Below are positions 1-64,000 of a stretch of 64,000 bases of DNA, piece by piece (the first letter of the stretch is position 1; each line of letters starts with the position of its first letter). This DNA comes from Candidatus Latescibacterota bacterium (GTDB taxonomy: Bacteria > Latescibacterota > UBA2968 > GCA-2709665). The stretch covers positions 832,001-896,000 of the forward strand of contig CAXXXF010000015.1 of assembly GCA_963667175.2 (NCBI GenBank), in the 5' to 3' direction. The notes under the pieces were generated by a model. It saw only the letters and a program-made list of their open reading frames with translations, searched no databases and had not been told where the DNA came from. The translations under genes and the position numbers were made by a program.

Positions 1-2
1 AT

Positions 3-1982
3 CCTACCCATACGGAGTACGAGATCCGCTTTGGCGCCGCGCCCGAGAGACCGCCGTTGCGGCCGCAGGAGCACACGCCCATGATCGGCGTCGGAGATCT
101 GCTGCGGTACAATGCAGGAGCGCCCCGGCCGATTACACTCGCCCATTCGATGCGTCTCGTTGACGTCACCGGTAACGGTCGCGCCGATCTGGTGGGGTGC
201 TGGAATTATTATTATCGTCCGGGGTCGCCTGTCAGCGGGATTGCCTGTTATCCTCGAACGGGGCCGGATGAGGACTTTACGTTCGGAAACCTCGCCAGGT
301 TGCGGTACGTAGATCAGCCGGGATCGGGCGAACTCAGGCATTTCCCGGACGTGTACGCCGAGGCGGATTTTGCGGATCTGAACGGTAACGGGCTGCCGGA
401 TATCGTGTACGCGGGGATGCTTGACGATGGCGTGACGGTCTACCTCAATTCAGAAACGCGCGACGGCGGCGGGCTGCCCGTCTTCGTGAAGGACATTGAG
501 ATTCCTGCGCCGGTAGCACAGAACGCGGGGATTCAGATCGTCGATCTGAGCGGGAACGGCACCCTGGATTTGGTGGTCAACGGACATCATATCCGGAATC
601 TGAATCCGGACGGCTGGCCGTTCATCGCCGCCGATCCGGTGGATCTCGCGGTTGGAAAGCAACTCGCGTTTATGGATCTGGACGGTGACGGCCTGCCGGA
701 CGTGATGGCGTTGCCGGTAGGAGGCTGCGACCATGCGCTGACGTGGCGGAAGAATCTGGGCGGGGACCCGCCCCGTTTCGGGCCGGAGCATACGCTGGGA
801 GACCTGAAGCCCGACTTCTGCAGCCGGCTCAGCACGGTAACGGACGGCAAACGGAGCGGGATTCTGGCGCAGCACGATATGTTTCAGAATCTCTCCTTCT
901 ATGAATTCGTCGGAACGCCGGGCGGCCAACCACGTTTCGAAAACCGGGGAAGGGCCCTTTCGGTTTCCGCGGTGATGTCACTGAGCGATCAGTCGTGGCC
1001 CTGTTCGTGCGACTGGAACGGCGACGGGGTTTTCGACCTCGTCATCGGCGGGGGTTACGGGTGGCCTCGCGTGGTCGTCAACAACCGGAGCAATCAGCGA
1101 CCGGCCTGGTCGGAGCCGGAGTTAATTCGTTCCGAAGGACAACCGATCCGTGTGTTGCGCGACGATATCCTGCAAAGCAGCCACTGGCACAATATGGGGT
1201 ATCCCTATCCCGTATTCGTGGACTGGGACGGGGACGGTCTGCCGGACCTGATGCTCCCGAACGAAACGAACCGGATCGTCTGGTATCGAAATACCGGTAC
1301 CTTGAAGGAACCCAGGTTTGGCCCCCGCAGGTACCTTGAAGTGGATGGTTTCCCGGATTCCGATGAACTTCGGGCGGAATCGGGCACGGCTGCGTCCGAC
1401 GAGACCCGGCCCAACAGTCCCTATCCCCGCGACGAGCGCTCGCCCTTCTTCTGGAGGACCGGCGCGGCGTTCGCGGACTGGAACGGCGACGGGATGATGG
1501 ATTTTATCGCACACGACCATACGCGCAAAGCGACCCTGTTCCTTCAGTATCGGGACGACGACGGCCGCCGCCGGCTCAAGCACGGTGGCCATGTGCGCCT
1601 GGCGGACGGGCGGAAGATCGACGATTCCATTGTGGGCCGGACAAAGCACTGGACCGAGTCGTTCCGCGCCGTGGATTGGGACGGAAACGGGTTGATCGAC
1701 CTGGTGTATAACCTTGCGGGGACGGGGAAGATCTACCTGCTGCGCAACGTGGGGTCGGCGGATGCGCCGGTTTTCGATCTCCCGAGGAAATTCAGGTGCT
1801 ACGGCGAGGAGATCGCGTTTACCGTTCATGGCCCGAACGCGTGGCCTGGAGACTTGAATGGCGATGGAAAGCCCGATCTGCTGGGGTGTGTGGAGTGGAG
1901 CGTGTACCCCTTCTACTGTCACGCGGCCCTGGAGATGGCGCGTCACCCCGTGTACAGGATCGGTCCGGCGCGAAGCGTGTAG
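3..1982 (+). CDS. FG-GAP/VCBS repeat protein (5' end outside the window)
   Basis: Many D(W/L)(D/N)GDGxxDL repeats; the frame is open back to the window start. Confidence 0.85.
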   Translation, partial: PTHTEYEIRFGAAPERPPLRPQEHTPMIGVGDLLRYNAGAPRPITLAHSMRLVDVTGNGRADLVGCWNYYYRPGSPVSGIACYPRTGPDEDFTFGNLARLRYVDQPGSGELRHFPDVYAEADFADLNGNGLPDIVYAGMLDDGVTVYLNSETRDGGGLPVFVKDIEIPAPVAQNAGIQIVDLSGNGTLDLVVNGHHIRNLNPDGWPFIAADPVDLAVGKQLAFMDLDGDGLPDVMALPVGGCDHALTWRKNLGGDPPRFGPEHTLGDLKPDFCSRLSTVTDGKRSGILAQHDMFQNLSFYEFVGTPGGQPRFENRGRALSVSAVMSLSDQSWPCSCDWNGDGVFDLVIGGGYGWPRVVVNNRSNQRPAWSEPELIRSEGQPIRVLRDDILQSSHWHNMGYPYPVFVDWDGDGLPDLMLPNETNRIVWYRNTGTLKEPRFGPRRYLEVDGFPDSDELRAESGTAASDETRPNSPYPRDERSPFFWRTGAAFADWNGDGMMDFIAHDHTRKATLFLQYRDDDGRRRLKHGGHVRLADGRKIDDSIVGRTKHWTESFRAVDWDGNGLIDLVYNLAGTGKIYLLRNVGSADAPVFDLPRKFRCYGEEIAFTVHGPNAWPGDLNGDGKPDLLGCVEWSVYPFYCHAALEMARHPVYRIGPARSV

Positions 1983-2026
1983 ATCCCGGCGCACCGGCTC
2001 GCCGATGACGGCATTGTCTCCACAGT

Positions 2027-2878
2027 TCAATCCGTCGTCGAGGGTTCGGCGATGGCCTGCCGGCGGGCGTCGTCAAGCGCGCGGTAGCAGGATTCCGCGG
2101 CGTGCCACGGGTCGTAATCGGGCCGATTCCAGATCATGGCGCTGACTTCGGCGCTGACGGGTACTTCGGAACCGGCGTCGAGCAGGGTCTGGAAGTATGC
2201 GACGAGATCAAGGCTGCCCTGGCCGGGCAACAGGAAGGTCACGGCGCCGTCTGTCATGTACCCGTCCTTGACGTGAATGTGGACGGTATGCGGAAGGCAG
2301 AGGTCCGCCGCGCGTTTGAGGTCGATGCCCTGCACGTGAAAGTGGCTGTGGTCGAAGTGGATTTTGAGGTTGGGAAGTCGGGTATGATTCATCAGCCACG
2401 CCGCTTTCTCGGGCGTGTCGAAGAACGCGCCAACGTGCGGTTCCACGGCCAGGATCACATGATGTTCGGCTGCAATGTCCGCAAGTTCCACCAGGTCGGC
2501 GGCGACGGCTTCCCTGTCGGCCTCCCAGTCGCTGAGGGGACCGCTCACCGTGGTGGTGACGATGCTGTGGGAGTCGCCATGATTCAGTTCCGCGGCAAGG
2601 ATGCAATTCTGGATAAATCGAGTCCGCATCGCCCGCCGGTCGCTGCCCCGGACGCACGTGGCGACGGGTCCGAAGAGAGCCGGCGGCGGGAAGCCCAGAT
2701 CGCGCAACGTTCCGGCAAGTTTTCGCCGCGCGTTCCGGTCCAGCTTCCCGGGCGCGGTGGGCCATGCGTCGCCGACGGCGATTTCGACGGCGTCGTAGCC
2801 GATCGCGCGGATCTTCGGCAGGGCTTCGAATACGTCGACACGCTGTGTGGCGTAGGTGCTGAAACCGATCGGGATCAT
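2027..2878 (-). CDS. Sugar phosphate isomerase/epimerase (xylose isomerase-like TIM barrel)
   Basis: GYDAVEI, LAVEPH, HFDHSH, HIHVKD, LPGQGSLD, SAE motifs. Confidence 0.85.
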   Translation of the reverse strand: MIPIGFSTYATQRVDVFEALPKIRAIGYDAVEIAVGDAWPTAPGKLDRNARRKLAGTLRDLGFPPPALFGPVATCVRGSDRRAMRTRFIQNCILAAELNHGDSHSIVTTTVSGPLSDWEADREAVAADLVELADIAAEHHVILAVEPHVGAFFDTPEKAAWLMNHTRLPNLKIHFDHSHFHVQGIDLKRAADLCLPHTVHIHVKDGYMTDGAVTFLLPGQGSLDLVAYFQTLLDAGSEVPVSAEVSAMIWNRPDYDPWHAAESCYRALDDARRQAIAEPSTTD

Positions 2879-2889
2879 ATCAAAACCGA

Positions 2890-3195
2890 ATAAAGGAAGA
2901 AGGAAGAACGTGAAGAGCGGGAAGACGGTAGAGGTGAGACGGTAGAGGACGTCTTCGCCCGTTTGAGCCTTCCTTTATGCCTCCGGCAAGAGATAAAACC
3001 CCACGGGGCAATAAAACCTGTGAGACGTGAGACGGTAGAGGATTACGTTTCCACAGTGTTTTCACATTAACCGTGCGTGTTTTTTTATTGTTATCGTAAC
3101 GACAAAACAAAAACCATAGGGCACTGATATCATCTCCCCTCTCCCCTTGGGTAAGGGGCAGGGGAAAGGTTGCTTTTGATTCAAGCTGACTGCTG
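2890..3195. repeat. Composite intergenic repeat (GAAGAAG and GTGAGAC heptamers, CTCCCC..GGGG hairpin, CTTTTGATTCAAGCTGAC)
   Basis: The same modules recur at 15280-15365 and 16370-16470. Confidence 0.6.
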
Positions 3196-3327
3196 TACGC
3201 TGAACGCGAATGGCTGTTCTCTATCTTCGAGACCCGCCGGGTCGCGGTACTCGAAGATAGAGAACATAACGCATGTGTCAAGCGGCGATGAGGCAGGTAT
3301 GCCGGGATTTTGAGAAAGAGCTTCGAT

Positions 3328-4566
3328 ATGGAGCGGATCAACCTGGGTCTCGTAGGGTGCGGCGGCATGGGCACGCGGCACCTCTATGGTCTGCGGACGC
3401 TCGCACGGTCACCATTCAACAGGATCGAGTTGCGGGCGTTGTGCGACGTCAATCGGGAGAACGCCGAGTTGGCGGCCGTAGAAGCCAGGAAACTGCTCGG
3501 AGCGGAGCCGGCGATCTATACAGATTTGGAGGCAATGGCCGCTGCGACGCCGGAACTGCATGCTGTCGACGTGGTGACCGATCCTGCGGTGCATCACGAG
3601 GTTGTCTGCACGGCACTGGACCTGGGCCTGCATGTGATGGTGGAAAAGCCGATGGCGATTACCGTGCGGGCCTGTCTGATGATGATTCAGGCGGCGGAAC
3701 GGAACCGGCGCGTGCTTTCCGTGGCGGAGAACTACCGGCGGGACCCGTCGGCGCGTCTGGTCCGACATATGGTGGGCGCCGGCGCGATAGGGGTCCCGTA
3801 CATGGGCCTGTTTCACGAGGTGAGCGGGAGCGATCGGATATTCATTACCCCGTGGCGCCACCTCAAGAATCGCGGCGGGCCGCTGCTGGACATGGGCGTG
3901 CACTATACCGACCTGATCCGCTATCAATTGGGGGATATCCGCGACGTGTACGGCGACGTGCGGCTTGTGGAGCCGGTTCGGCGAAAGGCCGAGACGACGT
4001 GGAGGCCCTATGAGTTCTACCGGAAGCAATTCGAAAATATGGAACCCGTCGTCCGGGCCGACGCCGAGGATTCGTCCGTGGCGATGTTTCGAATGGCTGG
4101 CGGCGCCACGGTGAGTTGGGTGGTTGGCCTGGGAGGATACGGGGGATGCAGCGCACAGCTGATTCTTGGGACGGAGGGGTGCATGGAGGGATTCGGAACC
4201 CGCGGCGGACGGGTGCGGATGCGTCGCGGGCGGGGCGATTTCCAGGAACAGGAGGAGATGCTGGCATCCGCGGACGGCTTCGAGCTGGATCCCGTGTCGT
4301 CGCATTTCTTCCCGTCCGGGCAAACGTCGGCCGATCGCGAGGTCGACAGGAAGCTGCTTGCCATCGAGTATTACGAATTGGGCGAGGCCATTGCCGAGGG
4401 CAAGGCCGTGGAGGTGGACGGGTTGGAGGGAATGAAGGACGTGGCCGCGGTATACGCGGTGTTCGAGTCCGCGGCGGCGGGATCCACCGTGCGGGTGGCG
4501 GACGTGGAAAGCGGCGAAATCGACGCCTATCAGGCGGACATTGACGCGGCGCTGGGTATTTCGTGA
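3328..4566 (+). CDS. Gfo/Idh/MocA family oxidoreductase
   Basis: GLVGCGGMG Rossmann motif, HVMVEKPMA, GGPLLDMGVHYTD. Confidence 0.92.
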   Translation: MERINLGLVGCGGMGTRHLYGLRTLARSPFNRIELRALCDVNRENAELAAVEARKLLGAEPAIYTDLEAMAAATPELHAVDVVTDPAVHHEVVCTALDLGLHVMVEKPMAITVRACLMMIQAAERNRRVLSVAENYRRDPSARLVRHMVGAGAIGVPYMGLFHEVSGSDRIFITPWRHLKNRGGPLLDMGVHYTDLIRYQLGDIRDVYGDVRLVEPVRRKAETTWRPYEFYRKQFENMEPVVRADAEDSSVAMFRMAGGATVSWVVGLGGYGGCSAQLILGTEGCMEGFGTRGGRVRMRRGRGDFQEQEEMLASADGFELDPVSSHFFPSGQTSADREVDRKLLAIEYYELGEAIAEGKAVEVDGLEGMKDVAAVYAVFESAAAGSTVRVADVESGEIDAYQADIDAALGIS

Positions 4567-6027
4567 ATGGAGCGTGAAATGCCGGAAGATCGACCGAACG
4601 TGGTGTTGATCACCACCGATCAGCAACGCGGGGATTGCGTGGGTCTGGATCCGAACGCGCCGGAAGTCCTGCAGACCCCCAACCTCGATTGGCTGGGGGG
4701 AACGGGAGCATTTTTCGCGCGTGGATATTCGGAGTGCCCGAGCTGCATTCCCGCCAGGCGTTCCCTGATGACGGGTACGGCGCCCGCGGCCAATGGAGTT
4801 GTCGGATTTCAGCCGGCGGACTGGGAACCGGCGCATACCCTGGCGGGCGAACTTTCCAGGGCGGGCTATCAGACGGAGATGATCGGGAAGCTACACCTGT
4901 CGCCGGCGCGAAGGCGGTACGGATTCGACCATATGCAGCTCGCGGACGGGACGCGTGGGCGGGAAAACGACTACGTGGACTGGTTGCGCGAGCGTCACGG
5001 GCGTACGGAGGTGGACCCCGGTATGGCGCACGGGGCTTCGTCAAACGGCTGGGTGGGTCGGCCGCACCATCTGCCCGAGGAGCAGATGCATACGTTCTGG
5101 TGCGTGGACCGGGCCATGGCGTTTCTTCAGAAACGGGATCCGGCTGCGCCCTTCTTCCTGAATCTGTCCTTCATCGACCCGCATCCGCCGTTGACGCCGC
5201 CTCAGATCCATTATGACCGCTACGTCAATCGCGATTTGCCGGAACCCGTTGTGGGAGATTGGGCGCCCGAATTCGATGGGCCGCGGAAGGGGTTGGATCC
5301 CGACGCCTCGGAGATCTGTCTCAGTGCGCAGGACATGCAGTGCGCGCGCGCGGCGTACTACGGGATGGTGAATTTCATCGACGACCAGATCGGTCGGCTG
5401 ATTCAGTTCGCGCGGGGTCTGCTGAATGAGAGTCTTATCATCTTCACGTCGGACCACGGGGAAATGCTCGGGGACCATCACCTGTTCCGGAAAACGTGGC
5501 CCTACGAGGCGTCGGCGCGGGTGCCGTATCTGATCAGACCGCCGCGGAGCTGGGGGGCGCCGGAATCGGTGACCTGTCGAACGCCGGTGGGGATTCAGGA
5601 TATCATGCCGACAATTTTGGATGCCTGCGGCCTTGAAGTACCGGAGACCTGTACGGGAAGGAGCCTGGCGCCGGTGTTGCGCGGCGAATCGGAAGGCGTA
5701 CGCGACGTCTTGCACGGCGAGCATTCCGGGTGTTACGCGTACGAGCACGGAAATCACTATGTGACGGATGGGCGCCACAAGTACATCTGGTACACGCAGA
5801 CGGGCCGAGAGCACCTGTTCAACCTGGACGAAGACCCGCATGAAATGAAAGAGCTGGCGATGGACTACGGCGCGGAGGGACGGTTGGGGATCTGGCGAAA
5901 GCGGCTGGCGGGGTTCCTCAGAGACAGACCGGAAGGGTTCACGGACGGGGAGACGTTGATTGCCGGCCGGAAACATCGGTCGGTGATGCCGGGATACGAA
6001 CCGGCGAGGATGTTTCCGTTTCTTTAG
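4567..6027 (+). CDS. Cys-type (formylglycine) sulfatase
   Basis: PNVVLITTDQQR, CIPARRSLMTG (CxPxR), GKLH, FTSDHGEMLGDH. Confidence 0.93.
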   Translation: MEREMPEDRPNVVLITTDQQRGDCVGLDPNAPEVLQTPNLDWLGGTGAFFARGYSECPSCIPARRSLMTGTAPAANGVVGFQPADWEPAHTLAGELSRAGYQTEMIGKLHLSPARRRYGFDHMQLADGTRGRENDYVDWLRERHGRTEVDPGMAHGASSNGWVGRPHHLPEEQMHTFWCVDRAMAFLQKRDPAAPFFLNLSFIDPHPPLTPPQIHYDRYVNRDLPEPVVGDWAPEFDGPRKGLDPDASEICLSAQDMQCARAAYYGMVNFIDDQIGRLIQFARGLLNESLIIFTSDHGEMLGDHHLFRKTWPYEASARVPYLIRPPRSWGAPESVTCRTPVGIQDIMPTILDACGLEVPETCTGRSLAPVLRGESEGVRDVLHGEHSGCYAYEHGNHYVTDGRHKYIWYTQTGREHLFNLDEDPHEMKELAMDYGAEGRLGIWRKRLAGFLRDRPEGFTDGETLIAGRKHRSVMPGYEPARMFPFL

Positions 6028-6104
6028 AAGCTACTTAGGTTGAATCCCCACGGCCGGCGCGACCCGAAGCCCAACGGACCGTTCGCCGGCGCTGATGGTT
6101 TCAA

Positions 6105-6133
6105 TTGCCGGGGCCGGTCACGCCCGCTATATT
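6105..6133 (+). promoter_or_regulatory. Putative sigma70 promoter
   Basis: TTGCCG-17 bp-TATATT upstream of the 6236 ORF; same GCTATATTTC context as the ssrA promoter. Confidence 0.45.
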
Positions 6134-6235
6134 TCAGCGATGGTTCCTGCGCGATGTTCAGTCTGATGCATCGCGTATACGGCAATCGCGCCGAACTCGT
6201 GAAACCCTATCGGTCCAGAGAAAGGAGAAGCGGGA

Positions 6236-6664
6236 ATGGATTCGTTCAAACGCATCGTCGGTGTCTATCTGATCCTCGTGGCCGCCGTGGTTGCCATCCA
6301 CACGGTCGCCGAACCGCTGTATTACACGTCCACTGAGGCAAGTCCGTACAGCCCGCACTGGAACAAGATCAACGCGCTTATGGTGCTGGCGATCGTATTG
6401 GGTCTGGTTTTTGGGTGCATGCGCAAGCGAAGCGTTGGCGGCGAGGAAGGAAGCGCGGTTACCCGGGAGTACCTGGAAGCGCACGTCCTGTTCTACGGCC
6501 TTCTTTTTGTCGGAATCCTGTTTTTCTGGAATTTCTTCAACCTGCACAGTCCCGGCTTTACGGCGATTGCGCACGAGATCGTATCGGCGGTGTGGATTTT
6601 GATCGACGCCGCCCTGCCGATCATCCTGGGCGCAATGGGCGCCTCTCTGCTCAGATCCCGGTGA
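6236..6664 (+). CDS. Hypothetical four-helix membrane protein
   Basis: AAGGAG RBS and four hydrophobic segments. Confidence 0.75.
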   Translation: MDSFKRIVGVYLILVAAVVAIHTVAEPLYYTSTEASPYSPHWNKINALMVLAIVLGLVFGCMRKRSVGGEEGSAVTREYLEAHVLFYGLLFVGILFFWNFFNLHSPGFTAIAHEIVSAVWILIDAALPIILGAMGASLLRSR

Positions 6665-6723
6665 AAATTCCCAATACAGCACGCCTGGCGCATGACTGGC
6701 GCACCCGCGAGGTGAATGAATAA

Positions 6724-6972
6724 CAGTCCATTGAAAAAGTCGCTCTGCAGGCGAGGTATGGTGTCCCGTTCCGGAAATATGTCACCATTCATCCGCCTGC
6801 CTGCGCAGCGTACTGCGCTGCAGGCAGGCCGATTCAACCCATCTGGCGGCGTTGCCTTCCCTCGCCGACCTGTCCAGTTTCTTCTTCGTCCTTTTTCTTA
6901 TAGCGCGTAAGAAAAAGGACCAAAAAGAACCGCGCCTGCCTGCCGAGCAGGCTTCGGCGCAGGCAGGCCGCT
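6724..6972. repeat. MITE-like end plus CCTGCCTGC..GCAGGCAGG palindromes
   Basis: CAGTCCATTGAAAAAGTCGCTCTGCAGGC matches the end of the 30767-30868 element (inverted); palindromes at about 6795-6830 and 6934-6970. Confidence 0.6.
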
Positions 6973-7253
6973 CAGACGCCGCGGGGCTGCTTTTCCGCGA
7001 ACCGCCTCCGTGAAGAAAACGTGCGCCGTTGCCCTGTAACCCTCGCAGGCGTTCCCGGACGCTGGTGCTGGACGGACTCGCGCGGAAAAGCCCCATCCAC
7101 TACCACCGGGCGGGCAGAGGGTCCTCCAGGAAGGTCAATCTGACGGAATCGTGGGGGCGCCGCCATTTGCCTTTTGCTGTTTGTCTTTGGTTTTGGCTGA
7201 CTGCTGAGAGCTGATTGCTGATCGCTGCTTTTCTCCGGCTGAATTCAGGCAAC

Positions 7254-8174
7254 TTATTTCCGGGACAGAACACTGTCACCAGGCGGTGCGCAGGTCGATC
7301 GCGGGCAAAGTTGCTGGATCAGCAGGCCGGCGACGATGAGAACCAGCCCGATGGGGGTGGAGAGGAGGATTTCTTCGCCGACCAGGAAATGGATGAAGAC
7401 CAGGGAGACAAACGGAGAGACGAAGATCAGGTTGGCAACTCTGGCCGTTGTTTCGGAAAGCCGCAGGGCGATGAGCCAGAAGACGAAGGCGATGCCCATT
7501 TCGACAAGCCCCACGTAGGCTGCGCCCAGAAGGCCGTAGGGACTGGAAACATGGAGGTCCGAAAAGAGCAGGCAGAGGACGAAGAGAAACGGCAGCGCAA
7601 ACGCGAAGTTCAGAAAGAGGCCCACAACCTCGTCGCGTTCATCCCGCGTATTGTAAATCCAGTATAACGCCCATACGATCGTACTGCCAAGGGCCAGGGC
7701 GACTCCCAGGGGATCTGAGAGCCGGAAGTCCAGGATGTTGCCGCGCGTGGAGATCACCAGAACGCCTGCATAACATACGAACCCCGCGAGAATTTCCTGT
7801 GGTTTCATCCGCTGTTTCAATAGCGGAATCGAGAGGATCGAGAGCGTGATCGCCCAGGTGTAGTTCAGGGGCTGGGCTTCCTGAGCGGGAAGAAGATCGT
7901 ACGCCTTGAAGAGGATCAGGTAGTAGAGGCAGGGATTGAGCAGGCCGAGAACGACGGATTTCAGATATTGTCGTGTTGAGTACGAATAAACTAGACGCTG
8001 TTTGCCCTGGAAGACGACAATGAGTCCCAGGGTCAACGTTGACGCAAGGCCGGCATAGAATAGAAGCTGCAGGGGATCCAGGTATCGAAGGGAGATCTCG
8101 AAGGCGGAGGCGACGGTGGACCAGAGAAGAACCGTGGCGACGGCGTAGAGGCAGGCTTTATTCTGGTCGCGCAT
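7254..8174 (-). CDS. EamA/DMT family transporter
   Basis: About ten TM segments; LLWST, LNYTW, LIFVSP motifs. Confidence 0.88.
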   Translation of the reverse strand: MRDQNKACLYAVATVLLWSTVASAFEISLRYLDPLQLLFYAGLASTLTLGLIVVFQGKQRLVYSYSTRQYLKSVVLGLLNPCLYYLILFKAYDLLPAQEAQPLNYTWAITLSILSIPLLKQRMKPQEILAGFVCYAGVLVISTRGNILDFRLSDPLGVALALGSTIVWALYWIYNTRDERDEVVGLFLNFAFALPFLFVLCLLFSDLHVSSPYGLLGAAYVGLVEMGIAFVFWLIALRLSETTARVANLIFVSPFVSLVFIHFLVGEEILLSTPIGLVLIVAGLLIQQLCPRSTCAPPGDSVLSRK

Positions 8175-8192
8175 CAAGGGTATGGGAAACGA

Positions 8193-8217
8193 GGGCGACC
8201 ACAAGGGTCGCCCCTAC
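8193..8217 (-). repeat. GTAG-type REP-like palindrome
   Basis: Minus strand GTAG-GGGCGACC-CTTGT-GGTCGCCC. Confidence 0.55.
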
Positions 8218-8309
8218 GAAAACCAGACGATAGCGAAATGATTTCGTGAGGCCGTAACGCCAACCGGTTCAAGCCGACGGCTGTTTGCTGATCGCTGACT
8301 GCGTCTTTT

Positions 8310-9245
8310 CTATTCTTTCTCGACTTTATCCAGTTTGCGTTCGTAACTCATATCGATTTCGGCGCGGATATTGTCCACGGGTTTCCGGTGGTCCACCCGC
8401 CGTACCTCGGGGCGCGTGAGGTTCGTCCTTATCTTGTGAGAGATGACGATGCCGCGCGTGGCGTCGATAACCCAGGTACCCTTGCCTTCTCCGGATCCGT
8501 CGACGACAAGCTGAAGGGATCCGATGCGGACAGGCGCTCTGAAACGGACTTTTCTGTCTTCCTCGAACGTGACGATCTTATTCCCCTTCCTGGCGCCGAC
8601 GTTTTTTACTTTGTAATTGCTCTTGAGTTCCACAATCGCCTCGTCATCCAACACCAGTATCGGGGTCTTGAAATTCGTCTCACCGGTCCATGTATCGCCG
8701 GGTCCGACCGGGTCCGGAGGAAGGACCGGTTGAAGTTCGGGCGTCCAGATCTGCAATAAGTCCGTGAGGACGTCCGGACGGTTGAGTTCCCGTGCGGACT
8801 TGTTGCTCGAGTGCCGTTCAACCGTTCCGTCCGACGAGAGAAACCACGTGAGTTCCCAGTCGTCCAACTGCTCCAGCGTATAGGGAAACTGGTCGTGCGT
8901 CAGACGTTTGTTTTCGAAGAAAAAGCCGTTGACGGCCTTGCTCACGGTGGCGACGAGGCGCGTGGCATTTTCGCTGGACTCACCATCTGCACCGGCATGG
9001 ATAATTTCCCGGCTTCGCCATTCGCCCCTGATCTCGCCCGAGGTAAATCCCCGCTTCGTGCGTCCGGGCACAATCACTTCCGAGCGATCGCTTTTGAAGG
9101 TAAAGGAATACTTGTGCTTGTATTTGACGGTACGACCGTCCGGATAGGTGACCTGAAGCGCGACTTTGTCCGCGGCACGAATGGAAGCGCCTGATGACAA
9201 CAGCAACGCCAGACACAGGACCGACAGCATGCCCAGGGATTTCAT
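8310..9245 (-). CDS. Secreted beta-rich hypothetical protein
   Basis: AGGAGG RBS; signal peptide MKSLGMLSVLCLALLLSSGASIRA; LPxxPVGPGDTW motif. Confidence 0.75.
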   Translation of the reverse strand: MKSLGMLSVLCLALLLSSGASIRAADKVALQVTYPDGRTVKYKHKYSFTFKSDRSEVIVPGRTKRGFTSGEIRGEWRSREIIHAGADGESSENATRLVATVSKAVNGFFFENKRLTHDQFPYTLEQLDDWELTWFLSSDGTVERHSSNKSARELNRPDVLTDLLQIWTPELQPVLPPDPVGPGDTWTGETNFKTPILVLDDEAIVELKSNYKVKNVGARKGNKIVTFEEDRKVRFRAPVRIGSLQLVVDGSGEGKGTWVIDATRGIVISHKIRTNLTRPEVRRVDHRKPVDNIRAEIDMSYERKLDKVEKE

Positions 9246-9271
9246 GTTGAGTCCTCCTTTGTGAACGACCG

Positions 9272-10525
9272 TCACTTGAAAAGAAGCCCGAAATAAAAGA
9301 GAGGGCTGAAGAGCTTCTTCTTGGGAACAGCGTTGGCGATCATACCGGTGATGAGTTCGCTGATCTGCTGATTCTGCGCCGCCTTCTGAATGACGAGATT
9401 GAGCAGGGGCCGCCAGCGCCCCAGGTCCTGCAGGCGCTTGCTGGTTCTGAGCTCGTCGCCGATGGCATCCCACAGTCGGTCTTCGTATCGTTTCAGGAAG
9501 GCTTCGCTGAAGTCATTCGCCTCCCGGGCTTCGGCGGCGACCTGCGCGGCGAACCGAGCGGCATACAGAGCGTTGCCGATGCCCTCCCCCGTAAAGGGGT
9601 CGATCAGCCCGGCGGCGTCGCCGAGCAGCATGAAACCGCTGCCATAGCTCTTCCTTCGGATGCTGCCGATGGGCAGGTTCCATCCGATGGGTTCTTCCAT
9701 GGCGCGCGCATTCGCGAACCGCCGGTCGAACGGCGGGCGGTTGATCACCGACTGAAGCGCGTCCTTCAGGTTGACTTTGCGGCGTTTGAGGCTGCTGTGC
9801 AGCATGCCGATGCCGACGTTCGCATAGCCGTTCTCAAGGGGAAAGGCCCAGAAGTATCCCGGCAGGACTTCATTGACGAAGTGGAGTTCGATCTGGTCCT
9901 TCAGGCCCGTCACGTTTTCGTAGTAACAGCGCAGGGCAACAACCCAGTGCCGGCCGTCGTGGCGATACTGTCCCGTTCGCCGGGCGACGATGGAGTTGAA
10001 TCCGTCACAACCCAGCACGAGGCTGGCGCGGTACGTGCGCTGTTGTCCGTTGGCGCTGCCGGTTACGCCCGTCACGGTGCCGTTTTTCCGGACAAGGTCC
10101 TTTACCGTAAACCCCTCGATGCACGTATCGACGGATTTACGGGCCTCGCGGAACAGAAAGGCGTCGAATACCGTCCGGCGGATGACAAACCCCTCCATGG
10201 GGAGATCACGCCCGGTACCGACGTCGTGAAGGGTATGCCGCTCCAGGTCGATCCGGGCATCCACGTGATTCGGGCTGCTGAAGACGATCTTATTGATGAA
10301 CGCGCCGGGCAGGTCCCGGATCTTTTCGAGCAGTCCGAGTTCGAGCAGGACAGCCACGGCTTTTCCCGACAGGGCGTCGCCGCAGACTTTGTCTCTGGGA
10401 AAAGTGGATTTGTCCAGCAGAAGGGTCTTGAGACCGTGGCGGGACGCGTACAACGCTGCCGCGGCGCCCGCCGGCCCCGCGCCGACGATGATCAGATCGT
10501 AGGTGGCTCGTTGAAGGTCCGGCAT
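9272..10525 (-). CDS. Geranylgeranyl reductase family FAD oxidoreductase
   Basis: VGAGPAG, FPRDKVCGD, GYFWAFP, LLGDAAGLIDPFTGEGI. Confidence 0.93.
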   Translation of the reverse strand: MPDLQRATYDLIIVGAGPAGAAAALYASRHGLKTLLLDKSTFPRDKVCGDALSGKAVAVLLELGLLEKIRDLPGAFINKIVFSSPNHVDARIDLERHTLHDVGTGRDLPMEGFVIRRTVFDAFLFREARKSVDTCIEGFTVKDLVRKNGTVTGVTGSANGQQRTYRASLVLGCDGFNSIVARRTGQYRHDGRHWVVALRCYYENVTGLKDQIELHFVNEVLPGYFWAFPLENGYANVGIGMLHSSLKRRKVNLKDALQSVINRPPFDRRFANARAMEEPIGWNLPIGSIRRKSYGSGFMLLGDAAGLIDPFTGEGIGNALYAARFAAQVAAEAREANDFSEAFLKRYEDRLWDAIGDELRTSKRLQDLGRWRPLLNLVIQKAAQNQQISELITGMIANAVPKKKLFSPLFYFGLLFK

Positions 10526-10613
10526 GGAATCTCAGAATTGCAACGTCGTTGAATTCGTCCTTCGGTACCACGTAACTTATTCTGATCGGGCGCCCGCGTC
10601 AAGCGGGAAAACC

Positions 10614-12815
10614 ATGCCGCCCGAGGCCGGGGATGGTGAATTGAGCAGACGACGCACGCGAAATTCCAGGCTGGAACGCCCCAACGGACTTCGCCGACCC
10701 ACGACCGTGGCCGCCGTCTTCCTGGGTCTCCACGTCGTTCTGGCATACTGGCGTCCCAATCCCTTCTGGGGCGCCGACCTCCTTGCCTATTATCCCGATT
10801 CTCTGAAGGTCGCCTTCATCCTGCTGGCGATACTCGTTTTCATTCCCTGCGCGCGCGCCCGTTTCCGCGCCCTGGTCGCGGCCCTGTCGTGCGCCGTCTG
10901 GGGCAGCGGCGTCCGCGCCCGGATCGTCCGCATCCTGCTGATTCTCCTGGCGCTGGCCGGATTCATTGCGCTGCAGTCCTCGCGGCACCTCCTCGGCGAC
11001 GGGTACCTGTATCTACGGGAACTGGATGCCGGCGTCACGCAGCGCGTCGACCGTGCGCCGCTTACCTTCGCGCTGATTCGCGTGCTGCATCACGCCGGCG
11101 CCGAGGTATGGCATACCGCCGAGAATACGTACCGGGTCTACAGCTATGCCTCCGGTCTCCTGTACATCCTGCTTGCATTTGCCACGGCCGGCGTTCTCGG
11201 GAAGAACGACCGCGAAAAATCCGTGGGTTTGGCGTTCCTCGTCACCGCCGGATACGTGCAACTCTTCTTCGGTTACGTGGAGAATTACGCTTTCTACATG
11301 CCGGCCGGTCTGCTGTACCTGCTTGCGGGTCTTCGGAGTCTGGAAAACCGGGCGCCTCTGTGGGTACCCGCGCTGGCGCTCGGCCTGCTCATCCCGTTCC
11401 ACTTTCTGTTTGTTCTCTTTGTGCCTTCCCTGCTCATCCTCGCGTATTTCAGGCACAGGCGCCGGGAGACATCAACGCCGCGATGGAAGCGGGTTCCGGC
11501 CAACGTCGCCGCGTTGTGCGCCACCCCGATTGCCGCCGTGCTGGTCTTCTGGCTGGCCGGGTTCGACGCCGGCGCCTTTCTGGAGCGGACCGGCGGCAAA
11601 CACCACGTCCTCCCGCTGTTTTCGGACCCCGGATTCCACGCGCCCTACCGCATCCTTTCCATCTCGCATTTGCTCGACTTCGTCAACCTGCAGATCCTTT
11701 CCGCTCCGGCCGCGTTGATGGCGCTGTGCCTGTTCGGCAGGCAGGAGTTACGTCACCATCCGTTCCTGCTTGCCGCCGCCGCCGTTCCACTCTTCTTTAC
11801 GTTCATTGCCAACCCAGAAATCGGCGCATTCAGAGACTGGGACATTCTCGCGCTCCCCGCCCTGCCGCTCACACTCTGGGCTGCCTCGGCGCTTCTGGAG
11901 AACGGCCGGCGGTCAAAGCGGCGAGCCCGCAACGTCTCCGTGATCTGCGCCGCGGCCGCCCTGCACACCATACTTTGGATCGGGGTGAATGCCAACCCGG
12001 CGGCCGCCGAGGCGCGGTATACGCAACTCATGGGACGGCTCAGCGGACATGCGGGCTCCTACGGATGGGAGACGCTCGGGACGTACCACCGGCTGCAAGG
12101 GAAAACGGTACAAGCGCTCAACGCCTATCGGCGCGCGCTCGACGCGAATCCGCAGAACCCCCGACACTGGATGTCGGTCGGGATCATCTACTGCGACCTC
12201 GGCCGGGCGGAGCGTGGGATCGACCACCTCAGAAAGGCGGTGGAGATCCAGCCCGACCTCGCCGAGGCGCATATCAATCTGGGCGCCGCCTACCTGGGGA
12301 CGGGGCGGCGCGGGGAAGCGACTGAGCACCTCGAGAAAGCCGTTGAACTCCAGCCCGGAAGCGCGCTCGCGCTCGTCAACCTCGGCGCCGCCTACAACGA
12401 AGCGGGAAGGTTCAGCGAGGCTGTCGACCCACTTGGCAAGGCGCTTGAGATACAGCCGGGACACGCGGGCGCACATGTCAATATCGGCGCGTCCTACCAC
12501 GGTCTCGGCCGGTACGAGGAGGCGGTCGAACACCTGAAGGAAGCACTCGAGCTCCAGCCCGCGCTGCGCAGCGCACAGACCTATCTGAACATCGGCGGCA
12601 CCTATCACAGCATGGGGCGGTACGAAGAGGCGATTCCGTACCTTATGAAAGCCATTGAAATCAACCCCCGCCTTACGAACGCCTACTTCAACCTGGGCCT
12701 GGCCTACGGCGCTCTGAATCGCATGGAGGAAGCCAGAGCCAACCTGCGAAGGGTCCTTGAGCTGAATCCGAACGACCCCCAGGCGCCGGTGATCAGACAG
12801 TTGTTGAGGCAATGA
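10614..12815 (+). CDS. Polytopic membrane protein with C-terminal TPR array
   Basis: Multi-TM N-terminal part (FFGYVENY, RDWD) followed by about seven NLGAAY-type TPRs; start uncertain. Confidence 0.8.
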   Translation: MPPEAGDGELSRRRTRNSRLERPNGLRRPTTVAAVFLGLHVVLAYWRPNPFWGADLLAYYPDSLKVAFILLAILVFIPCARARFRALVAALSCAVWGSGVRARIVRILLILLALAGFIALQSSRHLLGDGYLYLRELDAGVTQRVDRAPLTFALIRVLHHAGAEVWHTAENTYRVYSYASGLLYILLAFATAGVLGKNDREKSVGLAFLVTAGYVQLFFGYVENYAFYMPAGLLYLLAGLRSLENRAPLWVPALALGLLIPFHFLFVLFVPSLLILAYFRHRRRETSTPRWKRVPANVAALCATPIAAVLVFWLAGFDAGAFLERTGGKHHVLPLFSDPGFHAPYRILSISHLLDFVNLQILSAPAALMALCLFGRQELRHHPFLLAAAAVPLFFTFIANPEIGAFRDWDILALPALPLTLWAASALLENGRRSKRRARNVSVICAAAALHTILWIGVNANPAAAEARYTQLMGRLSGHAGSYGWETLGTYHRLQGKTVQALNAYRRALDANPQNPRHWMSVGIIYCDLGRAERGIDHLRKAVEIQPDLAEAHINLGAAYLGTGRRGEATEHLEKAVELQPGSALALVNLGAAYNEAGRFSEAVDPLGKALEIQPGHAGAHVNIGASYHGLGRYEEAVEHLKEALELQPALRSAQTYLNIGGTYHSMGRYEEAIPYLMKAIEINPRLTNAYFNLGLAYGALNRMEEARANLRRVLELNPNDPQAPVIRQLLRQ

Positions 12816-12863
12816 GCTAACGTCTCCCCGCCTTTAGTGGTTGCTTTATCACAGGTGACGTAA

Positions 12864-13700
12864 TTGGACCGAATCTACTTCATATCCGACGTCCACATCG
12901 GGTCGCCGGGAATCGGCGGCAGCGCCCGCGAGCGGGAAGACGTCCTGATCGACTTTCTGAAGTCGATCCGCCACAACGCCGGGGCGCTCTATATTGTCGG
13001 CGATCTATTCGACTTCTGGTTCGAATACCGCACAACCATCCCTTCGACCGGCGCCCGCGTCCTGTTCGAACTCTACAACCTGGTGGAGTCCGGCGTTCGC
13101 GTGATCTACCTGCCCGGCAATCACGACCTCTGGCCGGGCGAGTACTTCTCCGAGCAACTCGGCGTTGAACTCCCCGGCGGCCCGATCACGGTCGCCCATC
13201 AGGGACTCAGAATCCACGTCGCCCACGGCGACGAAATCCGGACCGACTGGCGGTTCCGCCTGAGCCGCGGTATCCTGAAAAACCGGCTTTGCATGGGCCT
13301 GTTTCGACTGCTTCACCCGGACCTGGGCGCCACCCTCGCCCGGTACACCTCCCGGCTTTCCGAGTTCCGGATCCGGAGGCGGGGTTCCGGGAACCGGGAG
13401 TTTCTCTACAGGGCCGCCAGAGGGAAAATCGCGCACGGCGTGGATGTCGTGATCCACGGACACTACCACTTTTCGCTTCACGCTCACGTGGGCGGTTCGC
13501 CGGACGATCCGGCCAGACCGAACGCGGGCCCCGGGAAGGGCGCCAATGACCTGGACGAACGCAGCGGCGAACTCGTTGTCCTGGGCGACTGGATTCAAAA
13601 GTACACCTACGCGGTTCTGGAAAACGGGAGCATCAGGCTCGAGAAATGGGAAGAGCACCGTTCGACCGATCCGGCGGTTGCCCCGGAGGAAGCCGGGTAA
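12864..13700 (+). CDS. lpxH: UDP-2,3-diacylglucosamine diphosphatase
   Basis: ISDVHIG, GDLFDFWFEY, GNHD, AHGD, GHYH, LGDW. Confidence 0.85.
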   Translation: MDRIYFISDVHIGSPGIGGSAREREDVLIDFLKSIRHNAGALYIVGDLFDFWFEYRTTIPSTGARVLFELYNLVESGVRVIYLPGNHDLWPGEYFSEQLGVELPGGPITVAHQGLRIHVAHGDEIRTDWRFRLSRGILKNRLCMGLFRLLHPDLGATLARYTSRLSEFRIRRRGSGNREFLYRAARGKIAHGVDVVIHGHYHFSLHAHVGGSPDDPARPNAGPGKGANDLDERSGELVVLGDWIQKYTYAVLENGSIRLEKWEEHRSTDPAVAPEEAG

Positions 13701-13762
13701 CGGAATGGGGGCGCGCCACCGGCCCCGCCCGATGCCGTCACACGACCATCAGAGGGCGTCAC

Positions 13763-15253
13763 ATGATTCTCGCCATCGACCAGGGCACCACGGGCACGAC
13801 CGTGCTCGTTATCAACCGTAGAGGCGACGTCAGGGGCCGCGCCTACACGGAATTCAATCAGATTTACCCGCAGCCCGGCTGGGTATCGCACAACGTGGAG
13901 GAAATCTGGCGTTCCACGCTCGGCGTGATCGCCGAGGCCTTACGAAACGCAGGTGTGCGTACCGCGGACCTGGCCGGCATCGGGATCACCAACCAGCGGG
14001 AAACCACCGTCCTCTGGGACCGATGCACGGGTGAACCCGTCCACGACGCCATTGTGTGGCAGTGCCGGCGTACGACAGACCTGTGTCGCGCGTACCGGGA
14101 ACGAGGGCTCGAGGAAACGGTCAGTGAAAAAACGGGTCTTGTCATCGACCCCTACTTTTCCGCGACCAAAATCGCCTGGCTCCTGGAAAACGTGCCCGGC
14201 CTACGAAGGCGTGCCGAGGCAGGCGACGTCTGCTTCGGCACCATGGACGCCTATCTTCTGTACCGCTTGACCGGCGGCAAGGTACACGCGACGGATCTCA
14301 CCAATGCATCCCGAACCATGTGTTTCAATATCCACACGAAGACATGGGACGCCGACCTGCTGGACGCGTTCGACGTTCCGCGGGCGATCCTCCCGGAGGT
14401 CCACCCTTCCGCCCATGTGTTCGGAATCACCGCGGGCGGGGGCCCGTTGCCGGAAGGCATTCCCATCGCCGGGATCGCGGGAGACCAGCAGGCCGCCCTC
14501 TTCGGTCAGCGCGGCGTTTCCGAGGGTGACGTCAAGAACACCTATGGGACCGGCTGCTTCGCTCTGTTCCATACGGGATCCAACGCGTTCTCGTCGCAGA
14601 ACGGCCTGCTCACCACGCTCGCCTGCGACGCCCGCGGCGGTCCGGCCTTCGCCCTGGAAGGCTCCGTCTTCAGCGCCGGATCGGCCGTTCAGTGGTTGCG
14701 CGACGGCCTGGGCCTGATCGCGGAGTCGTCCGATACGGAAGTCCTTGCCCGATCGGTTCCGGATAACAACGGCGTCTACCTGGTCCCCGCGTTCACGGGC
14801 CTGGGCGCGCCCTACTGGGATCCGGACGCACGCGGAACCATTGTGGGCATCAACCGCGGAACGGACCGGGCCCACCTCGCGCGCGCCGCGCTCGAATCCA
14901 TCGCCTATCAGAGCGCCGCGCTCGTAGACGCCATGGCCGCGGACACGCGCCGCCCGGTTACCGGAATCCGCGTTGACGGCGGCGCATCCGCGAACGACTT
15001 CCTGATGCAGTTCCAGGCGGATATCCTCAATACGCGCGTGATCCGGCCCCGGCATACCGAGACAACCGCCCTGGGGGCCGCCATGCTCGCGGGGCTTACG
15101 ACCGGCTTCTGGACCGGCCCTGAGGCGCTTTCGGAACTGAATCCACCCGAACGTACGTTCGAACCCTCCATGTCCCAAAAAAAGCGCGAAGCCCTGCTGA
15201 ATCGCTGGCGTCACGCCGTTCAGACCGCCCGTAGCCACGGGAATCCGGAATAA
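13763..15253 (+). CDS. glpK: Glycerol kinase
   Basis: AIDQGTT, GITNQRET, IVWQCRRT, DPYFSATK, GDQQAAL, KNTYGTG. Confidence 0.97.
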   Translation: MILAIDQGTTGTTVLVINRRGDVRGRAYTEFNQIYPQPGWVSHNVEEIWRSTLGVIAEALRNAGVRTADLAGIGITNQRETTVLWDRCTGEPVHDAIVWQCRRTTDLCRAYRERGLEETVSEKTGLVIDPYFSATKIAWLLENVPGLRRRAEAGDVCFGTMDAYLLYRLTGGKVHATDLTNASRTMCFNIHTKTWDADLLDAFDVPRAILPEVHPSAHVFGITAGGGPLPEGIPIAGIAGDQQAALFGQRGVSEGDVKNTYGTGCFALFHTGSNAFSSQNGLLTTLACDARGGPAFALEGSVFSAGSAVQWLRDGLGLIAESSDTEVLARSVPDNNGVYLVPAFTGLGAPYWDPDARGTIVGINRGTDRAHLARAALESIAYQSAALVDAMAADTRRPVTGIRVDGGASANDFLMQFQADILNTRVIRPRHTETTALGAAMLAGLTTGFWTGPEALSELNPPERTFEPSMSQKKREALLNRWRHAVQTARSHGNPE

Positions 15254-15473
15254 AAAAAGCGATCGCTAAGAGCGGGGAGACGGAGAAAGGAAGAACGAAG
15301 AACGAAGAAGGAAGAAGGAAAACCTGAAACCAGTGAGACGTGAGAGGGTAGACGGGAGAGGTGGTGGTAACTCTTCCGAATGATACCTCCACACGTGGAC
15401 TCTCGTTACATCAAATGGAAATTACTTTAAAGTTTCCCAATCAACTAGAGGACAGTTGACAATGCATTTCAAA

Positions 15474-16106
15474 TCATCTTCTCCACCTATTCGGACAACG
15501 CAGGATATTGCCATCACGCTTTCTTATCTCCAAGGGCAACCTGCTTTTTCGAAATCTGCTTTCCCTGATCGGAAATGCGCTCGTTGAAACCGCGGATAGT
15601 TCGTTTGAATGCCTGCCGGGTGGGAATGCAACAATGACCCGTTTATTTGGATGGCGCGCAATTACTGCCTTTATTGGGGGAGACAGATCGCTGTCACCGG
15701 ATACCACGATTGCGGTGTCAAACCTGTCATCATGTGCGTCACAGAGCAATTCAACGGCAATGGATACATCAGTCTTCTTCTCTTCGGCGCCGTACCAATT
15801 TGCTCCGCATCGCCTGCAGCTAACAGACTTATCGATATAATGACCATAGTAGAACGTAACGTCTCCAATGGCTTCCAACGCTTCAAGGTAGGTGTTCTGG
15901 CGTTTCCATTTTCCCCAGTTTCCCGGTCTTTGGGATACACGCGACGTAAAATACTTAACCGCTTCCAATTCCTGAGAATCCTTAAGCAGGGATTCTGACA
16001 ATCGCACTAAATCGAGCCAGAGATAGCGATTACTCCACTTTTCTTTTATTCCAAAGTAGAGGTTGAATCCGTCTACGTATGCAATGACCCGATTCTTATT
16101 ACGCAT
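15474..16106 (-). CDS. NYN domain (LabA/DUF88, PIN-like) ribonuclease
   Basis: YVDGFNLY, EEKKTDV, VSGDSDL; lower GC than its neighbours. Confidence 0.92.
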   Translation of the reverse strand: MRNKNRVIAYVDGFNLYFGIKEKWSNRYLWLDLVRLSESLLKDSQELEAVKYFTSRVSQRPGNWGKWKRQNTYLEALEAIGDVTFYYGHYIDKSVSCRRCGANWYGAEEKKTDVSIAVELLCDAHDDRFDTAIVVSGDSDLSPPIKAVIARHPNKRVIVAFPPGRHSNELSAVSTSAFPIRESRFRKSRLPLEIRKRDGNILRCPNRWRR

Positions 16107-16127
16107 CTTCCGTGTCACCGGTTTTTA

Positions 16128-16156
16128 TTGACAATTACTCTAGTGATTGGTATATT
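16128..16156 (+). promoter_or_regulatory. Near-consensus sigma70 promoter, divergent from the NYN gene
   Basis: TTGACA-17 bp-TATATT. Confidence 0.7.
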
Positions 16157-16162
16157 GGTGAC

Positions 16163-16243
16163 GTGCTATAGCATTTGTGCCCCCCGGAGGATAGTATTCT
16201 CCGGCCCGACGCCCACTGTCTCTGACAGGGGCGTTTCTTTTTT
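16163..16243 (+). ncRNA. Putative ~80-nt small RNA with two hairpins and a U-tail, antisense to the NYN leader
   Basis: Follows the 16128 promoter; CCGGAG/CTCCGG and ACGCCC-CTGTC/GACAG-GGGCGT stems, then TTCTTTTTT. Confidence 0.5.
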
Positions 16244-16493
16244 GAATCTGACGGCTTTCGGATTTTTGCTCAATTCGATTTCCCACTTCCGGAGTCCGTC
16301 CAAACGTGGGTATGGCGGCCCTCTGCCTTCCCTCCGCTCCCCCGACAGTCGCCGTCAAATGGAAGGGTGCGGTCCTCTCCCGCCTTTTGGAGAGGGGGCC
16401 GGGGGAGAGGTCTGCGTTGACTTTCGCTTTTGATTCAAGCTGACAGCTGAAAGCTGACCGCTGATTGCTGCTTTTCTCCCCCTCTCCCCGCCT

Positions 16494-18167
16494 CTATTCG
16501 TCCGTCACGCATCCTTCCGATGCAGTCGTGACGGTCTTGATGTATTTGTATAGCGTGCCTTGCGTTGCCTTGTATGGGGGGGGCGTCCAGGCTGCCCGCC
16601 GTCTTGCCAGTTCCTCGTCGTCCAGGTTGACGTTGATCTCGTTGGCTACCGCGTCAATGGTGATCACGTCGCCGTTTTCGATCAGGGCGATGGCGCCGCC
16701 CTCCTGCGCTTCGGGCGTGATATGCCCCACGACGAACCCGTGCGAACCCCCCGAAAAGCGTCCGTCCGTTATCAACGCCACGTCATTGCCCAGGCCCGCG
16801 CCCATGATCACCGACGTGGGCGTGAGCATCTCCGGCATGCCGGGACCGCCTTTGGGCCCCTCATAGCGGATGACGACAACGCATCCCTTCTTGACGTCGT
16901 TTCGCTCCACCGCTCCGAGGAGGTCCTCCTCGCGGTCGAACACCATCGCGGGCCCGGTGAACCGCACGCCCTCCTTGCCCGTAATCTTGGCCACCGCGCC
17001 CTCGGAAGCCAGGTTTCCACGCAAGATCCGCAGATGCCCGGTGGTTTTTATCGGCCGGTCGAGCGAGCGAACCACCTGCTGCCCCTCGTCGAGCCCGGGC
17101 AACTCCGCCAGGTTCTCCGCGATCGTCCTTCCCGTTACCGTCAGACAGTCGCCGTTCAGCAGGCCGTTCTCGAGCAGGACCTTCATTGCGCCGGGCGTTC
17201 CGCCCACGTTGTGCAGATCTTCCATGACGAATTGTCCGCTTGGCTTGAAGTCCGACAACAGAGGCACCCGGTCGCTCACCGCCTGAAAATCGTCGATTGT
17301 CAACGGGACGCCGACGGATTTCGCGATTGCGATCATGTGCAGCACCGCGTTGGTCGATCCGCCAAGGGCCATCACCACGACGATCGCGTTTTCGAATGCC
17401 TCGCGCGTCATGACGTCGCGGGGTTTGATGTCCTTCTCGAGCAGGTTCCGGATGGCCGCGCCGGACTGGAAGCACTCCTCCAGTTTTCCCTTGTCCACGG
17501 CCGGCGTCGAGGAACTGTAGGGCAGCGACATGCCCATCGCTTCGATGGCGGACGCCATCGTGTTCGCGGTGTACATCCCCCCGCACGCGCCGGCGCCCGG
17601 ACAGGCGTGCTGCACGACGCCCTTCCGTCCCTCCTCGTCCAACTCGCCGGCCAGGTACTCGCCGTAGCTCTGAAAGGCGGACACGATGTCCAGCTTCTTG
17701 CGGTCTCGGAAGCCCGGTTTGATCGTGCCTCCGTAGATCATCAACGACGGCCGGTTCAACCGCCCCATCGCCATCACGCAGCCGGGCATATTCTTGTCGC
17801 AGCCCGGGAGGGATATATTGGCGTCGTACCACTGCGCGCCCATCACGGTTTCTATGGAATCCGCAATGAGGTCCCGCGACTGCAGCGAAAAGCTCATGCC
17901 TTCGGTGCCCATCGAGATCCCGTCGCTGACGCCGATGGTGTTGAATCGCATGCCCAGCAGACCCGCCGCGTCCACGCCCTGCTTCACCTTCGCCGCGAGG
18001 TCCAGGAGATGCATATTGCAGGTATTGCCTTCATACCACATGCTGGCGACGCCGACCTGCGCCTTGTCCATATCCGCTTCGGTCATTCCGGTTCCGTACA
18101 ACATCGCCTGGGACGCGCCCTGGGACTTCACCTGCGTAATGCGGGAACTGTACTTGTTCAGCGCCAT
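16494..18167 (-). CDS. ilvD: Dihydroxy-acid dehydratase
   Basis: [43 protein letters not shown]. Confidence 0.97.
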
Positions 18168-18353
18168 GGTGTTCCTTTCCCGGTTGTCGCCCTGAAGCCC
18201 TGTTGTTGCCGCGGGTCCGGGTCATTTCCGTTTTGTATCCGTCGAATCGCGATTTAATTTAATCGAATCTGTGAAACCGGTCAACTGTCACAAGGGAGCT
18301 ATCAACTGTCAGCCATCAGCGATCAGCAAGAGGCAAAAGGCGAGACCTACCCC

Positions 18354-19631
18354 ATGACGTCTGAAGACACGACGAAGACCGAACTCGCTCAGGATTCGAG
18401 CGCCGCGCCCGTCTCACAGACGGAACGCATCGACTCGATCGACGTCCTGCGCGGCTTCGCCCTTCTCGGCATCCTCGTGATGAACATTCAGGCGTTTGCC
18501 ATGCCCCAGGCGGCGTATTTCAACCCGACCGTGTACGGCGACCTCACCGGCGCGAACCGCTACGTCTGGATCGCGGGCCGGATGTTCGCCGACCAGAAGT
18601 TCATGACGATCTTCTCCCTGCTCTTCGGCGCGGGCATCGTCCTGATGACGGGCCGGGCCGAGGCGCGCGGCGACGCCCGCCGGGTGCATTACCGCCGCAT
18701 GAGGTGGCTGCTGGTCATCGGGCTTCTCCATGGACACCTTCTCTGGTGGGGCGATATCCTCTTCCATTACGCGGTCTGCGGGATGCTGGTGTACCCGCTG
18801 CGCCGGCAGTCGCCGAGAAGGCTGATCGCCATTGGATTGGCGCTGCTCCTGGCTGCTTCCGCGTTCTGGGGTCTGGTGGGCCTGTCATTTCCGTACTGGC
18901 CGGAGGAGGTACGCGCCGAGATCGAGGAAGAAGCCTGGCGGCCGACGCAGGAGAAGATCGACGCGGAACTCGCCACGTACCGCGGCGGCTGGCTCGATCA
19001 GTTGCCGCACCGTTCGGTGACGGCGATCGAGAACCACGCGTTTTTGCTGATCATTTGGGCTGTATGGCGCGCCGGCGGGTTGATGCTGATCGGGATGGCG
19101 CTTTTCAAGAAAGAGGTGTTCAGCGCGCGGCGCTCGACTGGCTTCTACGCGGCGCTGATCGCCGTGGCGGCCGCGGTCGGCCTTCCGCTACAGGCATACG
19201 GAATCTCACTCAGTTTTGCGGACGGATGGTCGTTCGGTTCGCTATTCGTAGACACGCAACTCGTCTACTGGACGAGCATTTCGGTCGGCCTCGGTTACGT
19301 GGGCGCCGTCATGCTGGCGTGCCGCGCGGCCGCGCTTCGCCGATTCACGCGACCGTTCGCGGCCGTGGGCCAGACCGCTCTGACCAATTATCTGCTGCAA
19401 ACGGTCATCTGTACGACGATCTTCTACGGACACGGCCTCGGCTTGTTCGGCGCCGTGGACCGCGTGGGACAGGCGGGGGTGATGGCCGGCGTCTGCGCGG
19501 TGCAGCTGATCGTTTCGCCGCTGTGGCTGCGGCGGTTTCGCTTCGGTCCCGTCGAGTGGCTCTGGCGGTCGCTCACCTACCGCGCGCGCCAGCCCATGCG
19601 GCGGGTCCCTGTTCCTGAAACCGTGGCGTGA
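18354..19631 (+). CDS. DUF418 (YeiB-like) membrane protein
   Basis: RIDSIDVLRGFALLGIL, KFMTIFSLLFG, GDILFHY, GPVEWLWR. Confidence 0.92.
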   Translation: MTSEDTTKTELAQDSSAAPVSQTERIDSIDVLRGFALLGILVMNIQAFAMPQAAYFNPTVYGDLTGANRYVWIAGRMFADQKFMTIFSLLFGAGIVLMTGRAEARGDARRVHYRRMRWLLVIGLLHGHLLWWGDILFHYAVCGMLVYPLRRQSPRRLIAIGLALLLAASAFWGLVGLSFPYWPEEVRAEIEEEAWRPTQEKIDAELATYRGGWLDQLPHRSVTAIENHAFLLIIWAVWRAGGLMLIGMALFKKEVFSARRSTGFYAALIAVAAAVGLPLQAYGISLSFADGWSFGSLFVDTQLVYWTSISVGLGYVGAVMLACRAAALRRFTRPFAAVGQTALTNYLLQTVICTTIFYGHGLGLFGAVDRVGQAGVMAGVCAVQLIVSPLWLRRFRFGPVEWLWRSLTYRARQPMRRVPVPETVA

Positions 19632-19899
19632 CCGCTGCGGTAACGGGTCGTTTTATCCGTCGACGCCGATGACTGCGATGGCAGGCGCCGCCTTCAACAC
19701 AGCCAACATCTCGCCTTTCCGGGTTTTCAATCCGGTCAGGCGTTTTTTGTTGTCGGAAACCGCGTTTCTCGCGTCACGTCCGCTTCATTCCGGCCCTTCT
19801 TATGGACCGGAAAGGGAACGCTAAACCCGGCGTGTCAGTCTAACAGAACGGCCGCCATGATGTGAATTCATCGGACGCCGGGGGAAGAAGGAGGCGCAT

Positions 19900-22332
19900 G
19901 TGAGAGCGATTCTGTCAGTCGTTTCGTGTGTGTTGGCTTTGGGCGCCAGTACGCAGATTTACGGCAAGGGTACCGTGAGGGGCACGGTGCGCGATGCCAC
20001 GAACGGTGAGACGTTGCCGTATGCCAATGTCCTGATCGACAGTCTCGGCATTGGGGTATCGGCGGACAAGTCCGGCTATTTTGTCATCGGGAATCTGCCG
20101 CCCGGGAGACACGTGATCCTGGCGAGCTTTATCGGATACACGAGCCGATCCGTCGAAATTGCGATGGCGTCGGCCGAGACCGAGAAGCTTGTGATTGAAC
20201 TCGAACCGGTGGATTTGACAATTGACGAAATAGAAGTCGTCGGAGAGCGCGTGGCTCCAACGGAGGTGACGCCGGTGAGCGCGTTCGGCACGCGCGTAAC
20301 CGAACTGGCGCGAATTCCAACCGTGGGACAGCCCGATCTGATGCGCGGCATTCAATTGCTCCCGGGGGTTCAGGCGGGGAGCGAGAATTCCGCGGGGTTG
20401 TACGTGCGCGGGGGCACGCCCGGTCAGAATCTGATACTGCTGGACGACGTGGTCGTATACAACCCGAATCACCTCTTCGGGTTCTTCAGCACCTTCAATC
20501 CCGATGCATTGAAGAACGTGACGCTGATCAAGGGGACGTTTCCCGCGCGGTATGGCGACCGGCTGTCAAGTGTGCTGGATATAACGAACCTGGACGGCAA
20601 CAGGAAATCTGTCAATGCCCGGGCATCGGTGGACCTGATCAGCGCGGGATTGACGATCGGCGGACCCGTAGGCGATCGCGGATCGTGGATGCTCTCGGGG
20701 CGGCGGACGTATGAGGAGGTTCTGAAGTCGCCGCTGTTCAGTCACCTGGTGGACGAGATGTTCAGCACCCGAATCGGGACGATTTCCGCAAGTCCGGGCG
20801 CTGGCGGCGGATCCTTCGGATTCGGCGGCAGGCAAGGCGAAGGACGGTTTGGCGGTACGCGATTCAACTTCCAACAGCAGACCGGCAGCTTCGAACAGGA
20901 CTACGGATTTTACGACTCGAACTTCAAGCTGAATCTGGACGTGTCCGAGAACGACCGTTTATCCATCAGCGGATACCTGGGCCGCGATGCCCTCGATCTC
21001 TCCCTGCCTTCGTTCCGGCAGCAGACCCGTGATCAACTCATGGATTGGGGCAATCAGATTGCCAGGATCAATTGGCAACGCATCTACACCAACAACCTGA
21101 TCGGCAACGTGCAGGTTTCGGCAAGTCGATATGTGTCGAACTTCGACGTCGCGTCCAACCGGAACGCCGATCAGACCGGGCAGGCCGGCGAGGGCCGCCC
21201 GGGGCGTGGATTCGGGTTGAATCGCAACAACGAACTGAACGACCTGACGGTCAAAGCCACGTTCGATCTTTATTCGGGCCCGTATCACACCACGCGTTTT
21301 GGCGGTCAGCTGACGTCCTACGATGCATTCTACAGGCAGGGAGTGGGCGATTCGGTGCGGACTGGGATTAATACCTCCTCGCTCTATCAGACGGGTTTCC
21401 TGGAGCACGTGATGCGCATGGGCCGCCTGGAATTGACCCCGGGGATTCGCGCGAGCCACTTCAATAGCGGCAGCTACACCAGGTGGTCGCCGCGTGTTGC
21501 CGGCCTGTTCCAGGTGGACGACAAAGTTGCGTTCAAGGGCGGTTGGGGCATCTACCACCAGTTCGTCAATCTGATTTCGATCGAGGCCAATACGTATGCG
21601 ACGGATATGTGGCTGCCGGTGGACGAGACCCTGACGCCCGGCAAGGCGGTCCACAGCGCGTTCGGTCTGATGTTGACGCCCAGCGACGCGTGGCAGGTCG
21701 ATCTGGAGTTTTACCACAAGGGCCTGGAGGACCTCGTGGAATTCCAGTCGCAGGTCCGCCTGGACGATTCAACCCCGCTTTCCGACCTGTTCGCGACCGG
21801 AACGGGCACGTCATTCGGCGGAGAGCTCCTGCTTCGCAAGACGGAGGGTCGGCTGAAGGGTTGGATTGGCTATACGTTGAGCAAGACGGAACACACTTAT
21901 GCCAATCTGAACCGGGGCGAACCGTTTCCGCCAAAGTACGACCGGCGTCACGACGTGTCCGTGGTGACCGACTATTACGTGGGCAAGGGCTGGAGCGTCA
22001 ATCTGAACTGGGTTTATGGAACGGGACAGGCATATACGATACCCGAGGCGCGCTACGAGGTCCGGCAGCCCACGGGCCAGACCTTCGCATACGTCCATGT
22101 TTCGGAGAAGAACGCGTACCGGCTGCCGGCCTATCATCGGATGGACCTGGGCGTCACGCGTGACCTGAACCTGGGAGGCGTGGAAGGTCAGCTGGTATTC
22201 AGCGTCTTCAACGTCTATAACCGGCGCAACGTATGGTATCGTTCGTTCGATGCGACGGAGCCGGAAGTGCTGGTCCAGGACGTGTTGTTACAGCCCATAT
22301 TGCCGAGCATCGGCCTGAAATTCAACATGTGA
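19900..22332 (+). CDS. TonB-dependent receptor with N-terminal carboxypeptidase-regulatory-like domain
   Basis: Signal peptide, GTVRDATNGETLPYANV, YVRGG, YNPNHLFGFFS, LPAYHRMD. Confidence 0.92.
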   Translation: MRAILSVVSCVLALGASTQIYGKGTVRGTVRDATNGETLPYANVLIDSLGIGVSADKSGYFVIGNLPPGRHVILASFIGYTSRSVEIAMASAETEKLVIELEPVDLTIDEIEVVGERVAPTEVTPVSAFGTRVTELARIPTVGQPDLMRGIQLLPGVQAGSENSAGLYVRGGTPGQNLILLDDVVVYNPNHLFGFFSTFNPDALKNVTLIKGTFPARYGDRLSSVLDITNLDGNRKSVNARASVDLISAGLTIGGPVGDRGSWMLSGRRTYEEVLKSPLFSHLVDEMFSTRIGTISASPGAGGGSFGFGGRQGEGRFGGTRFNFQQQTGSFEQDYGFYDSNFKLNLDVSENDRLSISGYLGRDALDLSLPSFRQQTRDQLMDWGNQIARINWQRIYTNNLIGNVQVSASRYVSNFDVASNRNADQTGQAGEGRPGRGFGLNRNNELNDLTVKATFDLYSGPYHTTRFGGQLTSYDAFYRQGVGDSVRTGINTSSLYQTGFLEHVMRMGRLELTPGIRASHFNSGSYTRWSPRVAGLFQVDDKVAFKGGWGIYHQFVNLISIEANTYATDMWLPVDETLTPGKAVHSAFGLMLTPSDAWQVDLEFYHKGLEDLVEFQSQVRLDDSTPLSDLFATGTGTSFGGELLLRKTEGRLKGWIGYTLSKTEHTYANLNRGEPFPPKYDRRHDVSVVTDYYVGKGWSVNLNWVYGTGQAYTIPEARYEVRQPTGQTFAYVHVSEKNAYRLPAYHRMDLGVTRDLNLGGVEGQLVFSVFNVYNRRNVWYRSFDATEPEVLVQDVLLQPILPSIGLKFNM

Positions 22333-22355
22333 GACTGCCGGCGGAGGAACCAATA

Positions 22356-23192
22356 ATGTGCAAATTGCGATTGATTCTGTGTCTGGTTATCGGCCTTGGA
22401 TCCGGCGCGTGCAGTACGGCGCCGACAGAGTCGCTGGGGGACTTCAGAGAGACGATCCTCATCGAGGGTTTTCTTCGAGCGGGAACGAACGTATCGGGCT
22501 TATTCGTGGGTACGACCATGCCGCTTTCGAGCGAATACGATCGTGACGCCAGCGCGGTTTCGGATGCGAACGTAGCGATCACGGTAGACGGCGTAACGCA
22601 TTCGCTGGCATCCGTGCCTGACAAGCCCGGCACGTACCACCACCCCGACCTGGTTGTTCAGTTCGGCAAGACGTATCATCTGTCGGTCACAACGGGATTG
22701 GGGACGGCGACCGCGCAGACGACGGTGCCGTTCCCGCCTCAGGCGTCTGGGGCGCCCGTGTTGTATGCAGGCGGTGATCCGTATCGCGTGACGTGGGAAG
22801 GCGAGACAAACGGAGGCTACGTCACTTCCAGGCAGGTGTTGGAGCTATTGGAGCAAATTCCGCCGGAGAGCCAGTTCGGCGGGGGAAGGTTCGGCGGCGG
22901 CTTCGGGGGCGCGGTCGACACCACCGGATTCGGTGCGCTGCGTGACAGTATCGCGCGCGCCGACCAGTGGCGGTTCCTGCAGGGGCAGTCTCAGACCCTG
23001 AATCCCATTCAGTTTTCGTACTATGGGACCTACGCGTTACTCGTCTATTCCCTCGACGAGAACTACGGGGATTTCCTGATCTCGAGCCAGCAGGACGAAG
23101 CCGCCCTGGACGAGCCCCGCTTTCACGTGGAGGGCGGGATCGGGCTGTTCGCCTCCATGGCCGCGGATTCCGTCCTGTTTCGGGTCGAGTGA
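22356..23192 (+). CDS. DUF4249-like lipoprotein partner of the TonB receptor
   Basis: Lipobox-like GSGAC; IEGFL and C-terminal VEGGIGLFAS; follows the receptor. Confidence 0.75.
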   Translation: MCKLRLILCLVIGLGSGACSTAPTESLGDFRETILIEGFLRAGTNVSGLFVGTTMPLSSEYDRDASAVSDANVAITVDGVTHSLASVPDKPGTYHHPDLVVQFGKTYHLSVTTGLGTATAQTTVPFPPQASGAPVLYAGGDPYRVTWEGETNGGYVTSRQVLELLEQIPPESQFGGGRFGGGFGGAVDTTGFGALRDSIARADQWRFLQGQSQTLNPIQFSYYGTYALLVYSLDENYGDFLISSQQDEAALDEPRFHVEGGIGLFASMAADSVLFRVE

Positions 23193-23271
23193 TCCGGCGA
23201 TTTCCGAATTGGCGTCTCCTGCAGAACAATGCGGGAACGGGACCGATTCAGGCGCAGAACGATCCGCCCGC

Positions 23272-23300
23272 TTGACAGCGAAAGCCGATCCGGCTATATT
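23272..23300 (+). promoter_or_regulatory. sigma70 promoter (near copy of the ssrA promoter)
   Basis: TTGACA-17 bp-TATATT. Confidence 0.7.
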
Positions 23301-23396
23301 TCGAACAGTTGGGCGACACCATCCGCCGCAACCTTGAATTCGAAATCATATATTCCCTCTCCCATTCAGTATTGGTGTTGTTGAAAAGGATACAGG

Positions 23397-23609
23397 ATGA
23401 ACGAAGTGGAAACCAGAGTTACGGATCTTGACAGTCGCCAGGCCAGACTCGAAGGCGTCATCGAACAGGTCAATGAGCGCCTGAACAGCATTGACAGGCG
23501 TTTGGATGGACAGCAACAATGGTTGCGATGGATTGTCGGGATCCAGATCACGTCCTTCGTTACACTGGGCAGTCTTATCATTACCGTGGTTTTGAAACTC
23601 TATTCATGA
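23397..23609 (+). CDS. Small coiled-coil protein with C-terminal TM helix
   Basis: AAAGGA RBS, heptad pattern, LRWIVGIQIT hydrophobic tail. Confidence 0.7.
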   Translation: MNEVETRVTDLDSRQARLEGVIEQVNERLNSIDRRLDGQQQWLRWIVGIQITSFVTLGSLIITVVLKLYS

Positions 23610-23779
23610 CCGTTCCCCAAGGCTCTGGATGATTCCAGGCCCATCCTCGATTACCTCCAGAAGTTTCCCGCCATACAGTTTTCCGCAGTCCGTTTTCCTG
23701 CACGCTTCCAGATTGAAGCTTCAGGACGGTTCTCCATCCCTGTCTTTGCCCACTGTATAGCCTGGAAACTTCGCCCCGC

Positions 23780-23808
23780 TTGACAGGGAAGGCCGATAAG
23801 GCTATATT
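23780..23808 (+). promoter_or_regulatory. ssrA promoter
   Basis: TTGACA-17 bp-TATATT about 40 bp upstream of the mature tmRNA. Confidence 0.8.
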
Positions 23809-23848
23809 TCAGCGGCTCGGGCGGCCAGGCGAATCGGGCTCAATGTGT

Positions 23849-24208
23849 GGGGGCGACCTGGATTCGACGGGGGTGGAGAGGCGATGGCTGCGTGTCGAGG
23901 TCCCATAACCTCGTTAAACCGTGGGAAAATCATATAATTGCGGACGATACGTACGCAATGGCTGCGTAACGAAAACGCGGCCCGTTCCGACGAGCCTCGC
24001 CCGCAGGGGTCGACCGGAGCGCCGACTTATGCGGGCTGGCTCGCGGACCCCCGTTCGAGGGTGCGAGAGCGAGAGCTGTTCGAGCTGGCGTGCCGGCAAC
24101 CCCGTTTACCGGGGCGCCGTCGCGTGAGATTCAAAAGGTAAACTACACACGTAGACGCTGTCGGTGATCTGCTTTCGGACGCGGGTTCGATTCCCGCCGC
24201 CTCCACCA
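23849..24208 (+). ncRNA. ssrA: tmRNA; tag reading frame 23940-23969 encodes ADDTYAMAA
   Basis: 5' GGGGGCG pairs with CGCCTCC-ACCA including the G3.U wobble; GGATTCGAC; T-arm GCGGGTTCGATTCCCGC; tag ends in AA-stop. Confidence 0.97.
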
Positions 24209-24241
24209 ATTATCCCACGGCTTGTATTCCATACATATAGA

Positions 24242-24350
24242 CGAACTCAGGGCCGGGCGAAGTCCGTCGCGTCTATTCGCGATTGACGTCACCCGGCCCT
24301 GACGCGTTCGGAACGCCTGGCGCGGGTTCGCTTTGCTCAGCCGCAACGAA
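24242..24350 (+). repeat. Hairpin direct repeat, copy 1
   Basis: TCAGGGCCGGG..CCCGGCCCTGA stem; close match to 35885-36002. Confidence 0.85.
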
Positions 24351-24384
24351 GCTTGCAATCGAATGGTTGAGGTTCGCTCCTTAC

Positions 24385-24463
24385 CAGCCCGTTGGAAAAG
24401 TCCATCCGGGCTGCCTGCCTGTGCGTGTCCGCCTGCCTGCCGAGCGACTTTTTCAACGGACTG
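24385..24463. mobile_element. MITE-like element with terminal inverted repeats
   Basis: CAGCCCGTTGGAAAAG..CTTTTTCAACGGACTG; homologous to 30767-30868. Confidence 0.65.
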
Positions 24464-24502
24464 TTACGTCAGGGAATGCGCCCGGCTGGATGACGCAAAG
24501 GG

Positions 24503-25276
24503 TCATGCCTGTTCCCCCCTGGACCTACGCCGGTACGTGCGCAATTTCACGTAGGCGGGACGGATGACGAAACCCGTTATCGCCAGTGCCAGGACGGCGA
24601 TGCTCAGCGCGTCCACGTAGATCCACTCACCCTCGGGGCCGAAGAGGGCTTTGCCGGTGTGCAGGTCCAGAACCAACTTGCTGAAGCTGACGACCTCGGG
24701 AAGGGGGACTTCGACCATGGTTGCGTTCACGGCGGTCAGTTCCGTCCAGGTCGCGCCCAGATCCGCGGTGACGAAGAGGCCGTTGCTGCCCTGTATGTGG
24801 ACGATGCGACCATCTTCTGCAAAGGTTGCCGCCCCTCTGAAGTTGGAAATGCGCTTCCACTGCTCCGCCTCGAAGAGCCAGGTGCTTTCCCGCGTGCCGA
24901 CCAGGATGCGCTCTCCCTGTTGGTCGATGTTGAAGACGTCCAGGCCCTCCAATTGCGGAACGCTGCGGGTTTCGCTCCCACTCAGATGAAGCAACCCCTT
25001 GCGCGTCCCGATGTACACCTCCTCATTGCCCGAAAGCAGGGCGCACTTGATCTGTCCCAGGCGACTGGCGGTGGTGTGGTAGCCGGGAAACCACCGGCTG
25101 GGCACTCCGACGCTGCCCAGGCCCCAGCCACTGAGATGCTCCAGCAGGATCGCGGTCACGCACACGAGCACCGTGAAGACCAGTGCGAAGATGGAGGTCC
25201 AGGCATGCCAGCGGCGAACGCCTTTCTTGTAGCGTCCCTTCACTTGTCGGCGGCCCCGGGCCGTGCTCTCGTTCAT
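24503..25276 (-). CDS. PepSY-associated TM helix protein
   Basis: RRWHAWTS..VTAILLEH and LDLHTG..LAITG; GAGGAG RBS. Confidence 0.8.
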   Translation of the reverse strand: MNESTARGRRQVKGRYKKGVRRWHAWTSIFALVFTVLVCVTAILLEHLSGWGLGSVGVPSRWFPGYHTTASRLGQIKCALLSGNEEVYIGTRKGLLHLSGSETRSVPQLEGLDVFNIDQQGERILVGTRESTWLFEAEQWKRISNFRGAATFAEDGRIVHIQGSNGLFVTADLGATWTELTAVNATMVEVPLPEVVSFSKLVLDLHTGKALFGPEGEWIYVDALSIAVLALAITGFVIRPAYVKLRTYRRRSRGEQA

Positions 25277-25302
25277 CGCTTTTTTCTCCTCAAAGGACGC
25301 AT

Positions 25303-27609
25303 TCACAGGCTATAGCCGAGTGACAGCAGAAAGTTCCTGGGCGTTCCCGGCATGATCCGGTCACGACGCCATGCGTTCTGGTAGTACCCCACGTCGGTGA
25401 GGTTTTTCACGCTCAGATCCACTCTCAGGGTCTGCAGCCGGTAGGTGAGGGTGGCATCGACCCGCACGTAATCGTCAAGGAGGAAGTCATTGTTCAGATT
25501 GCCCTGGCGCTCTCCGGTATAGATCACGCCCAGTCCCACCGCCAGACCATTCGTATGGCGGTAGTTGCACCACAGACTGGCGCTGTGTACGGGCGTATTG
25601 TCGAGATGGTTGTCCTCCCACGCGGGGCGGTCGGCATCCCTTTCGATGCGCGCGTCCGCATACGCGTAGCTGGCGATAGCACGCAGTTGGGGGATCGGCT
25701 GCGCGGTCAGGTCGAGATCGAGGCCCCGGCTGCGCTGGCGCCCGATCTGAACGCGGTAAATGCGGTAGCGGGGATTGGTTTCGACGACGTTGGCGCGTGC
25801 CAGATCGTACAGCGCCAGCGTCGCGCTCAGGCGGTTGTCGGCATCGGTCCATCGTCCTCCCACCTCCAATTGCGCCGCCAACTCGGGGTCGACCGGTACG
25901 ACCATGTCCGGAGTGATCGGTGTGGCGTCGTCCTCCGGTTCATTGAGGATCTTCTCGCCCGACTTCGGCCTGAAAGAGCGGCTGTAGCTGGAGTAAAGGG
26001 AGAGACCACCACCGGGCTTGTAGACGACGCCCAGGCGCGGACTCAGACTGCCGTCACTGCGGTCGTGGGTTCTGTAGGAACCGCGCTGGTTCGTACGTTC
26101 GTCGAAATCGACCCCGTCATAGCGCAAGCCCCCCAGCAGAACCCATTGGTCGCCGAGTTCCACCAGGTCCTGCAGATACATGCCCCAACTGGTCTCTTCG
26201 CGTTCGCGGTTGCGGAAGAGGGCGAAATCCTGGGGAATGGTCAGTCCGTAGTACGGCTCCGGATCGTAGATGTCGATCTTCAGCGCGTCGGCATCCGCCG
26301 CTTCCGGCGTGCCCTCTCGATGGACCCGATCGCCAAGCACTTCACGCTCTTTGTAGAAGGAGAGCGCCACGCCCAACAACAGCGTATGCCGCAGAGGTCC
26401 CCGCTCCTGCTTGTAGCTCAGGTCGTGACGCATCGTGGTCTCGCGATAGAAGATCTCGTTGTCGTAAATGGCGCGATTGAGCAGGTTGGTGTCGCTTTCC
26501 GGATGTCCTGCGCCGCCTGGCAGGCCAACGACACCGCCCCGCATGGCTTCAACCGACATTTGCTCGCGATCCCACGTGGTCTTGTAGTGGCTGAGGGCCG
26601 ACGTGTGCGTCAGGCTGCGAGTCCAGTTCCGGGTAGCGCGCAGGGTGACCGCGCCGTTTCTCATGGTTTCCTTGTTGTAGAGCGGATCTCCGTAGAAGCG
26701 ATCGATGGGTACCGACGCAGGCTGGTCCAGGATCGCGACGATGCCGGCATCGGCCGTTCTCTCGTCGCGCAACAACTCCAGATTCAGTTCCAGGGCTGTC
26801 GATTGAGACCAGCCCCAGTAGACGGAAGGGTTGACGTACCAGCGATCCTGCTCGACGAAATCGCGGAAACTCTCCGCTGTCAATCGGGAGCCGTACAGCC
26901 TGTAAAGCACTCTTCCCTCGCTGTCGAGCGGACCGGACGCCGAAAATCGGGGGCTGACGTGGCCATAGCTGCCCGCGCTCAGGTGCAACTGGCGCGTGGA
27001 GGTTGTAGACGGCTGGGGGGTAATGGTGTTGATAATCCCCCCCGGCTCAATCGCGCCGTAGAGGATGGAGGCCGGGCCCTTGAGCACCTCCACCCGTTCG
27101 AGATTGCCCGGCTCAGCGGCAAACCGATTGTAGTACGGCACGCCATTGTGGTAGTAGTTGCGCCTGGGATCCAACCGGAAGCCGCGAATGACGAAATCTT
27201 CGGAGACTGCCGAATTCGTACCGCGACTGAAAACGCCGCTCACGTTCTTCAGGCCGTCCCAAAGGGTGGTGGCCTGCTGATCTTCGAGTACCTGTCTCTT
27301 GATCGTCAGAACGGATTGCGGTGTGTCTTCCAGCGGAATGGGAACCCCGAGAGCCGTGCCGCTGTGGGTGAAGGAATAGCCCGTATCAGGGTCGGCGGAG
27401 ACGACCAACTCAGGCAGGGTATACACCCTTGTTTCCTGCGAGGAATAGCCCGTGTCGGGTTTGGCGGAGACGACCGAGGCGGTCGCGACTGCTTCGTGTT
27501 CGGCCCAGGCGGGACTGCACAGGGGGCTGAGGATCACGGCCGCGGAAAAGGGAATGGTTCGAACTCTTGACGTGCTCAGCAACAACCAGAACTTCCGGAA
27601 CGCTTGCAT
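25303..27609 (-). CDS. TonB-dependent siderophore/metal receptor
   Basis: DTPQSV, VIRGF, ERVEVLKGPASILYG, GTPRNF; AGGAGG RBS. Confidence 0.93.
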   Translation of the reverse strand: MQAFRKFWLLLSTSRVRTIPFSAAVILSPLCSPAWAEHEAVATASVVSAKPDTGYSSQETRVYTLPELVVSADPDTGYSFTHSGTALGVPIPLEDTPQSVLTIKRQVLEDQQATTLWDGLKNVSGVFSRGTNSAVSEDFVIRGFRLDPRRNYYHNGVPYYNRFAAEPGNLERVEVLKGPASILYGAIEPGGIINTITPQPSTTSTRQLHLSAGSYGHVSPRFSASGPLDSEGRVLYRLYGSRLTAESFRDFVEQDRWYVNPSVYWGWSQSTALELNLELLRDERTADAGIVAILDQPASVPIDRFYGDPLYNKETMRNGAVTLRATRNWTRSLTHTSALSHYKTTWDREQMSVEAMRGGVVGLPGGAGHPESDTNLLNRAIYDNEIFYRETTMRHDLSYKQERGPLRHTLLLGVALSFYKEREVLGDRVHREGTPEAADADALKIDIYDPEPYYGLTIPQDFALFRNREREETSWGMYLQDLVELGDQWVLLGGLRYDGVDFDERTNQRGSYRTHDRSDGSLSPRLGVVYKPGGGLSLYSSYSRSFRPKSGEKILNEPEDDATPITPDMVVPVDPELAAQLEVGGRWTDADNRLSATLALYDLARANVVETNPRYRIYRVQIGRQRSRGLDLDLTAQPIPQLRAIASYAYADARIERDADRPAWEDNHLDNTPVHSASLWCNYRHTNGLAVGLGVIYTGERQGNLNNDFLLDDYVRVDATLTYRLQTLRVDLSVKNLTDVGYYQNAWRRDRIMPGTPRNFLLSLGYSL

Positions 27610-27646
27610 TTCTCCTCCTGTCGTGTGCGCGTATGCGCATGGGTTA

Positions 27647-27668
27647 TGATAATGAGCACTCATTATCA
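27647..27668. promoter_or_regulatory. Fur-family operator
   Basis: Palindrome TGATAATGAG-CA-CTCATTATCA upstream of the receptor. Confidence 0.8.
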
Positions 27669-27828
27669 ATTAGAAATAGAATTCACGATCACATCCGTAC
27701 CCTTCTTTCCATGATCGAGGGCACAGGATCACAAAGACAAGCGGATGTTCGGTCTCGCGGCCGACCGACCGTCCTGGCGGCCACCGGACATGGCAGGAGC
27801 GCACCCACCGGAAAGCCCGCTTCTAAAC

Positions 27829-27861
27829 GATAATGATAATTCATTATCACTAAATAGGCAA
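27829..27861 (-). promoter_or_regulatory. Promoter overlapped by a Fur-family operator
   Basis: GATAATGATAATTCATTATC; minus strand TTGCCT-17 bp-TATCAT. Confidence 0.75.
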
Positions 27862-27956
27862 GCGAAAATATCTGGAATACCGGCTGTGCGCAGCCCTTCG
27901 GGAAGAAGCGATTCTCAGCTATCGCGTCTTTCACCTGGAGGCCCCGTGGACCGGCG

Positions 27957-28982
27957 TCAGGCCGCCGGCTGGACCTCGAAGATGACCACCTTGCCATCTC
28001 GCTGTCCAACCGCCAGCTTGCCCCCACTGCGCCACCGCAAGCAACTTGCAGGTGATGAAAGCAGAAGCCCGCCAATGACCTTGTTGTGCTCCATGGGGTC
28101 CCACAAAAAGAGCGATCCATCCGCATCTGCCGATGCCAGCAACTTCCCATCGGGCTGAAAGACCAGCTGAGTCAGCTTGCTGGAATGCGCGTCGTACTGA
28201 CGTGGTTTCCGGCCCGCCGGCCCTTTCCCGCTGCAATCCCACAGACAAACCGATTCGCCGCCGCCGGTTGCCAGCCATCGCCCGCTGGAATCCCAACTCA
28301 ACTCGAGCACCTTGGTGGGGAAGCCCCACATCTGCGCGTCGTCGCCGGACTTCACATGCCAGAAATGGACCGTGGAATCCTGTTCCCCGGTTGCCATGTA
28401 CTTCGCGTCGGGACTCCATGCCAGGACAAGGCTCGAACCCTTCCAGGTGTACTTCCGCGGCCGACGCTGCCTGCCGGGCACATGCAGGGTGATCCCGTTG
28501 TAAGCAGCCGCGGCTACCCCGGATCCGTCAGGATTCCATCCTACGTCAGCGATTGTGCTTGCATGTTCAGAAGACTCATAGAAGGGCTCGCGTTCGTCGT
28601 TCCAAACCTTGAGATGCCGGCCGGCAGCCGTTGCCAGAACATTGCGACGAGGATTGTAAACCGCCCTGGCGACCCACGGATCGCCCGCGTGCAACTCGCG
28701 TAGAAGCCGCCCCGATTTCGCGTCCCAGGATTTCACCATCCCGTCGTGCCCGGCCGTGGCGAACTCCGTCCCGTCGGGACGCCAGGACAGCGAATTCGCG
28801 CCCCCGGCATGGTGGCCAAGGAGCCTGGGTTGTGCCGAATCGCCGTGGTCTTCGATCAGGGACACCGAACCTTCCACCGTCACCGCGGCCAGCCTGGACG
28901 CATCGGGAGACCAGGCGATATCGATGATATAGTCGTCCAACGCGACACACCAGGATTCCGCGAGCAGTCCCTCGTTCAGCAT
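27957..28982 (-). CDS. WD40 repeat protein
   Basis: Repeated WSPD/WRPDG..LATAG.DG.V..WD units; directly downstream of the COG0523 gene. Confidence 0.88.
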   Translation of the reverse strand: MLNEGLLAESWCVALDDYIIDIAWSPDASRLAAVTVEGSVSLIEDHGDSAQPRLLGHHAGGANSLSWRPDGTEFATAGHDGMVKSWDAKSGRLLRELHAGDPWVARAVYNPRRNVLATAAGRHLKVWNDEREPFYESSEHASTIADVGWNPDGSGVAAAAYNGITLHVPGRQRRPRKYTWKGSSLVLAWSPDAKYMATGEQDSTVHFWHVKSGDDAQMWGFPTKVLELSWDSSGRWLATGGGESVCLWDCSGKGPAGRKPRQYDAHSSKLTQLVFQPDGKLLASADADGSLFLWDPMEHNKVIGGLLLSSPASCLRWRSGGKLAVGQRDGKVVIFEVQPAA

Positions 28983-28990
28983 AGAGAGAT

Positions 28991-30334
28991 CTACGCCAAG
29001 CATGCGCTGAACCCTGCATTGAGTGCCTCGCGATCCAGATTGCGACCGATAAAGATCAGCGAGTTGCTTCGCTCCCCCTCGCGCCACGGTCGATCCACGC
29101 GACCGTCGAACAGCATGTGAACGCCCTGGAACACATACCGTTTCTCTTCGCCGCCAAACGCCAATACGCCTTTCATGCGGAAGATGTCCGGACCCTGGTT
29201 GGCAAGCAGATCTTGTAACCAGCCTTCAAACTTCTTGAGATCCAGATCGCCTGGCGTGTTGATTGCCACCGACGTTACGTCTTCGTCATGCTCGTGGTCC
29301 GGCTTGTATTCGCGCGTGAACAGAGCTTCGACGCGATCGCCTTCTCCGTCGCTAACGAAAGCTTCGAACTCATCAGGATGATGCTCGGTGAATAGCGTGT
29401 AGGCGCCCGCCACCGGGGCTCGCAACACGTAAACCAATTCGTCTCCTTCAAGATCGATTTGGCTCAACTGCTCGCCCGGTTCGATCACCGCGCCGGATTG
29501 CAGGTCGATTTCATCGTCCGAGAAAACGAGCACCGCCTCTTCGACGGTGTCACGCATGGCCGACTCGGTCGCCGCCGAAGCGGACCGAAAACTCAATTTC
29601 ATCGCTGGGTCCGGGCCGGGCTTCAGCACCAATCGATGGTCGCCCGCTGGAAGGTCGAACAGACCACTCCATTCAAACGGATACTCGGGTTCCATGAATT
29701 TCGGATCGACGTCGAGAGCCCGATCCAGATCAAAACCACCGAGATTGAGCACCCTGTCCATGTCGATCGCTGCGTCGCGGGTGCGAAAAATCCTGGCCGC
29801 CGCGTTCATCGAGTGAATTCGGGATTCCAGTTGGTCAAGCTCGGCGGATGAAACCAGATCGACTTTGTTCAGTAGAATCACATCGGCGAACGCGATCTGC
29901 TCCCTCACTTCGTCGCTGTCGTCGATATGCAAGAGCACATGCTTGGAATCGACCAACGTAACGACGCCATCGAGGCTCAGTGCCTCGCGGAGCTCGTCAT
30001 CCATGAAGAACGTCTGCGCGACCGGCCCCGGATCAGCCATCCCGGTCGTCTCAATCATGATGTGGTCAAACCTGTCCCGACGTTTCATCAAATTGCCGAG
30101 GATGCGAATCAAGTCTCCCCGGACGGTGCAACAGATGCAGCCGTTGTTCATTTCGAAGATCTCTTCTTCAGCTCCGATCACCAGGTCGTTATCGACGCCA
30201 ATCTCACCGAATTCGTTTTCGATCACGGCAATTCGTTTGCCGTGGTTTTCGGATAGAATTCGATTGAGCAAGGTGGTCTTGCCGGATCCCAGGAATCCGG
30301 TGAGTACGGTTACGGGAACAGTCTCTTCCGTCAT
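28991..30334 (-). CDS. COG0523/CobW-family metallochaperone GTPase
   Basis: [33 protein letters not shown], CobW_C FRMKG..FQGVH. Confidence 0.95.
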
Positions 30335-30362
30335 TGTCTTTTCCTCCTCTGGTACTGGATGA

Positions 30363-30737
30363 CTATGAGCTGCAATTGCGGCATTGTCCATAGAGCGTGA
30401 TCTCGTGCCCTTCGACCTCGAAGCCCGGCGGCGCCAGTTTCTCGATACCCCCCGGACACCCGCTGATATCGAACGCTTCCTCGCACTCACGACAGAGAAA
30501 ATGGTGATGATGACTCCGGTTGGTCAGCTCGTAACGCGCGTCATTGACCCCCAGTTCCACGACCCGCACTTCACCGGCCTCTTGCAGGCGCCTGAGCTGC
30601 CGATAAACCGTCGCAATGCCCAGCGTCGGCACGATGCGGGATGCCAGGTCGAGGATTTCCCGGGGCCTGAGCGGGCCGGGGGCGTCGCGAACAACCCTCA
30701 CTATGGCGCTGCGTTGGCTGGTGCGTCTGTTGCTCAT
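30363..30737 (-). CDS. Fur-family transcriptional regulator
   Basis: [22 protein letters not shown]-terminal CRNC. Confidence 0.92.
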
Positions 30738-30766
30738 GAGGAACCCTCCTGACAGCGGCGGCCGAT

Positions 30767-30868
30767 CAGCCCGTTGAAAAAGCCCATCCGGGCTGCCTGC
30801 CCGTGCGTGTACGCCTGCCTGCCAAGAAATCGCTGGCAGGCCTGCAGAGCGACTTCTTCAACGGACTG
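30767..30868. mobile_element. MITE-like element with terminal inverted repeats
   Basis: CAGCCCGTTGAAAAAG..CTTCTTCAACGGACTG. Confidence 0.65.
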
Positions 30869-31319
30869 CTATGGTGGGTGACTGCATGCAAACGGATTTC
30901 TCACCGGGTTCGGAAACAGCGAACCGTTCAAATCGGTGGCGATTCAGTTCAGCGGGCAATGCGAGCAAAACATCCGCGTCACGCGAGGCGACGGCCCAAT
31001 CCACGAACAGCTCGTATTGCCACTGTTCCTGGAGGCCGCCAAACCACTGTGTCCCCTGAGATGAGATCACACAAACGACATTGGCCAGATCGCACGGGCC
31101 AAGGCATCCGGAGATCGTCAGTTGCACCGACCTGGTGAGTCTCTCCTCTTTCCACTGTCGTTTGATCCAGTCGCGGGGGAACGGCTTGAACCCCTTGTCT
31201 GTGCGACCGCAGCAACAGCCTTCGCAGAACACGATCTGCCCGAGAACGCGGCTTCGTGGCGTAGCCAATGCTTCGTGTCTGCTGAGCGTTTCGTCGATGC
31301 GTTCAGTCTGAGCATTCAT
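30858..31319 (-). CDS. Thioredoxin-like (2Fe-2S) ferredoxin domain protein
   Basis: CEGCCCG and SGCLGPC..ANV motifs. Confidence 0.75.
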   Translation of the reverse strand: MNAQTERIDETLSRHEALATPRSRVLGQIVFCEGCCCGRTDKGFKPFPRDWIKRQWKEERLTRSVQLTISGCLGPCDLANVVCVISSQGTQWFGGLQEQWQYELFVDWAVASRDADVLLALPAELNRHRFERFAVSEPGEKSVCMQSPTIAVR

Positions 31320-31382
31320 GTGCGTGCCTTCTCTGGCCAGCTGGACGTGGGATCGGTTTGACGGATTTCAATTGGCTGGCCG

Positions 31383-32291
31383 TCAGAACGCCCTTTTTCT
31401 TGTGGCGAATTGCGATTGCTGGCTGAGCGCTTGAATCAGCGTTCCCAGATTGTGCTCGAACATCTTCTCGTAGCTGGTCGCCGGGCCGCCGCGTTCCGAG
31501 AGCGCGTCGGAGAACAGCCGGCCAGCGATCTGAATTCCGGTTTCGCGCGCGATCTGTTGAATCAGGGATGGGCTGGTGACGTTCTCAACGAACAGCGCGC
31601 CGGCGCCGACTTCCTTGAGGTGATCGATCAGCCTGGCGAGGTCCCGTGCCGACGGCTCGGCATCGGTGTCGATCCCGACCGGGGCCAGAAAGGTAAGCCC
31701 ATAGGCTGCCTCCATGTACCCAAAGGCGTCGTGGGCGGTCACGACGGTGCGCCGGTCGGCGGGCAGTCTCTTGAGTTGGTCGAGCGCACGGTTGTGCAAT
31801 TCCCTGAGTCTGGCAGTGTAGGCGCGGGCGTTGGCCCTGTAGGCTTCCGCATTCTTCGGATCGTATTCCGCCATGCTGTCCGCAATATTGGCGACGTACT
31901 TCATGCCGTTCGTGAGCGAATTCCAGGCATGCGGGTCGATTTCGCCGTCAACCTTCAAAGGCGTTATGCCATCCGTCGCGACGTACACTCTGGCTTTGGT
32001 ACCGGATGTCTCGATCAGGGTTTGCGACCAGGTCTCGAAGCCCAGACCGTTGACGAAGATCACCTCGGCGTTGGCCACTGCTATGGCGTCGGCCGCGCTG
32101 GGCGTGTAAACGTGCGCATCCGCGTCCGGGCCGACAATGGTTGTCACCTCGGCCAAATCGCCGGTGGTCTGGCGCACCATATCCCTGAGGATGGAGAAGC
32201 TGGCGACAACCTTGATTCCGTCCTGGGCGGCCGCCGGGATTGAGGTCAAAACCAGGCTCGACAGCAGCAGTGCTCGGAAGCCTCTTTGCAT
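31383..32291 (-). CDS. Zn/Mn ABC transporter substrate-binding protein (ZnuA/AztC-like)
   Basis: DAHVYTP, NGLGFE, DPHAW, HDAFGY, FSDAL. Confidence 0.93.
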   Translation of the reverse strand: MQRGFRALLLSSLVLTSIPAAAQDGIKVVASFSILRDMVRQTTGDLAEVTTIVGPDADAHVYTPSAADAIAVANAEVIFVNGLGFETWSQTLIETSGTKARVYVATDGITPLKVDGEIDPHAWNSLTNGMKYVANIADSMAEYDPKNAEAYRANARAYTARLRELHNRALDQLKRLPADRRTVVTAHDAFGYMEAAYGLTFLAPVGIDTDAEPSARDLARLIDHLKEVGAGALFVENVTSPSLIQQIARETGIQIAGRLFSDALSERGGPATSYEKMFEHNLGTLIQALSQQSQFATRKRAF

Positions 32292-32333
32292 GGGGGTTTT
32301 CCCTTACGTTGAGTTTTGGTTGATGGTCAGGGG

Positions 32334-33182
32334 TCAGCGGCGGTACGGGTTGAGTCGTGCGCCGACATGAAATCCCTGCGGTGCGAAGTTCAGGCTGAAG
32401 AAGAAAAACACCGCCGCAACCAGCACGATTGCGGGACCTGACGGCACGTCCGGCAAATAGAACGAAACGATCAGCCCGATCCAGCAGCTCAGCAGCGCGC
32501 ACATGAAGGTCACGACCAGATAGCCGGTGATCGTCGAGACCCAGTAACGCGCCGCCGTCGCCGGCAGGATCATCAGCCCGACCGCCATCAGCGTGCCGAG
32601 CGCCTTGAAGGCCCCCAACAGATTGAGCACGACCAGAAACATGAACCAGTGAGTCACGAGGCCCGGGCGCCTGGACTGGCTCTCATGGAAGACCGGATCG
32701 ATTGTATTGAGGATCAGAGGCCTGAGGATCAGCGCGAAGCTCACCAATGTGATTGTCGCCGTCGTCCCGATCAGAATGAGGGTTTCGTCGTCAATACCGA
32801 GGATCGAACCGAAGAGGAAACTCTTCAGCGGCACCGCCGATCCGGCGGCGGACAAGATGAAGATGCCGAGCGCAAGGGCGATCAGGTAGAGCGACGCCAG
32901 ACTCGCATCCTCGCGGATGATCGTCACACGGGCGAGCAGGCTGGTCAGCGCGGCGGTGGCGATACCGGCGGCCAACCCGCCAACGATCATGGATCCCACC
33001 GACAGACCGGCGATCACGAACGCGATGGCGATTCCCGGCACGATCGCATGAGCCATCGCCTCCCCGGCGAGCGACAGGCGCCTGAGCACCAGGAATGCTC
33101 CGACCGGGGCGACGGAGAAACTAAGCACCGTCGTCGCGGACAGTGCTCGGACCATGAACGCGTAGTCGAGCCACTCAAACAT
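32334..33182 (-). CDS. Zn/Mn ABC transporter permease (ZnuB/AztB-like)
   Basis: LVLRRLSLAGEAMAHAIVPG, REDAS, FLFGSIL, PSGPAIV. Confidence 0.93.
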   Translation of the reverse strand: MFEWLDYAFMVRALSATTVLSFSVAPVGAFLVLRRLSLAGEAMAHAIVPGIAIAFVIAGLSVGSMIVGGLAAGIATAALTSLLARVTIIREDASLASLYLIALALGIFILSAAGSAVPLKSFLFGSILGIDDETLILIGTTATITLVSFALILRPLILNTIDPVFHESQSRRPGLVTHWFMFLVVLNLLGAFKALGTLMAVGLMILPATAARYWVSTITGYLVVTFMCALLSCWIGLIVSFYLPDVPSGPAIVLVAAVFFFFSLNFAPQGFHVGARLNPYRR

Positions 33183-33936
33183 CGTTTGCTTTCGATTGCA
33201 AGTTCATGTCTTCGATCCAGGCGGCCTGGCTTTGCGACAGGTACCGGTGAGCGACCAGATTGCCGGGCGTAAGCGTCTCTTTCGGGGCGCCGAAAAGCGC
33301 GCGGCCATCTCCCAGGAGAAGCGCTGAGGCGCAATGTTGCAGAACGGCGGAAAGATCGTGCAGAACCAGGATGATCGTGCGTCCTTCCGCGGCCCAGTGA
33401 TCGATCAACGTCAGCAGAGCCGCTTCCGTTGACTGGTCGACCGCCGTAAACGGCTCATCCAACAGGATCAGCGGCGCATCCTGGACCATGGTCCGGGCAA
33501 ATAGCGCCCGTTGCAGCTGACCCGCGGATAGCTTGTGCAACGGCATGTCGGCGATCTCGGCTGTGCCCGTGCGCTCGAGCGCGCGCCTGATCCGAGCCCG
33601 GCACTCGCTATCGATGCGGCCGAGAAACCCCAGGTTGGGCCACGCGCCCATTGCCGCCAAGTCGCGGACCCGGATGGGAAAGCGGCTGTCGAAATCGGTT
33701 CTCTGGCCCAGATAGGCAATGGTTCGCGGCCGTCCGGCGGGCCAGTCGAGCGTGCCGGCAAGCGGCGGCAAGGCGCCCAGCAGTGTTTTGATCAGGGTCG
33801 ATTTTCCCGATCCGTTGTGACCGACAACAGCGAGCACGTCGCCGAGCGCAAGGTTGAACGCGACGTCTTCTGCGACGGTCTCGGTCCCATAACCGAGCGC
33901 GAGTCCGGTTGCCGAAAGGAGCATTGGGTTCGCCAT
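33175..33936 (-). CDS. Zn/Mn ABC transporter ATPase (ZnuC/AztA-like)
   Basis: GHNGSGKST, LSAGQLQR, LLDEP, VLHD. Confidence 0.94.
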   Translation of the reverse strand: MANPMLLSATGLALGYGTETVAEDVAFNLALGDVLAVVGHNGSGKSTLIKTLLGALPPLAGTLDWPAGRPRTIAYLGQRTDFDSRFPIRVRDLAAMGAWPNLGFLGRIDSECRARIRRALERTGTAEIADMPLHKLSAGQLQRALFARTMVQDAPLILLDEPFTAVDQSTEAALLTLIDHWAAEGRTIILVLHDLSAVLQHCASALLLGDGRALFGAPKETLTPGNLVAHRYLSQSQAAWIEDMNLQSKANDV

Positions 33937-33951
33937 CGGCTCTTGTCGGAC

Positions 33952-34092
33952 CTACGTGCCGAGGGTTGCGACGATGATGACCCAAAGTCCCGCGCAGGCA
34001 ACGCCGACCGCAATTAGATGATGGAGCGTACTGGCAGCGGTAAGATCAAATGCCGCCAGGCTTCGAGGCAGTAAGTCTTGCGAGTTCGTAAT
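33952..34092 (-). CDS. Unlisted ~46-aa single-TM protein, non-canonical or mutated start
   Basis: AAGGAG followed by ATT/ACG; reads ITNSQDLLPRSLAAFDLTAASTLHHLIAVGVACAGLWVIIVATLGT-stop. Confidence 0.45.
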   Translation of the reverse strand: MTNSQDLLPRSLAAFDLTAASTLHHLIAVGVACAGLWVIIVATLGT

Positions 34093-34138
34093 TCTCTCCT
34101 TCGGGGACACCCGCACGGCGATGGGTTTCAAAATGCCC

Positions 34139-34178
34139 GGCAGGTCTTCTGGCTCACGGTTGACCAGGACTCGACCTT
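34139..34178 (-). promoter_or_regulatory. 3' remnant of a cobalamin riboswitch (B12 box only)
   Basis: Minus strand AAGG..GAGCCAGAAGACCTGCC; upstream aptamer motifs not seen. Confidence 0.6.
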
Positions 34179-34180
34179 AA

Positions 34181-34209
34181 ATAATACTGCATTATCATTA
34201 AGAAGTCAA
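34181..34209 (-). promoter_or_regulatory. Promoter of the metal ABC operon with embedded Fur-type site
   Basis: Minus strand TTGACT-TCTTAATGATAATGCAG-TATTAT. Confidence 0.7.
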
Positions 34210-34315
34210 TTCATCCTGAGGAGGCCGTCAAACCGGTGATGTGTCCGGGCGGAAGGCGGGCGCCTTCCATATTGTGTCAGCGTGATACCGATTTTTCTTG
34301 CCTTTTCGGGCAGAA

Positions 34316-34363
34316 TCAGACATAATATTATCACTTATTATTAAATAGTAACGATTTGTCTGA
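34316..34363. promoter_or_regulatory. Inverted repeat upstream of abiEi (probable autoregulatory operator)
   Basis: TCAGACA..TGTCTGA around an AT-rich core just before the ATG. Confidence 0.55.
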
Positions 34364-34372
34364 GTCAAGACC

Positions 34373-34966
34373 ATGCAGGATCGACTTGAAGAGATCTTCC
34401 GCCTGCACGGCGGCCAGCTTCGCATGAGCGAAGCCCTGGCGCAAGGGATCACGCGCTACACGCTCTACACGATGCGGGACCGGGGCATCGTGGAGCCCGT
34501 GAGCAGGGGCATCTACCGGCTGACGGAACTGCCTCCTTTCGGCAACCCGGATCTGGCGACGGTAAGCCTGCGCTTTCCATACGCCGTCATCTGTCTCGTC
34601 TCCGCGCTGACCTTTCATGACATGACGACGCAGATCCCCCGCGCGGTTTCCGTGGCGGTGCCGCGGGGGTCGCGCGCGCCGTCGCTGGACCACCCACCTG
34701 TTCGCGCTCACAGGTTTTCCGTCGAAGCCTATGAGAAGGGCATCCAAACGCATCTGATCGATGGTGTTACCGTCAAGGTCTACAGCCGCGAAAAGACCCT
34801 CGCCGACTGTTTCAAGTTCCGTAACCGTATCGGCATGGACGTGGTGATTGAGGCGCTGAGGTTTTACAGGGAACGATACGGCCTCGATCCGGGCGCCGTG
34901 CTCGCATACGCCAGAATTTGTCGCGTAGAGAACGTGATGCGGCCCTATCTTGAGGCTATACTGTGA
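34373..34966 (+). CDS. abiEi: Type IV TA antitoxin, AbiEi family
   Basis: N-terminal wHTH VSRGIYRL, ICLVSALTFH, EKTLADCF. Confidence 0.9.
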   Translation: MQDRLEEIFRLHGGQLRMSEALAQGITRYTLYTMRDRGIVEPVSRGIYRLTELPPFGNPDLATVSLRFPYAVICLVSALTFHDMTTQIPRAVSVAVPRGSRAPSLDHPPVRAHRFSVEAYEKGIQTHLIDGVTVKVYSREKTLADCFKFRNRIGMDVVIEALRFYRERYGLDPGAVLAYARICRVENVMRPYLEAIL

Positions 34967-35865
34967 CGCCGCCGCGAAACGTGCCCGCCTCGGTTCGGCA
35001 GCAGCTCCTCAATCGGGCCAGGAGCGAGCGGCGTCCGTTCAATGAGCTGTTACAATATTTCGCCATGGAGCGGTTTCTCTATCGGCTCTCCCAATCCGCC
35101 CACGCCCAACGGTTCATTCTCAAGGGCGCCTTGATGCTACATGTGTGGCAACCGACCACGACACGTCCGACCATGGACATAGACCTTCTGGGACGAACGA
35201 GCAGTGTCGAAGCCGATCTCGTGGCGCAGCTTCGGGACATTTTGGCGGTCGACGTGGAGCCGGACGGTCTCGCGTTCGACGCGGAATCGATCCAGACAGA
35301 ACGCATCACCTCAAGCACGGATTACGAGGGAGTCAGGATTCGGTTTTCTGGCCTGCTGGTCACGGCACGAGTCCTCATGCAGATTGATGTCGGGTTCGGC
35401 GACGTCGTTTATCCCAAACCTGAGACGGCGGATCTGCCGACCCTTCTGCATTTCCCCGCGCCGCGACTCCTTTGCTATAGCCGTGAAGCCACCATCGCGG
35501 AAAAGCTTGAGACGGCGGTCAAGTTCGGCGTTCTGAACAGCAGGATGAAGGATTTTTACGACATCTGGTTGCTGTCCCGTCAATTTGACTTCGATGGGCC
35601 CGATTTGGCCGAGGCCATTCGGCTGACTTTCGAACGCCGGGGCACGGCGCTGCCACCGGAAATTGAGGCGTTCACCCGGCGCTTCGTCGACTCGAGGCAG
35701 GTCCTGTGGACCGCGTTCCGGAACCGTCTACAGCCGAATCGTGTCCCAGCGTCCTTCGCCCAGGTCGTAGCCTCAATAGCTCATTTCATCTCGCCGATCG
35801 TCGCGGCCGTTTCCTCCGGAAATCCCGCACCGACCCGTTGGAACGCGCCCGGCCGATGGACCTGA
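34963..35865 (+). CDS. abiEii: Type IV TA nucleotidyltransferase toxin, AbiEii family
   Basis: ERFLYRLS, FILKGAL, RPTMDID, AEKL, RMKDFYD; GTGA overlap with abiEi. Confidence 0.92.
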   Translation: MTPPRNVPASVRQQLLNRARSERRPFNELLQYFAMERFLYRLSQSAHAQRFILKGALMLHVWQPTTTRPTMDIDLLGRTSSVEADLVAQLRDILAVDVEPDGLAFDAESIQTERITSSTDYEGVRIRFSGLLVTARVLMQIDVGFGDVVYPKPETADLPTLLHFPAPRLLCYSREATIAEKLETAVKFGVLNSRMKDFYDIWLLSRQFDFDGPDLAEAIRLTFERRGTALPPEIEAFTRRFVDSRQVLWTAFRNRLQPNRVPASFAQVVASIAHFISPIVAAVSSGNPAPTRWNAPGRWT

Positions 35866-35884
35866 GTGGACGGCCTGGAGTGAT

Positions 35885-36002
35885 CGAACTCAGGGCCGGG
35901 CGAAGTCCGTTGCGTCCATTCGCGATTGACGTCATCCGGCCCTGACGCGTTCGGAATGCCTGGCGCCCGTGGCGCGGGTTCCCTGCGGTCAGCCGTAACG
36001 AA
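35885..36002 (+). repeat. Hairpin direct repeat, copy 2
   Basis: Close match to 24242-24350, with a short insertion. Confidence 0.85.
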
Positions 36003-36499
36003 CCTGAAGGGAATGAACGCCCGCGCCCGTTATCACGGGGAGCGCCGTATAGTTTACATCCTCCCACTCTTCTTTGGTGGGCCTGGATGTCGACTATTTG
36101 CTTCTCCTGAGAGTAAGTGGAAGCTGACAACTGCTCTTCCTGATCACTGACCACTGCCCACTATTTACTGCTCCTGGTGATAAATGGTCTAATCATTCCC
36201 CCCTTGAGGGGGAGTCGCCTGCCTGCGCCTGCCTGTCCCGTTGGAACGGCAGACAGGCAGAAGTCGAGCCGTCAGGCGAAGGCTGATGCGGTGGGGGGAT
36301 TGCCGCCCCTCCAATCCTCCTGGGATACAACGAAAGCAATCCCCGAAGGTTTTTAACAGTAGAGTTGGACTAATGACTTATATTAACACAATAAAACGAA
36401 CGATTTGATAATCCTGACTGGGCTTCGCTGTGGTCAGCCCTGCCTGCGCAGTGCCCCGCTCTGCAGGCAGGCCTCTTGTGCCAAATGATTTCAGCCATG

Positions 36500-37210
36500 G
36501 TTTTTTCGCGTGTTTCGTAGTTTCTGATGTTCGCTTTGTCGCGCCTTGCTCTTGGTTTCTAATCCTGCTTGATCCTGTAAATCCTGATCGTTTTTTCGCG
36601 TGTTTCGCGTGTTTCGTAGTTTCTGATGTTCGTCTTCTCGCGCCTTTTGCTTTTCCTCGTTTTCTCGCGCCTTTCTCGTGCTTTTCGGTCTTCATCCCGT
36701 CCATCCATGTAAGTTTCGTTTTGGTGAATTAATGGGGTGAATGGGGTCAGCCATGTATTTTTCGCGTGTTTCGCGTGTTTCGTAGTTTCTGATGTTCGCT
36801 TTCTCGTGCTTTTCGGTTTTCATCCTGCTCTTGGTTTCTAATCCTGTTCATCCTGTAAATCCTGATCGTTTTTTGTTTCGTAGTATTCGATGCTCGTATT
36901 TTCGCGCCTTTCTCGCGCCTTTTGCTTTCCCTCGTTTTCTCGTGCCATTGCCTTGTTCTTGGTTTCTAATCCTGTTCATCCTGTAAATCCTGATCTTTTT
37001 TTCGCGTGTTTCGTAGTTTCTGATGTTCGTCTTCTCGCGCCTTTTGCTTTCCCTCGTTTTCTCGCGCCATTGCCTTGCTCTTGGTTTCTAATCCTGCTTG
37101 ATCCTGTAAATCCTGATCTTTTTTTCGCGTGTTTCGTAGTTTCTGATGTTCGTCTTCTCGCGCCTTTTGCTTTTCCTCGTTTTCTCGTTTTCTCGTGCTT
37201 TTCGGTTTTA
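36500..37210. repeat. Pyrimidine-rich mosaic tandem repeat
   Basis: GTAGTTTCTGATGTTCG at 36517, 36616, 36782, 37013 and 37136, interleaved with AATCCTG(C/T)T(T/C)..ATCCTGTAAATCCTG modules. Confidence 0.9.
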
Positions 37211-37258
37211 CTCCTGTCCATTCCCCCCGGCAACGTCGGAGACGTATTGAGTTCGTTC

Positions 37259-38266
37259 ATGTGTCCTCAAGAATTGGTTTCCGTCATTATTCCGACGTAC
37301 AATCGGGCGAGCTATTTGATACAGTCGCTGGAAAGTGTATTGGCTCAATCGTACCGAAACGTTGAAGTCATCGTTGTTAACGATGGCTCCACGGATGAGA
37401 CAAGGGCGATATTGACGCCTTACCGGAATCGAATTGTGTACTTCGAAAAAACAAACGGGGGCAAATCATCAGCGTTGAACCTGGGACTCAAACACGTTTC
37501 AGGTGAGTACGTCTGGGTTTTTGACGACGATGACGTCGCATTGCCGGAACTGATCGAATCCCACATATCGGTTTTTGAATCCCAACCCGAGGTCGATTTC
37601 GTCTATAGCGGATATGCGTATTTTCAGGGTGAAGATACCGGCAATGTCATCGAGTCGGTCGAGGCTTGTGCGCATCCGGATCGTGAGTTGGTGGGCGAGC
37701 TGCTGAACGGCAACTTCATCAGCGGCGTTTCAGTCGTTGTCCGCAAACGATGTTACGATCGCGTGGGATGTTACGATGAACGGTTGATTCGCGCCCAGGA
37801 CTACGATATGTGGATACGCCTGGCGCGTGCGGGATTCAAGGCGGGGATTGTCAGACGGCCTTTGGTGAAAGTTCGCAAGCATGAGGGCGAACGGGGGTCC
37901 GAAGAAGATCGCTTCGATACGTCTGTGCTGCGAGACAAACACCTTGAGTATCATCGCATAATCATGCGCAAAGTGTATTGGGAAGTCCCGTTGGATGTGA
38001 TTTCGCCGGAACTGGCGGAGGTCCCTGATGATCCGGGGCGAACGTTGCGGGCTCTGTTGAAACGAACATGGATCGTGGCCAATACAATGCTCGTGGAGGA
38101 AACAACCAGAGACCTGTGTTTCGTTCGGGATCACCTTTTGCGACATAAGGAATTGCGCCTGGATGATCGTCAAAAGACGTTCCTTTCGGCCTTACGGGAA
38201 TTCGCGGCGAAAAAGCAACAGTCCGAAATCGCGTCGCTGAGTCAATTGGTATTGCAAGGCGCGTGA
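37259..38266 (+). CDS. Glycosyltransferase family 2
   Basis: VSVIIPTYNRA, VVNDGSTD, FDDDD, QDYDMW. Confidence 0.92.
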   Translation: MCPQELVSVIIPTYNRASYLIQSLESVLAQSYRNVEVIVVNDGSTDETRAILTPYRNRIVYFEKTNGGKSSALNLGLKHVSGEYVWVFDDDDVALPELIESHISVFESQPEVDFVYSGYAYFQGEDTGNVIESVEACAHPDRELVGELLNGNFISGVSVVVRKRCYDRVGCYDERLIRAQDYDMWIRLARAGFKAGIVRRPLVKVRKHEGERGSEEDRFDTSVLRDKHLEYHRIIMRKVYWEVPLDVISPELAEVPDDPGRTLRALLKRTWIVANTMLVEETTRDLCFVRDHLLRHKELRLDDRQKTFLSALREFAAKKQQSEIASLSQLVLQGA

Positions 38267-39969
38267 CGTGGATACGGGGCGTTTGTGGATGGCAGTGATT
38301 GGAATTTTTCGATGACGATTGGAAGAACCATAATTGCGAGTCTACTGATAATCATTCTCACGTGTTTCGTCAGCATAGAGGTCAATCGTGTGACCGCCGG
38401 CGAGATATGGGACAAGGTGGAAGAGATCCTCGCGGATGATCAGGAGTTGATGGTCCTGGACGGGACGGAGAAGATCTCGCCGCGGTATACGGGAAAAGAC
38501 CGGCCGATACACGGAGACTGGCTGGTCCTCCACGCGTTTTCCGAGCCGACCACGTTCAATCCGTATTCCGGGATGGACTATGGTATGTACAGAATCCTGG
38601 AGAATGTGTTCGAATCGATGTTGTATATGGATGCGTCGCCTCCGTACGAGTTCAAGGGGAAGCTCGCGAAGGGGTATCCGGCGGTGTATGCCGACAGGCT
38701 CTCCTACACCTTCGATCTGCGGGAGGAGATTCGCTTTTCGGATGGGAGACCATTAACCACCGAGGATGTCTTGTTCACCTTCAAGGTGATCAAGAATCCG
38801 GACGTGCAGTTGTCGGGATTCGTGCGAAGTGGATTCAAGGACCTGGAGGCGATCCGATCTGAAGGAGCGTATCGAATCACATTTGTCTACGGGGAACCCT
38901 ATTTCTATCATGCGATCAACATTGGACGGCGTTGGATCCTGCCGAAACACTATTACGACCCCGACGGACTGATGGACCGTGTCCGTATCGAGGACCTGAT
39001 CGACGGGACGTGGGCGGCGGGACCTCAGGCCGACCTGGTGCGGCGGTTCGCGGAGCGGTTCAATCGGGATTTCAGCCGGCACGCGCTTGGCTCCGGCCCC
39101 TACGTGTTTCCCCGTTCCGACGACACGGCGTACCCAGGGAAGACCGTTCTGGACCGCGACCCGAACTATTGGGGACGAGGCAGGAAGGACCTTCCTCCCT
39201 CCGGGTACGTGGACAAACTGGTGTTCAACGTGGTTGTGAATCCGGATGCCGCGTTTATCGAACTGGTCAACGGCAACCTGGACGTCCTGAACATGTACCC
39301 CCTGCCATTCAAGGAGAAAAGCTGGTCTCGCGAATTTACGTCGCGCTTTCTCAAGGTTATCCGGTACGCGAGCGGCATCAACTTCATTGCATGGAACAAC
39401 ACCCATCCGATCTTTCGCGATAAACGGGTCCGCCGGGCGATGAGTCATCTGACACCGAGGAAGAGTATTATCCGAAACTTGATCTACGGACTCGGCGTAC
39501 CCATCGACGGTCCGGTGCATATGTCCCGTCCGGAATATCACGCGGGACTGGAACCCCTTGACTACAGTCGTGGTCGGGCGGTCGAATTGCTGCAGGCGGC
39601 CGGTTGGTTCGATACAGACCATGACGGAATTCTTGATCGGCTCGTGGACGGCGTCAGAACTGCATTCGAATTTGATTTCCTGGTAGCAGCCGGTTCGCCG
39701 CTCAGCAAAGATATCGCCCTCGTGATGCAGGACGAAATGGCAAACGTGGGAATCGTCTGCAGGGTGCGTGAAATCGATCGCACCGTCTTCCTGCAGCGGC
39801 TGCGAAAACGGGAGTACGACGCGTTGTTCTCCGGCGGAGGCAGCCACCCCGCGGTGCCGCTGGACCTGTATTCAAGCTGGCATTCGTCGCAGGTCAAAGA
39901 CGGCGCGAATTATACCTACTTAGAAAATAACCTTTCAGATTTCGAAGAATCCTGTTGTTTTTCTTTTAT

Positions 39970-41055
39970 TTAAGCAGCTTGTAGCGTAAGCGCAACGTTG
40001 TACCCCAACTTTTCCAGGCGATGGGAGAGCCGAGAGACAACGTCGTGTTTCTTGCGCTGATCGAAATAGTTGCTGCCCGGATCTTGATAAGGTTGTGTGT
40101 GACAGGCCATATGATAGGCGGCTGTGAGAATGGAATGAGCCACTGCCACCAAGGCGCGTTTCTTGCCCCGTCGTGCGGCCAACCGACGATAGAGAGCGGA
40201 CAGATAAGTGTCTTTGGTGCGCGAGGCCGCCCAGGCCGCTTGGACGAGGGCAAGACGCAACGCAGGATTGCCTTTGGTGGTGCGCCCCGATTGACGTTTC
40301 CCTGCGCTTTCATGGTTTCCCGGCGCTAAGCCGACCCAGGAGGCCAGATGCCGGTGGGTGGGGAAGCGGCCCATATCCACGCCCATTTCGGCCACCATAA
40401 CCTCGGCCACGGTCTGGTTGACGCCAGGAATCGTATCCCACAAGGCCATGGCCTGATTGGGAAGGAGCCCAGAAGCTTGCGCAGGCTTGGACGAGGCGGC
40501 GGTTGGTGACTGCGCAGGCTTGGGCGAACCGCCCGAAGGAGGCTGCGGGTCTTTTGGGGGCACACCCATCGCCTCAATGTGTTGAGCGATCTGGTCGGAC
40601 AGCTGAGAAAGTTGTGTTTCCAGAAAGTCCAGATGCGCCAGCAAGTGGCTCAACAAAAAGCGATGGTGGGGTCGGAAAAAGCCGGTCAGCGCCTGCTCCA
40701 GGTCGGCCTTCTTGTTGCGCAAGCGGCCCTTGGCCAACTCCGCTAACGCTGCTGGATCTTCCTGGCCTTGGATGAGCCCTTTTAGTATGGCCCGACCCGA
40801 CACGCCCAGCGTATCGCTGGCCACACTGGACAGCTTGATGTTGGCGCCCTCCAAAGCCTTCTGCACCCGATTGATCACCCGGGTGCAGCCCCACTGAGAA
40901 AGCCAATCGCTCAACGCCAGCAACTGCCGGGTCATTGTGGAGAAGGTCTTTACCTCTCGCCGGCTCGGCTTTGACCCTTCGGCCTTCATCCGGCAGGCAA
41001 CGACCGTCTTTTTGTGGACATCCAAACCAGCGCAACAAGGGTAGATGACATGCAT
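39970..41055 (-). pseudogene. IS110 recombinase with in-frame internal deletion
   Basis: GLDVHKKTVVAC and NHESAGK present; GCTRV joins directly to INRVQK, so the AMESTG and KTDxxD segments are missing. Confidence 0.85.
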
Positions 41056-41078
41056 CGCAGGCCTCCTGTGTCTGATCC

Positions 41079-41223
41079 GGCTGGTCGGGTATCTGCTGGG
41101 ATAAGAGTCTACTTGGCGGGCTCTCCCTTTACAGGGGGCGACAATAATGGATACCTCCAGATACCCAGGTCCAACTGTTTTTCAGGCTCATAGCACCATC
41201 TACAAAACGACCTTCGACCAGCC
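41079..41223 (-). ncRNA. Putative IS110 bridge RNA
   Basis: Nested stems GGCTGGTCG/CGACCAGCC, GGGTATCTG/CAGATACCC, AGGTC/GACCT; loop matches to target and donor junctions. Confidence 0.6.
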
Positions 41224-41849
41224 AAGGGTTATGGTGGCCAACAACTTACCACACAAGTCTGTTGACGCAACCATTTTCATCATTATGGGTGCCCCAAAGG
41301 GGCATGACAACTGTTTTGTGAACGGAGAGGCAGACCGCATACTGGAACGGTATCGCCGGACGTTTGACGCGAACCGGCGAATCCTACTCTACCGGAGGCT
41401 CCAGGAAATCCTGTATGAAGAACAGCCGTGTACGTTTATCTTCGTAGGGCGGTCGGTCACGGCCTACAGCAAGCGGTTTCGAGGGGTGAACTGGTATCCT
41501 TCGGGACGGACCGATTATTTGGAATGGTGGGTGCCGCAGGCGGACCGGCGTTATCCGTGAGACGAAATCCCGGCAACCTCGCGTGCAAAGGAGTCGCGCC
41601 CTCGAGGGTTTTCTACCCAGCTTCCTGCACTGAGAACTGTCAGCTTTTGGCTGGCGGACTGCCCATTGCCAACCGATTCGGTGGCGGGGTTGAGGGGGCT
41701 GATAGCTGACGGCTGAACGCTCACAATGGGAAAAGTTGTCAAGTCACACAACCCGCACTACGTGACGGTTTTTCTCATCGTGACTACCAATAAACCGATC
41801 CATAGATCGCTATTGTGGAAGACGTGAACGAATCATTTTTCATATATGA

Positions 41850-44800
41850 ATGCACTCTTTCCCTGGCTTAACTATGGACAAACTTGAGTCTGGAACGGTC
41901 GTCGACGAGCGGTACGAGATCCTGGCTGCAATTGGTAGCGGTGGCTTAGGGACTGTATACCGTGCGCGCGACGTGAACGATAATGTCGTGGTGGCCGTGA
42001 AGATGTTAAATATCCCGGGAGACGAGGCGCAACGGCGGTTCCTCAGGGAGTTCAATATTCTCTCGAGAATCCGCCATCCGCGGATTGTGCGATCGCACCA
42101 TTGGGGCGTTTATCAGGGCAAACCGTATTTCTCGATGGATTTCATTTGCGGTCGCAACCTGTCCGAACTGATTGCCAGCAGGGAAGACCGCGAGACCCTA
42201 AGGACGTTTTGGTTCGATTCCTTTGTCCGGCAGATAGCCGAAGGTCTGGCGTACTTCCACAGCCACGGTCTGGTACATCGGGATCTTAAGCCCTCCAACG
42301 TAATGATCTCGATGGATGGCGACAAATTCAATGTGGTAATCCTCGATCTTGGTCTGGCTCGATTCCAGGATTCCAGGGAGCTGCGTCTGACGCAGCCGGG
42401 AAGCGCATCTGGCACAGTGGAATACATGTCCCCCGAACAGATCCGGGGCAGGGCGGTGGACCAGCGGTGCGACCTGTATTCGATGGGAATCATATTGTAC
42501 GAGGTCCTGACGGGCGAACCGCCCTTTACAGGCGGGAATCCGGCTTCGGTTATGTTCCAGCATTTGAGAGACCTGCCCCGGCCGCCTCGCGCTTACGGCG
42601 CGGGTGTTTCTTCACATATCCAGGGCGTGGTCATGAAGTTGCTGGAAAAGGAGCCGATTGACCGTTACGATTCTGTGCGGAGCCTCCTGCAAGACTTGGC
42701 CATGAGTGATGATGGCTCAATTGATCTCCAAACAGGTCGCGACCAGCCGCTAATGCAATCCGCTCCGTTTCTGTATCCGCAGTTCTTGGGCCGTGAAAGA
42801 GAGATGAAGGTGCTCCGGGAGGTTTTGAGGGATTCCGAAGAGGGGATGGGGCGGATGGTCCTGATAAATGGCGAGGCCGGGATTGGAAAGACCCAGGTCC
42901 TGGAGGAGTTTCAGGCCGACGCCCGCGTTCACGGGATGCGAATTTTGACCGGGCGCTGTCAGGAAAGCGGAGGCCGCGCTTATGGGCCGTTTCTTGAGGC
43001 ATTGCAGGAACTGGCGAAAAAGCCGAGAATTGAGGGAACAGATGCTGGCAATGCCGTTACGCGCGTGCTCGACGAACTTGATCGGCCGGTGTCAAACATC
43101 CAGAAAGACACCTATCCAGCTATGGAGATTCTGTCGGAATTTCTCGTTCACTTAAGCCGTGAGAAGCCGACCCTCATTTGTATTGAAGACCTGCAATGGG
43201 CCGACGACTTGAGCCTGAGATTCCTGGATTTCATGAAGAGGAATCCGGATCCAACGTCCCTTGTATTTGGCCTGACCTGCCGAAAGGAGGATGAAGACCC
43301 GCTCCCGGCTCGACTCGAAGCCTTTACCAAAGAGACGGATGCGCCGGGCGTTGTATATCTGCAACTTGAGCCGCTGAGCTCTGAAGAAACGACAGACCTG
43401 GCTGCATCCCTGATCGGCGAGCAGACTGTTCCTGAGGAAATAGCGCAAAGGATTTACGAGCAATCGGGCGGAAATCCACTTTTCATCGTTGAATTGGTCC
43501 GAAGTTCTATCGAGGGCGGTCCGATCAGTCAGGATTCATCCGGTCGATGGACGTGGAGGACCTCCCATGAGTGGCCGATGCCTTCGGGCGTCGTGCATGC
43601 CATTGAGTTTCGCCTCCGCCGGTTACGGGCCGCGCAGCGTCAGGTGCTGGAATACGCCTCGATCTTCCGCGGCGCGTTTTCGTTCGACATGATTTCACAG
43701 GTCTGGAGGGGGGATGACCTGGAGCTGCTAGAGGCTCTGGAAGGGCTTGTGCGATTGGGGCTCCTTAGTGCCCTTGAGGACTCCGAAGGAAAGCACTGCT
43801 TTGCACACGGATTATTGCAGAGGGCAGTTTACGAGGGGATCTCAGAAAAGAAACGCCTGCTGCTTCATCAGGAAGCGGGCAAGGCACTCGAGCCGAGATT
43901 CGAAACCGACGGAATTGAAGTCCTTGATGATCTGGCTTATCATTTCTCGAATTCCGACGACGTGGAAAAAATGACGCGTTATCTGACTGAGTCGGGTCGG
44001 TGGGCGCTTCGAATGCAGGATTTTTCGCGCGCCCTCCAGCAGTTCGAAGCGGTAATTGAAAAGCAGGCGTTCTCTTCCGACGCACCCGCGGCCGTTTCCC
44101 TGGGTTCGGTAGCGCACCTGGATTATCTCTGCGCCTATGCCGAGGCGCTTTGCGGATGTGATCGGTTTGACCAAGCTCGGTCCGAATTGGATAAAGCAAT
44201 GCAATGGGTGTCTGCCGAGACGCCCGCCCTGAAGGCGGACGCGTTGAGAATGTTGGGAATATGCTATTCGAATTCAGGTGAGAATCAATCTGCCGAGACC
44301 GTTCTGTTGGATGCGTTGGATACCTATCGCAATCTCGGCAACGACGAGATGGAACTGATGGTCTTGGGACTGCTGCCCAATGTTTACCTGGAACTCGGGT
44401 GTGAAGAAGCCGCGGTTAAATATTGTCAGTCAGCCGCTGACAGGTGCCGTGAACTGGGAGGAGACATCAACGAGGCCCGTGCGTTTTTGTTTCTTGCCTT
44501 TTCCGAAGAGATCTTGCACGAAACAGAACAGGCGAAATCGTCCCTTGAGTCATCGTTGAATCTGCTGGACCAAACGCAAGACCATCTCTATCGATACACC
44601 TGCCTGTATTTGTTGGGACGCATTGATGTAAGGCTGGGGAATTTCGACCGGGCCGAGCGAATTTTCCAGGATTTACGGGACTATTGGAGCAGAAGCGGCA
44701 CGAAGACTGCTTGTGGCGTAGCGTGGTTCTATCTTGGGAGCATTGCCCTGGAACGGGGAGATGCCGCGGGGGCTGAGGCGCATTTGCGCTCGGCTGAGCG

Positions 44801-46766
44801 GCTACTATCGGACGGTGGGAGTCACATTGAAGTCTACAGAGCCTGTGCGTTGTTGGCCGAGTCACTGGCTGAGATCGGCCACGCTGAAGAGGCGCTTCAG
44901 TGGATTGACAAGGCACGGGCGGGGTCAGAAATAGACGGGAATACACGCGCCGCGGTTTTGACTGCAGAGGCTAAAGTGCTGGCAGCGCGAGGTAGGGATG
45001 TCGACGTAGACTTGCTATTTGAAAGGGCGTCTCAATCCCAGGATCCACGGAACGGTCTTGAGCACGTACGACTGCTTCTTTTCGCCGGATCATACTATCT
45101 GGACAACCGGCGTTTACCGGAGGCCCGGTTATACCTGGAGAATGCTCGATCGGCTGCTAAGGCGATAGGACTGAGCTATTTTTGTGTTAAGGCATCCAAT
45201 ATGCTTGAACTTATCCCTGAGGAAGTCGAAAAGGGGCCAACCGTGACCGAACGCTCATCGGCGCTTTCTGAGAAGCATCTCGCGACGCTTTGTGACGTTT
45301 CGCAGGATTTAACGTCTGAACTCGACTTGGATGTCCTATTGGACCGTGTTCTCGAGCGTTTGACAAAAGTCAGTGGAGCCGAACGCGTACTGATAACCCT
45401 TAAGGAACAGACCGCGTTCGATGTTCAGGTTGCGCGCGCGCATAGAATCGAAGATTCGGCGACACGAGAGATTAGCCGAACCATTATAAAAAGGACGATC
45501 GCACGAAACGAGCCGATATTGAGCCTGGATGCAGGTGTCGACGAACGATTCGAGAAAGGAGATAGCATCGTGGACTTCGGCATCCGATCGGTGCTTTGTA
45601 TTCCATTGCACCATGCGGAGTCAGGCGTGATTGGCGCGCTGTATATGGACCATCGCGGGTTAGACCAAGTCTTCAACGAATCCGACATGTCGTTCATGTG
45701 CGCCTTCGGGAATCTGGTGTCCATTGCGGTCGTCAACGCCTGGAAGTATTCTCAGGTATTGGAACGCGCTCTTTTCTTGGGAAAGCAAGTTGAAGATCGC
45801 TATCAGATGGAAGGATTAGTCGGAAGGAGCCAGCCGATACGGGACGTATTCAACCTGATTGAGCAGGCCGCTGATAGCGGGGCTACGGTATTGATTCAGG
45901 GCGAGACGGGGACGGGTAAGGAGCTTGCTGCGCGGGCGATTCATTCCTCTGGTACAAGAAAGGACCGTTTGTTTCTATCCGCCAATTGCGCGGCGCTTTC
46001 ACCGGAGCTTCTTCAAAGCGAATTGTTTGGCCACAAGAAAGGCGCATTCACTGGCGCGACAACCGACAGAAAGGGACTGTTTGAATCCGCCGACGGTGGT
46101 ACGGTTCTCCTGGACGAAATCGGCGATGCGTCCCACGAGTTTCAGTCGAGCCTCCTGCGCGTGCTGCAGGAGGGTGAGTTCCAGCGGGTCGGCGAAACAT
46201 TGGGGCGTCGCGCCAACGTGCGGGTAATTGCATCTACGAATCGCGATCTCGAGTCGGATGTACGAAATGGTCGGTTTCGCGAAGATTTGTACTATCGCCT
46301 CCGGGTATTGCAGATAGAGATGCCTCCGCTACGCAATCACATCGAGGATACCCCGTTGTTGGCAGAACAGATCCTGCGACGGGTTTGCGCCTCACACAAA
46401 AAAAGTGTCCCTGGCTTCACTGTTGGGGCCATGCGTGTTTTGATGGACCACAGGTGGCCGGGCAACGTGCGGGAGTTGGAAAACGAGATCACGCGCGCGG
46501 TCGCGCTAGTGGAAGAAGGAAAAGAAATCTCCGCAGGTTTATTCTCCGTGGGAATTGGGTTGCGACAGCAGTTGAAGGACGATACCCGGGGGTTATTCAA
46601 ATCGCGTGTAGCCGCCTTTGAGAGGCGAATGATTATTGACGCACTCGACCAATCTGGCGGGAATATCACTCAAGCCGCCAATCAATTGGGGCTGAGCCGA
46701 AACGGACTTCAAAAAATGACAAAGCGGTTTGGTTTGAGGGCTGGAACTGAGAAAAAAAAGAAATGA
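41850..46766 (+). CDS. Ser/Thr kinase-AAA ATPase-TPR-GAF-sigma54 enhancer-binding protein with Fis HTH
   Basis: [50 protein letters not shown]-terminal HTH. Confidence 0.93.
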
Positions 46767-46767
46767 A

Positions 46768-46901
46768 GCGTATACAATGTAGGCAATATTTCGTATTTGT
46801 GATGCGGACCACGTTGAATTCAGTCTTAGTTCTTGTTATTGAATGGTTTATATGCTTTTTCAGTCAACAACGCGTCTGAATTGTGCATACAATGTATACG
46901 C
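46768..46901. promoter_or_regulatory. Pair of candidate upstream activating sequences
   Basis: GCGTATACAATGTAGGCA (46768-46785) and inverted TGCATACAATGTATACGC (46884-46901), 16 of 18 positions matching. Confidence 0.65.
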
Positions 46902-46999
46902 TTGATGGGTAGGTAGACTCAGTAGGCGCAAAATCTGTATCGTTTTTAACATGTTGTTTTTAGAGCGCTTGTGTGTATACACAGGCGCTTTTTTTTATC

Positions 47000-47014
47000 T
47001 GGTACGTTTGTTGC
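47000..47014 (+). promoter_or_regulatory. sigma54 -24/-12 promoter
   Basis: TGGTAC-GTTTG-TTGC immediately downstream of a sigma54 activator gene. Confidence 0.8.
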
Positions 47015-47122
47015 GTTGAATTTCGGACAAGGTGAAGGGGCAAATGCTCGCTACCGGCGAACTATCCTGACTTCGAGTACGGATCTGTGAATTTCCCTTC
47101 CAAACAAACAAGGAGACTGGCG

Positions 47123-47350
47123 ATGAGACCGAATAATTCTGGACGTCCTTTTCGTTCGATCAATGCGGCCCTCGACAAAAACGGTAGAATTCACGGTTGT
47201 CTTTCACCTTCGGAACCGATTAAGGGGATTGTCTGTGTCTGGCCTCGGTTCCCTGTACTACCGCCGCCCGTGAAAACAAAATCTGCGCTTGAGGATGCGT
47301 CAAGAGAATCCCATTCTGCCTGGCGTTCAGATGGGCAGAGAGGTAAATGA
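47123..47350 (+). CDS. Putative 75-aa RiPP precursor peptide
   Basis: AAGGAG RBS; first ORF after the sigma54 promoter; stop lies 1 bp before the radical SAM start; FRSIN leader-like motif, GCLSPSEP and CVWP. Confidence 0.7.
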   Translation: MRPNNSGRPFRSINAALDKNGRIHGCLSPSEPIKGIVCVWPRFPVLPPPVKTKSALEDASRESHSAWRSDGQRGK

Positions 47351-47351
47351 C

Positions 47352-48797
47352 GTGTTGCAAATAGAAAAATCGGATATACATCTGTTTAGAACGTCCGAAG
47401 ACAACCGTGCAATAATGTTCCAGGTTGATACCGGATTGTTTTTTGAGCTATACCCTCTTGCTGAGACCATTTTGAAGGAATGCGATGGTCTATCGGCTGA
47501 GAACATTGTGTCTAATCTTGACGGTGAATACAATCGTAGCGACGTACTAAATACAATTGAAGCCCTCGCGGAAGCAGGGTTTATATCGGATGCGTCCCTA
47601 CATATGCTTCCGACTAAAGCACTTGTCGATGAACGGCCCTGCGAATCGCCAGGGCTGAACACGTTCTCAGATCCGTTTCATATTACGCTTCACGTGGCGC
47701 ATGCGTGTAACATAAAGTGCGCTTATTGTTTTGCCCATGGCGGGGACTATGGCGGCCAGCCGGGAGTTATGCAGCCGGACGTCGCGCATCAGGCGGTACG
47801 ATGGGCGTTGGATTCTTCCATCCCATTCCGTAGATGCCAGATAGACTTCTTCGGCGGCGAACCTCTTCTGAATTTCGAACTGATTGGCGAGGTCGTTCCG
47901 TTTGCACGTGAATACGCCCGGAAGGTTGGGGTGGACGTCTCTTTTGGCATTACGACAAACGGTTCCTTAATGACAGAAGAAATAAACCAGTTCTTGATGG
48001 ATGAAGAATTCCAGATCAAAGTAAGCATAGACGGTAGCGCAGCTGTACAAAACCGGCTTCGAAAATTCCACGACGGGAGCGACACGCACGATGTTGTTGC
48101 CGAGAACGTTCGAAAGCTGACCGAGCGGTCTTCCGATCGAGTAGCTGTCCACGCAACGATGACATCCTTCAACATGGATGGGGAAGCCATAGGAAGGGAC
48201 CTGGAAGAGTTGGGCGCCGCCCATGTGGAGTTGGCTCCGGTTGTCGCCTCTCCAAAGGCGCCCTATGCCTTTCGCGAAGAACATCTCCCGGAGCTGAAAC
48301 GAGGGCTGCGAAAGCAGAGCCAACGGGAGTTGAAGTCGATTCTTGGCGGTACCCTTGATCGAGGATTCTTCGACGAGTACATCGAGAGATTGATGAGACG
48401 CGCGAAAGCCTGCCATGGATGCCATGGCGGGAAGACGTTTTTCGCGGTGGCTGCGGATGGCGCGATCTATTTCTGTTCCAGTTTGGCGGACAGCCCGGAC
48501 TTCAAGATGGGGGACGTATTCACCGGGCTGGACGGGCAAGTTCAAGACGAAATCAACGAGACGTTCCATGTAGATAACCGCAGTGATTGCCGCACATGCT
48601 GGGCAAGGAATCTCTGCGGCGGAGGATGTCTGTTCGATGCGCGAGCTGCAACGGGAGATCCCATGAAACCTAATCCGGTCTCGTGCGAACAGATACGCTA
48701 CCGGTATGAATTGGCCATGGAGATGGGCCTGGAAATCCAGAACCGAGACGAGACGATCCTGGGAGAGCGGTACAATCTGAAACGGATACATATATGA
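47352..48797 (+). CDS. Radical SAM/SPASM peptide maturase with N-terminal RRE-like domain
   Basis: CNIKCAYC, FFGGEPLL, TTNG, SIDG, CHGG..YFC, CRTCWARNLCGGGC..C. Confidence 0.92.
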   Translation: MLQIEKSDIHLFRTSEDNRAIMFQVDTGLFFELYPLAETILKECDGLSAENIVSNLDGEYNRSDVLNTIEALAEAGFISDASLHMLPTKALVDERPCESPGLNTFSDPFHITLHVAHACNIKCAYCFAHGGDYGGQPGVMQPDVAHQAVRWALDSSIPFRRCQIDFFGGEPLLNFELIGEVVPFAREYARKVGVDVSFGITTNGSLMTEEINQFLMDEEFQIKVSIDGSAAVQNRLRKFHDGSDTHDVVAENVRKLTERSSDRVAVHATMTSFNMDGEAIGRDLEELGAAHVELAPVVASPKAPYAFREEHLPELKRGLRKQSQRELKSILGGTLDRGFFDEYIERLMRRAKACHGCHGGKTFFAVAADGAIYFCSSLADSPDFKMGDVFTGLDGQVQDEINETFHVDNRSDCRTCWARNLCGGGCLFDARAATGDPMKPNPVSCEQIRYRYELAMEMGLEIQNRDETILGERYNLKRIHI

Positions 48798-48895
48798 TAG
48801 AGACCTGGAACACGTAACCGTTTTCGACTAGACTGACAGTGTCGAATCCCAGGCGCCCCATCCACAAGCTTTGAAGACTCCACATCGTTCGAATA

Positions 48896-50377
48896 ATGAA
48901 ACCAAAAATGAACCCGGCATCACCACGTTACAGGAAAGAATGTCACATATTTGAAGCTGACGGACGAACCATTCTGTTCGACGTGGAAGGCATTCGCGCC
49001 TTCTACGTTAACGACGTGGAACGCGAAATTATGGCCTTATGCGACGGCAGGAAAGCAAAAGAAATCATCAGCGCCCTGGGCGCCGTTTATCCCTCTGATC
49101 TTATTCACAACGCATTGGACCGCCTGAGCGAATTGGGACTAATGACCGACAGGTGTCACGAATCTGCTACGATCAGTGCTCCCGAACAGGTCGAAGTAAC
49201 CCATCTAAATATCGATTTGGCACACGATTGCGATATGGCATGCGGCTACTGTTACCTGGAGCCGATTCTTCAGCGGGAAAAACCAAGATATATGGACGAA
49301 AAAACCGCTTTACGGGCGGTAGATTTCTTGATGGATGCATCTGGAGTATCAAAGACATTGTACATGAGCTTCTACGGTGGTGAACCGTTGTTGGCCGGCC
49401 CACTGTTAAAACGAACGGTGGATTACGCAAACGAGCAAGCGGCTGCCCTTGAGAAAGATATCTTTTTTGATATCACCACAAATGGTTTGCAATTGAGGGA
49501 AAACACTGCCAGGGATCTCGCTAAGAGGGGTGTTTTCATTTCAGCAAGTATCGATGGAACCCAGGAAGTTCACGACGCTCTGCGAATAAAGGAGGAAGGG
49601 ACAAATACGTACTCCAGGGTCGTTGATGTCGTGCGCATGTTGGATCGCCTTTCTTTAAACGGCTTTGGACTTAGAGCTACGGCGACTGCACAGGATTTCG
49701 ATTGGGCCGGACAGCTTGCGCACCTCTTGAATCTAGCACCTACTGCCCACCAGGTCTATCTGGTACAAGCAGTGCTGCAACGGGACGATGCACGCGCTAT
49801 TTCAGAACATCACATTGCTGACGTCAAGGCCGCCCTGTCGGATATAAGATGGTTGATTCAGGATCATGTCTTGACAAATAACCCAACATGGATCGGCAAG
49901 TTAGAGGACGATATCTGGCAGATTGCGAATCAGAAGAAGAAACTCTATTCGTGCGGGGCAGGGGTCCGGAATCTGACGGTCTGTCCACAGGGCGACCTCT
50001 ATACATGCTCTGGCCTCGTCGGTGATCTTTCTTTTAGAGTGGGTGACATCTTTGAAGGGATTGACGTCCAAAAACGAAAGCAGTGGATGATCGACCACAT
50101 AGTGGGTGCAACAGATCAAAGGGATTGGTCACGTTTTCTTTCCGGCGGGAGTTGCTACTTCCGCAGCTTCGTCCGAGACGGAGATACAAGGTCCGTTGAC
50201 TTGATGGAGCGTGAAATTACCAATTATTCGCACGAACAGACTATCGCAACGTACTTGCAAATTGCCGAAAAGTCGCCCGGTATACTTGAGGCTCGGTACG
50301 ATGCACCAAGTGAAACGAATCACGAAGTAAGTCTCGAATTACCTCACGAATGTATGCTTCATCGCGTCCACCGATAG
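48896..50377 (+). CDS. Second radical SAM peptide maturase with RRE-like domain and degenerate SPASM
   Basis: CDMACGYC, FYGGEPLL, CGAG..YTC; ATDQRDWSRFLSGGSC replaces Cx2Cx5Cx3C. Confidence 0.88.
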   Translation: MKPKMNPASPRYRKECHIFEADGRTILFDVEGIRAFYVNDVEREIMALCDGRKAKEIISALGAVYPSDLIHNALDRLSELGLMTDRCHESATISAPEQVEVTHLNIDLAHDCDMACGYCYLEPILQREKPRYMDEKTALRAVDFLMDASGVSKTLYMSFYGGEPLLAGPLLKRTVDYANEQAAALEKDIFFDITTNGLQLRENTARDLAKRGVFISASIDGTQEVHDALRIKEEGTNTYSRVVDVVRMLDRLSLNGFGLRATATAQDFDWAGQLAHLLNLAPTAHQVYLVQAVLQRDDARAISEHHIADVKAALSDIRWLIQDHVLTNNPTWIGKLEDDIWQIANQKKKLYSCGAGVRNLTVCPQGDLYTCSGLVGDLSFRVGDIFEGIDVQKRKQWMIDHIVGATDQRDWSRFLSGGSCYFRSFVRDGDTRSVDLMEREITNYSHEQTIATYLQIAEKSPGILEARYDAPSETNHEVSLELPHECMLHRVHR

Positions 50378-50430
50378 ACGTATTGCATGTAAGGGTTTCG
50401 GTGGCCTCCTGAGTCTGTAGGGAGTTTACG

Positions 50431-51414
50431 ATGAGAACTCCGCTCTGTGTTTTCACACCACAGGTTGGTACGATTTCGGAAACCTTCATCCGCCGCCATG
50501 TAAAGGATCTGCTGCCCGGCGGAACCGTCGCGATAACATGCCAGGTAGGTGATCCGGCACGATCCAGTTGGAGTGTAGACGGTCCGATGCTCGTGTTAGA
50601 TCACATCGAACCGGTTCGGTTCACACGAGAGACCGGTTGGGAGTTTGCTTCGAGTCATTTGGACGCAATAAAAGGATACTTGCAGGAAAACCGGGTGCAG
50701 GTTGTATTGGGAGAATACCTGGACGTGTGCCTGCCTCTTTTGGAGATCGCTCTAGAGTTGGACATTCCATTCTGGGGTCACGCGCATGGCTACGACATCT
50801 CGATGCGTCTACGTGATCCCGACATGAGAGATAAGTACCTGAGATACAGCGACGGGGCAGGCGTTATTGTTGGTTGTGAGTGGGCCCGAGAAAGGCTAAT
50901 TCGATTGGGTCTTCCGACCCAGAAGCTTTACGTCGCAGCCTGTGGTGTTGCCGTGCCGAAACGACCGGTGATCCGGTCGTTTCGGGGACAAATCCGATGC
51001 TTGGCAGTCGGACGCTTTGTGCCCAAGAAAGGTCCTTTATTCACTCTGGCTGCGATTCGCAAAGCGTTGAAAGTGTGTCCAAATCTACGATTGGATTTTA
51101 TCGGTTCAGGTGAAATGTTGCCTGCGGCTCAGGAGGAGGCAATGGCGCACAACCTTCCAGTTGTTGCGACCCGACATGCCGGCATTCCGGAGGCAGTGAA
51201 AGAAGGAATAACTGGATTCTTGGTTAATGAAGGCAATACCATCGGCATGGCGGAGTATGTCGTCAGGCTGGCGCACGTTGGGGAATTGCGCGATCGCATG
51301 GGAAATGCCGGCCGTACGCGGATCGTTGAGCGTTTTTGCTGGGGAGACGAACGTCTTGCTTTATTGGACCTGTTCGGACTTCGAAATGGCACTGACGGCA
51401 CTGCAGCAGCTTGA
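50431..51414 (+). CDS. Glycosyltransferase family 4, apparently internally deleted
   Basis: SETFIRRH, HAHGYD, VGRFVPKKG, EAMA..PVVATRHAGIPE; segment before EAMA missing. Confidence 0.75.
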   Translation: MRTPLCVFTPQVGTISETFIRRHVKDLLPGGTVAITCQVGDPARSSWSVDGPMLVLDHIEPVRFTRETGWEFASSHLDAIKGYLQENRVQVVLGEYLDVCLPLLEIALELDIPFWGHAHGYDISMRLRDPDMRDKYLRYSDGAGVIVGCEWARERLIRLGLPTQKLYVAACGVAVPKRPVIRSFRGQIRCLAVGRFVPKKGPLFTLAAIRKALKVCPNLRLDFIGSGEMLPAAQEEAMAHNLPVVATRHAGIPEAVKEGITGFLVNEGNTIGMAEYVVRLAHVGELRDRMGNAGRTRIVERFCWGDERLALLDLFGLRNGTDGTAAA

Positions 51415-51477
51415 ATAACGGATTTCGACATGGGCTGCGATCAGAATTGCCGTAATGCTTAATCTTGAAGGGGGTAG

Positions 51478-52068
51478 ATGAAGATGCAATCTAAGGAAGA
51501 TGGCAAGAACTTCGCACTGGTCGTGCTTGGCTTGGGCAGGTCCTTTCTCGATATCCCACGAATTATGAGAATTGCGAGCGAAGAGCACTCCAACGCTGTA
51601 ATTGTCACTGGTCGCGGCGCCTGTGAAGACGTAATAAAGTTCGTAAAGCACATCGCCCGAGACGTCGAAATCTTGCCGGTTGAGAATGGATCTGCATCTT
51701 CGACCATCGGGAATTCGTTCATGAGCGGCCAGAAGCCACCACACGTACTTGCCGAACGACTCGATCGTTATTTGGAACAACATTACCAACAGGATTCATT
51801 GAGATTGAGGGATCTATGTACCAGCTTTCGGATCTCGTCAAGTTATGTTACTCGGCTCTTCAGGGAACATGTGGGTATGTCGTTTCGGAAACGGCTGAAT
51901 CTACACAGGATAAGGAAAGCGAAGGATCTGCTGAAAACCACGGACCAAACCGTGGATTGCATTGCGAAGGACTGCGGCTTCAAGAATCATACGCGGCTCA
52001 CAGAAGCGTTCTATCGGTTTGAAGGCATGCCGCCGGGTCAGTTCAGGAGGGACTATTCCTCTTCCTAA
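51478..52068 (+). CDS. AraC-family regulator with short receiver-like N-terminus
   Basis: SSSYVTRLF, RIRKAKDLL, IAKDCGF, GMPPGQFR. Confidence 0.8.
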   Translation: MKMQSKEDGKNFALVVLGLGRSFLDIPRIMRIASEEHSNAVIVTGRGACEDVIKFVKHIARDVEILPVENGSASSTIGNSFMSGQKPPHVLAERLDRYLEQHYQQDSLRLRDLCTSFRISSSYVTRLFREHVGMSFRKRLNLHRIRKAKDLLKTTDQTVDCIAKDCGFKNHTRLTEAFYRFEGMPPGQFRRDYSSS

Positions 52069-52122
52069 AACGAAGAGGGTGAGATGCCACATTCTGCAAT
52101 TTCTGACGGAGGACATGGGAAT

Positions 52123-53052
52123 ATGGATTCGAAAGAGACAGTCTTGCGAGGGTCAACGTGCAAGATTCATTCGTCTGCTGTTGTTGGTTCCGGAACCAGA
52201 GTAGGCGAGTATACGAAAATTATGGCTAGAGCGAGGGTTGGTTCCGTATGCGAAATCGGACACAATGTAGTGATCCACAACGACACTGTAATTGAAGACA
52301 ACGTGCGGATCGACGATTACGCGTCCGTGGGGAAGTTGCCAATGAAAGCTGTTGCGAGTGTCTTTGATGCAGATATGAAACTCGAGCCAGCCCAAATTGG
52401 TACTGGTTGTCTGATTGGTACGTCAGCGATTCTCTATCGCGGCTGCAGAATTGGGGAACACGTGCTTGTCGCGGACCTGGCGACCGTTCGGGAACACAGC
52501 AAGGTGGGCGATTTTACCATAGTTGGACGCGGGGTTGCGGTCGAAGGCCACGTAAATGTAGGACCGCGCTGCAAAATTGAAGCCGGGGCGTATATTGCCG
52601 GACCTACTGATATTGAGGAAGGGTGTTTCATTGCACCTGGAGTCGTCGTAACGAATGACAATTTCATGGGGCGTACGGAAGCCCGGAAGAAACAATTTAG
52701 AGGCATCAGCATGAACGTTGGAGGTCGAATAGGCGCGAATGCTACTTTGCTGCCTGGAAAGAGGATTGCCCCGGATGGAGTGGTGGCCGCCGGCGCAGTA
52801 GTTACGCATGACGTGCCATCTCGGACGATCGTATCCGGAGTACCGGCGCGCTATTTTGGGGAGGTCCCACACGACCAACTGTGGCCAAACCAGGAATCGC
52901 GCCTGAACGGCAAAGACGCTTCGAATCAGCTCGAAAAGGTCGCGCGATTGCCGCACTTGGATCGGCAGCACGCATCCGAGATGGAAGCAACCGGGATCGT
53001 GTTCTTTTTCGATGAATTCGCATTCGAGTACAGGAATGATTCTTCAGATTAG
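52123..53052 (+). CDS. Hexapeptide-repeat (left-handed beta-helix) N-acetyltransferase
   Basis: IHSSAVV, FIAPGVVVTND, IGANATLLPG, AAGAVVTHDV, GVPAR. Confidence 0.88.
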   Translation: MDSKETVLRGSTCKIHSSAVVGSGTRVGEYTKIMARARVGSVCEIGHNVVIHNDTVIEDNVRIDDYASVGKLPMKAVASVFDADMKLEPAQIGTGCLIGTSAILYRGCRIGEHVLVADLATVREHSKVGDFTIVGRGVAVEGHVNVGPRCKIEAGAYIAGPTDIEEGCFIAPGVVVTNDNFMGRTEARKKQFRGISMNVGGRIGANATLLPGKRIAPDGVVAAGAVVTHDVPSRTIVSGVPARYFGEVPHDQLWPNQESRLNGKDASNQLEKVARLPHLDRQHASEMEATGIVFFFDEFAFEYRNDSSD

Positions 53053-53062
53053 GAATTCGACC

Positions 53063-53614
53063 ATGGGTGTCGAAAGGGGTCCCGAGTATTACGATGAGGT
53101 GTATGGGTCTACGGAACTTTACCGACTTCACTATACTGAGTCGCGTTGCTACGCACTTTGGGGGCGGATCTTGAAGTTCCTGTCCATCTATCCATCGCCG
53201 CGTATCCTGGAAATTGGGAGCGGCACGGGGCAGTTAGCGCATCTGCTGTGGGACGAAGGATATAGAAATTATAGGGGGTTCGATTTTAGTCCCGAAGCAA
53301 TTCGTATCGCGAACGGGATTTGCAAGCAGTCTTTCTGGGTAGCCGACGCACGGGAGCCGAAGACTTACGCTTGCGACTATGATTTGGTACTGGCAGTTGA
53401 CCTGCTGGAACACGTAGAAGACGATTTCGGGATTATCGGTCACATTAAAAAGGGAACCCCCTTTATTTTCACCTTGCCGACATTTGATGACCCGGCGCAT
53501 GTGAGATGGTTCAGGCATCCGGAAGAGATCTATGAGCACTACGGCTCGCATATTGGATTTACCGGTGTGTCCTTCGTCAACCCGTGGTTCGTTTGTCTGG
53601 GTACGAATTACTGA
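53063..53614 (+). CDS. Class I SAM-dependent methyltransferase
   Basis: ILEIGSGTG, GFDFS, LLEHVEDD. Confidence 0.88.
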   Translation: MGVERGPEYYDEVYGSTELYRLHYTESRCYALWGRILKFLSIYPSPRILEIGSGTGQLAHLLWDEGYRNYRGFDFSPEAIRIANGICKQSFWVADAREPKTYACDYDLVLAVDLLEHVEDDFGIIGHIKKGTPFIFTLPTFDDPAHVRWFRHPEEIYEHYGSHIGFTGVSFVNPWFVCLGTNY

Positions 53615-53665
53615 ATGGCAGCCGGTAAGTGATTTGTTGCCGCTTGACTAACTCTGAGACGCTTA

Positions 53666-55189
53666 ATGCCCTTGCTTCTATCTGGCGTGTTAGCCGCTGT
53701 CACTCTTGTAAGGCTGATACCTCGTTTATCGGCTCCTGCAATGGTGTCGGACACCTATGCACACTGGACTTGGATAAAGCGAATAAAGAAAGACGGCTAC
53801 CACTGCACGCACAAGATGGTTCACTATTACCCATTGGGGTTTCACCGAATGATCAGTGTATTGCCGCATCGCTTACTGGTGTGTTGGGAGAAAGTGAACG
53901 GTGCGTTCTTCGACGGCGTCCACGTTTTGCTGTTTGCATTGGTCCTCGATACATTTGCTAAAGGGTTAGAGGATGTAATCGTTTGGGGCTGGGGACCCTT
54001 GTTGTTAGGTCTGTCTCCCGGCTGGCTTTCGTTAGGCCGCGGACCTCGGGCGTACCATGGTACGCCCCGCGTATGGGGCGAGTTGCTTGTCAGCTGTGCA
54101 TTTGTAAGCCTGTGGTTTTTCCAGGATACGGGTTCTTGGTATTGGTGGTGTGGCGCTACGGGCTCAGGCGCACTTCTCCTATTGTCGAGTAAGTTCGGTA
54201 CGCAGACGCTTGTGTTTTTCTGCGTGATTGTGGGTCTGTTACAGTGGAGTATTCCTGTTATATGCTTGCCTCTTGTATCTCTCGCCGGTGCTTTTCTGGT
54301 TTCAAAAGGCAACTATAAGGCGATTCTGAGCGGACATTTGCGGCATCTGGTTTGGTACGCAATGCGCGTACAAAAAGGTGAGATGTTTGTTGCCGGACGT
54401 AATTCACTAACCGCGATTCGGCGGGTCTATCGCAGAGAAGGAATCCGGGGCGCCCTGACCCATTTCTTTACCGTGAATGGCGTGGGAACAGGTGTCTTTC
54501 AGCATCCCCTGCTATGCGTTGTGCTGATTCTAAGCCTTTTGGACGTGGGCATCTTGGAAGGGTCGGTCTTTGCGTGGCACTGGTTGCTGGCCGGAGTTGC
54601 CACGTGGCTGCTTTCTTCAACTCGCCGTCTATTGTTCGTCGGCGCTGCTGAGCGTTATCTGTTTATGGTTGCCGTAGCAGAATATTTCCTCGTTTGCCAA
54701 TGGCTTGCCACGGTATCTCCTTTCTGGCGTTGGGCTTTTGTGAGTATATGCGTTTTGTATTGGGTGCGCTACGTGTGGCGGTTTCAATGCATATACGGAG
54801 GCTATTATCTGGAAAGCGAATCCAGAAAGCAGGTGATTAGATTCCTTGCGGGTCTTCAACCGGCACGAATCCTCGCATTTGATCGGGCTCCGGCGTGGGA
54901 CGTGGCGTTCAAAACTGACCACGAACACTTTATGATGGTGCCCGAATTCGGAACAGCGGCAGCGTGGGATGCAGTGTTTGCCTTCGATACCTATCCCAAA
55001 TGGACTGCGGTTTCGCTCTTGGGTGTGGAGTTGATATTGGTGAATCGAGATGCAATTGCCGATGCGATCCGGAGAAATGTTTCGGTGAAATTTCCATTTT
55101 CGGATCTTCGAAAGCTCTTTGACAACAAGGCATATCAAGTTTATAGGGTGGAAGTTTCCCACCAGAAGATGTCCCTTTGTACTCACTAA
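53666..55189 (+). CDS. Polytopic membrane protein (possibly GT-C-like)
   Basis: Many TM segments; SDTYAH, YYPLGFH, TPR and ERY loop motifs. Confidence 0.65.
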   Translation: MPLLLSGVLAAVTLVRLIPRLSAPAMVSDTYAHWTWIKRIKKDGYHCTHKMVHYYPLGFHRMISVLPHRLLVCWEKVNGAFFDGVHVLLFALVLDTFAKGLEDVIVWGWGPLLLGLSPGWLSLGRGPRAYHGTPRVWGELLVSCAFVSLWFFQDTGSWYWWCGATGSGALLLLSSKFGTQTLVFFCVIVGLLQWSIPVICLPLVSLAGAFLVSKGNYKAILSGHLRHLVWYAMRVQKGEMFVAGRNSLTAIRRVYRREGIRGALTHFFTVNGVGTGVFQHPLLCVVLILSLLDVGILEGSVFAWHWLLAGVATWLLSSTRRLLFVGAAERYLFMVAVAEYFLVCQWLATVSPFWRWAFVSICVLYWVRYVWRFQCIYGGYYLESESRKQVIRFLAGLQPARILAFDRAPAWDVAFKTDHEHFMMVPEFGTAAAWDAVFAFDTYPKWTAVSLLGVELILVNRDAIADAIRRNVSVKFPFSDLRKLFDNKAYQVYRVEVSHQKMSLCTH

Positions 55190-55495
55190 TTAAGTCCCGC
55201 ACCGTTTGGTTCAACGGTGGAATTGGGGATGTGTATTCCCAATGTCGACGCTGGTGCCCATCTACAAGTGTTGAGTGAGACTACCTTTCCTGTGCGATTA
55301 GCCAAGTGGACCGACATCTTCCATATTTTCGGCCAAGAAGCGTGAAAAAGCTCGCAGAGTAAGAACTCCGTGCCACGAATTGACACAAGAGGGTTTCCCC
55401 GCATTCGCAAGTTCGGCAGGACATTTGGTAGGTAGATGTAAATTTGCATTGGTGGGATTCTAAAGCAAGGGGCTTGACAAATAGGAGATTTGCTA

Positions 55496-56716
55496 ATGAA
55501 GGTGTGCATGATAACGTTTCAATATCCTCCAATGTTCAACGGTGGTGTCGCAACGGTTTCCTACAGATTAGCCAAGAATCTGGCGGCCCACGGTGTTGAA
55601 ATGCATGTTGTTGCTCCAGGCGCGCACTTGATTGAAGAGCGCATATTCCCAACCTTTGAGGAGGATGTCGTGGTACACCGTACGTTTCCGGCCCTTGGAA
55701 CGTACTTCGGTGACCATGCTGAACTTGGGCGGATTGCTGACTACATAATTGCCTTGCATGGTGAAGTTAACTTCGACCTTGTTCATGCCTTATTTGTCGT
55801 ACCTGCGGGGCAGATCGGTGCCGTTTTGTCGGGACAAATCGATTTACCATTGGTAGTGAGTATCCATGGAAGCGATATCGAATTAATGCGATATAACCCG
55901 GTTTTATCTCCAACTGTAAGATGGATTCTAGAAAATGCCAGTGAGGTGACCGCTGTAAGTTCTGATTTGCTAGATAAAGCCCAGCGGTTTGCGGGGATTA
56001 CAAAGGGTTGGGTCATCCCCAATGCAGTCGATCCGAGATCTTTCGACTCGTTGTCCGTCCGAGAGTTGGCCGCAAACCACGGATGGCGGTTTCAAGTTAT
56101 CGTCGAGTCCTGCATACGTGCCAAACGCCGCGGCGGACCGGTAGTGGGAACAGTGGGGATGGTTAGGCCTGCAAAAGGGTTCTCGTTTCTCTTGCGAGCT
56201 TTTCACAAACTCGTGCAGAAATTCCCCCGCGCGCATTTACTTATAGTGGGGGATTTTATGAATCCTGATGAGAAAAAGAGAGTCTTCGATGAAATTAAGG
56301 CGAAAGGATTGAGGCGAAAGGTGTCATTGGTCGGCTTCGTGCCGGCGAGCCAAGTGGCTGCGTGGTTACGTGAAATGGATATTTTCGTGCTTCCATCCCT
56401 TCACGAAGGTTCTCCTTGCGCATTGATGGAGGCAATGGCATGTGGCCTTTCAGTGATCGCGACCGATATTGGAGGAATTCCGGATATAATAACGGACGGC
56501 GTTCATGGTCTGTTGGTGCCTCCCAGCGATTCAGAGGTGCTCGCGGAAAAAATCATCGCCTTGATTGATGATAATACGATGCGCACGAGACTGGGCACAG
56601 CCGCAAAACAACGAATGGAATGCGAGTTTTCACCAGAAATCGAGATAAACAAATGGATGGATGTTTATGTTTCGGTCAAGAAAGGGACGCAGACATCAGT
56701 GCAAATCTTACACTGA
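55496..56716 (+). CDS. Glycosyltransferase family 4
   Basis: YPPMFNGG, HGSDI, PNAVD, KG, PSLHEGSPCALMEAMA. Confidence 0.93.
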   Translation: MKVCMITFQYPPMFNGGVATVSYRLAKNLAAHGVEMHVVAPGAHLIEERIFPTFEEDVVVHRTFPALGTYFGDHAELGRIADYIIALHGEVNFDLVHALFVVPAGQIGAVLSGQIDLPLVVSIHGSDIELMRYNPVLSPTVRWILENASEVTAVSSDLLDKAQRFAGITKGWVIPNAVDPRSFDSLSVRELAANHGWRFQVIVESCIRAKRRGGPVVGTVGMVRPAKGFSFLLRAFHKLVQKFPRAHLLIVGDFMNPDEKKRVFDEIKAKGLRRKVSLVGFVPASQVAAWLREMDIFVLPSLHEGSPCALMEAMACGLSVIATDIGGIPDIITDGVHGLLVPPSDSEVLAEKIIALIDDNTMRTRLGTAAKQRMECEFSPEIEINKWMDVYVSVKKGTQTSVQILH

Positions 56717-56920
56717 GGTTGTGGATGAGAAATTCCCCACACAACGTAGTACGCGACCCACGGAATCACTCTAGTCAAGCATTATTCCATGTAAATCCAG
56801 TTCTTCCATACCGTCCATTCGCCCCCCTGATGGATTAACCCGCTTAACATGGTGGCAACTCTAGACCTGCGGTAATCGAAATCCAGGATCCAGGCCGCAA
56901 TCAATTTGACGAGACTTAAG

Positions 56921-57523
56921 ATGAATTGGACACGTAAGAAGATAAACTGGAAACGGCTTGTTGTGGGTCTAGTTGTATTTATGTCGTTGTTGGATGTATT
57001 CCTTCTTGCAAATGTGACGTGGAGGCATTTTCGCATCCAAAGGTTAATCGACGAAGAGCAGGGAATCTTAGATTTGAATTTTCCTCCGTTGTCAGAGAAA
57101 CAGAGAGAAGAAATCATCGGCGAAATATTCCCGGACTTCACTTGGATTGAAAAGGCAATACATGGCAAGATAATAGGATACCGGGTCTTTAGGGTTACCA
57201 CTTTGCTTGGATACGCCTATCAAGTCAGAGAGGACATACCATGTCCTGTATGTGAAGATGTCAGATATTTCGTGGGACTTGGGCCTGAAAACACGATTCT
57301 TGACATTGTATTGGTGGATAATTTCCACCTTTACGGGAATCCGTTGCCTGAAATCGATCACCAGATATTTCTGACGCAGTTCTTAAATAAGAGGATAGAT
57401 GATTCATCATTTTCTAATGAAGAAATAAAGGGAATTACCGGGGCCACCAAGACGACGCAACGATTTGTGGATGGCATGCGAGGTGTTAAAGCCATTCATG
57501 GAAAGGAATCAACAGTACGATGA
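56921..57523 (+). CDS. Membrane-anchored FMN-binding protein with CxxC
   Basis: N-terminal TM, CPVC, FLTQF, flavinylation motif GITGATKT. Confidence 0.75.
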   Translation: MNWTRKKINWKRLVVGLVVFMSLLDVFLLANVTWRHFRIQRLIDEEQGILDLNFPPLSEKQREEIIGEIFPDFTWIEKAIHGKIIGYRVFRVTTLLGYAYQVREDIPCPVCEDVRYFVGLGPENTILDIVLVDNFHLYGNPLPEIDHQIFLTQFLNKRIDDSSFSNEEIKGITGATKTTQRFVDGMRGVKAIHGKESTVR

Positions 57524-58119
57524 TGATCTCAAGCTGGATCAAACCATTGTCCCCATTAATGCTAGCCTGTATTACGGTTTGGCTATTGCATTTTGGGCAA
57601 GTTCAGACCAATGAAATCATCCAGTTAGAAGACCGAATAGAACGCTTGAGGCACCCGCAGGCATCTCATTTGGCTTCGGTCCCAATCGGAAAAACGGCAC
57701 CGTCATTTCAGCTACCTACTCTTGGTGGCATGAACTTTGTCTTTGATAGACCACAGTCTAGACTTTCGATCATCGTGTTTTTTTCTCCCAATGACTGTCC
57801 TTTATGTCTGATTGAAGCGTTAATTTGGCGCGAATTGGATGAACTCTACGAATCCAAGGATGTTTCGGTAATTGGAATCATAGATGGAAAAATTGATGTT
57901 CGGCAAATTAGGATGTTTTTGAAATCAAGGCGGATAGAATTCCCCGTATTGGTCGATAACGGGGCCCTCATTAGGCAGGCGTTCGGTGTAAAACATACAC
58001 CCATTCGTATTATCGTAGATTCATCGGGCAGAATCGTCGATGCTGAACTATCCACCAATAGCTCCATAAAACATAGGAACCTCAAAGAGAAAGTCGCCAG
58101 GCTTCTAATGATCAACTGA
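57520..58119 (+). CDS. Membrane-anchored redoxin/TlpA-like protein
   Basis: IGKTAPSFQL, CPLC, FPVLVD, cis-Pro HTP. Confidence 0.85.
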   Translation: MMISSWIKPLSPLMLACITVWLLHFGQVQTNEIIQLEDRIERLRHPQASHLASVPIGKTAPSFQLPTLGGMNFVFDRPQSRLSIIVFFSPNDCPLCLIEALIWRELDELYESKDVSVIGIIDGKIDVRQIRMFLKSRRIEFPVLVDNGALIRQAFGVKHTPIRIIVDSSGRIVDAELSTNSSIKHRNLKEKVARLLMIN

Positions 58120-58332
58120 GTCCCAAAACACTGTATAACTTGAATGGTAGGGCACCGCGAAGATTCCGACATTGAACATTCACTAAACGACGCAGAAGAA
58201 CGACTAAGCACACTTCGTTCTGCACGAGGCAGTTTGTGCGCGTTAACGTCAGTGATTTTTTAAACTTCTACTATTCTGACGGTATACACCACGCCCCGTA
58301 GATCAGATTGACTACATCTAAGGAGGTACGAA

Positions 58333-58536
58333 ATGAGATCAAAGATATTAAGTGCATTCGGTCTCGCATTCATGGGGATCGCAGGCATTGGATGGTTGGG
58401 CGGCAGCGCTACGATGGCTTGCCCGCCGAACAATACGTGTAACGCAAACCAGGAACCAGAGCCGATTCCGTGCATTTCCGACTATTGCGGGGAGCAGAAT
58501 GTAGGCGGCTATTGCATCATGTGTGTCTCTAGTTAG
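58333..58536 (+). CDS. Small secreted six-cysteine peptide
   Basis: AAGGAGGT RBS; signal peptide ending ATMA; mature CPPNNTCNANQEPEPIPCISDYCGEQNVGGYCIMCVSS. Confidence 0.78.
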   Translation: MRSKILSAFGLAFMGIAGIGWLGGSATMACPPNNTCNANQEPEPIPCISDYCGEQNVGGYCIMCVSS

Positions 58537-58720
58537 CCGACCCGCAATTAAGTCAGGTGCAATCTGAGCCGGAATTGTAGTTAGTTCCGGTCGAACTCAA
58601 AGGCCATTAAAACTAAACATGTGGCAATCTCCTGCCGGGCGTGGTGTAGATAATCCGAAAAACGTACCGAAATCGTTCAAACCGTCAAGTAAGTGGAACC
58701 TAAATTAACAGGAGAGACCT

Positions 58721-59770
58721 GTGAAAACCAGATTGTCCTTTTCGGTTCTTTATTTTATTTCGAGCATAGGATTGGTGATGAACTGTGGAAGAGGGGTGGC
58801 CGACAGACCGGCTTGGGAGGGGAAGAAGAAGATCGTTATGGAGAAAGAGTTTAGCATCGGTTCGGATGATTTGGCCAGAGGAGACTATATTTTCGGCAGT
58901 ATCTGTGATATTGCAACGGATAGCGATGGAAACATATATGTGGCAGATAACGGCATGTTTCGCGTGCAAAAATTCCGCTCTGACGGAGAATTCGTCTTGT
59001 CAATAGGAAAAGGCAACGGGCTAGGGCCAGGGGAATTTGTGCGGATGACCAAGATCTCAATAGACGCGGAAGACAACCTGTATGTATCGGACCTGCAACA
59101 ACGCCGTATTACAGTGTTTAACCCTAATGGTGCCGTTGTCAATACGATCAAGGTGAAAATGATGCCGTTTCAGTCAGTAGTTGGGGCCAATGGGGCTATA
59201 TTTACGACTGGATTTCCGCCTTCCTTTAGCGGGCCGCTGATTCACAAATACGACCAAAGTGGATCATTGGTTGGATCTTTCTGCAGACGTGACGGCATTC
59301 ACGAGCTGACGTTTCGAAGTGGAGATGCGGGTAGGCTAGCCATGGATCGTGACGGTAATATCCTTTACACGATCGTCTATCCGTACGAAATTCGGAAGTT
59401 TTCACCTGATGGTGAACTCTTAGGTGTGATTAAACGGACACCGTCGTTCTACGACCCACCAACTAGTGAACATCTGGAAATGTTCAGAACTCCGGTCGTA
59501 AAGATGCGAAGTGGTTCAAAAGGGCTGGTTGTCTTACCCAACAATCAAGTCTTCCATGTGATATATGAACTCAAAGGTGAAAAGCTTGTGTTTTACGGTG
59601 ACTTGTTCTCCTCGGATGGTCGGTGGTTGCTGACAGTTCCCCTAACCGAAGTTAATATTCACTCGTATAGAATTATGTGGGCGGATCGGCACGGTAACTT
59701 TTACTTCGATGAGTCAGCAATATTCCCCAAGGTGACCAAATATTCCTTCGGTATTGTCGACGTGATTTAG
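58721..59770 (+). CDS. NHL-repeat six-bladed beta-propeller lipoprotein
   Basis: AGGAG RBS, lipobox LVMNC, DSDGNIYVAD, GLGPGEF. Confidence 0.88.
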   Translation: MKTRLSFSVLYFISSIGLVMNCGRGVADRPAWEGKKKIVMEKEFSIGSDDLARGDYIFGSICDIATDSDGNIYVADNGMFRVQKFRSDGEFVLSIGKGNGLGPGEFVRMTKISIDAEDNLYVSDLQQRRITVFNPNGAVVNTIKVKMMPFQSVVGANGAIFTTGFPPSFSGPLIHKYDQSGSLVGSFCRRDGIHELTFRSGDAGRLAMDRDGNILYTIVYPYEIRKFSPDGELLGVIKRTPSFYDPPTSEHLEMFRTPVVKMRSGSKGLVVLPNNQVFHVIYELKGEKLVFYGDLFSSDGRWLLTVPLTEVNIHSYRIMWADRHGNFYFDESAIFPKVTKYSFGIVDVI

Positions 59771-60160
59771 TTTGAAGATAAACGGGGTCCAAACCCCCGC
59801 TTTGTTTTACCCGTATCAAGGTGAGACGATCGGAATGGCCTTGAAAGTGACTGGCGTGGAAAGCTGACAATGCGGATTGCCCTTTGGCGATGCTTCTTTG
59901 TCTACAATGTAATCCTTTCAGACATTCCGGAAGCCCAATCGGTCACTTCTACAGTTCGCTATTTGTTTCCTTTGGACTTAAGTATTCCAGAGAAAACCGA
60001 ACGTGACAAAATGAAAATGTCAATCCGAATCTACCTGCTATTGAATGTAACCATTTGCTTCTCGACAGTAAATGCAAGGGAAGTCACGGAAACTCGTCTT
60101 TCCATGGGCACCTTCGTATCTGTTACGATTGACGATGTTTTCGGACGGTCTGACCGGATC

Positions 60161-61872
60161 TTAGAGTCTTACAGTAAGACTTCAACGCAAGATGCGTAGA
60201 AGTTTGTTCATGCTGCTTGGATAGGGTTTGTGTGCTTGTGGTATAGTGTCAGTGAAGTCGCGAGTGTGACGTGTCCGGCCTGTGTGACGCGCCATCTTCT
60301 GGACCGTGGGATTTTGGCGATCAGGCCTCGGACGTGTAGGCGTTTGAGAAGTCGGCTGACGGCGTTGGCCTGCCGTCGGCGCTGGTCGAGGGTTCTGGGT
60401 TGTTTGAAGAGGTGTTTTCGGATGTCCCGATTGCGGAAGCCCATCAGGGCGTGTTCGCCTTTCAGGACGGCGGTGAAGAGGTCGAGGTCGCGGGTGTCGG
60501 CGGGATTGAAGCCCCGATAGGTACGCCCCCTGTGCCTGCGTGGTCGGGCAAGTGTGGTGAGGCTGTGACGGCTCTTCGCGGTGTCTGGTGCTGCTGCCAG
60601 CGCATGAAGGTAGTGTTGGTTGGCCTTCAATGAGATTTCCCGATAGCGGTAGAGGTTGGCCACGCCTTTGGCCATGGGATACCAGCCCATCACGCGTTGT
60701 CCTTGGCGTATGCCCCAGCGGCGGACCTTGAACTGCCTTGGATGGTTGATCACTGTCTCTATGCGTAGTACGCGCCCGTGTTTGTCGTACATTTTTATCC
60801 AGTTCTCACACATCCGGTGTTTGACCCGTGCGCCGGGTTGGCGTTTGTTTTTGAAGTCCGTGAGGACTTCGCCCTGAAAGTTGCCGTGGAGTTTGCGTCC
60901 CAGGAAGGTCAGGATGTCCTGGGGGGAGAAGCACAGCACCGTATGTCTGAGCAGATTTTCATACAGCACCTTCAGGGCGTGGGGGCTTGTGAACATCACG
61001 TCGGTGGCGAACTCAGCCTGGTCAACGACCCAGTAATAGTCCATTCCCGAAAGCAGGTCTTTGAGCAGGGGGTTGACCCTGCGGGCAAGCCCGGAGAGAA
61101 TGCGCGGCCAATTCTTCTCGACAAAACGATCGGCAAAGCGTTGCGCCCGGGCCACGTCGTCGATCCATAGAAACGCGTTGTCTGCTTTTTCATAGGCAAT
61201 GCCGTTTTTATCGAGCTTGCGCGCCAGGTATTCGTGGCCATTGAGACAGACCTGCACCACCAGGGGGAACCAGGACTGGATGCGGATATGCAGCAACCCG
61301 AACTCACGGTCGATATAGTAGAAGTAGTAGCACAGGCACTTCCGCCGGGCGTTGAGCAGGCGAGGCCTTCCTTCCCCTGGAACCAGCTTGAAACTCTGAC
61401 AGCCTTCCACGGCGCGGAACACACAGACCAGGCCGCGGGTGATCCCATCTCGTTGGGCGATGCGTCGCGCTTCCTCCTCTTTCCTGACGGTGTTGCGGTC
61501 GAGATAGAGGAACGGGCGCTTGTGCCTGCTCGCCACCGCCTCCGCGTGGGCTTTGATCGTTTTGGAATGCGACGTCACAAAACGCTTGAAGTCCTTCAAC
61601 AAAAAACCCTGATTACCCATGAAACGCTCCATCGCATTGCCAAATCCCAGCGGCAGGTACCCCTTGAACAAAACCCGATCAAAACACGATACCACGCCAC
61701 TGATTTTTTCATTATATTGGTCCACGAAGTCGTTCACGGCGTTCCTCCTTGGGTTGATGGCGGTTGGGACCACCATCATAAAGGACGAACGCCGTTTTTC
61801 ATACCACAAAACAAACTGCTCTTGACTACCACCTTTTTGGTTGCGGCTGAGCAAAGCGAAGCCGCCTTAGAG
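60161..61872 (-). mobile_element. Unclassified 1706-bp insertion element with subterminal hairpins
   Basis: CTTAGAG at both junctions; AGTCTTAC-A-GTAAGACT at one end and GCGGCT..AGCCGC at the other; no terminal inverted repeats. Confidence 0.88.
60208..61737 (-). CDS. Putative transposase (509 aa), Rep-like core and C-terminal winged HTH
   Basis: AAGGAGG RBS and GTG start; only ORF of the element; CFDRV, LNGH, DNAF, KMYDK..LRIET, GFRNRD, LKRLHVRGLIAK. Confidence 0.8.
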   Translation of the reverse strand: MNDFVDQYNEKISGVVSCFDRVLFKGYLPLGFGNAMERFMGNQGFLLKDFKRFVTSHSKTIKAHAEAVASRHKRPFLYLDRNTVRKEEEARRIAQRDGITRGLVCVFRAVEGCQSFKLVPGEGRPRLLNARRKCLCYYFYYIDREFGLLHIRIQSWFPLVVQVCLNGHEYLARKLDKNGIAYEKADNAFLWIDDVARAQRFADRFVEKNWPRILSGLARRVNPLLKDLLSGMDYYWVVDQAEFATDVMFTSPHALKVLYENLLRHTVLCFSPQDILTFLGRKLHGNFQGEVLTDFKNKRQPGARVKHRMCENWIKMYDKHGRVLRIETVINHPRQFKVRRWGIRQGQRVMGWYPMAKGVANLYRYREISLKANQHYLHALAAAPDTAKSRHSLTTLARPRRHRGRTYRGFNPADTRDLDLFTAVLKGEHALMGFRNRDIRKHLFKQPRTLDQRRRQANAVSRLLKRLHVRGLIAKIPRSRRWRVTQAGHVTLATSLTLYHKHTNPIQAA

Positions 61873-62750
61873 CTAGTATTTCAAGAAATGAAAAGAATGG
61901 AGAGGATATTTAGTACATATCGCTCTGATACCAGAATCTCCGTACTAAACAGGGATGGGTTTCTCTGGATGAATTCACCAGAGTTACAATTCGTGCTTAT
62001 GAGGGGTCTGCACTATTGCAGACTATCAGATGGAGCATTCGATATCACCGTAAAGCCACTCCTAGATCTCTACCAAAGATGTTACCGAATCCAGAATCGT
62101 GCACCAAACAGAATTGAACTCTCAGAGGCTTTAGCGTTAGTGAACTATGAAAATGTATTCGTGGACGAGAATCAGATCCAGCTAACGAAGCCGGGTATGC
62201 GAGTCACTCTTGATGGAATTGCAAAAGGATACATTATCGATGCAGCAATTCGCATGCTGCGTGCGCAAGGGATATACAACGCTCTCGTAAATATCGGCGG
62301 GGATATGCGTGGAGTTGGAGTTACGACCGCGGGCAATCCCTGGAAGATAGCACTACAACATCCACGCGACCCCGAAGTTTATCTTGCCGTGATTCATCTG
62401 GCCGATAGGGCCGTCGCAACATCAGGAGACTATGAGCGGTATTTCCTTCCTGATAAGCGTGCTCATCACATCGTCGACCCCAAAACCGGCCTGTCAGCGA
62501 CGTCGTTGATTAGTGTAACGGTGGTTGCAGAAATGGCGGTAGATGCCGATGCTTTGGCGACTGCCGTATTTGTAATGGGACCGAAAAATGGCTTGGAGCT
62601 GATTGAGATCTCAGAGGGAGTCGAGGGTCTTCTCGTTACCAAAGACCGAGAAGTACTTTTATCTAACGGTTTTCACAGACTTGGGACAGTTGCCGTACCA
62701 AGCCAATTATCAGGCCAATAAAGATACAATCACACAGGGAATTAAACACT

Positions 62751-64000
62751 ATGCCAAGGTACTTAAAACGGTCACTGGCTCCTTGGTTGGTTTGCCTGCT
62801 TTTTGCAATTGTGGCAATCGTTTTTTATGTATCTGCTGTTCCTATATCCTGGGGAGGTGGTGAATCGGATTTCGACGTTAGCGGATCCATTTCTGAAAAA
62901 GACACCGACGAGATTCCAGAAGTTCCTGTAGAAGTTGCGGCGATTCGACGGGGAAATCTTACATTAACCGCATCAGGATCTGGAATTGCGTCCGCGGTTC
63001 AAGAGGCTGAAATCTCGACGGATGTCGGCGGAAAGGTTGTTGAGTTGCACGTTGAAGAAGGGGACCACGTAGAAAGTGGCGAGTTACTGGTGCGACTTGA
63101 CGATCGGGTCTATCAACTTGCCCTTGAGGAAGCCGAATCCCAACTTCTGAATGCACAGGTCAAATACGGCCTTAGTATCCGTAGAACTCGGCAGAGAGAT
63201 ATTCCAATGTATGGGATAAACGCCAACAGCGACACTAGCACAGATGATGCAAATCGGTCTGTGGCAGGAATTCGTACGGGTTTCGCAAGACGGGAGTTAC
63301 TTGAAGAGAACCAGAAGATGCAGACCCAGGAGAAATATACCATCGAGCAGATATTCTCGGGCAAGTTGCGAGATCAGGTTGCAGCGGCCAAGAGTGGGTT
63401 GGTTGGGTCCCGGGTAAATGTCCGAAAGTCAACCATGAACCTGCAAGCAACTCGTTTGAGGGCACCATTTTCCGGTGTGATAGCCGATCTGAGTATATCT
63501 GTAGGTGAACGAGTCTCCGCCGGGGAGGCGATCTTTCGACTTATGGACGTCTCGCAGATCCGACTAAATGTTCAGGTGTTGGAAACTGAGTTTGGTGATA
63601 TTCGTGCTGGTCAATCCGCTCAAGTCCGTTTCATTGCTTATCCGAGCCGGAACTTTTACGGGCACGTCGTGGCGGTTAATCCGGCTATCGATCCTGAGAC
63701 CAAGACAGGGCGAGTCTCAGTCGGCATAGACAATGCTGGGGGAAGTATTTCGGTTGGGATGTTTGCAGAGGCAGCAATTGAGTACAAAGTATTCACAGAC
63801 CGGGTGTTCGTACCTAAAGCTGCCGTAATCGAGCGTGGTGGACGATCACTCTTATTCGTCGTGCGGGACGGATTTGCAAAATGGTGCTATGTTGACATTG
63901 GACTGTCGAATCTGAGCGTGGTTGAGTTAGTTAAGACTTCAATGGAACTCAGAGTAGGTGAATCCGTAATCACCGACGGACACTTCTCCCTTCCGCACGA
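62751..64000 (+). CDS. Efflux RND/ABC periplasmic adaptor (MFP), runs off the window
   Basis: N-terminal TM; GGKVVELHVEEGDHVESGELLVRLD, LRAPFSGVI, NPAIDPETKT, GMFA; no stop seen before the window end. Confidence 0.9.
   Translation, partial: MPRYLKRSLAPWLVCLLFAIVAIVFYVSAVPISWGGGESDFDVSGSISEKDTDEIPEVPVEVAAIRRGNLTLTASGSGIASAVQEAEISTDVGGKVVELHVEEGDHVESGELLVRLDDRVYQLALEEAESQLLNAQVKYGLSIRRTRQRDIPMYGINANSDTSTDDANRSVAGIRTGFARRELLEENQKMQTQEKYTIEQIFSGKLRDQVAAAKSGLVGSRVNVRKSTMNLQATRLRAPFSGVIADLSISVGERVSAGEAIFRLMDVSQIRLNVQVLETEFGDIRAGQSAQVRFIAYPSRNFYGHVVAVNPAIDPETKTGRVSVGIDNAGGSISVGMFAEAAIEYKVFTDRVFVPKAAVIERGGRSLLFVVRDGFAKWCYVDIGLSNLSVVELVKTSMELRVGESVITDGHFSLPH

Follow-up and report, generated by a model that had tools for sequence, protein, structure and literature searches.

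We found that a three-gene unit, consisting of genes for an activator, a small peptide and a radical-SAM enzyme (enzyme 1), is real and conserved in uncultivated Latescibacterota, a candidate phylum without cultured members. The unit is described here from a 64,000-nt stretch of a Latescibacterota genome (the window), on whose forward strand all features named below lie. We consider it probable that this cassette is a SCIFF-like minimal RiPP unit, controlled by sigma-54, that installs one Cys-derived thioether, a chemistry suggested by the families that enzyme 1 resembles. To the radical-SAM thioether peptides it would add a distinct subfamily of maturases and a family of precursors that has no name. 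Its wiring is unusually clean, with each copy accompanied by a ~1,600-aa activator, candidate activator sites, a terminator-like hairpin that may act as an insulator and a sigma-54 promoter.

Wherever the contig was long enough, a small peptide gene was found between the gene for a ~1,600-aa kinase-fused sigma-54 activator and that for a radical-SAM/SPASM enzyme of the CteB/QhpD clade. The peptide profile found 30 loci, and the three parts are linked across them: the activator, counted by its C-terminal part, lies 5′ of the peptide in 29 and the enzyme 3′ in 28, the one and the two exceptions all being at contig ends. All seven extended loci have an ORF of 1,590–1,628 aa 5′ of the peptide, and a small ORF whose ATG follows an AAGGAGG-type ribosome-binding site stands directly 5′ of the enzyme 1 homologue in 12 of 12 loci, that of the window among them. 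The peptide family is rare, unnamed and new, with 22 matches in a search among 1.84 billion representative proteins; it occurs in 20 of 168 Latescibacterota genomes and 2 of 49 genera, with one to three cassette copies per genome. No leader peptidase or exporter was linked to the cassette in any locus, and the genes around the window cassette encode the activator, a glycosyltransferase, an AraC regulator, an acyltransferase and a methyltransferase. A preliminary description of this DNA had proposed a RiPP-type system with a genuine precursor, to be abandoned if no RRE were predicted or if homologous loci lacked a conserved peptide; the homologous loci carry such a peptide, and an RRE is predicted.

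The activator gene (41850..46766) encodes 1,638 aa, in the order Ser/Thr kinase, AAA_16 (STAND-like NTPase), TPR, GAF, sigma-54 interaction AAA+ domain and HTH_8 (Pfam matches: Sigma54_activat, 7e-68; Pkinase, 1e-48; AAA_16, 2e-32; GAF, 7e-15; HTH_8, 2e-11). Downstream of it, two copies of the motif G(T/C)ATACAATGTA (46770-46784 and 46885-46899, spanning 46770..46899; direct repeat D1 and the 28-nt inverted repeat I1) lie ~230 and ~115 nt 5′ of the promoter and are candidate activator-binding sites; similar imperfect palindromes, judged by eye, are present 5′ in other loci. A G+C-rich terminator-like hairpin followed by a T run (46962..46998; in the terminator scan, a 13-pair stem with 6 GC pairs) stands directly 5′ of the promoter, with no Rfam match above the gathering score, and inspection by eye showed a hairpin and T run at this position in 12 of 12 loci.

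The putative sigma-54 (−24/−12) promoter TGGTACGTTTGTTGC (47000..47014) fits the −24 GG/−12 GC spacing and ends 108 nt before the peptide ATG. It is the sole match to TGGYAYN5TTGC in the 64-kb window, which is weak evidence on its own because the chance expectation is 0.45, and it is the conservation across loci that convinces. The pattern GG[CT]A[CT]G-N4-T[TG]GC occurs within 200 nt 5′ of the peptide ATG in all 30 loci but not once in 170,894 nt of background taken from those loci, which bears out the earlier placing of a sigma-54 promoter before the small ORF. The genome also encodes rpoN (431 bits, cut-off 277), and together with the putative promoter and a neighbouring enhancer-binding protein that carries a sigma-54 interaction domain, this gives all the elements expected of a sigma-54-dependent operon. 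As part of the overall explanation, sigma-54 control of the cassette is probable.

The promoter is followed by a Shine-Dalgarno sequence, AAGGAG (47110..47115), 7 nt 5′ of the ATG at 47123, and by the gene for the 75-aa putative precursor (47123..47350). The strong ribosome-binding site and the 75-aa ORF had been reported before, and the ORF reads exactly as then quoted; judging from comparison with other genomes, it is a real gene. The peptide is conserved across loci, at the protein level over two bacterial families, and is under purifying selection, with pN/pS values of 0.55 and 0.43 for types A and B, the two subtypes of the family. The leader motif is (F/L)-x-x-(I/V)-N-(G/A)..D..G.I. In type A, to which the window peptide belongs, the core reads P-I-x4-C38-x-W-P-x-F-x2-L-P-P-P and is followed by a variable C-terminal tail. 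The residues M1, N14, G21, C38 and P49 are invariant across the aligned peptides (set A1), and type A cores keep W+2, P+3, F/W+5, L+8 and PPP in addition to the Cys. Only this Cys, encoded in the window at 47234-47236, is an invariant core residue in both subtypes. It is present in its motif in 46 of 51 unique family members; P0008, a metagenomic member, lacks Cys altogether, and P0009, P0014, P0019 and P0020 look truncated or frameshifted. Peptides have one to three Cys, and that of the window has two (Cys26 and Cys38). The cassette thus encodes a candidate precursor in which a conserved leader precedes a core that contains Cys.

In characterised ranthipeptides, the acceptor residues are Asp, Glu, Asn and Thr. 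None of the four is conserved near the Cys in type A cores, which also lack an acidic run, whereas type B cores have an invariant acidic run 14–17 residues after the Cys, so the acceptor may differ by type, or some other kind of link may be formed. With its single invariant Cys and small conserved core, the peptide could serve as a simple substrate for probing acceptor choice in this enzyme clade.

Enzyme 1 (47352..48797; orthologue alignment favors the GTG at 47352 as the likely start, the alternative being the ATG at 47331) is the conserved enzyme of the cassette. Both it and the second radical-SAM enzyme of the window (enzyme 2) have an N-terminal domain of ~90–115 aa, which the preliminary description had called RRE-like. 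Consistent with this, Pfam PqqD matches both domains just under its gathering score (E 3.8e-4 for enzyme 1 and 1.3e-3 for enzyme 2), and the AlphaFold2 model of enzyme 1 places strands at residues 11–40 and helices at 42–50, 56–62 and 69–81 (pLDDT 87–93), a predicted RRE-like arrangement of strands and then three helices over residues 11–81. The closest solved structure to enzyme 1 by sequence is CteB (5WGG, 6.9e-53), and Foldseek aligned the whole model, N-terminal domain included, with the same structure over 463 columns (E 1.6e-32, target TM-score 0.80). The fold and the cluster-binding Cys of enzyme 1 are intact. The CX3CX2C motif is present in both window enzymes, and its C126, C130 and C133 are nearly invariant across the enzyme alignment (set A2), the motif being absent from the second protein of G010 and from one protein of G077. 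The SPASM Cys set for two auxiliary clusters (C364, C382, C420, C423, C429, C433 and C452) is found in enzyme 1 and 11 orthologues.

A predicted complex of the peptide with enzyme 1 gave weak support for their pairing, with a score of 0.57 against 0.00 for the best of three controls, at least 73% of contacts agreeing between runs and a partner pLDDT of at least 47. Of 80 solved complexes, 58 passed the same mark, as did 2 of 110 mismatched pairs, and passing scores of 0.60 or lower include only 7 of those 80 solved complexes together with both passing mismatches. Given that the CteB-peptide complex 5WGG is already solved, the pass may reflect likeness rather than binding. We nevertheless regard it as very improbable that the small ORF is no substrate at all, whether it acts in regulation as an upstream ORF or encodes a small protein that has nothing to do with the enzyme. 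The lack of a protease or exporter in the cassette would suit such a role, but peptide and enzyme strictly co-occur, the enzyme carries a predicted leader-binding domain in its RRE, the peptide is laid out as RiPP precursors usually are, with a conserved leader and then a hypervariable stretch surrounding one Cys, and the complex prediction, weak pass as it is, also points to a substrate.

The best NCBIfam matches of enzyme 1 are QhpD (247.4 bits; TIGR03906, an equivalog model with a cut-off of 453), the SCIFF maturase (245.8; TIGR03974, cut-off 425), the nif11 maturase (243) and PapB (223; cut-off 340). Enzyme 1 falls below every curated cut-off, and so its chemistry is not assigned by homology. 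Enzyme 1 might act on the same peptide in another way, forming a C-C or C-O cross-link at Trp, Phe or Pro or epimerising a residue, with Cys38 merely anchoring the peptide to an auxiliary cluster or serving some other role. We hold this to be unlikely, although the family scores leave room for it, the invariant residues of type A include no canonical thioether acceptor, P0008 lacks Cys, and the determinants of thioether versus cyclophane versus ether formation in SPASM enzymes are described in PMC10114670 as not known. Against it, the four top-scoring families form thioethers, as does the best structural match, cyclophane- and ether-forming families score far lower (YhhB 77 bits, FxsB 61 and DynA 88), and the Cys is the sole invariant core residue across both subtypes. 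A thioether from Cys38 thus appears the more plausible product.

The second radical-SAM gene (48896..50377) is an accessory, lineage-specific addition. The preliminary description had pointed to two tandem RRE-radical SAM enzymes; both genes are indeed present in the window, but the second lies outside the conserved cassette and was found in only two of the cassettes examined. Enzyme 2 has an RRE-like N-terminus, shares 29% identity with enzyme 1 and has its best relatives (29–32% identity) in another family of the same class; its lineage is not that of enzyme 1. It keeps CX3CX2C and has no equivalents of C420, C423, C429 and C452, which are all four Cys of the second auxiliary cluster, and its ATG has no recognisable Shine-Dalgarno sequence 5′ of it. 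The gene is possibly partly degenerate. Its NCBIfam matches, QhpD (194.9 bits, nominally the top) and the SCIFF maturase (184.7), are below the cut-offs, and its best solved match by sequence is CteB, with the alignment starting at residue 16 of enzyme 2 and residue 7 of CteB.

The peptide had previously been read as a QhpC-like mini-scaffold, that is, a truncated QhpC (the gamma subunit of quinohemoprotein amine dehydrogenase, QH-AmDH), reused alone and cross-linked several times by two QhpD-like enzymes. The placement of the enzymes in the QhpD/CteB clade held, with QhpD as nominal top NCBIfam match for both (247 and 195 bits) and CteB as best solved structure, and FRSIN, GCLSPSEP, CVWP and AWR do occur in that order in the window peptide. 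However, neither enzyme comes near the QhpD cut-off of 453, both match the SCIFF, nif11 and PapB maturases equally well, and the second enzyme is missing from most cassettes. The motifs are not conserved either: the Cys of GCxxxxEP (Cys26 in GCLSPSEP) is kept in only 6 of 14 type A peptides and in none of type B, most relatives having Tyr or another residue there, while AWR falls in the unconserved tail and reads ASR in P0003, the nearest relative (96% identical). No profile ties the peptide to QhpC: 12 family members searched against Pfam, including the QhpC family PF08992, and against NCBIfam precursor models gave no match at E ≤ 10, and the profile of the peptide family gave none among PDB chains at E ≤ 10 and so does not find the solved QhpC subunits. 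QhpC is described as having four cross-linked Cys, with three Cys-to-Asp/Glu thioethers and the Cys-Trp link of cysteine tryptophylquinone, and as belonging to a qhpABCDEFGR operon that includes, besides the dihaem subunit QhpA and QhpB, the protease QhpE, the exporter QhpF and the monooxygenase QhpG (PMC7876137), whereas the present family has one invariant Cys. With profiles, motifs and Cys count all against it, the QhpC-scaffold reading is refuted at the homology level and is extremely improbable; the peptide family is new and not a shortened copy of QhpC. The accompanying claim that there is no amine dehydrogenase agrees with the genome (95% complete), which has no PF08992 match at E ≤ 1 (14 control genomes had none above the cut-off, so that this search has no positive control), no match to the QhpA haem domain PF09098 at E ≤ 0.01 and no QhpD above the family cut-off.

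We therefore return to the single-thioether reading, under which the cassette could work as follows. The kinase/STAND/TPR/GAF activator (1,638 aa), encoded just upstream, would sense a signal, bind the repeated sites 115–230 nt 5′ of the promoter and activate sigma-54 RNA polymerase at 47000-47014. The transcript would encode the 75-aa precursor and its maturase, enzyme 1, whose RRE would bind the (F/L)xx(I/V)N(G/A)..D..G.I leader, and radical chemistry would then couple Cys38 to a carbon of another residue, giving a single thioether macrocycle like those of sacti- and ranthipeptides. As a more speculative extension, which we think rather unlikely, the activator might sense the cross-linked peptide or its build-up in a closed signalling loop, with the Cys linked to a non-canonical acceptor in the Pro-rich segment. 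If the loop exists, each cassette copy would be a private autoinduction circuit, and an acceptor within C-x-W-P-x-F-x2-L-P-P-P would make the thioether (or other) linkage one undescribed for this enzyme clade.

Among known systems, PapA-PapB (freyrasin) and NxxcA-NxxcB resemble the cassette in that PapB is among the four best families of enzyme 1, at 223 bits, below the cut-off. PapB substrates have repeated, closely spaced Cys/Asp pairs, whereas the cassette peptides have a single invariant Cys, with the acidic run 14–17 residues away in type B and none in type A. The acceptor of PapB is given as Asp or Glu (PMC9413430), and type B peptides have an invariant Asp run after the Cys. QhpC-QhpD belong to the same broad enzyme clade, and QhpC is described as having a 28-residue leader needed for enzyme-substrate interaction (PMC7876137), a need that probably extends to the cassette leader; they differ from the cassette, which has one invariant Cys, no qhpA or qhpC in its genome and enzymes below the QhpD cut-off. 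KgrA, by its description, also pairs a single-Cys precursor with a radical-SAM enzyme, and the same source describes single-Cys sactipeptides as too few for classifier training (PMC10288494). The SCIFF/ranthipeptide pairs ScfA-ScfB and CteA-CteB (Clostridium thermocellum, 5WGG/5WHY) are likewise two-gene systems in which a short precursor gene stands directly before that of a single RRE-radical-SAM-SPASM enzyme and neither a protease nor an exporter is linked. The hydrophobic-x-hydrophobic-(I/V)-N motif close to the N-terminus of the cassette leader may resemble the SCIFF leader. Both window enzymes have CteB as their best solved match by sequence, and enzyme 1 also by fold. In contrast, SCIFF precursors have six Cys in ~45 residues, whereas the core here is Pro-rich with one invariant Cys; enzymes 1 and 2 score 245.8 and 184.7 bits against the SCIFF cut-off of 425, and the peptides match no precursor model. 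Finally, SCIFF systems are found in Bacillota, while the cassette belongs to Latescibacterota and is invariably accompanied by a giant kinase-fused activator and a sigma-54 promoter.

The cassette around the 75-aa precursor peptide, which comprises a sigma-54 activator gene, a sigma-54 promoter, the peptide gene, and the radical-SAM/SPASM maturase gene that follows it (enzyme 1), recurred across related genomes. We used enzyme 1 as the query against 41 related genomes; 17 of them had homologues, often two or three in one genome. In each of the 12 loci retrieved, one of them the window, the enzyme gene was immediately preceded by a small ORF of 58-75 aa that has a ribosome-binding site of the AAGGAGG type, and this ORF in turn by a sigma-54 activator gene. 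In the window, the precursor ORF (47123-47350) has AAGGAG in front of it with a 7-nt spacer. M1, N14, G21, C38, and P49 were invariant in the alignment of the 12 peptides, and L10, D18, I23, P44, and P47 were near-invariant. Among 1.84 billion representative proteins, 22 matched the peptide-family profile at E ≤ 1e-3, of which 20 were retrieved and two were left out (P0011, 642 aa, and P0016, 1,373 aa), each matching in several short stretches. Within the phylum, the profile had 44 matches, spread over 20 of the 168 Latescibacterota genomes and 2 of 49 genera, namely the window's genus (its own genome and 3 of 14 others) and a single sister-family genus (16 of 21). Thirty loci retrieved through the peptide had the C-terminal part of the activator upstream in 29 cases and the enzyme downstream in 28, the three missing neighbours being due to contig ends that cut those loci. 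Variation in the peptide genes was greatest at third codon positions, and pN/pS summed over pairs was 0.55 for peptide subtype A (6 sequences), to which the window peptide belongs, and 0.43 for subtype B (26 sequences). Judged by this sequence conservation, the small ORF is a genuine gene that has been conserved.

A closest-locus search with enzyme 1 returned one close locus, from the same genus, along with distant radical-SAM genes from Bacillota and others, which entered the enzyme alignment solely for diversity. A protein atlas look-up with the peptide gave no usable match. Horizontal transfer, considered on composition, was rejected, with an unremarkable GC of 0.43-0.60 across 36-58 kb of the window.

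The window has a single site with the -24/-12 spacing of a sigma-54 promoter, TGGTACGTTTGTTGC at 47000-47014, a match that proves little alone because 0.45 such sites are expected by chance. In 30 of 30 loci, the strict sigma-54 pattern lay 59-128 nt upstream of the ATG, with 0 matches in the remaining 170,894 nt of sequence on both strands, and rpoN was found in the window's genome. Directly before the promoter lies a hairpin of 13 pairs with a T run (46962-46998), and, by eye, a G+C-rich hairpin followed by a T run stood immediately 5' of the -24 element in all 12 loci (the window and L002-L012). It stands 3' of the candidate activator-binding sites; two copies of GYATACAATGTA, 115 nt apart, are located farther 5' than the hairpin. 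The hairpin and T run probably end the activator transcript and insulate the peptide operon. Rfam gave sub-threshold matches only in the intergenic region, over the terminator hairpin, the best being L20_leader at 27.5 bits vs. a gathering score of 58.7. The activator itself (41850-46766; 1,638 aa) combines Ser/Thr kinase, AAA_16/STAND NTPase, TPR, GAF, sigma-54 interaction AAA+, and HTH_8 domains, and the upstream ORF was 1,590-1,628 aa long in all seven extended loci. Each cassette copy had its own activator of ~1,600 aa, and sister-genus genomes carried two or three such pairs each.

We propose that the activator would sense some signal, bind the upstream repeats, and then open the sigma-54 promoter, while the terminator just 5' of the promoter would shield the operon against read-through. 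The RRE of enzyme 1 would then bind the peptide leader, and Cys38, the invariant cysteine, would be joined by a cross-link to a carbon in a different residue.

The preliminary description had read the peptide as a shortened QhpC, the amine dehydrogenase gamma subunit, accompanied by two QhpD-like enzymes. The sequence features that it listed (promoter, ribosome-binding site, 75-aa ORF, and two radical-SAM genes) are all present in the window. QhpC, as described, has a 28-residue leader, carries three Cys-to-Asp/Glu thioethers and the Cys-Trp link of the cysteine tryptophylquinone cofactor, and is encoded in a qhpABCDEFGR operon (PMC7876137). At E ≤ 10, the 12 peptides gave no match to PF08992 or to other Pfam and NCBIfam models, save for one match to a WIAG tail (0.15), and the family profile found no PDB chain at E ≤ 10. 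The supposed QhpC motifs fared no better: Cys26 of GCLSPSEP is not conserved, and AWR lies in the variable tail and is ASR in a relative differing at just 3 of 75 positions. We therefore rejected QhpC homology of the peptide, as there was no profile match and the motifs were not conserved; the QhpC-like order of motifs noticed by eye is coincidental and peculiar to this one sequence. PF08992 and the QhpA haem domain PF09098 found nothing in the 95%-complete genome, in a search where no control genome scored above the cut-off and which thus had no positive control. TIGR03906 had no match at cut-off in the window's genome.

Both peptide subtypes shared the leader (K/R)-x-(L/F)-x-x-(I/V)-N-(G/A)-x-x-D-x-x-G-x-I. 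The type A core (14 unique sequences), counted from the Cys, had P(-6), I(-5), C, W(+2), P(+3), F/W(+5), L(+8), and PPP(+9 to +11), followed by a variable C-terminal tail. The type B core (32 unique sequences) had C, six hypervariable residues, V-P-(P/L)-(L/V)-P-F-P, and then (D/N)-D-D-D, ending in a C-terminal acidic run. The Cys was the sole core residue invariant across types A and B. Options for its acceptor include the Asp run in type B, and type A has no canonical acceptor. Position Cys -7, which held only E, T, N, or D among the first 12 peptides, had looked like a candidate; it was dropped as a general rule because of the spread of residues in more type A members (of 14, 6 have T, 3 E, 2 A, and one each N, R, and S). 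Five further sequences fell outside both motifs: P0008 is a type B peptide without any Cys, and P0009, P0014, P0019, and P0020 seem truncated or frameshifted past the leader. These five could be decaying copies or assembly errors.

Peptides of a third kind, with a MERKRH-(L/M)-x-LVNG leader, adjoined two or three radical-SAM-like genes in two genomes of a third family in the same class and are possibly related to the cassette peptide. The gene order there (L069:5583-10084, minus strand; L070:2432 onward, plus strand, the latter locus being also L062) was MERKRH peptide, intact radical-SAM/SPASM gene, a 454-aa protein with an N-terminus that is RRE-like by eye, and a SPASM protein without CX3CX2C. 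The peptide alignment profile did not detect the MERKRH-leader peptide, of which there were two examples in all. These loci may represent a cassette of a third, related kind, present in another family within the class.

Enzyme 1 (47331/47352-48797) kept the radical-SAM motif and all SPASM cysteines, as did its 11 orthologues. Its top NCBIfam matches were QhpD (247 bits), SCIFF (246), nif11 (243), and PapB (223), which are near-equal, all under their cut-offs, and all thioether-maturase families. CteB (5WGG) was its closest solved relative by sequence (6.9e-53), and Foldseek aligned the entire AlphaFold2 model (pLDDT 85.8, pTM 0.85; 19-row alignment) to CteB at E 1.6e-32, with a target TM-score of 0.80 over 463 columns. 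The model has a strand-and-three-helix N-terminal domain (residues 11-81) and then a disordered linker. The orthologue alignment favoured GTG 47352 as the start, 2 bases past the peptide stop and with GAGAGG 8 nt upstream; the annotated-style start, ATG 47331, would overlap the last 20 nt of the peptide gene. A predicted complex of peptide and enzyme 1 scored 0.57 vs. 0.00 for the best of three controls and was graded as weak support, with contact agreement between runs of at least 73% and a partner pLDDT of at least 47. Of 80 solved complexes, 58 attained this mark, as did 2 of 110 mismatched pairs; just 7 of those 80, along with both passing mismatches, did so with a score of ≤0.60. The pass may reflect likeness, because a similar complex, CteB with its peptide, has already been solved.

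The second radical-SAM gene after the peptide (enzyme 2; 48896-50377) shares 29% identity with enzyme 1. It retains CX3CX2C and the cysteines assigned to auxiliary cluster I, and lacks equivalents of C420, C423, C429, and C452, which we take to bind auxiliary cluster II in the anSME/CteB scheme. Its best relatives (29-32% identity, 218-226 bits) belonged to another family in the same class. The syntenic cassette of the closest genome runs directly from enzyme 1 to a glycosyltransferase with no enzyme 2 between, and no Shine-Dalgarno sequence is visible before the enzyme 2 ATG. Given the missing cysteines, the distant relatives, the absence from the closest cassette, and the lack of a Shine-Dalgarno sequence, enzyme 2 is an accessory addition, specific to its lineage and possibly degenerate. 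Among the other type A cassettes, only that of genome G010 had a second radical-SAM-like protein; this protein and one of the best enzyme 2 relatives had the SPASM motif without CX3CX2C. The second proteins (window 48896-50377; L026:10211-11602; L069:5583-6983, minus strand) showed complementary degeneracy: the window copy kept CX3CX2C and lacked the four auxiliary-cluster-II cysteines, and the copies of G010 and G077 showed the reverse, with CX2CX5CX3C kept. This pattern points to a supporting function, as an accessory or scaffold protein, and not to a second step of catalysis.

Further downstream in the window (50431-55189) are genes for a GT4 glycosyltransferase, an AraC-type regulator, a hexapeptide-repeat acyltransferase, and a methyltransferase, and a 507-aa ORF without a Pfam match. 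The first four follow enzyme 1 in the same order in the closest genome (L013), and the set looks like a polysaccharide-modification cluster outside the cassette. Elsewhere, 4 of the 12 loci, each of type B (L008-L011 ~2950-3860; L025:10544-13531), had a conserved 300-302-aa ORF without a Pfam match after the enzyme, with a 635-aa tyrosinase-domain protein (6e-34) next after this ORF in L025, and three other type B loci had a short sigma-54 activator (324-344 aa) after the enzyme instead.

Eight peptide clusters looked up in public sources were all unnamed, with one to three members each. Literature searches found no description of the cassette, and supplements of large genome-mining compendia (e.g., PMC10288494) may list its enzymes; the cassette is absent from the accessible part of a biosynthetic gene cluster survey (PMC9902471). 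The kind of system, a radical-SAM/SPASM RiPP pathway with an RRE, is already well known, and what is new in detail is the family of the precursor and the subfamily of the enzyme, together with their obligatory coupling to a sigma-54 activator fused to a kinase.
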